Shown piece after piece: positions 1 to 64,000 of a stretch of DNA of 64,000 nt (positions are counted from its first letter, which is position 1; each line of letters begins with the position of its first letter). A model generated the notes under the pieces. The model had not been told where the DNA came from. It worked only from the letters and a program-made list of their open reading frames with translations, and made no database searches. The translations under genes were made by a program, and so were the position numbers. Source of the DNA: Tubulanus polymorphus (taxonomy: Eukaryota; Animalia; Nemertea); NCBI RefSeq assembly GCF_964204645.1, contig NC_134035.1:1674001-1738000 (forward strand), in the 5' to 3' direction.

Positions 1-296
1 GGGGACGCCTATGAGAACCTGTTTTAAATAACGCACAGGTATGAATGTATATGAACATCGTTGTAATTCCGGTTTTTACGGCATCAAAAAAGTTGCGATA
101 TTTGCTTCGCTATTAACACTCCCTCCCGTTAGATAATACAGTCGAATTACCAAAAAATTGCATCAAAAGATTGAATCGTGAGAGCATCTCAAAAACGACA
201 TTTCAATAAATTGTCGTTAAGCCCTTGGGTTGTTTATCCTATACCTGAAATTTAAGGAGTTAGCAAATAAACTGGTCGCTGAGCTATAATTAATTG

Positions 297-639
297 GAGA
301 GGCGCAGTGGCCAAGTGGACTAAGCCGCCGGTCACTGGTCTCGTCAATCCAGGGTTTATAGGTTCAAACCCTTGTGACGACAGAGTTTCTTAGTCGAATG
401 TTTTTCTCTGGTCTCTTAAACAACGAATCCACTTATAATGCCATGTGTGGCGCTTAGCGTTTTGAGGCTCTTAAAAAGAGCTATAATTCGTGCAAATTAG
501 GTTCAAACCCTTGTGACGACAGAGTTTCTTAGTCGAATGTTTTTCTCTGGTCTCTTAAACAACGAATCCACTTATAATGCCATGTGTGGCGCTTAGCGTT
601 TTGAGGCTCTTAAAAAGAGCTATAATTCGTGCAAATTAG
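297..639 (+). mobile_element. tRNA-derived SINE with a 139-bp tandem duplication of its 3' part
   Basis: A-box-like TGGCCAAGTGG (~308) and B-box GGTTCAAACC (361), followed by a non-tRNA body ending GCGTTTTGAG...AAAAGAGCTATAATT, which resembles L2-type SINE tails. Segment 361-499 is repeated at 500-638. Confidence 0.6.
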
Positions 640-973
640 ATCATTTTTCAAAAAATTGTTACCAATCTTTTCTAAGGGTCAGTCATACCCTAGAAACCTT
701 TCAATTAACATTAAGCTCATCTCTTACAGTTTTCACTCTATGGAGCTCGAAAGTTTCTATCGATTTTCCTACTTTTATGTTACCAATGATGGGCACTCTG
801 AGTGTTTTTTTTTATCAAATCACCCGTGAGTGCTGAAAGAGTTATGCCCTTGGATGATATATACTGGGAGGTGGGTTGATCCGACGTGGCTCCTTAACTC
901 ATTTCCACCCAAACACGTACTCGTATGTTCGTTATCTCCCATCACATTCCTGCCAAAACCGTACTGGCAAAAT

Positions 974-1143
974 GGTTGGCTTGTTTCTTAACTCAAAACC
1001 GTACCGATACGGTTGGCTTGTTTCTTAACTCAAAACCGTACCGATACGGTTTGCTTGATTCTTAACTCAAAACCGTACCGATACGGTTGGCTTGATTCTT
1101 AACTCAAAACCGTACCGATACGGTTGGCTTGGTTCTTAACTCT
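974..1143. repeat. 37-bp minisatellite, ~4.6 copies
   Basis: Unit GGTTGGCTTGTTTCTTAACTCAAAACCGTACCGATAC starts at 974, 1011, 1048, 1085 and 1122. Confidence 0.95.
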
Positions 1144-1834
1144 AACGATAGATGGCGAATTCATCGCACAACACCAGTTAGTTTAATGCCTTTTACTACT
1201 AAACAAACTCATCAGTTGTTCTATACAGTGTGCGAGTGACATCATCTATTGAAATGGGGGCCGAACACGCATGAACGAGCATATATTCTGCAAAATACTC
1301 CCTCTGCACTGGTTATCGCTACAGATTTTATCACTCTTAGAAGAAATGCCGCTTATTTTACATGAAAATGCAAGACCAGATCAAAGATATAAAACAAATT
1401 TGATGAGAAGATATCTCTTCTTGTTTTTGTTTTATGAATCTCTGAAAAACACGGAAATCCTGGCAAAACGCAGCATTGCCTGAAAAATAGGTGTGGCAGG
1501 CAAAGAGTTACGAATGTTCTTCATTTATATTCCCGCTTTTTTTCTCATATACCCTAATTATTCACTCGCCTTAAGCCCGCCGCACCGGCATAACATTTGT
1601 TTCGCCAAAACAGAAAACACACTTTTCAGAACACGTTTTGCCCACAAACAATAAAATGTTCAACGGACACGACATTTTGCTGTTCGGCGTTTTGTGTTTT
1701 GCCTTCCCCGCACACGGCATAACAAAAAACAGGCTTTAACCTCATGTACTAACACAATACAAATCATTTTCATCTCAAGTTTCAACATATTACAATTGAT
1801 AACCAGCCAACAGAACGGATACATCTAAACTTAC

Positions 1835-4800
1835 TTCGATGTCTGGGGACGCCAACGTGGACCTCGTTCCAGTGTGATGCTGTAAAAGAATAAAATTCAT
1901 TAATACAAAGCCTAGGAATTGGTAAATCGACCATGGAAAACATCATCTTGTTTTGCAGAAAATCTACCAGGCGAAAGAAAAAAACGAGTCGGAATCTATT
2001 CAATCGTTGCGCTTATGAAAATCAGCACCAGTTTATGGGCATAAAAATGTGCGCCAAGAATTGAATTTGATGACCAATACAAATAAACCAAAAATAGACA
2101 GGTTTGATATCTGTAACCGAATTGGATTTAGAGCCGCCTTTTTTCAGGTCAAAAACGATAAGTTACAAAGGGAATCGAACTCCGATTAAATTCTGTAACT
2201 TTGATGATAATTCTGACGAAAAACTCATAAGAATCGGTTGTTTCAAGGTAACAGAAGAATTAATACTTACTGCCTTTGCTGCTGTTTGTTTACGCTGATG
2301 ACATGAAAGAAAAAAAGAGAATTCCTTTTAGTTTTGTTATTTCACGTTCACACGTTAAATACAGTAAATATAAATACATCAATAAGAGATACATAAAATA
2401 TATGCACATATATCCGTGAGCAAATGCTTCCAGATTTTACTGTGTGTGCTAATGTTATATAAAAGAAACTTGATATATAAAATAATTCTAAGTGATGGGA
2501 ATTTATTTCATTGAAAGCAGGATTATTTTCATGACTTTGTTCCTGGTATGAAATATACGATGAAAATCAGAAACAAATCATCGTCTGTCAGAAAGAAATA
2601 AACACCACAGAAATTCCATGATACAGAAAACTTCTCACTTACTTCTGGTGCTGTTGTTCTTGTCGTCGTCGAATTCTGTCGCAATAAAAAAAAGAGAATT
2701 CATGAATTTCTTGCATTATTTCATATTCAGTAGCAAACATTAAACACAGGAGATCATATTATAATTAAAACAAAAGACAAGTTTTATATCTGTATTCGGG
2801 AAAAACCTCGATATTTCAGTATTCGTTTGTTTTAGGGTTTTATTTAAACAATATAAAGTCCATTAAACAGAAAAATTCAAACTTACTGTATTCGTCGCTG
2901 TTTGTCTGTTCTGTTGCAATAAAAGAAAAGAGAATTCATTAATTTCTTGCATTAAAACTCTGATCTCTGTAACTTTGATATTTCTGTATTCGTTTGTTTT
3001 ACAGTATGATTCAAACGATATAGAGTCCATTAAACAATACCAGACAGGTTTAATATCTGGAAAAAGATTTCATCAGAGTAAACTTGTTACAATGAGAGAA
3101 AACCAAAAACACCACGCGATAAATCAGTTTGATAATTCCTTTCATCGGGATATTTGCACTTTAAAAATGACAATTGTAATTATCATCATTACTATTATCG
3201 TTATTACTACGAGTTTGATGATAATTATGAACTACATGCGCAAATATAAGTGTATGTGTAAGTGAGCGCGCGCACAAACTGAAGACGAAATCAGTTACAA
3301 CTTGCTTAAAGAGTTATGAAGTTTCAATGACTCTCAGCGAAAATGGTAGATATCATATTCCACCGAGGAGATTAATAGAAAACTTACAAAATGAATTTCC
3401 GCTTCTACTGTTATCTAGAAAAGAGAATTAACATTCATATCTATAAAAATCATTCATTAAATGATCAATGAATCTAAGCGCCAGTTTTATGGAGACCAAT
3501 GTTTACTTTAATAAATCTGGGTTAACTTGATTAAAAGTGAATTCAGTTAACTGAGCACGGGTTAAACATAATACCAGTCTAACCGGCTTCAGAGGACCAG
3601 GTTAAACAAAACAGGTTTACATAAAATGATATCATAAAATCTAAACTTACTGGCGGCGGAATTTCCTCCAGGACTTCTGGCTGTTAGAAAAGAACAATAA
3701 CATTCACATTCAGGTCAAAAACGATAAGTTACGAAGGGAATCAAACTCCGATTAAATTCTGTAATTTTGATGATAATTCTGTTGAAAAACTCATAAGAAT
3801 CGGTTGTTTCAAGGTAACAGAAGAATTAATACTTACTGCCTTTGCTGCTGTTTGTTTACGCTGATGACATGAAAGAAAAAAAGAGAATTCATTTTAGTTT
3901 TGTTATTTCACGTTCACACGTTAAATACAGTAAATATAAATACATCAATAAGAGAGATACATAAAATATATGCACATATATCCGTGAGCAAATGCTTCCA
4001 GATTTTACTGTGTGCGCTAATATTATATAAAAAAAACTTGATTATAAAATAATTCTAAGTGACGGGCATTTATTTCATTGAAAGCAGGATTATTTTCATG
4101 ACTTTGTTCCCGGTATGAAATATACGATGAAAATCACAAACAAATCATCGTCTGTCAGAAAGAAATAAACACGACTAGAAATTCCATGATACAGAAAACT
4201 TCTCACTTACTTCTGGTGCTGTCGTTTTTGTCGTCGTCGTCGTCGTCGCTGAATTCTGTCGCAATAAAAAAAGAAGAGAATTCATGAATTTCTTGCATTA
4301 TTTCATATTCAGTAGCAAACATTAAACACAGGAGATCATATTATAATTAAAACAAGAGACAAGTTTTATATCTGTATTTGGAAAAACCCTGAAATTTCTG
4401 TATTCGTTTGTTTTAGGGTTTTATTTAAACAATATAAAGTCCATTAAACAGAAAAATTCAAACTTACTGTATTCGTCGCTGTTTGTCTGTTCTGTTGCAA
4501 TAAAAGAAAAGAGAATTCATTAATTTCTTGCATTAAAACTCTGATCTCTGTAACTTTGATATTTCTGTATTCGTTTGTTTTACAGTTTGATTCAAACGAT
4601 ATAGAGTCCATGAAACAGAAAAATTCAAACTTCTGTTGTCGTTGCTGCTGCAGCAGCAGCAAACTGTCGCGATGAAAGAATAGTAATTAATTGCGTTGTT
4701 ATTTCATATTGAGTAGCACACATTTAACAGAGATCATTATTAAAATGAATACCAGACAGGTTTAATATCTGGAAAAAGATTTCATCAGAGTAAACTTGTT

Positions 4801-7800
4801 ACAATGAGAGAAAACCAAAAACACCACGCAATAAATCAGTTTGATAATTCCTTTCATCGGGATATTTGCACTTTAAAAATGACAATTGTAATTATCATCA
4901 TTACTATTATCGTTATTACTACGAGTTTGATGATAATTATGAACTACATGCGCAAATATAAGCGTATGTGTAAGTGAGCGCGCACACAAACTGAAGACGA
5001 AATCAGTAACAACTACCATATTAAGAAGCGCATTAATAATCGGATTCGAACCGACCGTACTCATACAGATCTTGCCGAAGCCAGTCGTAGTTATAAAAAA
5101 ACTATAAGAAAGCACGTGAATTTACACAGAAAGCGTATGCAAAGAGAAATTCGAAACCTTAATCTTCATAACCCTAAAAAATACTGGCAGCTTTTAAACA
5201 GAAACACCCCTAGAAACACTAATATTCCAGTACCACTGGAGGACTTGTATGAATTTTTCCGGGATGCCAATAAGCAGCAAGATGATAGATCAGAATTACC
5301 TAATGTAGCAAATGATATGATCAATGAAAACGAGTCACTAAATGATGCTATATCTGCGGAGGAAATTTTAAAGGCAATTAAACTACTCAAAAATGGTAAA
5401 TCAGCTGGAAGTGATGGCATCCTAAACGAACATATAAAAGCCACTAAGGATATCATGCTCCCAGTTTATGTAAACTTCTTTAATATCGTTTTAGATACTG
5501 GGATACTCCCAGAATCTTGGCTAGAGGGCGTCATTTGTCCCATCTTTAAAGGTGGAAATGACAAACTACCAGAGAACTACAGGCCCATCACTATTTTAAG
5601 CTGTTTGGGAAAGGTTTTTACAGCAATACTTAATAATAGACTAACATGTTATATTGAAACAAACAACATCCTCCATAACAACCAAGCTGGATTTCGTCGT
5701 GGTTACTCGACAATTGACAACCTCTACATTTTACATATTTTAGCTGAAGTTATTAAAACTCAGAAGAAGAAACTATATTGTGCTTTCGTAGATTTTACCA
5801 AAGCCTTTGACACAGTCTGGAGAGCCGGACTATGGCAAAAGCTTCTTACAAATGGTATAAACGGTAAATTACTTAACTGTGTGAAGAACATGTATGACAA
5901 TGTTAAATCATGTGTGAGAGCTAATGGTAACCTATCTGCCTTTTTTCCTTGTGAGACAGGTGTCAGACAAGGTGAAAATATGTCACCGCTTCTTTTCTGC
6001 CTGTACTTAAACGACTTAGAAGAATTTTTACATAATAGAGCCAGTAATGGGATCAGTTTGTCCGATCATAACGATGTCATCGTTTATGCAAACTTGGTAA
6101 TTCTATTCTACGCGGACGATACGGTAATTTTTGCGCAGAATGCGCAAGAACTTCAGCGCAACCTAGATAATTTCCATGAATACTGCAATGTATGGAAACT
6201 AAAGGTCAATACTAGAAAAACAAAGATTATAATATTTGGTTCTAGAGGCTTAGGAAATGAACAGTTTCACATGGGAAATCAAAATATTGAGGTTGTTACC
6301 AGCTATAAGTACCTGGGATTATTATTACATCAAAATAGAGGTTTTTTGTCGACTAAGAAATACCTAGTCTCACAAGCAAAAAAGGCACTACACGCTCTAT
6401 ACTGTAAGACTTATAGTCTAAATCTTCCTCTAGATTGTCAGTTAAAACTATTCGATCAGACGGTGGTACCCGTCTTATTATATGGCTGTGAAGTCTGGGG
6501 GTTCTCTAACATAGATTCTATTGAGTCTGTTCACTTAAGTTTTCTGAGACACGTACTGAAAGCGCGAAATAGTACACCAACGTTCATGTTGTACGGAGAA
6601 ACTGGTAGATTCCCCCTTTCTATAGTAATTAAATCTAGAATTGTCTCCTTTTGGGCTAATTTAGTTAGTTCTCAGAACAAACTTTCTAGCATTCTGTATA
6701 AATCAGTTATGCGACCTTTTTACATTAACGGCATAGCTCCAAATTTCAAATGGATTAGAAATGTAAAAGATATTCTGTATTCTGTAGGTTTAAACAATAT
6801 ATGGGATGATCAATCCTTCCCAAACACTAGATGGCTGCAATCTACTTTAAAACGAAAAATAATGGACCAGTTCCTCCAAGAATGGAGAGCATCCATAAGG
6901 GAATCACCTAAAGGTGACTATTACTCTCTATTCAAAGATAATCATAGCCTGGAATTTATTTACACGTCGGACATTCCTGATGACCTGCTATATAGTTTAA
7001 GTAGATTTAGAACGTGTAACCACAAACTTCCAATTGAAACTGGTAGATGGATGAAAGTACCCAGAGAAAACAGGACCTGTCCTCTTTGCAACAGTGCTAT
7101 AGGGGACGAATATCATTATATATTATGTTGTCCAACCCTTGACGTTTTAAGGACCAAGTACATTGAGAGAAAATTTTCAATTTATCCAAACCAGTATAAA
7201 TTCTCCTCCCTTATGCAGACAAAAAACATCAGAACACTTTATAATTTATGTATCTTTATAAGTAAAATTGCTAAAATATTTGTGTAAACACGGCATTCGC
7301 TGCTATGTTATTTTGTATAATGTTCTATTTTTCACTCATATTGTCTAATTTGTAGACCTTGAGTTTGTCAAATAAACTGTAAACTGTAAGCTTAAAGAGT
7401 TATGAAGTTTCAATGACTCAGCAAAAATGGTAGATATCATATTCCACCGAGGAGATTAATAGAAAACTTACAAAATGAATTTCCGCTTCTACTGTTATCT
7501 AGAAAAGAGAATTAACATTCATATCTATAAAAATCATTCATTAAATGATCAATGAATCTAAGCGCCAGTTTTATGGAGACCAATGTTTACTTTAATAAAT
7601 CTGGGTTAACTTGATTAAAAGTGAATTCAGTTACCTGAGCACGGGTTAAAGATAATATCAGTCTAACCGGCTTCAGAGGACCAGGTTAAACAAAACAGGT
7701 TTATATAAAATGATATCATGAAATCTAAACTTACTGGCGGCGGAATTTCCTCCAGGACTTCTGGCTGTTAGAAAAGAACAATAACATTCACATTCAGGTC

Positions 7801-10020
7801 AAAAACGATAAGTTACGAAGGGAATCGAACTCCGATTAAATTCTGTAATTGATGATAATTCTGATGAAAAACTCATAAGAATCGGTTGTTTCAAGGTAAC
7901 AGAAGAATTAATACTTACTGGATTTGCTGCTGTTTGTTTACGCTGATGACATGAAAGAAAAAAAGAGAATTCATTTTAGTTTTGTTATTTCACGTTCACA
8001 CATTAAATACAGTAAATATAAATACATCAATAAAAGAGATACATAAAATATATGCACATATATCCGTGAGCAAATGTTTCCAGATTTTACTGTGTGCGCT
8101 AATATTATATAAAAAAAAACTTGATTATAAAATAATTCTAAGTGACGGGAATTTTATTTCATTGAAAGCAGGATTATTTTCATGACTTTGTTCCCGGTAT
8201 GAAATATACGATGAAAATCACAAACAAATCATCGTCTGTCAGAAAGAAATAAACACCACAGAAATTCCATGATACAGAAAACTTCTCACTTACTTCTGGT
8301 GCTGTTGTTGTTCTTGTCGTCGTCGAATTCTGTCGCAATAAAAAAAAAAGAAGAGAATTCATGAATTTCTTGCATTATTTCATATTCAGTAGCAAACATT
8401 AATAAACACAGGAGATCATATTATAATTAAAACAAAAGACAAGTTTTATATCTGTATTCGGAAAAACCTCGATATTTCAGTATTCGTTTGTTTTAGGGTT
8501 TTATTTAAACAATATAAAGTCCATTAAACAGAAAAATTCAAACTTACTGTATTCGTCGCTGTTTGTCTGTTCTGTTGCAATAAAAGAAAAGAGAATTCAT
8601 TAATTTCTTGCATTAAAACTCTGATCTCTGTAACTTTGATATTTCTGTATTCGTTTGTTTTACAGTTTGATTCAAACGATATAGAGTCCATGAAACAGAA
8701 AAATTCAAACTTCTGTTGTCGTTGCTGCTGCTGCAGCAGCAAACTGTCGCGATGAAAGAAAAGTAATTAATTGCATTGTTATTTCATATTGAGTAGCACA
8801 CATTTAACAGAGATCATGATTGAAACGAATACCAGACAGGTTTAATATCTGGAAAAAGATTTCATCAGAGTAAACTTGTTACAATGAGAGAAAACCAAAA
8901 ACACCACGCGATAAATCAGTTTGATAATTCCTTTCATCGGGATATTTGCACTTTAAAAATGACAATTGTAATTATCATCATTACTATTATCGTTATTACT
9001 ACGAGTTTGATGATAATTATGAACTACATGCGCAAATATAAGCGTATGTGTAAGTGAGCGCGCGCACAAACTGAAGACGAAATCAGTTACAACTTGCTTA
9101 AAGAGTTATGAAGTTTCAATGACTCTCAGCGAAAATGGTAGATATCATATTCCACCGAGGAGATTAATAGAAAACTTACAAAATGAATTTCCGCTTCAAT
9201 CGTAATCTAGAAAAGAGAATTAACATTCATATCTGTAAAAATCATTCATTAAATGATCAATGAATCTAAGCGCCAGTTTTATGGAGACCAATGTTTACTT
9301 TAATAAATCTGGGTTAACTTGATTAAAAGTGAATTCAGTTACCTGAGCACGGGTTAAAGATAATATCAGTCTAACCGGCTTCAGAGGACCAGGTTAAACA
9401 AAACAGGTTTATATAAAATGATATCATGAAATCTAAACTTACTGGCGGCGGAATTTCCTCCAGGACTTCTGGCTGTTAGAAAAGAACAATAACATTCACA
9501 TTCATTAGAATTATTTGAAAAGTAAGCATCTGGGGGTGGTTGCACGTCAATCGAGACTGAAGTCCGAAAGTGGTCTTAAATCTTAAGACTGGTCTTAAGT
9601 TGTTAGATTGGCTATAGAACCAAGTTGGTCTTAGACTGATCTTAAGTCTAAGACCTGACTATGGAACCGGCCCCAGAAAATGTTTCAGTTTTGAATCTTG
9701 ATTGTAACATCAAATGATAACCGGTCCCGGGTTCAATTGCACATTTAATTCATTATTCCATCTGTATCCTGGATGGTTAGTGAGGTGGAGTGGACGGTAT
9801 CTTTGATGGGTTGGTATGAACGCTAACACCAGGGGGAGTGGGGGCGGGGGATTTAAATCTAGCTCCGATATATCAATGAAATAGTGCGCACTATCTCAAA
9901 AATATCGATGACGTAGTGCACATCTACTCAGGTAAGTATACTAGGTATCAATGTAGATACAGACATATTATTGGAACAAAAAAAATGAATACTTACTATC
10001 TGCTTTCGTTTTGGAGCCAT
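1835..10020 (-). CDS. Micro-exon gene, repetitive Thr/Pro/Glu-rich protein of unknown function (continues beyond the left edge)
   Basis: AG/GTAAGT-flanked phase-0 exons on minus: 9997-10020 MAPKRKQI; 9443-9472 PEVLEEIPPP; 9180-9206 ITIEAEIHF; 8548-8571 NRQTATNT; 8294-8329 NSTTTRTTTAPE; 7919-7942 RKQTAANP; 7735-7764; 7472-7498 ITVEAEIHF; 4468-4491; 4211-4255 NSATTTTTTKTTAPE; 3837-3860 RKQTAAKA; 3651-3680; 3388-3414; 2887-2910; 2643-2675 NSTTTRTTAPE; 2271-2294; 1835-1879 HHTGTRSTLASPDIE. All coding lengths are multiples of 3 with no stops. A further exon probably begins at <=18. Confidence 0.8.
5015..7389 (+). mobile_element. 5'-truncated non-LTR retrotransposon (LINE; RTE-X/CR1-L2-like, clade tentative)
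   Basis: Absent from the paralogous cassette units (empty site ACAACT-T-GCTTAAAGAG at ~9089-9105). Has an RT ORF and a 3' tail AATAAACTGTAAACTGTAA. No clear TSD. Confidence 0.95.
5116..7287 (+). CDS. LINE ORF2 fragment: reverse transcriptase plus C-terminal Cys/His motif, no endonuclease
   Basis: Motifs NYRPITIL, QAGFR, FVDFTKAFD, GVRQG, FYADD, YKYLG and CPLC...EYHYILCC. The frame stays open upstream to the insertion junction (~5014), so the GTG start is not the real start. Confidence 0.95.
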   Translation: MNLHRKRMQREIRNLNLHNPKKYWQLLNRNTPRNTNIPVPLEDLYEFFRDANKQQDDRSELPNVANDMINENESLNDAISAEEILKAIKLLKNGKSAGSDGILNEHIKATKDIMLPVYVNFFNIVLDTGILPESWLEGVICPIFKGGNDKLPENYRPITILSCLGKVFTAILNNRLTCYIETNNILHNNQAGFRRGYSTIDNLYILHILAEVIKTQKKKLYCAFVDFTKAFDTVWRAGLWQKLLTNGINGKLLNCVKNMYDNVKSCVRANGNLSAFFPCETGVRQGENMSPLLFCLYLNDLEEFLHNRASNGISLSDHNDVIVYANLVILFYADDTVIFAQNAQELQRNLDNFHEYCNVWKLKVNTRKTKIIIFGSRGLGNEQFHMGNQNIEVVTSYKYLGLLLHQNRGFLSTKKYLVSQAKKALHALYCKTYSLNLPLDCQLKLFDQTVVPVLLYGCEVWGFSNIDSIESVHLSFLRHVLKARNSTPTFMLYGETGRFPLSIVIKSRIVSFWANLVSSQNKLSSILYKSVMRPFYINGIAPNFKWIRNVKDILYSVGLNNIWDDQSFPNTRWLQSTLKRKIMDQFLQEWRASIRESPKGDYYSLFKDNHSLEFIYTSDIPDDLLYSLSRFRTCNHKLPIETGRWMKVPRENRTCPLCNSAIGDEYHYILCCPTLDVLRTKYIERKFSIYPNQYKFSSLMQTKNIRTLYNLCIFISKIAKIFV
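9533..9673. mobile_element. PIF/Harbinger-like MITE family A (GGGCCRGTT termini, CWG flanks)
   Basis: TIR-bounded ~140-bp element with internal AAGACCAGTCTTAAG motifs. Related copies at 30113-30250 and ~51577-51714; degraded at ~35418-35530. Confidence 0.75.
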
Positions 10021-11479
10021 ATTTCTAGAAAACAAAATAGAGACATCATAAACATTTGAGCGACGACACTTATCATCATTTGAAAATTGGCATATCGATT
10101 GTAAACAAATCCGCCAGATGACAGATCTGTAATCAGTCAGTGCTATGGAGGGTAGCCCTTGGGTTTTAATAGAAACAATTTCAGAGACAACACATTAACA
10201 TCTGGCCCCAGTGTTACCGCACTATAGCAGTATGCGTGGTTACTACAGTTACATGGATTAAAAATTTCTAAGTATTTCATGGGTGATTTTTCAATTTTCC
10301 AAAGTGGAACTGAACCGATATCATCATGCTTCAGTTAACATTTTAGCGGTGACTGGTTGATACAGATGATTCTCAAGGGAATTTGCTGACGAAAGTTGCA
10401 CTTGGCAAATACACAAAATATAAATGAATTACCCAAATATTTCCTTGATTTTAGGAAAATTTCCGAAATTTATTTTTGGAAATATTTCCAAACTAGGAAT
10501 TATCATTTCAAAATTCCAAAGTTTTTCCCAATTTCCGCGTTCTGTGGGAACCATGAGTATGCCTGTTTATCTAAGTGCTGAGGTGGAATTTTTTAAATCT
10601 TTACATCTCCAGCACTTTCGAGTATTGATTAGTTCAATGAAATGCTTAACGCACCTTAAAATTTCAACAAAATATTTTGTTTAGGGTTTCATTCAGTAAA
10701 CCATCAGGCCATACATGCAGTTCAACAGTTTTGGACGCAATGGTATAACGGCAAGGCTAATGAATGAATAAGACCCTAAAGATATTTTCTGTTGAAGACA
10801 TTTTGAGGGCACCAACGATTCCCTACCATTTTTCATTACCAGTTGAAATTTGGTTTATTTCAGAATGTTTTAAATCTAAAAAACTGATCAAGAAATGTGG
10901 AACTGGGGGGTCCAGAACAGTGGAACTGGATCCTGATAGCCGCTTTAAATGAAATCTTTTTGACATTTTTGTTGAAGAAATTAAATTTGTGTAGGGTGCC
11001 AAAAATCCCAGATCAGTTATCCAAAGTAATACACACTAAATTTTTTATTTTCGTGTTTAAACTTTTCTCAACTTGGTCTCAACAGGACCAGTGAAACTGT
11101 ATAGTCCAGATAAACCATCGTTTCTATATCCATCTGACACTGTTTTCAAAAGATTGTCAAAAAATCGTCTTTAACTGATTTGAATCAGAGAAAAGAGACT
11201 CCATTTTATGAACTAAATAAATTTTAACAATATGTTCCATGCCTACCATTTTAAATTATTTTCAAATCATCAAAAATCATATTTCAGAGGCATGGAAACA
11301 CAAGAAACATTTTGTTAGAATTTCAAAAATGGCTGATCTTTTGTAATTGCAACATGAGAAAATGAAGACTTTTTGGCAATTCTTCAATATGGTGTAAAGT
11401 GGATGTAAATACAACTGTTTATTCAGACTGCACATTTTCACTCTGGTCGTATCGAGACCAAATTGAGGTGTGTTCAAAA

Positions 11480-11765
11480 GTTTACCCCCTTCAGTGTGTC
11501 TACAGCACAGTGTGGTATATAAATCGGTGATGGATTTTGCTCGTTCACCGCACTGCGGTGTCTTAATTAGTTTTTATCTCTATAGAAAGATGGCAGCACC
11601 TGTCAAACATAGTGAAATACTAGTAGCTAATGATACACCGTGCCGCGGTGTAGACGCGCTATAGTGGTATTCCCGTTATTCAACAAACTAGGGCAGAATT
11701 TTTCAAAATTTTAAAATTATCTCCAGCACTATAAGCTATTGATCAGTCAGCACTGAAAGGGTTAA
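11480..11765. mobile_element. Dispersed ~280-bp repeat, piggyBac-like MITE (ends AGGGTTAA)
   Basis: Homologous copies at ~25575-25848 and ~44300-44590, and a partial copy at ~10580-10650. Confidence 0.6.
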
Positions 11766-12041
11766 GAGAAATATCACAAAGTAACGGATGTCATGCAAAA
11801 ATTATGAAGACATCGGTCCATTCCGTTTCATGAACGTAAAAATAAAACCCTGTAAATCAATTCAACATTCACTAAATTCACCTGCATTAATGAAGAAATT
11901 TAAAATCGATTTTAAGTGTAAGATATTTTTTATCTAAGTGGGTCCTAGTCTAATTGGGTCTAACAGTCAGTTTCACAAAAATTTCATTGGCGAGATAAAC
12001 TTTAGTTAATGATGAAATTTTATAATCGATGCTAAGTGTAA

Positions 12042-12258
12042 GGCTAAACAAAAATGATACCTTGTTTCTCCGCAGCGGCCGGGTCATTTTTGTAAAATAT
12101 GATAAAATTTATAAACAGTTCATTTCTATAGCGGCCGGGTCTGTTATGGTAAAATTGATCACGATTTTAAAAGTAATGTAAAGGGTAGATAGGCGGCCGG
12201 CCGGGTCAACATTTAAGTTCAGCAGAGCGGAGAAACAAGGTATCAATTTTTTTTAGCC
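12042..12258. mobile_element. PIF/Harbinger-type MITE with TAA target-site duplication
   Basis: TIR GGCTAAA(C)AAAAATGATACCTTGTTTCTCCGC. TAA at 12039-41 and 12259-61. The empty site AAGTG-TAA-GATATT is visible in the adjacent duplicate at ~11914-11927. Confidence 0.9.
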
Positions 12259-14372
12259 TAAGATATTCTTCATCTAAGTGGGTCCAAGTCTAATTGGGTC
12301 CAAGAGTCAGTTTCTCGAAAATTGTACAGCTATTTTCTATTTCGACTTGACTTGCACATCAGGTGGCCTAGCTCAGTCAGTTTTAGTGGTATATACCTGA
12401 TAGAAGTCTTATTAGGACCAGAAAGGACTGGCAGTTGACGAAAAACATTGTTTTCTGATCCATTCTACACTGTATTTAAGGATTGCAATAAAGTCTTCAT
12501 TGAAAACAGTTAAAATAAAGAAAAGTGGCTCTATGATTCTAACATTAAATTCTAACAATTTATTTCCATGCCTACATAGCAAACTTCAGTTGCTAAGGCT
12601 TTTTTGTAATCATTTGATACAGTGTGCAATGGATTAAAAAACGACTGCCCCTCAGTAAGTTTAGGTAGTATATACCTGATATTAAAGAAACGGGTCAAAA
12701 GGGTAAGCACAGATGGGCAGCTGATCTAAAAGCATCGGTTCCATTTAAACTGCATTGAGGGATAACCTAAATCTTCTTTAACTCAAATGATCTTCAATAC
12801 AACGTAAAATGGATTAAATATCAAAGTTTAAGGTTGGCCGCCTATCTGTGCCATCTCATTTGAGACCTTTATAACAGGTTACGTACTACCAAAACTGACT
12901 GAGCTAGGCCACCTGATGTGCGGCCAAATCTAGTTGAAATAGAAATTAATCGAAAAACAATATTCTTTACCAACACTAATGGATACAAAAATCTTGTAAA
13001 ACCAGGGCCAACTAAAATCGGGGAAGCAATTTCATGACATAAATTTGACACCAAAATCTATTTCATGGCTCAGTATTTTATGAGAATAGATAATTCTAGA
13101 ATATAATCATATTTTGCCTAGTATTTGTTGATTTGTATCAACATCATCCACAGCTAATAGTGATCTAAGGTCTCAGTGAGTTGTATTGTATTCAAACAAC
13201 TGTAAGACATGCCGTTACATTTTGAGCAGCCAGGGTTTGACTAGTTCGCCATCTAGTGGATACTATGAATTATGAGTGTCTATCGGATTAAATTGTCAGC
13301 TGGCAGATGAGCTTGGCAAGAAAGTTTTTCAAATCGATTCTAAAAATATTTACATTTAATTCAGTTTATCTCACCAATAAATTTTTTGTGAAACTGACCC
13401 CTGGACCTAATTAGACTAGGCCCTACGTGAAGAAAATCTTACTCTAAAATCGCTTTTAAATTACTTCAACACGGGTGCATATTGAATCGATTTAGGATTA
13501 ATTTCGTTTTGGGAAAATGTACCCAGGGTCGTATATTTCATATAGGCAGCTATCAGGATCCAGTTTCACAGTTCTGGACCCAGTTCCACAGTTGTAAGTT
13601 AGAGCTAACTGAGTTCATTTTCAATGTTTTAACTACAATCAATTTTGAACTCAGATTTAGAGTTCAGGTTTAAAGCAAATTGAAATGAACTAATTTTAAC
13701 TCAAAGTAAACCAAAGATGAAACCGAGATCGAATGCTGATTTTCAGATGCAGCTCTCAATTCAGAATAATTCTTATCAAAATAATTTCTGATCTTTAGGA
13801 CTAATTTCACACCCCTTAACACTGGACAAAAATGAACTCAGCTAGCTCTACCACAACCTGGAAGCTTTGTTTATTTTCTACCCTTAGCTACGTATAAAGC
13901 TCGGGTCTAAAATCAAAACTTCACTTCAAAAACTTAGGCCTAGTTTACAAAAAATGGCCACCGGGCTGAAGAGGTAGGAGGGAGAGGGATCGCCGCCGAC
14001 GGGGCTTTGTTTCTTCAGTTTTCTTCTGCCGTTCGTTCGACCATCTCATTTTTTCAACCAGTCGCTGCTGTGATGATATTCTCCTGCAGAAATTTGAGAT
14101 CTCAAAAAGATCGGCCTCAAGAATATCGGCGGCGATCAGGATTGAGGAGCGGGATGGGTGCGGAAAGTGGCGCCATTTCAGACGACGGAATATCGAGTTA
14201 AAACATCGTCTGAAATATCAGTTTACATCAATAGATGATCGTCAAAAACTATTTCTACGCCGTCCAAACGACCTCTTCTGTTATATTGGCCGTAAAATCT
14301 ACCGCAAAACGATCCGATTTAACGGATGTAAAGAGATTTAAATCGAAAAAAATCACCAACACGTTTACTTAC

Positions 14373-14490
14373 ATCGCTCGATTTAGCATGAATGATAATG
14401 CGCGCAACGGGCGAGCCAATCACCGTGACGGAAACAATAGGATCCAATCAACGGAACGGATACTATCGGATGCCGGACCACGTGGTGTGT
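14373..14490 (-). promoter_or_regulatory. Candidate first exon and promoter of the micro-exon gene
   Basis: Minus-strand donor GAT|GTAAGT at 14373; CpG-rich patch with CCAAT boxes (~14416, ~14443) and CACGTG (~14479). A second candidate donor GAT|GTGAGT lies at 14685. Confidence 0.45.
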
Positions 14491-14768
14491 TTGAATCGGC
14501 GGCACTCGGATACGGATTCTATAACCGAACCGTCGAAATGATATATCATTATCAATTTCAATTGATGTATCGAAATATCAATTCGACTATCGATAGAAAT
14601 AGAAATGATTATATCGTAGATCTTTTAATATCAGTATCGGATTTTTTTTAGATTTTACGGACGCCCGACGACCAAACAACTCACATCATCCTCGATTGCC
14701 AGGGGCCGGATGAAACGTTGAACGCGGACTGCGTATCGGCCATCGGCACTATCTAGGCTATGAACCCA

Positions 14769-15543
14769 GGGGCGGATACAGGGGGTTGCACCTGCGGCTC
14801 GTGCGACCCCTTGAATTTGTGAAGTGCCCTTTTCAAAAAGATTCTCATGAAAATACAGCGCCAGCAAAATCCGACGTCCGGACCTATGAAATTAATTAGA
14901 ATTTGAATTATTGCGGAAAAGGGCACTTTATATTGCAAAAAATGGCACGTTTCATTGAATCAATTGCCAAAAGGCACGTTATATTGTCAAGAAGGGCACA
15001 TATATTGCGAAAAAGGGCACGTTCATTTGCAAAAAAATTAAGAAAAGTGCTCCAAAAATAGTTTGAAAAATCCTGTTATGGGCACGATTAATCTCCAAAA
15101 TGAGGGCGCATGTGTTCAATCATATTACCGTACTGATGTGCTCTGACAGGGCACAACTCTGTGACTATCGGCACGTTCAAATTGCCAAAAAAATCCTAAA
15201 GGCACATTGTATTGCCAAAAGGGCACGTTCATAAAAATTCAGAAAAGGGCTCAAAAATAGTTGGCTCAAAAAAATGACTAATAACTATCACATTCTAAAA
15301 GGGGCACATTCAAATTGCAATAAATACTAAGAGTGGTTTGTTATTGCCTAAAATTCAGACAAGGGTATTTTTGCTATTTTGATGCCTCAGATGCTCTGAT
15401 AGCTGGTCTTCAAATTTTTAACTGATTCTAAACCCCTTGGTGGCTTCGTACCTTCGGTGCTCGCCTCGTCGTGGTAATACAAATCCGGACAGGTGCCCTC
15501 TTGAATGACTGCTACCCCTTGAATTTGGGCCTAGATCCGTCCC
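14769..15543. mobile_element. TIR element with GGGCGGATCC-type ends and internal AAAAGGGCAC repeats
   Basis: CAG-GGGCGGATAC...GATCCGTCCC-CTG. A related element lies at ~15955-16793 and a short one at ~46790-46960. Confidence 0.7.
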
Positions 15544-15954
15544 TGGAACCGATACCAACCAAACACTTTCAAAAATAACTTGAAACCTTATTTAGAAATA
15601 ATTGCGATTAAGATTTCATCCCCGGCTTTAATTACTCTTGTTAGCTCATGTTTTATTAGTAAAAATGTTCATGTAAGTCCCAGACGAAGTCTCTTGATAT
15701 TTCGGCTAAAACATTTACATGGTGTATTGTTTTTATATACTTGTAATCGATTTTAATAAATTAATCGATTTTCAATCGTCATTGTAATAATTTTGTTCTT
15801 TTTGAATAAATTTCTTTTTAATGTTTCGGATAATTCTATTGATTTTCCTTGTGTAACAATGAGTGAATTGCTAGCTACCTCCTGAGGGAGAGACTCTCTT
15901 TAGTGCCTGCGGACCATGGGGAAGACCATGGGGGAGAACAGTGGAAGAGGCTCA

Positions 15955-16793
15955 GGGGCGGATCCAGGGGGATGGGTAGACAGTATTGGAAGGAAATTGA
16001 AGGGCACCTTTCTGATCTTAGGGCACACCCAGTATCCAAGTCAAAGCGAGCGCGTAAGGCGCGAAGTTCTTAAAGGGGGGTCTGGGGGCCCACCCCCGGA
16101 AAATTTTGAAAATATGGTACCATTTAAAGGCTTTTAGAGGGCTTCTAGAGGCTAGCAGAGCAATCCAGAATAAACGAATTCGAGACAAGATTTCAACAGA
16201 TGCGGATAAAAAATGAAGCTGGCGAACCCATAAAAGAATGGTTGTCGCCAACTTCGCCTAGTGCCCCTATAATCTTTAAAAGTGCCCCTTAACAATTATA
16301 CAGAATACGGCTAAGTGCCCCTTCATTGTTAACAATCGGCAAAAATTGCCTCGTCTTCACATTTATCCTCATGTCGTGTGCCATCTTCCAAACCAAAAGT
16401 GCCCCTAAAATTTTAAAAATTAGGCAAAAAAGTGCCCTTTTCTTCAACATTTTCCGCGTATAGTGCCCTCTTCTAAAGTACGAGTGCCCCTTTAGCCCTC
16501 CCTGAAAAGGCAAGGACAAGGTGCCCTCATCTAAAGCATGAGTGCCCCTTGCAAAAGGAGAGTGCCCTATTTAATTTATCATGATTAAAGGCTTTACAAA
16601 TATGATTATCTCTCCTCACTTTCTCGGCAGCAGTATATACCGATTAATTTTATAATTATGCCCGGATTACGGACACGGAATTAGCGGTTGCTGAAATAAT
16701 GCCGTCAAAAATATTGCCGGTGAAATTTCGAAGGGCACTTAACAATTCTAGACCGTATTGGGCAATACGGCTAATACGGTCTGGGTCCGCCCC
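15955..16793. mobile_element. Second GGGCGGATCC-type TIR element
   Basis: CAG-GGGCGGATCC...GGTCCGCCC-CTG; internal GTGCCCTT repeats are the reverse of those in the neighbouring element. Confidence 0.7.
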
Positions 16794-17555
16794 TGTTTAT
16801 TTTACTTTTGGTCGGTATCGGACGGTTCTGGTCAGTATTCGGCGGTTTCGGTCGGTAATTTACTTTTCCAATTCCAATTCGCTTTGTTGTCGTATTGAAA
16901 AGGTCGCCGTGCTTAAAAAGTGTTTATAAATAGATTTACTCGATATTGTTCAAGCTTTAAGTAAGAATTTAGAAAATGATGAATGAGTATAGAATGTAGA
17001 ATGTATATCTAGAGTTTGAAACATTCGTAAAACTGTTTTAATCCGTCTGCCTAGTTAGTTTTTCCTGATCAATTCAATTAATTATATTTGACGGTGACAT
17101 AATAAATTTCCTTTTTAGTCCTGTTTCTTTAAGAAGCCTAGTTTCAACAACATAATGTTGTTGGTTGTATGGCCCCTGCTATTCATACTTGCTTGCTGGG
17201 TTTTGATTGTAGTTAGTTTACGTGGCTAATGCCATATTATATGGTTGGTGGTGGTAGACTTTTAATTAACAGTTTTATTTATTATGGTATGAGAAGTTAT
17301 TTATTCAATTGCCTTATACCAATGTGCAAGAATGATCCAATTCGTGAAACTAAACCCCTGACAGGTTACTGATTATTACACCACCCAAGATTTCTTAGGC
17401 CTATATCTAGTCGATCAGATGTGTGGTATTGATCAGCTGAATTTCGGTAAAAATAGGGTTTCTTTAATTTCAGATATGTATCAAATAGTACTGATAAACC
17501 AGTTACATTCAGTCTCTATCTGAGAGAATAATGTATCACTATTGAAAAGGTCAGA

Positions 17556-32733
<15,178 letters not shown>

Positions 32734-32774
32734 TGAAAACGGACGGAGAACAAGAATGTCAATTTTACTAAACA

Positions 32775-33197
32775 GAACCCGGTTGTACAGTCAGGACTTA
32801 GATTCAAAACCAGTCTTAGAACATCTTAGTTTATTAAAGTCAATGTAACAACCAGTCTAAGACCATCTAAGTTCTAAAGTCAATCTGACAACTTAAGACC
32901 AGTCTAAGACCATCTCAGTTCTATAGTCAATCTAACAACTTAAGACCATTTTAATTCCATAGTCAATCTCACAACTTAAGACTATCTTACTTCCATAGTC
33001 AATCTAACAACTTAAGACCATCTTAGTTACATAGTCAATCTAACAACTTGAGACCATCTTAGTTCTATAGTCAATCTAACAATTTGAGGCCAGTCTATGA
33101 TCATCTTAGTTCTAGAGTCGATCTAACAACTGAATACTTGTCTCAAGATATAAGACCACTTTTGGACTGAAGTCGTCATGATTGTGCAACATGGCTC
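32775..33197. repeat. MITE family A copy with an internally amplified ~36-46-bp unit, just after the LARGE stop codon
   Basis: Repeated AAGACCATCTTAGTTCTATAGTCAATCTAACAACTT between degenerate family A termini. Confidence 0.8.
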
Positions 33198-33569
33198 TGG
33201 TAATAACTCGGGTATGAATTTTAAGTCGATTATTTCAGATCTGAAATTCGAAGTCAATTGAATGTTTATTTATTCTCTTCGTACGAAGCCGATTGTGATA
33301 TAAGTCATTTTTGTCGTCGATGTTGTCGATATCTGAAACAAAAAACGAATCCAGCATTTAGCAAAAGTCATCATTATTTTATTCCTGATAATGAATGATT
33401 TTATTTCGTGTTCAGCGCCGTAGGTTCTGACAATTGAAGGATTTCGTTTTCTGATTGTTTTTTCATCGAGTGGTTTCACCTTACTTGAGCGTATCCAGAA
33501 ATTGTGTCAAGTGATTAGTAAATCTTGCGTAGCTCGAGGTAGAAATTTAAATCTTATTTTCAGGTATGA

Positions 33570-33945
33570 ATCTACTGTCTGTACACTGCGCCCCCTCAGG
33601 CAATATGCTGTCCGGACAGACAGCACCAACCCTTTTCAGACAATTGGCTGTCTGTACCGACCTCTCAATCTGCTCTCTGTACCCTACATCCCCTCAGGCA
33701 ATCTGCTGTCTGTACCCTACATCCCCTCAGGCAATCTGCTGTCTGTAACCTACACCCCCTAGGACAATCCACTCTCTTATACCCCTGCACCCTCTCAGAC
33801 AATCTGCTATCTGTACCCTACACCCCTCAAACAATTTAATTGTACCCTACACCCCCTAGGACAATTCGCTGTCTGTATCCTGCACCCTCTCATACAATCA
33901 GCTGTCTGTACCCTACACCCTCTCAGACAATCAGCTGTCTGTACC
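33570..33945. repeat. ~33-bp degenerate minisatellite
   Basis: Repeated CAATCTGCTGTCTGTACCCTACA(T/C)CCCCTCAG. Confidence 0.85.
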
Positions 33946-34643
33946 AAAACGAAATTATTTTTCAGTACCTACATGTAGAACATTATGCTTTTTACCTGAA
34001 GTGTATTGCAATTTATTGTGTGACGTTTTAAAGAAAATCTGATAGAACAAAATCATTTTTTTGATAAATCTTCTTCGTACTTACTTATACGTGTATTGAT
34101 TGTCCATTGTAGTATTCTGATTTGTTTTTGTATCATGTATTTCATATATTTGTAATCACATCGGTATTGTTTTTAGAAAAATCGTCTTTAAAATTATCCA
34201 CTGAGCGAGAATTTTGTGATATTTGTGATGCATGTATGTGTGCATATATTGTTCGTGTGTAATTTTATAATATTTATAAATTCAAACAATAAATGATTAT
34301 TTTCTACTTAATCTCTTTGTTTTTAGCATTAATCGGTAGTTTGTGGTTTTATTTCGCTGAAATTGAAGAATCTTGTTTTGATATTTTTGGATGCATTGAA
34401 TCATCTAAAGTAAAGCTCATCCAACTCATCGACAAGCCAGGACCGAAAAAAATTGGTTTGAGATAAGCGAATTCCAGTAAGGGTCGGAAAATAAGAGATA
34501 ATTGTGTTTTTGTGCGTTATTCAATTGTTCGAATTGGGCAGATTATCTCGAGCCCGCACACTTTAACTTTCACCGTCTCGTGCTGCCACCTAGACAACCT
34601 CTCGCCATATTGGATTTTGTGCACTGTGAGCAAGTCAATTATA

Positions 34644-35864
34644 ATGGTATGTTTTTACTCGAAATATTCCCGATTTCCTGATATGATTACAGTTTTAAAC
34701 TAATTTAATGAATAGTGGAATATATTTGCTTTACGATTAAAGCACGATTACGCGTGGATGGCTCGTATTAACCGCACTAAACCATCTCGAGTGAAACAAC
34801 TCGGAAATCTTCCATTTCTGTCACCAAACTTCACGTTGGCATTCTAGAAATAATTTCCTAAAACCTTGGTTTCAAGCTTGGCTGTTTTAAAATCCAAAAT
34901 CTCATTTAAGTTTCACATAGTCTCAGAGGTCGATTTTACAGACTTGAATGCTACTGATAATCAGCGTCTGAGAACTGTGTCGAAATGTCAGTAATTTTCA
35001 ATCAATGCTTATTACCGGTATATTACTTTTAGGCTGCCCACAAGACTTTCCGAATTAAACAGAAGCTTGCCAGAAAGCTGAAACAAAATCGACCAATCCC
35101 ACAATGGGTTCGAATGAGAACTGGTAATACTATCAGGTGAGTCAATTATTGTTTTCAGAGAGGCTACAAGGCAGATCAAGGAATAATCGGCGAATTCAAG
35201 TTCTGAAATTTCTTGTTAGATGGCGCTAGTTAGAAAGCGTTACTTTTATCTGCCACGGCATAGCCAAACTTTTGGTGTTCTTTAGGGCTATGTGTATTAA
35301 GCGAAATTGTTTGCAAGGTAGAACCCTTGTAGATCGGGTTATCCAGCCATTCAAGAATTGATATTTTATTCAGATTTCCCATAAACCGGATTATTTTCAT
35401 AGGTCACAAATGATCTGAGGCCGGTTCCATAGTCAGGGTTTCAATTTTAAGACCATGTCTAAGACTAAATTAGTTCCATGGCCAATTTAACAACTTAAGA
35501 CCAGTAAAGACTCAAGATCATGGAACCAGCTCATCTAAAGGAAGGGTTATTCTCTGTGGCACTATCCCAGAAGTTGAGTTGTTTTGTTGCATAATTTGAC
35601 CTTTTCGTCTTATGACGAGAGAAATCCCACAATAACGAAGACAAGATTGAAAAATTCTATATCAGAATGATTGTATTTGAGGAGCGACGTTTCGGCTAAC
35701 AACTGTTAGCCATCATCAGGCGTACTGAGTACAAAATCAAATAACAGGGTATTGTGTATCTTCTCGTCCAACTATTTGTTTAATATTCTCTATCTATGAT
35801 TTTATCTGTTTTCAGATACAACGCCAAGAGACGTCACTGGAGAAGAACGAAGTTGAAGTTGTAA
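34644..35864 (+). CDS. RPL39: 60S ribosomal protein L39 (eL39), 51 aa
   Basis: Exons 34644-34646 (ATG only), 35033-35136 and 35816-35864: [57 protein letters not shown] at ~36025. Confidence 0.98.
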
Positions 35865-36414
35865 ACGATGAGAAACGAACTCTTGAAAAATAATGATATT
35901 TTTTTCACCTCAAAACTGCGACTACATAACTACACCGACAATGTAAATCGATCGTTCGTAGATGACTGGAACTATAAGTTTGAGATGATAAAAATGTTGT
36001 CTATACCAGTGTAAAAAAAAGAAAAATAAATTCGAAAAATAATTTACTTCATTTTGTAATGAACTTAGTTTACTTCATATTTGTTGTCAGGCGATCAAAG
36101 AGAATGTTTAGGATTGTGATTATCTTGAGGACATGGAGTGGAAATAGTGATGGTAACAGCAATTGCTTGAAAACATAGTTTGGAGGGGAATTGTAACTAC
36201 AAATTCAGCCTACATAGTAAAATCGCTCTTTGGAAATCAAAGTCTTCTTGGAAGGTTACTTCTATCGTGTTCCACAACCTGCATCTTCGCTTGCCAGGGT
36301 GCCTGCGATTGGAGCATACCATGGCAAGTGAGGAGTATCAGTAGGTCAATAAAAGTATGATTGAATTGGTAGATGCAGTGCTGCTACCTATTGAGCTATT
36401 CAATATTTCCTGGC

Positions 36415-36482
36415 AAGTGACGTCATCGTACGGGCATTCGACGAGCAAATCAGCTACTGATGGCTTGAATTAACCAATCACC
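36415..36482 (+). promoter_or_regulatory. ZXDC-like gene promoter with CRE and CCAAT box
   Basis: Palindromic TGACGTCA at 36418-36425 and CCAATCA at ~36474, upstream of a CpG-rich first exon. Confidence 0.55.
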
Positions 36483-36553
36483 GACGAGGAAGCCTGCTTT
36501 CTGTAAATTGATGTGTGGGACCCCGGATGAATTGGGCTACACGGGGTACGACT

Positions 36554-39500
36554 ATGTCGAATAACGGGGGCCTTATTCCAGGAAAAAATGGCGGCGCCCA
36601 CGGGGACTCACATGGAGCCGGACCCGGTTGGGCGAAAGCAGTGTCGATACTGTCAAAAACGAGCGACACGACGACGACGAATGGTGATATTACGAGCATC
36701 GATACCAGCAGCGCGGATCAAACACTGATACAAAATCAAGATGGCGCCGATCAGCAGCGGCACGATGAGTCGGCCTCCAACAATACAACAACAATAACAA
36801 GAAGTAGGCTCCACTGACTGGCATTGACACTGACAGTACTCCTTTCTATACTACTGTCCCCACACCCCAGCCCGAGTACTTCAACACATAATGATCCCAT
36901 TATTGATAATTAAATTATAGTAATAGTATTGTTGTGGCACCACCATGGTTCCTGTGAATAAGTAGTGTGGCGAATTGAAATAATCCAAAATTTGATGGAC
37001 TACCAACTTGACAGTTTATCACATTCCTTAATTCGGACCTGGCGCAAAAATGTATTGACCCCACTATATACCTATCCTATTATCAGTCATTGTCAATCTC
37101 AATGATAATTCACGCAAGCCTAATGCTTAATAACTGTCATAGGCCAAGTACAGTACGTCTACTTATAGCCTTCTTTCATTCGCTAGCATTCCTTACTTAA
37201 GTTAAGCATTTCTTTGCCCTGTTAAAAATTCAAACCTCATTACATATTCATCAGTGTCCTTAGAGACAATGCGTTAACCCATGGCAGGTTACGGCTAAAT
37301 CATAAAACCATTATTCTACGATAGTTACCGCTGCTGATAATGAAGATTTCATTTATTTCAGATGCGAAAAATGTTCCCATTAACGTGGCGACTAGTAGTG
37401 GCTACAACAATGCCCAGAACATCGTCGACGTATTCATGGCTAAAAATCTCGATTTCACGGGTAACGGCTCGGTCGGAGAGGAGTCAACGGTCGACGACCA
37501 GCGGGTCGAATGTATTGAAGAGAAAATCACTCAATGCGTAACGATCGAGGATCTGTTTAACAGCACCGGTGATATATCGGTCGTTAACCTATCCGACTCG
37601 TTTCCGCCGGTCGACGAGTCGACCGAATCGACCGGCGTCGCGGCGAAGAGTCTGGATTTATGTAACTACGCGGACGGTACGACGGGTATACACGGGTTAA
37701 CGGCGCAGGATCGCGCGTGTCTCGAAGAGCTCGAACGCGGCTCGAATCTGAGCGTCGAGGAACGCGAGATGCTCGAGGCGAGTTGTAAAGATTTGTCGAG
37801 TTTCGAATTCGTCAATTTAGACCTGGACGAAGAGAACGATCGCACGGCGGCGATGTTGATGAGTCCGCTGCCGAACGGCGGGTTAGAATTCGACGACGAT
37901 GACGACGAAACTGTCGGTTTATCCGGCGTCGTGTCGGCAGCCGACGACGACGAAAATAAAAACGACGAGCCGACCGTTGCTGCGGCGAGTGAGGAAATGA
38001 TGGACTACGACTGCGGCGCGTTAGAACGAAAACCGGACATCGCCGCGATCAAACCGGTCGTCGCCGGCTCGAAGTCGAAACAAGTAAAGAATCCGAGCGG
38101 TCCGTCGACGATAACCGTATCGAATAATTCATCGACGAATATCGCTCAGATCGTCATTCAAACTCCGCAAGGACAACAGGTACGTCAGTTAGACCATCTC
38201 CATCCTCCCCGTCAGGGATTCAAACCTGATGGTATCAAGACTTGCCACGCTACAAAAGCTACATGCGCAGCTAAGATGATGTCATTAGTAGCCAATCAGA
38301 AATCCTGTTTTATTTTGCTATCAGGTTCGAATCCCTGCCGAGGGAGGATGGCCCATCTCTTTAGCGTTTAATTACAGTTTGCCGTCTTTTACTGTTTTAA
38401 GCTGCTGGAATTTTGAATTTATTGTTTACCTATTCCTGAATTAGATTAGATTTTGATGTCGATACTATTTTGATTTTGAAGGTGATACAGATAAACACTA
38501 CAGAGCTCGCGCAGGCAACGTCGCAGCCGATATTTCTGGCTCGTGAGGATATAAAACCGAACGTGCAGCTTAGTTCAACATCGAACCTGACTGACTCTGC
38601 AATGACCAATCAAAAAGATGGTTAGTAAGATTCTTAACGATCCCTGAGATTGGATACTGTGGGTGTATATAAAAACATGTCTAGTTCTACAATACTATAC
38701 CCTGCTTATTTTGGATCATTTGGCACAAATTAGATTCATCCGGTTTATGATAAATCTGGAGGATATAACTTCATGTTTTAGATACATTTATGTATAGGTG
38801 GACTCTTAGAAAACCTAGAATAGTTTGAAATCCAGATTAAGTTATCGAAGCCCTCGTAGAGAACACGGAAGGAGAATGAAATGTATCAGTTCACTGTTGT
38901 ACTATTTTCTATTTGAATCAGGATTGTTGCTGATACCGTTGACCGGTAATAACACTAACAGTCGACCAGAACAACCGCAACAGCACCAACTCGCCAATAA
39001 AGCCAAAGACACGAATCAAAATGTCGTAATGAGAGTCGTAAATGATTCGACATTAATCACTGAAGATCTCATTCTTGATGTGAGTAATTTTTAGTCTATT
39101 TCGTTTTCCAATGGATGGATCTTACCAGAGTGTCCCAAGAGGGGCGAAATTCCACCAAAGCATCCCTCTCAAGATGTACTAGTCCTAAAAGCAAGCCAAA
39201 TAAAAGTGGCCACCCTGATTATTCGCTCATCGTTTTATGCTTCGTGTGGCTTGATCCTAACTGTAAGGTTTTAATCGAGTGACCTGAGATTAAAACCAAA
39301 CGATATTAATTATTGCGATGTTTTGTTCATTGCGTAGCCGATGACGATGGAACCGGTGTCGTCGATACCGATTATTCCCGAAAAATCCGAAGACGGAAAT
39401 CGTATTTACGTGTGTTCGATGCCCGATTGTAAGAGAACATTCCAGAAACCATCGAAACTGAAGATACATTTAATGCAGCACACCGGCGAACGACCTTTCA

Positions 39501-42500
39501 AGGTAAAATATCTCTGCCCCGCGACGAGATTAGATTTTTAAAAATTGCAGCAAATGAATAGAAGATATATAGAAAATCCAACTCTTATATAATGAAAGAT
39601 AAAGTCCAAAGTGTTTCCTTTCAGCTATAAATTTATTCATCCAACGTTTCGACTTTATCCTGATAGTCATATTCTGGAACGAAAAGATAGAAGAATAATA
39701 GATAAATTTATTGGTATTTTGTTTGCTGTATATTTCAGTGTTCTGTCGAAGGTTGTGATTGGGCGTTCACGACAAATTACAGACTCAGACGCCACGAAGA
39801 GTGTCACCAAAAAGTAAAAGGATACAAGGTTAGTTTTGTAAACAACTTCATTATAAGTAGAATCGATGGACTGTTTGAAATAGCTGTTAGTCTTACAGCC
39901 CATGAGACAGTTGCTCAAAAATTAGTTACAAATAACTGGCTGGGGCGGGTTGCTCAAAAGTTGGTTAGAGTTAACCAGTGGATAGTTGATATGGTGACAA
40001 TTGAAATTTCATTGTTACTATGGCATTTAACGGCCGGTTATCTTTAACCAACATATGAGCAACTGGCCCCTGGTGGATAAATACCATAGTAACAATGAAT
40101 TTTTAATTGTCACTTCGACAACTATCCACTGGATAACTCTGGTTAACTCTAACCAACTTTTCAGTAACCGGCCAGTGAAGCCTTGTTACAACAAACTCCA
40201 GGTGACCAGAAAATATGTATTTGGTACTTTGTTACGTCCAGCCGGTTTTATCGTCTTATTGGGCACATAATTCTTGATTATATAAGATAAATCCATTATA
40301 TCTGAGTTCTTCACGACATGTGGCTATACTGTATTCGTTATCTGGTTTAAATTGTCATCTAATTTGTGTTAAATGTTTATATCTTATAATTCGTATTTTA
40401 TGTTGCAGTGCGATAAACCGGATTGCGGTAAAACATTCACGACAATTTACAATTTGAATACGCACAAACGTTTACACGACCGCGAGAACAACGAATGTCC
40501 GGCGCCCGACTGCGGAAAAATGTTCAGCAGTAAACATAAACTAGAAATGCACCTGCGAGTTCATCCCGGTTATGAGAAATTGTACAAGTAAGTTAATTAA
40601 TTGTCCTGTTGACAGCGTATTTGCATGGCAACAATTTTCTTCGCAAGAGGCAACCGATTGTAGCAATGATGAGTCGGCATTGCGTAAATTAGAGAAGGGA
40701 AATTTTAAAAGATTGGTTTGCAATAATCCGAGACAATCAACTCTACTGTTATTATTACTAAAGAGTAGACTTAGTACTCAATCTCATCAAAAACTAACAG
40801 AAAGTTAATCTACTCTCTGAACCATTCTGCAAGGATCCTAACCCGCATAATCCTAAAAATGCAATGAAATATGTAATCAGTTCATTTCTATAGCTGCCAG
40901 GTGTGTCATGTTTTGGTAAAATTGATCAGGTTTATATAGACAGAATGATTTGATATATTGTAGTTTTCCTCATGTAGAAATAGTAGAATGTTTTATGTAA
41001 AATTGATCAGAATTTTGTAAACAGAATGATTTGACATAATCTAGGTGTCCTCACGTAGAACTAGTAGAATGTTTTATATAACAAGAATAATTCGTCGTAT
41101 TGCAGGTGTCCTCACGAGGGTTGCCCGCGCGTATTCAACTCGTTGAACTGTATATCGTCTCACGCGCGCGTACACCAGACCACGTCTCAGCCGTTGACGT
41201 GCGAACAATGCGGTAAACAATTCGAACGTTACTGTCGTCTGAAACAACACATGCGTATGCACACCGGCGAGAAACCATATCACTGCACGTTCGAGGTCAG
41301 TTTTACTAAATCAACAAAAAAAAAGAAAGACTCTATTTATATCGATACCTGTGCATGTTTTGTTATGGCATTCAACAGTGAAGTTGTAGCTAATGAAAAC
41401 TCACAGTAGATTTGTAGAAACAGAATCAATCAAATACTCTATTTATATTGATACCTGTGCATGTTTTGTTATGGCATTCAACAGTGAAGTTGTAGCTAAT
41501 GAAAACTCACAGTAGATTTGTAGAAACAGAATCAATCAAATACTCTATTTATATTGATACCTGTGCATGTTTTGTTATGGCATTCAACAGTGAAGTTGTA
41601 GCTAATGAAAACTCACAGTAGATTTGTAGAAACAGAATCAATCAAATACTCTATTTATATTGATACCTGTGCATGTTTTGTTATGGCATTCAACAGTGAA
41701 GTTGTAGCTAATGAAAACTCACAGTAGATTTGTAGAAACAGAATCAATCAAATACTCTATTTATATTGATACCTGTGCACGTTTTGTTACGGCGTTCAAT
41801 AGCTAAGTTGTAGCATATTAGTTGCTCAAAAGTTGGTTAGAGTTAATGATTGGATAGTTGACATAGTAACAATCACAAGTTCATTGTTACTACGTAATTC
41901 ATCCGCCGGTTAAAAGTCACCGTTGAGCAACCGCGGCCTCGAGGGGGTTAATGATTGAAATCATTTAGTTATGCAAATATGTTCAATATTTCGATGTATT
42001 ATGGTGGATATCTTAAAACAATTGTGAAGTTGTTGCTCGTATCAATGATGTCTGTATGCGCGGTGATGTATTCCTGTAGAAATGGAGTCGATAATTTAAC
42101 GATAATTTTCTGATTGTTATTCAGGGTTGCGGTTGGTCGTTTGCGACAGCTAGTAAACTGACTCGACACCAGCGAAAACACACTGGCGAACGTAAATACG
42201 TGTGTATGATCTGTAATAAAGGGTTCATGCGTTCCGAACATCTGAAGGGTCATCTCATTACGCACAACGGAAACAGGCCGTTTATCTGCCCCGTCGAAGG
42301 TACGTATCGATTTTAAGTTTAAGTCGCTTGACCAAATTTTTGGCCGGACAATGACTGGCCCAGTTTTTGGTACAGTGCGTTGCAAGCCCTTACGGTCCCA
42401 GTCATTGCTGGGCTGACAATCAAAATCTAATCATCAATTGTGACGAATCCAGACCACAGTATTAAAGATTAATGCTAACAATACCTCAGTAATAGTGCCG

Positions 42501-45500
42501 AATTTTAGGCCCGACAATGACCGGCCCAGTTTTGAGATGGGTGTTGACGCGATCCAAAACTCTTAGGAGAATGGACGTATTGGACAAAAGATACACCCAA
42601 AACCTTTGATTAAAGGGTGAAAGTTTACTGATAGATAAATGCCATAGTTTAGATTTAAATTGCAATTTTCCATGGTATTAGTTCAATTATTAGTTCATGG
42701 CATTAGTTCACCATTTTCCTCTCTAACCTACTTTTAATCAACCTGCCCCCCCCCTACTGTTGATATTCATTCACAGATCTTATGACAAATGTTTTCTCAT
42801 TCGACATTCTTGCAGGATGTGATTGTAAATTCACGGCGCGCAGCAGTTTGTACGTGCATATGAAAAAACACGACCAGTCGGGCGAAAAGATTATATACCA
42901 CTGTCCGTTAGAGGGCTGCTTGAAAAAATACGGCACGAAGGCCAGCTTGCGCAATCACATCAATAAACATTTGACCCTTCAAACGTCTTTATCAGGTATG
43001 TAATAATCTGAAGTACATTTGTAAGTTCAACCTCATTCATATATATTTCATACTCATCTATTTATATTTTATTCAAGGATCCGGTGAAATCAATATTTGG
43101 CCGTCGCTGCTCGCCGACGAGGAGACATTAGCTACCGAATCGCTTCACGTGTCGTCGTCATCGTCGTCGCCGTTGAAAGATGGCGCCGGCGTACAGACGT
43201 TGCAGCAATGTTTGTCGAGTAATGGCGTCTTGACACCGGCTAATATCAACCCAGCCGAATATATTCAGTCGGGTAAGAATGAAAAACAAACTCTTGATTT
43301 GATAATTGTCTTCAAATGAAAAAACACAGAGTCCCTATGCCTCCTTGATTCTTGGAAAACTCCTTCAATACCAAAAATATTTTTCAAGGACCTTGAAAAT
43401 CCTTGAATTTGAAAAAAATTCCCAAAGGTCCTTGAAAACTCCATAAATTTTGAGGAGTGAGTAAGCTAATTTCAAAATTGAGTCCAGGAACTGGGTACTC
43501 AACTGTGGAACTACCGTCTTCATTGTCCTATAGTTATAATAGAAAATGTACGAATAAGTATTTGATTTTAAAGCTTTACCAACAACCGAGAATGTTCTAG
43601 TGACCACAGCTTTACAACAGCAGCAACAGAGTCTAATAACGCAGCCACTGTTCGTCAGCGGAGATATCGGACATTATTCGACCTCCTCGACTACGGAGTC
43701 GACCGCTATCGGTAGCAACAGCAGCGCGACCGCGTTACTAGTCACCGCACAACAGATGCAAACACCTCAATACGTTAAAATCGAAGCCCCGCCATCAGCC
43801 ACCGTGCATCAAGGTTCGTTCTGCAGTGTGTATACCACTGATTACCCCTAAACGTTCAGACTAACTTTCTCATCGTGAACAGCTTATTCTGTTGCAATTC
43901 ATCTACTATATCAAGGGCAGATTCAATTTAAATCTACTTTCCAGAGAATTTTGCATAGAAAGTTAAGAATAAATTGAAATAGGCCCAGAAAAAGGCCAGA
44001 ATAGTTCAATTTTAACCTAAATTTTCCAAAGTTCCATAATTTTTAAGCGTTAATGATAATAATAATAAGCGTTCAGTCAATGCGATTGTTTTCATTGTTT
44101 CAGAGGTCGACCAGTTGATCACTGTACCGCCGGTACGCGATGAAGAAGGCTCGGCTCGAACGGATTTCCACAGCAACAAACTGATGAGCGATTTAGCGAA
44201 GAAACGTCGACAGATGATGAAAGAAAACGGTTCAACTCTGGGCGTTATCAGTCTGCAAGGTATGTGTAGGTTGGGTCGTATCTACATGTCAACTTAACAT
44301 GTTCGGTGTGTCTACACCACAGTGCGGTGTATAAATCAATGCAGTACACTAGATTTTGGAATCTGATGGAAGCTAGTACACCACATCACGGTGTATTGAT
44401 GTTGAGTAGTTAGATTTTATCTCTATTGCAACATAGCAGCGCCTTTCAAACATAGTGAAATATTAGTAACTCGGACACATTGCACCGCGGTGTAGACACA
44501 CTATAGCGGTTTGCCCGTTGTTCAACACACTGGGGTGGAATCTTTAAAGATTTTTTGAAATTATCTCCAGCACTTTAGGGTATTAATTAGTAATAGTTAA
44601 TGAGCATTAAACTGTGAACTAAGCCAAACTGAACTCTTATTCAATAGTTGTATTTTTGATTTTTGTAACAGAAGCGATTCAGAAGAGTCGCGAACATCAG
44701 CTGCAAATATTATCAGACACTTCACCGATGTCGTCGATGGCCTCTTCATTGTACAGTTCGTCCGATTTGATGGCGTCTCAAGCGATTACATTCCGGGATC
44801 CTGAAACCGGCGTCACTTACGTTACAACTCAATTATTGCAGGTAACATACACGTTTATTGCCATTTCTCTCAATTGGAATAGTACTAATTCTAGTTGAAC
44901 AGTTGCGATTTTTAAGTCCTGAATTGGTCGTATTTATTTTTTAAGCCCCAGGTTCCAGATGTGCCGGTCTTAGACCTAAATCATAAAATCGTCTTAAATC
45001 ATAAACTGTGATTGGTGTTATGTTGATAGATTTAGTCTACAATCAAAATAGTCTTGTGCGAAGTTGCTAAAATGGGTATTGGACCTTAGAATTGGTCTTG
45101 GATCGAAGGCTGGACCCTTGTCCGTGTCCACTGTCAATAAGGATTAAGTTATGAATCTAGCTTAAATCATAAAAAAAGCTAAAATCAGTGCAAATTTTTC
45201 TGATTTTAATCCAATGATAACTTTTCTTTGCGTCAATAATTAAATAATTTTAATTTCTGTTAATTCGTCGAAGCGAATTAACGCGATTCTTACGTTCGAA
45301 GTTAAAACGATCGATTTTCCGTTTCTGTATTCGTTCAGGATGATCCTCCGAATCCGACTCTGCCCGTTTACGAAGACGACAGCGAACTTTCCCCGGGCGT
45401 CGACCACGACTTCAAAACCGTATTGTTGCACTCGGACGACAGTCACCACGGCAACATCGAATTTCCGAACACAACGATCAACCTTCAAGATCTCGGGTTT

Positions 45501-45506
45501 ACATAA
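36554..45506 (+). CDS. ZXDC: ZXD-family C2H2 zinc-finger transcription factor (10 fingers)
   Basis: Exons 36554 (or 36527)-36803, 37362-38179, 38482-38620, 38922-39079, 39338-39502, 39739-39828, 40409-40587, 41106-41295, 42125-42299, 42816-42995, 43078-43272, 43574-43813, 44104-44259, 44672-44841, 45339-45506. ZXD-like strings WAFTTNYRLRRH, FTTIYNLNTH, RSEHLKGH, ARSSLYVH, GSARTDF, QLLQDDP and terminal TINLQDL. Confidence 0.85.
39942..40073. mobile_element. Harbinger-like MITE (GGGCGGGTTGCTCA...GAGCAACTGGCCC)
   Basis: TIRs with CTG flanks; a partial duplicate at 40074-40175 and a related copy at ~41820-41935. Confidence 0.65.
41331..41815. repeat. 106-bp tandem repeat, ~4.5 copies, in a ZXDC intron
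   Basis: CTCTATTTATA(T)TGATACCTGTGC starts at 41331, 41437, 41543, 41649 and 41755. Confidence 0.95.
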
Positions 45507-47461
45507 AACGAACGACGATGACCGTGAATTATCACCTGCACGAACATGACAACTGAAATGATAGTATTAACTAAATTTTGGGCATTGATCGCCGGTCAGC
45601 TTCGATTAACCTCGAATGCTAATCGGTATTTTCTCTCTTTTTAACTCTGCTTCAATCGAGGGGTTCCGGGGGGTTCGACCATCATCGCCTGTCCGTCTGT
45701 CAACTCTAACTTTCAAATTCCTTAAGTATTAATCCTATCTTTCCGAAACTTGGTGTATTTTATCTACGGATATATATATGCCTCTCATTTTTGAGAACTT
45801 CGTAGTGATTGTTTGGGAAAATTTCAATACTATTCAAGTCATTGGATATATAAACTACTTGGGTTTCGATGGATAAGTAACTGTCTAATTCAATCGGGAA
45901 AAAACCCTAAAATATGAAGAAAAACTTAGAGAGTTGTGATGTTTCAATTGAACTTTATGAGCAGTTTTGAAAATTGCTTATTATAGAATTGAATCGAAAT
46001 GCCAAATACTTTTGTAGTCTTTTCTTCGAATTGTGAGTTTTTTCTGCAACTACTATCAGTTGACAGGCTGTGTTTTACTCTTTCTAAAGTTCCTCGAAAT
46101 CATCGTTTTAAATCAAACAACTGAGATGATGACGAAGCGTGCGTGCGTGCGCATTCCTAGATAAAACTAGAAAATAATCTACATCGTCGCTCAAGCATTC
46201 ACAGTTTGAAATGTGACTATATTGTTTGAAAACATCGTAAATGAACAAATTCTAACAAGGTCTCTCATGTGTCAAATGAGAAAGATCCCAGTTCTTTTAC
46301 TGTATTTAGTATTAAGGCTAATCATTTGAAGGCTGTACAAATAATTAGATATCAGTAAATTGTCAGAGAGATTAGTCGAATAAAAGGCTCTTATCCGTGT
46401 TAGCTGTTGATGAATTAAAAATCCCTCAATAGAATTTATCAAAATGAAACTACTGAGTTATGGCTTAAACAGTCGATGACTGCGGTGGTTTCATCAATTT
46501 CCTCGCATAGAATTCTATCGTGTGACTTTCATTTATCAATCGAGAAGTTTTCACTACCTTCATAGCGAAATGTAACTTTCAAAAAAGGGGTTGGAGTTAG
46601 AGAATTGTGGTTCCCAGTTCTCTGCAGACGTAAAATTTGACCGGAATTTTACTCAATCTCGTCTGTCGTAGGAACTAAAAATCAACGCATAATATGTGTC
46701 ATGAGAATGTGTGAATGCGTGGCAGCATTTGATAAACCACTGCCAGTCTATGGTGATTTGAAATAAATCGGCAGATTCTGATCATCCACGGGCGGATCTA
46801 GGGTCCGATTCACAGGGACAGGTGTACCCCCAAAATAGGGCATGTCATATATTGAAAAGGGCACCGTGAAAGAAAGCTTATTGGAAAACATTAACTCATT
46901 TTTTCGAAATGCAGAGGACACTTAGGGGTACGCACCACCTGCACCCTTCCGATCCACCCCGTCATCAGCACCCGATACTAATTTTCACCCCTGCTGCTAA
47001 AGGTATTAGTTGCAAATTTGAAAATCTGATCCAATAGGATTTAAAACCGAAGCGAGCTGCGCGGCTTACGTTGTGTTCTCGCGCATTTCAACGGGGACGT
47101 CATTTGAACTTCCTTCGCGCGATCACAAATATCTGTGCAAGGTCACATGTGTGTATTGTAAACGTGAAACGATGCACTGTTCTTGTTGCATTGAACAATA
47201 CACTGATGGTGTTCTTGGCTTGATATGAAACAATGCAGTATTTGTGAGACACTGCTTTCTATTCTAGCGGTGAAAATATTACCGGTAGATAGAAAAAAAA
47301 CAATGCGCTATTCTTCTGCGTTGTAACTGTGGAAATATGAAATATTGAAAAAAACGAAACAAAATCCCTTCAGGTAGAAAACGGTCTGATCAGAATGTAC
47401 TGATTTATTTCGAATGGCTTTGCATATGATGTATATATAAAAACAACATGTAACGCCTCTG

Positions 47462-47463
<2 letters not shown>

Positions 47464-47523
<60 letters not shown>

Positions 47524-47541
47524 AATAGATATATATATATA
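47464..47541. repeat. (TA)n microsatellite
   Basis: Direct observation. Shorter runs at ~30758-30778 and ~57650-57673. Confidence 0.98.
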
Positions 47542-47924
47542 AATACCATAGAAATCGGGTAAAATGATTATACTGAAAAAGTTACATCAGGTACAAAACT
47601 TTACAGGAGGCATTGATCGTCGACCAATCATCAGGAAGCATTTCTCTTTCTACACGAAATGCCGTCTGCTACCGGTAAACTGAAGTGTGTATACCAGTAT
47701 TCTAACTATACGCAGTACTTTATTCTTGCGGGATGTCTCTCTTCGGAGTGTAGAATATATGCATTTATAAAAACAAAATGATCAGATTTCAAGGAGCTCT
47801 TACCTCATCATGTATAGATATTTACTCCTTTTAACCATCCGTTTAGCAGGTACGCACGTTTTTTCAAAATTTTGGAACCCAGCTGCGGGTACAGAGTGTA
47901 CAGATATCCGGGGTACAATCGATG

Positions 47925-48085
47925 ATAAACTCAGCCGCCCGACCCAATTGAAAGGGATCACTGGCTTCTCGTAAAATCCTGGGTTTGTGGGTTCAAATCC
48001 TGCTGTGGTTACGGAGTTTTTGGTGGTGACAATGGAGTTGTTCATTATCATCCATCCTGTCATGCGTACATGCTAAATCATGGAT
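47925..48085 (+). mobile_element. Degenerate tRNA-derived SINE
   Basis: B-box GGTTCAAATCC (~47990); the preceding AATCCTGGGTTTGTG resembles the SINE at 297. Confidence 0.45.
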
Positions 48086-49594
48086 GGCTTCTACGAAGGG
48101 AGGTCGCGTAACCTGAGAGAATATTGTAACTGAATAATCTTCCAGCAGTGTTTCACTCGACCTGCTCCAATATACTCGAGGAATATCGTAATACTTTCAT
48201 ACGTTACGATCCAGCGCGATCCGGATCGGTTGAATTTAGATTTCGATGTAGTCCTGAGTCCAGTCGACGTAAACACGCGTATAGATTATGCTGTTTAATC
48301 CAGTTTTCTCAAATGATCCGGATTAAGCCGATTTCGCTGTATAGAACTGTGGTACGTCATGTTGTCTGCTTCGGATTTTGTGCTGCTCGGACTTATTTGT
48401 GTTTAAATAGTTGTTTAAATGAGTCGTTTTCATTTTTCAGAATTACGATTATTTTCTTTTGAAGACGTAGAGTATTTGTTCCTTAACGCAACCGAGTACT
48501 CAGAACCGGTCTCAACTTGGTCAAATATCATAAGAATACATTTGAAAAAAGTTCTATTTGCCTGATTCTAGACCGGGTGATGATAAATTTACAGTCCTGA
48601 CGCTATAGATGTAGCAATCAGGCACATAGAGTAAATGTTTGGGTACCGGCACAACCACTGTGGCAAGTGAGGATCCCACTACGCGTGGCTAGTGGCACTG
48701 GGTTACCGCGCTTCAATTTCATGTACGTTTCAATTAAATTTGAATCCGCTTTTCCGATTAGTAAATCAGTTTTCAGTGCCTGAAAATCAATGAATTTTCA
48801 CTGCAAATACGAATATTTATTACACTCCAACCATTCCCATGGTATATGGAGGAAAAACAGTATTTACAATTATTTACAAAAACAGTAGATAAAAGCACTT
48901 TGAAACATAACAAACGTTATTTACAACATACTATTTACACACACTATTGGAGGGATCTATATACATCTAGACCTAATTTGATAAATTAAGCAAGTTTAAA
49001 AGTTGGATTTTTTAAAACATCAAGATTCCCGAAAGGTATTTGAATTTAGGTAGCTTTCACTGCGAATAGTGTATTGTTGCGCCCCCTGGTGTGTGCTGGT
49101 ACCTCATTGATAGTTTTGCATCGATGCCTGATATCAACTGCTAAGCAAACATTCCATAGTCGCGATGTCTTTCATTTTGTTACTGTGTTCAGCAGCTTGT
49201 GTCGCGCGTGCATTTCTTGATGGTCATGATTTTTTATCGACGAGAACAAAAATTTCAAGTCTCGTCACGCGCCGCAGCTGTTTACACACCACGTTCGATA
49301 TTAGATTTACTTCTAGCGTTTAGGAGTGATTTCCTACTCGTGTGTGTGTGTGAGGTGGCATTTATTATTTGCAATTCGGTTCGTTGTGTAGTATTTACCC
49401 CTGCTTATATTTGCCCCGCGAGCTGAAACAACGAATGAATTGAATGAAAAAAAAAATCCAGACTCGCGTCGTAACGTAAAACATAGGTTTCGCAGAACAG
49501 TTGCGGATTCAATTCCGTAGCGCGAATTGTTTTAAGTCGTTTGTGAATTACTTACGTCAAAAATTGGCCACTTCTCCCTACATACACCGGACAG

Positions 49595-50045
49595 ACTTGA
49601 GTTTGACCAGTCTCAGAGCTCAATTACTCCCAGAAATATCAAAATATTCTCAAAATCAGAATAATTCCTAGTTCATTTTCAATCGAGCTGGTTTTGGTTA
49701 TTTGAAGCCAAGCGCACTGACAGCGAGAAAAACCTTGAAATAGGAATCAGACTAGACTACTGGCTACTGACTACCATTTGAGAGTAGTTTCCACTCTTTT
49801 TAAAGCTCAACTACTCCTAAAAACATGACTAGTTTCAGAGCTCAATTGCTCCTAGAAATATCAAAATACTGTCAAAGTCAGAATAATTCCTAGTTCATTT
49901 TCAATCGAGCTGGTTTTGGTTATTTGAAGCTTAGTGCACTCACAGCAAGAAAAACCTCGAAATAGGAAACAGACCCGACTACTGACTACTATTTGAGAGT
50001 AGTTTCAAAATACTCATAAAAATCTCTAATAATTTCTAGTTCGTT
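49595..50045. repeat. Local ~230-bp direct duplication
   Basis: TCAGAGCTCAATT...TCAATCGAGCTGGTTTTGGTTATTTGAAGC...ATTTGAGAGTAGTTTC occurs twice. Confidence 0.85.
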
Positions 50046-51228
50046 TTCGATGATTATACCACTGCTTTTGATGTAAAATTACTCTCAATTTTTGGGGAAA
50101 ACTTCTACAAATAGAGGCATATCGGGTAGTGGCGTTTGCCACCATGCTTAAAATTACGTACATTGGTAGGGTGACGGGAATACCAATAGGCATGTGCCAG
50201 CGCACTCGGTCTAATAGGTAGGGTTTGTAGCCACGCGATGTCCGTTGCGGAACATATCGTCAATGAGGTGCTCGCCGAGGCGATATTCGTGGAAAAAAAA
50301 GCTTTCAATGTTCTTGTTTATCTATCTCTCTATATATGAATAATAATTGTAAATAGTGTGATGTCGATCTATTGTAATGCAACAATCCCGGTGAATAATT
50401 GTTGTCCATGTTGTTTGTGAGATATCGTGTTATACAATGTATCATACATGCTTCGTCTATGTGTTTGTACGATTGTGTGTGAGAGACGCCGCGAACCTTT
50501 ACTCGAATTCTCAGCTGCTTTTTCGAAAAAGTCCTTTGCAGAGTTTTCGTCGCGCAACCCGGGATGCTGGATACTAAAACATTAGTAGAATCCGCATTAC
50601 TCGGTTACGGTTGATCTCGGAAGACTGCTCTAGTGGCGCGGTGAATTTGACTATGGTAGAAATTAATTTGGAAAAAAACTTTTTCCCTGATTGACAACTC
50701 TGTATCTGGTCAACTTAGTAGTGAAATAAGTCCCAACTCAATCAAGTAGTTAACTGAGTTGACTTGTCCTTATTTAGTACTTGTCAACTCGATGAGATTT
50801 ATTTGGAAGCCTGTTCCATTTCAATGATTCTCAACTCGGTGAAATATTTACAGCAGTCTCAACGCTACCGAGTTAGTGCCTTGAGTGCCTTGATTCTAAA
50901 ACTCAGTGAAATATTAACTGCAGTCCCAAAGCTGCTGGGTTCCTCGATTCTTAACTGGGTGATATATTTACAGCGGTCCCAACGCTACAGAGTTCCCCGA
51001 TTCTCAATTCAATGAAATATTTATGTTCACAGTCATGAGAGTAAGGCGCAATTTACTATATTTCACTTGCCTTGCATCTCACTGGACCAATAAATTTTCT
51101 CAAAAGGCAGCAAGTGAATTCCGGGCGCTGAACAGTGACGTCGCCTCGTCATTACTACTTGAGTGTTGTTACAAGATGCTTATTGTACATCACATGAATT
51201 TGATGAAGAAAATATTTTGAATTTTGTC

Positions 51229-51453
51229 CGGAGGGGGGAGGGGGTATGCGATTAGAGCTAGGAGGGGGGAAGGGGGTATGCGATTAGAGCTAGGAGGGGG
51301 GAAGGGGGTATGCGATTAGAGCTAGGAGGGGGGTAAGGGGTATGCGATTAGAGCTAGGAGGGGGAAGGGGGTATGCGATTAGAGCTAGGAGGGGGGAAGG
51401 GGGTATGCGATTCGAGCTAGGAGGGGGAAGGGGGTATGCGATTCGAGCTAGGA
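51229..51453. repeat. G-rich ~32-bp minisatellite, 7 copies
   Basis: Unit GGAGGGGGGAAGGGGGTATGCGATTAGAGCTA. Confidence 0.95.
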
Positions 51454-52833
51454 GATAATTTCGAGACAAAAAGTCTTGAACTTCACACGGAGTTCAAGTG
51501 CGTGGTTTCAGAGTTTGTTTGTCAACCAGTGCTGGAGACTTGCCGTACATAACTAACGAGAAAAGATGATCAGCTGGGGCCGGTTCCTCAGTTGAGACTT
51601 AAGTCCAAAAATGGTCTTAAATTCTAAGACTGGTCTGAAGTTGTTAGATTGGTTATAGAACTAACATGGTCTTAAATTGGTCTTAAGTCTAAGCCATGAC
51701 TATGGAACCGGCCCCTGGATTGGCTTTAGGATTACGTAGGTGACTGACCTGTGAGTTTATGTTATTGTTCAACTGTGATTTGAGAATGATATCGTTGACA
51801 TAAATCCAACTGATGCTATCATAAATACTGTAAATATAAAATCTAACGATGTTATGTCATCAGTTTCGATTCAGCCACGTTTGAAGCCAAACTAAACCTA
51901 GCCCACAGCAAGTCGCAAGCCTGAAACGAGAAACAAGGAAAAAGGCTTTTCAACATAAAACAGGGGATTTATAAAATTCGAGCATTTGTCATGTAAATCA
52001 CTTATTGCGTTTGCCAACTGATAAGGCGTCGGTCATGTTGAAAAAGTACATAGCTGCAAGTCAACTGTGTGTGGTCCTGCGCCACTGAATGAGGCTATAG
52101 TCTACAGTAGATATGTCGTATACTATTCATTCAGTTCGTGTCTCGAATTCGATATATTTTTTTCTTATGACCATAATGATTTTTCATCGTCGTTCATCTT
52201 CGATTAAAATTAGTTTATATATTTATTTATGAGTAATGTTGGAGGGAGCGCGCGTTGCACGATGCGTGTGTCAGATTGTGAAACTTTTGCGTCGTCGGCG
52301 TTCGGCGAATTGGTGAATAATTAATACGGGATTCAATGTCGATGAAATATGACAGGTCGACTAAACCGTACGTGTCCGCGCATCGTTTTACCGCACGCTT
52401 ACTGAAAACTAGCAGTTTTCGAATACGATTCTGTGTAGATTAGTTTAGACTAGTCTGAGACTGTATGGAGTATATGGAAAAAAATCCATAACATCGACAA
52501 AACGATACTCATGAAATCTGTTTCACTGATGTTCCGGAAATATTTCTTCCCTCCGTGTTCACAGCTTACTACAGAGCTCGGATCGAAAATGGATACATTT
52601 TTCGAATGAATCTCTGAAGACAGGAAAAAGAAATATTTCTGAAAACAGATATTATTGTCATTTTTTTCATCGATATTGTGGGTTTTTATGCAAAGACTTC
52701 ATGTAATTCGGTTGATAAATTTTTTGAATCAAACTCGGCTAAGTCGTTGCATCACGTAAGTCATTTTGTTTGAATCATTCGTTAAGTCATCAGTCTTTAT
52801 CACCTAGCTTGTATTTCCAATTCAATTTACTAA

Positions 52834-52997
52834 GGGGTCTTTCATTTATTACGTATGCATTAGGGGAGGAGGAGGGGTCAGTGCAATTGCGTACTGTAAT
52901 GCTTAATGTATATGAAAAAATGGCCGATTTTGCGTACAGAGGGGGAGGGGAGTAGAAAAATTCAAATTTTATGCGTACGTAATAAATGAATGACCCC
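52834..52997. mobile_element. PIF/Harbinger-type MITE with TAA TSD
   Basis: TAA-GGGGTCTTTCATTTATTACGTA...TACGTAATAAATGAATGACCCC-TAA. Confidence 0.85.
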
Positions 52998-53526
52998 TAA
53001 GTGTAAGTCGTTGTTTGGATAATTCATTGACGTAATAAATGACTAAAGCAAGAAGACTTAAGCGCCTGTTTCGATGTAGCGTTCGAATTCGTAAATCTTA
53101 ACTAATTATTTTTTCCTTCAGTATTCAAAATGAATTATTTTTGTATATTTGTATCTAGTAGGTTCGGAGTGGTTTGTTGAATGATGCGTAGTAAAATTGA
53201 TGTGCTTGATATTACTATAATTATTATTATCATTATTATTATGTGCCAAAAATGCTTGTATGAATTTGTGAAATAGATGAAAATGCTTTTCAATACATTT
53301 GTAGTTATTTCGTTCTCGCAGTTTGTCGTTAGGATCTGTTTTTTTTTTTTTTTTCGAGTGAAGAACACTTGTCGATTGGAACCACATACTACTGATACTA
53401 TTACATAAAGTTCGCTTGAACCCACGAAAAAAGAAAATTTCAATCAACAAGTTGATTATATTTTAATAATGGAAAACCCCTTACTTCACGCTTCAGCAGC
53501 AAGATAGAGGAAAGACTAGATCAGAG

Positions 53527-53558
53527 CATGGACGTATAAACTAGATTATACGTCCATG
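53527..53558. mobile_element. 32-bp miniature TIR element with 7-bp TSD
   Basis: ATCAGAG-CATGGACGTATAA-ACTAGA-TTATACGTCCATG-ATCAGAG. Confidence 0.75.
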
Positions 53559-54438
53559 ATCAGAGCCAGTCAAATGCGTGCATACCACTTTATTCAGCGT
53601 AGTAAACTACCAATATACAATACTCAAGAACCTAACTTAAATTCTCGTACTTTTATACAGCCACAATAGGATACTTTCCACTGTTAAAATAGTTCAGCTA
53701 TTTGGTTATACAGAAAATCCTGTGAAGGGGAAATTGGTGCTAGCTGATATAGTGATATAATATGAGCCCCTGTGAAAAGAATCACTATGAATTATTTAAA
53801 GAGGCTTTGAATTTTGAAGTTATTTTGGAATTCTCGATTTAATTGAAACTCGATAATTTAACGGTATCGTAACGTGTCGGAATTCTCTGTATTGTAGACC
53901 TATTGTAATAATTGCATAATCAGCCACTATTACATTATGTGTGAACAATGCGTACATAGATCATGACACACGTCCATATGGCGTTTCCTGTAAATCCGAT
54001 TGGATTACTTTTCCGAAAAATATCCTAGAAGAAATGAATTCCATCGATCAATAATTCGTCTTACTTCGGGACGGGGGGGGGGGCAGTTTGACAAGTAGCG
54101 TAGACGCCGAAGCGTATCATGATATGAAATGTCCATGGTAGCAATCCCTTCAATACGTTTCCGAAAAATTTCCAGGAAATTTCTCGGTTAGTCCATTTTC
54201 AAATTTTCGAAATGTGACAATCGCCGATAATTTTTAGCCGATCATCCCGTTACCAACCCTGTCGCGGGAGAACTTCTATCTGTACGCGATGACGCGAAGC
54301 GATGATAAAAGATGCCCACCTCGCCGCGGTAGCTGCAACATCAGCAGCAACTCAGCAGCGCCGAGGCACCTGCCACCCCTGCGCGCGCGTTATTTACGCT
54401 CGGTGGACGCGACCTCCGGTTAAACACATGAAACAAAC

Positions 54439-54745
54439 ATGGCGGACACCTCGAACAGCTCCGACACTACTACTGTCAAAATGCACTGCACCGATCACGA
54501 CGACGAGCCGCAAATGATCGAATCCGATGCCGTTTTCGTGAACGGCGACGCCGAAAAATCGTCGAGCGGGCCGGACCTGCTCCGTCCCGAGGATAATAAC
54601 TGTGTGACATCTTTAAACGATCAAGGAATATTGCGCAGGAGTAGTTTAATGTCGAAGAAACATCAGCAGCAACAACATCACCAACGAAAGAAAACCGTGT
54701 CATTTTCCAGTACATGTTTACCAGCAGAACGCAAGATAGCTAACG
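54439..54745 (+). CDS. PLCL: First coding exon of a phospholipase C-like (PLCL/PRIP) gene; the rest lies beyond the window
   Basis: AAAC-ATG start, LRRSSLM and RKKTVSFSS...ERKI (the PP1-binding KTVSF segment characteristic of the PLCL1/2 N-terminus), donor G|GTAAGA at 54745. Confidence 0.75.
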
Positions 54746-54929
54746 GTAAGACAGTGATATTTTTCTAGCTTCATGTACAGGGGTCAGGCTGATTACCGGG
54801 GATTTTAGGGGTGTGTGTCGTGCACTGTTGCAATCAATGCTGTAATTACCATGTCCGTGGCATACCCGGTTGTAGTCGATGTAATAGTAATAAACTGGGA
54901 ATATATTTTTTGTCAGTGACATTGACAAC

Positions 54930-55605
54930 TGTGAACTGGACTGCAGCAGTTTTAGTCAGTAACTGGACGGCAGTGTTTTGTCAGAAACCAGAGTGAGTGC
55001 AATTAAGTCAGCGGCTCCGCCACACTGCAATTCAGGCAGTAGGTGCCTAACTGGACTGTGGTGTAGTCAGTAACTACACTGCAGGTTTGGTCAGTAACTG
55101 GACTACAGGTTTGATCAGTAACTTGATTGTGTTTTAGGCAGTAGGCTGGTTTGGTCAGTAACTGGACTGCAGGTTTGATCAGTAACTTGATTGTGTTTTA
55201 GGCAGTGGGCTGGTTTGGTCAGTAACTGGACTGCAGGTTTGATCAGTAACTTGATTGTGTTTTAGGCAGTGGGCTGGTTTGGTCAGTAACTTGACTACAG
55301 GTTTGATCAGTAACTTGATTGTGTTTTAGGCAGTGGGCTGGTTTGGTCAGTAACTGGACTGCAGGTTTAGTCAGTAACTTGATTGTGTTTTAGGCAGTGG
55401 GCTGGTTTGGTCAGTAACTTGACTACAGGTTTGATCAGTAACTTGATTGTGTTTTAGGCAGTGGGCTGGTTTGGTCAGTAACTGGACTGCAGGTTTGATC
55501 AGTAACTTGATTGTGTTTTAGGCAGTGGGCTGGTTTGGTCAGTAACTGGACTGCAGGTTTAGTCAGAAACTGGACTGCAGGTTTAGTCAGTAACCGGACT
55601 GCAGT
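54930..55605. repeat. 64-bp higher-order repeat built from ~21-bp monomers
   Basis: GGTTTGGTCAGTA recurs every 64 bp from 55084; flanked by free GTCAGTAACTGGACTGCAGGTTT-type monomers. Confidence 0.9.
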
Positions 55606-57152
55606 TTAATTGAAACAAATCGTTTTCCATTAACTGCATCAGCAATTAGATCAATTGAACTGTCATTTGCGTATCCTTGTTGACTTTTTTCAGGCTTTTT
55701 TCAGGCTTGCTATTAAAGCTATGAAATAACAGTTCAGATTGACCCGAGCTATTACTAAAGGCTATATCTGGAGTAATAATAATTATTCTGACAAGCTGAT
55801 AGTGATAAAACACTTTAAACTGTCTAGTTCACATAATGCAATGTAGGTAGGTGCCTAATGCACCGTCATTGCGATGATGAATTTTGAAATTGAAAATGCT
55901 CGACAATCTACTGGTCTTAAAATGAACTTACCTGTAACATATATTCTTATTAGACTTAAATACATCTTGAATTCAGTTACAAATTTTGGAAAAGTGCCCT
56001 AGTTGCAAAAATTATTGTTAATCCTATAGAATTGCCCTTTTTCGGGTTTCTCTACCCCCCCCCCCCCTCCCAACGCTAGGTACTGCCCTGGATATGGTGC
56101 TTAGTTTGTTACAAAAAGTTATTCGAAGGCAATATTATATATTGTCTTATACAGGAATAAGACACTGGATAGAGCCAATTAAACAGATAATTGATGATTA
56201 GATCAGCTTTGAGTTAACAACTTGTTTCCTTTATGAGCGTTATTAGGTAGTAATGATAGATACAGCCACTGCATTTCTGTTGTAACTATTCTAAAAATTC
56301 GAACGCTAAGTCATATCCCTATAGCCTATTGGTACCGTAAATACGCTGATTAGGCCGACTTCACATTATTGATTCCATCGATTTTTCTACTGTCAAAGTT
56401 AGACCAAAAGCTTGCGATTTTTCAAGGGTCCACCTCTTCACTCAGAAAAGACTGAATCTTACCACGAAAGGCATTTAGCGAAAAAATCTGAATAAAGATT
56501 TGACGGAAAATCTACATTTTGTCGATACCATTATTGTCTGAAGTGATTGAAAGTATTTCAATGAAAAAGGCCCTATATATTCTTACAGAATAGGCCTCTA
56601 AACTGCTATATACTCCTAAGATATCGGCGAGTGACATATGTCTGGAAACCTGACGTAACTTGACGGGGGAGTAGGGAGTGGAAGGAGTGGGAGATCCGAG
56701 TCCCCGGGGATACGGATTACCCCCCGAAACGAAAATAGATTCGTCGCGGATTAAAAACAGCCCGAAATACCGCGAATAAGTCGAGTTGGCTCGCTGGCAG
56801 CTTACAGGCGTTTGAAGGAGTTATTTGATATGAATGAAAGGACGGATTCACCGACTGCCAGTTTGAAAATGACATTTTAGACGCTTTGTTGTCAATGGAA
56901 ACGGATCCTGTCGGGTTTCGGCTGGCGCTTCGTTCCCGCGAGTATGAACAAAGAAATATGGCTGCAAAGCAGTCATAGACAGCATGAATACCCGATATCA
57001 TCATCTATAATCAAGCTACAGGTACGCCCCCTGGTGGCAGTTGCGAAACCTCTATCACTATTCAGAATCTTGATTTTCATGTATTACAAGTTTGTGTTAT
57101 TTTGTTGTAAACCAAACTCACTCAGTATTTATTAAGTGTTTGTGCTAACCTG

Positions 57153-57333
57153 GGCCCGGTTTTATAGACAGTATCATCTGCCTGCAGTCGGGTAAATCCT
57201 GGGGCTCTTTACCCGGGGAGCTTACCCAATTGATAATGAATTGAGTTAGGCCTAACCCCGGGTTTAAGTTAATACCTATGTCTATAAAACCGGGCCCGGG
57301 TTTAAAAATAATACCAGTCTATAAAACCGGCCC
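57153..57333. mobile_element. Harbinger-like MITE with a duplicated right terminus
   Basis: GGCCCGGTTTTATAGAC...GTCTATAAAACCGGGCC; the right TIR occurs twice (~57280 and ~57317). Confidence 0.65.
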
Positions 57334-59194
57334 TTGGTGTCCACAACCTTCGCCGTGGCGTCATGCTGATTTCTACCCATTCTATCGGCGTCGCCGGCTA
57401 CAGCGGATATTTTGCTTGTATTCATAATTCATTAATTGATGCTCATATCGCTAGAGAACGGCGTTATGCGTTATGTGTATGAGTATTCCGTGACTTGACG
57501 CGCGTGCATGTAATTAGTTTAACGCCGGTTTATTCACGATCTAATATAGATTTATAGTATATCGTTCGTGTGTTCCGATCGATATAGCGCCTGTCGTTGT
57601 ATTCAATGTGTTTTTTGCCTTCGAGCGTCGACTGTCAATATTATTCATGTATATATATATATATATATATATAGTACCTGATTGTCTCTATTAGTTATTC
57701 ATCTGACAAATCTGATTCGATTTATTCGCGGCGCCTGAAAAAAATAACTGAACGCTTCAGCGACTGACTTCACAGCTTTGAATATGAACTGTTCCTGCGG
57801 TCTGGTTCCACATTTCTAGATCCAGTTCCGTGAAAACGATTTATTTTAGCTCTTAAATTCATTAAGGAGTTTGACCATTATTTGTCAAGCTGTGCCCGGA
57901 GCTAGATTTGATTTTACAGAGTTGAAAGACCCCCCGAGTAAAGATTAACCCTATTATAAAAGTAAGGTCCTGATTTTTATGTGAAAAACTCTTATCTTAT
58001 TTAACGCTATTGTTCATATATCGATATAAACCTCGAATGTTCCCAATTTTCAGGGCGTTATGTAGTCTCGTCAAAACTATGTAGAACAGAAGAACTTGTC
58101 CAGTCCTGAAAGTACACTTTGATGTCCAAAAAGGTCTATTCCTGCACGGTGGGACAATTTTTTATGGAAGTTGTCACATCCCGAAAGGACTCTTCGATGT
58201 CCAAAAAGGCAATACACATGTATAGGCTTTCGTGTACACCCGCGCTGAGGGGCCAATTTCTAAGAACTTGTCGCATCCCTAAAGGGCACTTCCGCGCCGA
58301 TATGCACCAATTATCTTTGTTAACAAAATGAAGAAGGACTTGTAAAAGTCTCGTAAGTCTCCTGGAGAAAACTTGCTAAACTCTCCTCAAACTGTGCGGA
58401 GTCATAGCAATTTTCATTCATCAGCAAAATGTAGTTTGTTACGAAATGTTATCGATGCTTTCACCATCAGACCCGCCCGAACACTCGTTTAATAGAGTCT
58501 ATTACCGATTCTAGATAGAATGTATTGTTTAAGCTAAGTGTTTAGGTAACGACTGTTATAACAACTCTTTTCTCGCTAACGAACGTTGATTAATTTGTCG
58601 ATCGACGGCGCGAATAGAAGTTCGCCGTTTATCGACGACGCGACTCGCCGTAATCGGTGGTTATTCGCAACCGATCTTCGTTGAACCGGTCGCAGTGACA
58701 CTTTCCATACTTAAATAACTGTCACAAATTTGATTTTTTTTTTTTACAAGAAGAGCTAGATAATTTTAAACGAAAAGCACATATTTCTTCAAGGTTTGTC
58801 TTTATTACCTGGAAACTACAGATTTTCAAAATTTCAGAATGCGCTTTTTGTTTCAAAATGCCCTTTTATAAGTTGTGCTTCCCTCGTCAGTGGTCCTTGT
58901 GGATCCGCACCTGTTATCATTATGAGTATAGTGGGAATTTGTATATATCCACATCAGTACTCTCAACCTCTCAACCTATTGTCTTATATTCGCCTCCACG
59001 GTTTATTGCTGCAACAAACGCCACCTGTTGCCGCCGCAGTCGCTATTGTGTCGATTACGGATGATTTAATTTCATTTTGATTAATGACGTTTATATTCAG
59101 TGAACACTATGAGAGTGAGACCGATTGAATCGATCTAATCCGTTTAATAACCCCGCTATAATGAATTCAATATCAACCAGACTCCCACATCTAC

Positions 59195-59515
59195 CAGAGC
59201 AGCTGCAGCTGCAGTTACATTTACATCTGTGACAGCAGCTACAGTTACATCTACGTCAGTTGCAGTTAGATACATTTACCACAGTAGCTCCAGTTACATT
59301 TACATCTACGACAGCAGCTGCAGTTACATTTACATCTACGACAGCAGCTGCAACTACAGTACATCTACTTCAGTTGCATTTATATCTACTTCAGCAACAA
59401 CAGTTACATCTACAACAGCTGCAGCTCCAGATGCATCTACCACAGTAGCTCCAGCTACAGTTTCATCTATTTCAGCAGCTGCAGCGCTGGTTACATCTTT
59501 GACCGCAGCTATGGG
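59195..59515. repeat. Degenerate CAGCTGCAGTTACATCTAC minisatellite
   Basis: Direct observation; it explains the spurious Thr/Ala-rich ORFs here. Confidence 0.85.
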
Positions 59516-62185
59516 TCATATTTACGGCGTATCCTGCCTTACGTCCACCACAATGAAATGAAGGAGTATACTGACGCCAGCTCGATGTCCGACCGGGTAA
59601 CCACGCAGTAAATCATGTGTATACAACTCCTAGGTCTTTCGTTTACTTAGCTTTTGGTATTCCTAATGGCGTACTGGTGGCCATTCATAACCCATATGAG
59701 TAGTAAATCTTGTATGGACAACTTAGGGGCCTTTCGAACTCGGTCACATTTGCTGTGGGTATGTTTTCGAGTTCACAACTGTTTAAATCGACCACATCAG
59801 CTATTCTGTGATGCTGTGTTAGAATGTAATTGAATTTAGTGGAACAAATATCTGCATCTTATTTGCATCGTGGATGGTTTATTTATTACCGCGCAGCGAG
59901 CCAACGCCCAATGGCGCTCGATAAACAGCGGTTCGCAACAGTCAATATCTGTTGTTATTTTGATCGGCTATTTCCGAGCTCTTCTTGTAGCGAATACTGA
60001 GGATATAGCCTTTGATATTTTACCAAGGCGACATCGGCGTCCCGATCATTGAGCCACACACTAGAGGGCGCTATGATATATACTCCTTATGCGTGTGAAA
60101 AGTTGTTAAATGGAATACGAACTGGATTTCTAGATACAAATCTTTTCAAACCAGTGATTGCTTAGATATAAGATCCACTTTCTCACTCCGTGTATTGTAC
60201 AGATTCCGCTGAAAATTGATTTACTGATTGGAAAAGTTAATTTCATTGAAATATAGAATAAAAGTAACGAAACGAGAAGTACTATATATAGTTTAACTAG
60301 TTTATTTGATGCACTAGCTTTCGCTATTAATGTATAGAAGCTTCATCGACTTCATCGAGTCTTGCATCTTGTGAGGAAGATGTCCCTCTGAACTAGAGCA
60401 AGTTGTTTTCTTCGTGTTGACTATTCTCCATTTCTGGCGGCTGGTAGTTGTACTAAAACATGAATCTACGAATCTTGTAATATAGAAGAAATCGGAAGCG
60501 CTGTAACTGCCGAGTATAACCACCAGACACCTAGCAGATCCTCTCAGAATCCTCACTCGCAGCGCAGTTCCTCATTCTGTACGGCGAATCTGGTGGCACC
60601 GACACGCAGGATTGAGACAGCGTCAGTCAGTCTCTTGTGTCGATACATCATCGGTAAAAGTGGTTTTTTGGTGCCGTGGAATTAATGTCTTAGGAATCCA
60701 TTAAGGCATTAGTCACGGCGACTCCAACGACTTCGCATTATCTCGGCCTGTTGCGTCGATTCTGTTTGCCTCTTGTATGTATAGACATCTATTTGCCACA
60801 ATCTGTCGGATAAGAACTTAGTTAAGCTAGTAAAGAATCCTCTAATTTTCTACCTTTATCCATCGGTTTCGTCAGACGGTCGATCTGATTCTTTCGTTGA
60901 TATCTTCGTGTGTTGGCTTATTTTTTGGTTATATGTCATATGAAAGCGTCTGCGTTGCAAAGCTTTTCTTCAAGCTTACAAAAGTAGGAATTGAAACGTG
61001 AAACCGTAGAGATTTAGCAATTGTTCGGGTGAATGGAGAAATTAGTTTTAAAGTAGATAATCGAACTGCGTCACGGTTTTGATGAATTAAAGGTCTAATT
61101 TTGCATGACTGATATTGATGTCAGTATTTCAGAGTTACGGAACTGAACGCGCTGTTCATCATATAATTTTACAATTTATTTTCCGACAAACGGAAATGAA
61201 GTTTTCGTTTCTGCGATGATGAAGTTTAGTCTCAGAACGTCGGAACTGTCAGAAAATGAATTCTTAAATCATCAACTGTGGGTTTTTTGTTCATTTAATG
61301 CGCCTTTTTTTAATAGCTTGGTTTACGGGAACTGTCTGCCGAAATTTGAAGAAAAGTCAAATAAAAAAGTATTTTTTGTAGAATTTTTATTCTGTCTGTG
61401 GAATAAATTCAGTGAAAAAACGAGGAAAAAAACAATTTTTGCCACGAAATGGGAATCCTGGCTTGAATGGTGAAAAACGCGAGGTTCTTTTTTGATCACA
61501 GTGTGCAGAATTTGAACTTTCTAAGAATCATTTGTTTGGACATATGTATATATTTCAATAGGTCTACCCCGCTATTAAAAAAAGGCCTTAATGTAGCATT
61601 TCAATGTCCGTCAACTAGGTATACGAAGGCCATGGCGTACTCGCCCCATTATGGCAAATGGCAGATTCATTAGTCTTCTCGCGATACGTCAGTCTGAAAA
61701 ATAAATCAGATTTATGGATGATATCGAACGTTTTAGATATTTTACCCGTATGAAAACCGGGTATTGTCAGAGTGGTTGCGGGATACAGCGAGCATACGGT
61801 CGGCTTTGTTATACACAGTTCTCTATCAGTAGATGGAGAATGATCGTATCAATGTCAGAGTATAATAAAACGCAGGCAGTTCTCTCCGTTCTATCGGCGG
61901 CGCGTTGTCATCCCCGGGTCGGGTCTATCGACTCTTTCATCACGCGAAAACAAGAACGGCTCTGATTATTATGCATGAAAAAACCCGATACTAAACATCG
62001 TTCGGTCGGATCTCTCGTTTGTCGTGCGTTTATCTCTCTCTCTCTCTTTCGTAGTCGTGCGTTGTTTGTGTGCAAACATTTCTTATCTGTATGCACAATA
62101 ACCGATAACGGAACGAAACTGAACGGTCGATCGCGATGGCGGCAACGCTGGCTGAAAGTGTGTGTTAGCAAGACAAGAATAGTAC

Positions 62186-62375
62186 TGGGTAGCATTCTAA
62201 GACAAGAGTAAAACAGGGTGGCATTCTTAGTCTGCTAATATTAAGACCAGAGTAAAACAGGGTAGCATTCTGGACCACTAATATTAAGACCGGAGTAAAA
62301 CAGGGTAGCATTCTGGACCACTAATATTAAGAAAGGAGTAAAACAGGGTTGCATTCTTAGCCCGCTACTATTGCG
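62186..62375. repeat. ~41-bp minisatellite, ~4.5 copies
   Basis: Repeated GAGTAAAACAGGGTAGCATTCTGGACCACTAATATTAAGAC. Confidence 0.9.
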
Positions 62376-63717
62376 ACAGTAAAACCGGGTAATTTTCGAA
62401 GCCAGCCAAACAGTAGTAATGATAACATTCACATCCCGCTTCTTTTCTATCTCTTTGAATCTCTGAGTTATCTTGTGTCCTCTTTATCTTGTGAATCAGA
62501 AGTCACTAGAGTTGATCAGGAGAAAATACCTACTCGGTCATAAAAAGTCTTCAAGTATATATCGGATTTTGCGGGAGAGGACGAAGGCCTGTTTCTCGAT
62601 TATAAAGTTTCTTGGTTATGCCAGCACTTGTGATGAATGTGATTAGACATAGGATATCTAGGCTTGCATAGAATTTTGATTGGGCTCTCAACGAGTAATG
62701 CTTATCTTCCCAATTTTTGCCAAGTTTTGCCTTTTATTTATATCATTCGTCACGGTCTAGTACTACAGACGATTCCATGTTTTGTTGATAACATATGAAA
62801 TGAATTATTCATTTCCTTGTTGATTGTGTTTGTTAAACAAACTCATTTTTGTCTGTCTGGGGGTTGTTTGTCTAAGGATATCTCTTTCAGCATGGTGGTA
62901 GTCATTCCACGCTTTAAGATATAAAGTCATGTCATCATATGGTGATCGTTAGCAGCATTCAGACATGGTCCGGACTGAAATTGTTCCGCTTTTTGGTCTG
63001 TACTAAGTTTACAGGCAAAAGTATTTAAAGTTACGAAAATAGTTTTGGACCTGGCAATTTTGTTGGTCCCGGCGGACTAAATTCTAAAACGAGTTTTAAT
63101 TCTATGATTTCTGTCACTGATTGGCTCACATTGCACTCAGCGATCGAAACGGTGTTCCTTGTTCAGCGTGAAACACTGACACAATAAAAAAGATTTTCCA
63201 ATCCCGTCTTGTTTCTTGTTGCAGAGCGATGCACACATCACATAGAAAGACAGAAAAACAGATTTTTTGTCGAATTCTCATGTTGCACGTTAGGCTTAAC
63301 AAGGACGCAATAAAAAAAAAAACTTGGTCATCGATCAGTTCGAGTATACATCAACTCAGGTGTTGTTTGTCGTGAAATGGACTCAGTCATGAAAAAGCTA
63401 GATAACGCTTAAAACGCGATAGAAAAAAAACTTGGTCATTGATCAGTAGGTAGTTCTACGTGTCTCGGGAAGGAGTGAGGTTTAATCAATCAGTTGAACT
63501 CAGGCGAGGAATGACCCGGTGAATAGTCCTCGTTGATAGTCCTCCGCATCGTCCTCGTCGCCGTCGGACACTTCAATTGATTATCGGTTATCGTGGAAGC
63601 GCGATCTGCAAGAATTAGATAAACAAGATGTTTTTCCGCGATGAAACCGCGTACGCCGGAGCTCTCCTCGAAATGTGCGCTTAATTCGACCGTAAATTTG
63701 AAGTGTACTCGTTATAC

Positions 63718-63915
63718 GTTCAAATTCAAGTTCAAGTTCAAGTTCAAACTTATTTCACAGAAAGCATGACCGGCTATTTATACAGCCTGAGAGAAAAAAC
63801 AAACAATAAAATTTACAATTTTTAAAAAAGCGCAATTATCAAAAGAGAAGGAGAACAGTAGCTCTCTGAGTGGGCCAAGCAAACCCTTTAGGCCGCTGTC
63901 GCAAGCACCCAGGGA
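63718..63915 (-). mobile_element. Possible 3' end of a LINE on minus with a (TTGAAC)n tail
   Basis: Minus strand reads AAATAAGT-TTGAAC-TTGAAC-TTGAAC..., the same layout as the tail of the LINE at 7370-7389. Confidence 0.35.
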
Positions 63916-64000
63916 AAAAAAACGAAAGGAAAATGAAGAAAAAAAGGGAAAGGAAATGAGAGTTGATAGTTTTCGTATATCGGTGCTGTTGCTGCTGTTG

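Follow-up and report, generated by a model that had tools for sequence, protein, structure and literature searches.

The window analyzed here, a 64,000-nt stretch of Tubulanus polymorphus DNA, carries on the minus strand of positions 1835 to 10024 an array of 17 exon-like units of 24 to 45 coding nt each. From its sequence, we consider it likely (probability of about 0.7) that this array forms the 5' third of a genuine protein-coding gene that is lineage restricted, multicopy, and unannotated.

Micro-exon array and cassette structure

We scanned both strands of the window, without filtering, for a pyrimidine tract plus AG followed by 15 to 90 nt and then GTAAGT. The scan returned the same 17 micro-exons that a first-pass annotation had claimed from their pyrimidine tract, AG, phase-0 frame, and perfect GTAAGT donor. 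Unit lengths were, in order, 28 (4 nt of leader plus 24 coding), 30, 27, 24, 36, 24, 30, 27, 24, 45, 24, 30, 27, 24, 33, 24, and 45 nt. Frame 0 was open in 17/17 units, with more than one reading frame open in several, and all coding sequence of the gene in the window consists of symmetric exons of 24 to 45 nt. Additional hits on the minus strand of 1835 to 10024 were solely nested alternative acceptors within the same exons. Each GTAAGT on this strand of the interval (17/17) terminated an open unit with a coding length that is a multiple of three. These 17 occurrences lie in 5.8 kb of nonretroelement DNA; the remaining 54 kb of the window holds 8 (density in the array, ∼20 times that of the remainder), and only a handful of tract-AG-GTAAGT units were found outside the array, counting either strand.

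The array consists of a start exon, three tandem 1.7-kb cassettes (exons A, B, C, D, E, and F), and one closing exon, with introns 83 to 100% identical between cassette copies. All 17 of the consecutive exons originally claimed are present, but they are not independent: because the six-exon cassette was tandemly triplicated, introns included, they represent only seven distinct exon types. The original list also overlooked two poly-Ala units, the exon C copies at 8711 to 8743 and 4631 to 4663. The features are as follows ("scan" marks those taken from the scan).

9997..10024, minus: start exon E1; acceptor, 4-nt leader, ATG, MAPKRKQI, GTAAGT (scan)
9443..9472, minus: cassette 1 exon A, 30 nt, PEVLEEIPPP (scan)
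9180..9206, minus: cassette 1 exon B, 27 nt, ITIEAEIHF (scan)
8711..8743, minus: cassette 1 exon C, 33 nt, FAAAAAATTTE, weak donor GTTTGA
8548..8571, minus: cassette 1 exon D, 24 nt, NRQTATNT (scan)
8294..8329, minus: cassette 1 exon E, 36 nt, NSTTTRTTTAPE (scan)
7919..7942, minus: cassette 1 exon F, 24 nt, RKQTAANP (scan)
7735..7764, minus: cassette 2 exon A (scan)
7472..7498, minus: cassette 2 exon B, ITVEAEIHF (scan)
5016..7389, plus: 5'-truncated non-LTR-type retroelement, in the cassette 2 intron between exons B and C
4631..4663, minus: cassette 2 exon C, weak donor GTTTGA
4468..4491, minus: cassette 2 exon D (scan)
4211..4255, minus: cassette 2 exon E, 45 nt, NSATTTTTTKTTAPE (scan)
3837..3860, minus: cassette 2 exon F, RKQTAAKA (scan)
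3651..3680, minus: cassette 3 exon A (scan)
3388..3414, minus: cassette 3 exon B (scan)
2887..2910, minus: cassette 3 exon D (scan); exon C is deleted from this cassette
2643..2675, minus: cassette 3 exon E, 33 nt, NSTTTRTTAPE (scan)
2271..2294, minus: cassette 3 exon F (scan)
1835..1879, minus: exon G, 45 nt, HHTGTRSTLASPDIE; last exon of the gene in the window

The E1 ATG has A at −3 and G at +4, and E1 is the same in all nine loci at which the gene occurs. Exon A is identical in 24 of its 26 genomic copies. Two variants, ITIEAEIHF (cassette 1) and RKQTAANP, are private to this locus. The Thr-rich exon E measures 33, 36, or 45 nt here, as the first-pass annotation noted, and 33 to 57 nt across paralogues. 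However, it sits in an (ACG/ACA)n run, so that 3-nt slippage is expected with or without selection and explains these whole-codon variants; trinucleotide slippage would likewise be expected to produce the length changes that preserve the frame in exons C and E. We therefore dropped whole-codon length variation, which is confined to trinucleotide runs, as a sign of selection. The retroelement, a 2,374-nt insertion antisense to the micro-exon gene, retains an intact open reading frame of 723 amino acids (5116 to 7287) with a reverse-transcriptase domain (Pfam RVT_1; E = 1.6e-42); it is private to this copy and missing from the eight paralogous loci.

Gene beyond the array and its predicted product

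Upstream of E1, we read the following feature from the sequence.

14373..14484, minus: putative promoter and short first exon

This block contains CACGTG at 14479 to 14484 and two ATTGG/CCAAT boxes (14444 to 14448 and 14416 to 14420). The candidate leader exon terminates at 14373 in GCGAT, directly followed by GTAAGT, and an ATG within it (14387 to 14389) would share a frame with MAPKRK. The block is 97 to 100% identical across the nine loci; a diverged copy retains the promoter boxes and has lost the leader-exon ATG and donor. Transcription would probably start from this CCAAT/E-box promoter, ∼4.4 kb upstream, and the short leader exon would probably be spliced to the 28-nt ATG exon encoding MAPKRKQI. 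The message would then run through three A-B-(C)-D-E-F phase-0 cassettes and the closing micro-exon and, outside the window, at least 12 further micro-exons and five larger exons before reaching a stop. The exon structure and phases along this path are observed, and we infer their splicing. The spliceosome probably recognizes such tiny exons through the U1-complementary GTAAGT, the pyrimidine tract, and conserved flanking intron.

The gene extends past the window to lower coordinates (G000:C11:1659563-1671855). The exons downstream of exon G, at least 12 further micro-exons and five larger ones ending at the stop, have intron phases that chain. The phase-0 run is followed by exons of 52 nt (phase 0 to 1), 66 nt (1 to 1), and 236 nt (1 to 0) and then by the stop-bearing terminal exon; three asymmetric exons offset one another's phases. 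A single frame, with consistent phases, leads from an ATG in good context through ∼35 exons to the stop, giving the gene its own ATG and stop inside ∼34 kb, and exons of ≤60 nt account for ∼966 of the ∼1,900 coding nt of the whole model. Common flanks (AATGAATTCTCTTTT...YAG and GTAAGTTTGAAT) are found around units D, E, F, I, J, K1 to K3, and L, and the bodies and lengths of these units (24 to 60 nt) differ, with every length a multiple of three. Older intragenic duplicates, at ∼72% identity, retain splice sites and frame. Relative to a diverged copy, the 120-nt exon shows 5 synonymous codon changes and 1 replacement. Open-frame relatives of the 78-amino-acid exon, 46 to 57% identical to it, occur at 35 or more other sites in the same genome.

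In the predicted product, Thr makes up 22% of the residues, Ala 12%, and Glu and Pro 11% each; Cys and Trp are absent, and hydrophobic residues amount to 15% (P+E+V+K, 30%). In its N-terminal region, a 19-residue acidic-hydrophobic block (PEVLEEIPPP plus ITVEAEIHF) alternates three times with Thr/Ala-rich basic spacers. Judged by composition, this region is most likely disordered, multivalent, and nonsecreted, and possibly nuclear. The product is low complexity and Thr/Ala/Pro/Glu rich, and it is probably disordered, as first proposed. Inspection likewise agrees that the basic start is unlike a signal peptide, since MAPKRKQI and PEVLEEIPPP are charged and lack a hydrophobic core.

The adjacent DNA, which the first-pass annotation had suggested inspecting for a C-terminal domain, does supply larger exons to a stop, but no Pfam domain was found on them. 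Pfam searches with the 40-, 84-, 155-, and 111-amino-acid exon translations returned nothing beyond sub-threshold low-complexity matches, and the 78-amino-acid exon had no Pfam domain; the larger exons were searched one at a time, micro-exons of 8 to 15 amino acids being too short for searches of this kind. An exhaustive HMMER search of 1.84 billion cluster representatives with the 78-amino-acid exon returned just two spurious repeat proteins, and the ESM Atlas gave no usable match for it. For the 40-amino-acid exon, the lone match in a PDB sequence search (MreB; E = 0.43) was rejected, and its interpretation as half an Alba fold was abandoned, being without Pfam support. Compared by eye, the peptide of exons A and B matched none of the published PxIxIT, RVxF, LxxIxE, or EVH1 ligand patterns. 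No processed retrocopies with joined exons were found: all 26 exon A copies lie in the nine loci, each followed by its intron. Our literature search on micro-exons in Nemertea found no paper covering both.

Nine loci and competing explanations

The gene is present as nine near-identical loci in end-proximal duplicated blocks. Cassette number varies: one paralogue has two, and another carries a duplicated exon D. Exons A, B, D, E, and F are whole in 26/26 cassettes, and E1 and G are whole in 9/9 loci; across 149 strong-exon copies, we found zero stops, frameshifts, or lost AG or GT. Variable columns were rarer in splice regions (4/133) than in introns (128/1,338; P = 0.0099), and 3 of the 4 fell at exon C. 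Exons A, B, D, and F together had 12 variable sites; 7 were synonymous (P = 0.014) and 8 were at third codon positions (P = 0.019). Since the strong exons are free of defects, the splice regions are less variable than introns, and substitutions are biased toward synonymous, the sequence evidence favors a genuine coding gene. All copies are alike enough that gene conversion could maintain such features without selection.

Exon C behaves differently from its neighbors. Of its 26 copies, one is deleted, another has a 1-nt insertion, and a third has GC in place of GT (3/26 defective versus 0/131 strong-exon copies; Fisher P ∼ 0.004), suggesting that it is probably a decaying or rarely used exon. 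Because it decays next to five sister exons that never break, exon C provides a built-in control for selection where exons are too small for the usual tests.

In the young copies, exon-body variability equals the intron level (12/105 versus 128/1,338 columns). Such intron-like variation would fit an array that is spliced but noncoding, either a repeat-built long noncoding RNA or a host transcript with functional introns (snoRNA-host-like), as would the tandem exon-plus-intron repeats, the introns that stay nearly identical even beside a diverged exon, and the absence of homologues and domains from our searches. However, a noncoding RNA would not readily account for lengths in multiples of three, a frame open from ATG to stop over ∼35 exons with compensating asymmetric phases, or the synonymous bias. 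Nor did the cassette introns yield any Rfam family (E ≤ 1) or tRNA when positions 1 to 15000 of the window were searched, although Rfam holds few spiralian snoRNAs. We regard this explanation as quite unlikely. The near identity of nine copies within end-proximal duplicated blocks, together with the 2.4-kb retroelement and the lost exon C of this copy, could instead indicate silent or dying members of a once-active family, kept alike by recent segmental duplication and gene conversion, with this copy a pseudogene. Yet the retroelement is intronic and antisense, and several copies show exon C decay while the strong exons remain intact throughout. Splice-region variability is below the intron level, and the ∼72%-identical older duplicates keep frame and splice sites; we consider this reading unlikely. 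That there is no gene at all, and that chance or a satellite-like repeat mimics splice sites, is barely credible. The DNA is indeed AT rich and tandemly repeated, and some exon-like units are simple trinucleotide runs, but seven exon types and at least 12 downstream, all on one strand, each combine a tract and AG with a length divisible by three and a donor of the GTAAGT type, in a coherent frame from ATG through stop.

Under the favored coding-gene reading, the array would have grown by nested tandem duplication, from an exon-plus-intron unit of ∼250 to 400 bp to the 1.7-kb cassette and then the triplet; the locus, of at least 30 kb, would then have been copied to nine, with gene conversion later. 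Because every exon is phase 0, dropping single exons or whole cassettes would preserve the frame, a design that permits combinatorial exon skipping. A bolder proposal, which we consider rather improbable, is a system in a free-living ribbon worm resembling the micro-exon genes (MEGs) of schistosomes but serving an intracellular, probably nuclear protein. In this proposal, the micro-exons of the three cassettes in each of the nine gene copies, several of them with the UGC-type signal of regulated microexons, would be skipped or included combinatorially, singly or as whole cassettes, to tune the number and spacing of the 19-residue motif in a disordered scaffold.

Significance and comparison with known systems

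The locus illustrates a route of gene growth in which nested tandem duplications turn an exon-intron unit into a cassette, the cassette into a triplet, and one locus into nine. Such genes escape ORF-based and most homology-based annotation, and nemertean genome annotation probably overlooks a family of ∼50 members.

In the SNORD116 cluster, a tandem snoRNA host, short exon and intron repeats have introns more alike than their exons, and the exons are frameless. The array described here is likewise built of short exon-plus-intron tandem repeats; in contrast to such hosts, it keeps its reading frame and exon phases along with a synonymous bias, and the Rfam search of its introns yielded no snoRNA-like family.

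Neural microexons dependent on SRRM3/4 (eMIC) are, like the exons here, very short and have a strong 5' splice site, a tract, and UGC between tract and AG (bioRxiv 10.1101/2024.09.17.613571). The sequence UUAUUGC(A/G)ACAG precedes exon types C, D, and E and the downstream units K1 to K3; however, because these units are paralogues of one another, this signal amounts to about one observation, and UGC is missing from exon types A, B, F, and G. Moreover, the neural microexons are single conserved inserts in folded proteins and do not form arrays from which a whole protein is built.

As in the titin PEVK region, a multi-exon block, introns included, is present in tandem three times within the gene, encodes a repetitive, low-complexity, extensible-looking segment, and varies in copy number (PMC9142044, PMC6087456). 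The present product, in contrast, is Thr/Ala/Glu/Pro rich and not P/E/V/K dominated (30%), its exons are two to three times shorter, and the gene has no Ig/Fn3 domains and is not a giant muscle gene.

The first-pass annotation had also drawn a comparison with schistosome MEGs, in which short symmetric exons of 6 to 36 bp hold ∼80% of the coding region (PMC5825161). The architecture is indeed alike: runs of short symmetric exons form much of the coding sequence, the genes are multicopy, fast evolving, and lineage restricted and grow by micro-exon duplication and shuffling, and the design permits frame-safe exon skipping (PMC5825161). The likeness is one of architecture, with no homology detected in searches of the individual larger exons, and, as that annotation had recognized, it does not extend to a signal peptide: MEG products nearly always carry a signal peptide or a membrane anchor, whereas MAPKRKQI-PEVLEE has no hydrophobic core. 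The exons here are also longer (24 to 60 nt versus 6 to 36 bp), only about half of the coding sequence is in micro-exons, and the host is a free-living nemertean as opposed to a parasitic flatworm. If the gene is expressed, proteins built from micro-exons would include not just antigens secreted by parasitic flatworms but also a disordered protein that acts inside the cells of a free-living spiralian.

The micro-exon array and its repeat structure

We read the minus strand of window positions 1500-10400 directly and searched the entire window, both strands included, for units made of a pyrimidine tract plus AG, 15 to 90 nt, and GTAAGT, without selecting for frame or length. The scan returned 17 units in 1835-10024 (minus strand), where extra matches were confined to nested alternative acceptors within those units, and a handful of matches on either strand in the other 54 kb. 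Coding length was divisible by three and frame 0 was open in every unit (17/17). Each of the 17 minus-strand GTAAGT motifs in this interval ended one unit, and the remaining 54 kb held 8 GTAAGT. Because scan units and GTAAGT are concentrated in 1835-10024, the observed array of exon-like units is real and far from chance. The first-pass annotation had described a pyrimidine tract, AG, and perfect GTAAGT at every exon, with phase-0 coding lengths in multiples of three; the unfiltered scan bears out both points. It had also counted 17 consecutive exons. These units are present but are not independent, since direct-repeat analysis and alignment revealed a 1.7-kb cassette in three copies (introns included; 83 to 100% identity), and one exon, C, had been overlooked.

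Exons of the array (minus strand; A to F form the cassette, which stands three times between E1 and G)
E1, start exon: MAPKRKQI
A: PEVLEEIPPP
B: IT(I/V)EAEIHF
C, window 8711-8743 and 4631-4663: FAAAAAATTTE
D: NRQTATNT
E: Thr-rich
F: RKQTAA(NP/KA)
G, last exon inside the window: HHTGTRSTLASPDIE

Exon C has a poor donor, GTTTGA, and is deleted from cassette 3; the intron 3′ of it is exon D's intron minus four donor bases. Exons C, D, E, and F share an upstream flank, AATGAATTCTCTTTT...YAG, and a downstream flank, GTAAGTTTGAAT, with micro-exons I, J, K1-K3, and L beyond the window, and these units match at ~72% over exon plus intron. A single exon-intron unit is the ancestor of the whole array.

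Two repeats lie in the gene's introns:
5016-7389, plus strand, 2374 nt: retroelement insertion between exons B and C of cassette 2
1105-1510: ~400-nt dispersed repeat (at least 40 copies, 83 to 90% identity, many contigs) within the 4-kb intron 3′ of exon G
The insertion is a young retroelement of non-LTR type, truncated at its 5′ end, whose 723-aa reverse-transcriptase ORF is intact and whose 3′ tail is (AAACTGT)-like. It is antisense to the gene and confined to this gene copy, being missing from every paralogue.

Downstream and upstream parts of the probable gene

We examined 20 kb beyond the window (C11:1674001-1738000) at lower coordinates of its contig, C11, and found the following in order 3′ of exon G.

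Downstream exons
C11:1671736-1671855 (L009:7736-7855), minus strand: 120-nt exon
Twelve phase-0 micro-exons, 27 to 60 nt, including RERKKKALE, DPVSPKRARVGPVK, and RDEIPPLRRSPRLRRRR
52-nt exon, phase 0 to 1
66-nt exon, phase 1 to 1
236-nt exon, phase 1 to 0
Terminal exon, 155 codons, then stop

The frame is exactly regained across the three asymmetric exons (52, 66, and 236 nt), which is hard to explain unless frame matters. The gene's end was reached in this adjacent DNA, and its larger exons matched no Pfam family.

Upstream, CACGTG and two ATTGG boxes stand 5′ of a candidate short leader exon ending at 14373, whose ATG would share frame with MAPKRK. The leader exon is a suggestion only, because a diverged copy retains the boxes and has lost the leader ATG and donor. 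Within the putative first intron, a ~230-nt block (13940-14170) is ~97% identical to a diverged copy at C8:14.005 Mb, with flanks at ~80 to 85%; the block is possibly regulatory, or else exonic for a feature on the opposite strand.

Paralogous loci and signs of constraint on exons

In the 268-Mb animal assembly (77 contigs) used for copy counts and searches, the gene occupies nine loci (six on C11, two on C9, and one on C8), all less than ~3 Mb from contig ends. Exactly 26 copies of exon A occur genome-wide, all within these loci, which carry three cassettes in eight cases and two in one; exon D is duplicated in one locus. In a tree of 25 cassettes, some clustered by position (seconds together, thirds together) and others by locus, namely those of the two C9 loci; the cassette triplication is therefore older than the locus duplications, and gene conversion has been active since. 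Extra copies of exons from the middle and 3′ end of the gene, partial, inverted, or scrambled and in some cases with stop codons, adjoin full copies (C11:3011870-3015239; C8:13953168-13955026; C8:13995665-14005588).

Exon C served as an internal control for selection on its sister exons. All 149 exon copies (A, B, D, E, and F in 26 cassettes; E1 and G in nine loci) were free of stops and frameshifts and kept their AG and GT. In contrast, the 26 copies of exon C included one deletion, one 1-nt insertion, and one GT-to-GC donor change (3/26 versus 0/131; P ~ 0.004 by our own arithmetic), and its length ranged from 33 to 66 nt. The poly-Ala exon C is apparently decaying while its sister exons stay under constraint. 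Variable columns were rarer in splice regions (4/133, three of them at exon C) than in introns (128/1338; P = 0.0099). Exon bodies in A, B, D, and F were as variable as introns (12/105 columns), with 7 of these 12 changes synonymous (P = 0.014) and 8 at third positions (P = 0.019). The 120-nt exon differs from its diverged copy (C8:13998046-13998165) by seven clustered bases, which alter five codons synonymously and one by replacement, between introns 97 to 100% identical over ~400 nt to either side; the pattern resembles that left by a short patch of gene conversion or by selection acting on this exon. Indel lengths divisible by three (17/18 in exons, 6/23 in introns) were given no weight as evidence of selection, because most exon indels fall in trinucleotide runs.

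Relatives, product, and known systems

The 78-aa exon had no relative among 1.84 billion representatives, an Atlas search with it gave no lead, and the 40-aa exon had no relative in PDB. Within the same genome, at least 35 further open-frame relatives share the end of the 78-aa exon (46 to 57% identity), many ~30 kb apart in tandem arrays close to contig ends, with a common motif like RQPxPxAxRWSxRVxGRLxEGxLxE.

Regions with relatives of the 78-aa exon
C6:0.65-1.75 Mb
C3:0.4-1.3 Mb
C8:15.1-16.3 Mb

The gene is therefore one member of a larger, species-restricted family.

The window exons encode 166 residues (188 with exon C), comprising 22% Thr, 12% Ala, 11% Glu, and 11% Pro, no Cys or Trp, and a near-neutral charge. 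An acidic-hydrophobic 19-mer (A plus B) occurs three times, alternating with Thr/Ala-rich basic spacers. The protein start is basic without a hydrophobic core, and further basic clusters follow. Judging from composition only, the product would be disordered, non-secreted, and possibly nuclear; the MAPKRK start, earlier called NLS-like rather than a signal peptide, is indeed unlike the latter.

Overall, we put the probability that the array is a real-looking gene at roughly 70%. Several exons have the layout of SRRM3/4 microexons, UGC before AG and a strong donor (bioRxiv 10.1101/2024.09.17.613571): UUAUUGC(A/G)ACAG, directly 5′ of exons C, D, and E (window 8572-8584, 8330-8342, and paralogous positions), puts UGC between pyrimidine tract and AG. 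This may serve as a lead rather than a test, because the UGC-bearing exons are paralogues. Titin PEVK and nebulin contain triplicate tandem regions (PMC9142044); the three-fold tandem block is alike here, whereas composition and domain context are unlike. The architecture is similar to that of schistosome micro-exon genes (PMC5825161), although the signal peptide that is a criterion for those genes is missing here. The gene would be a variant of the micro-exon-gene kind.
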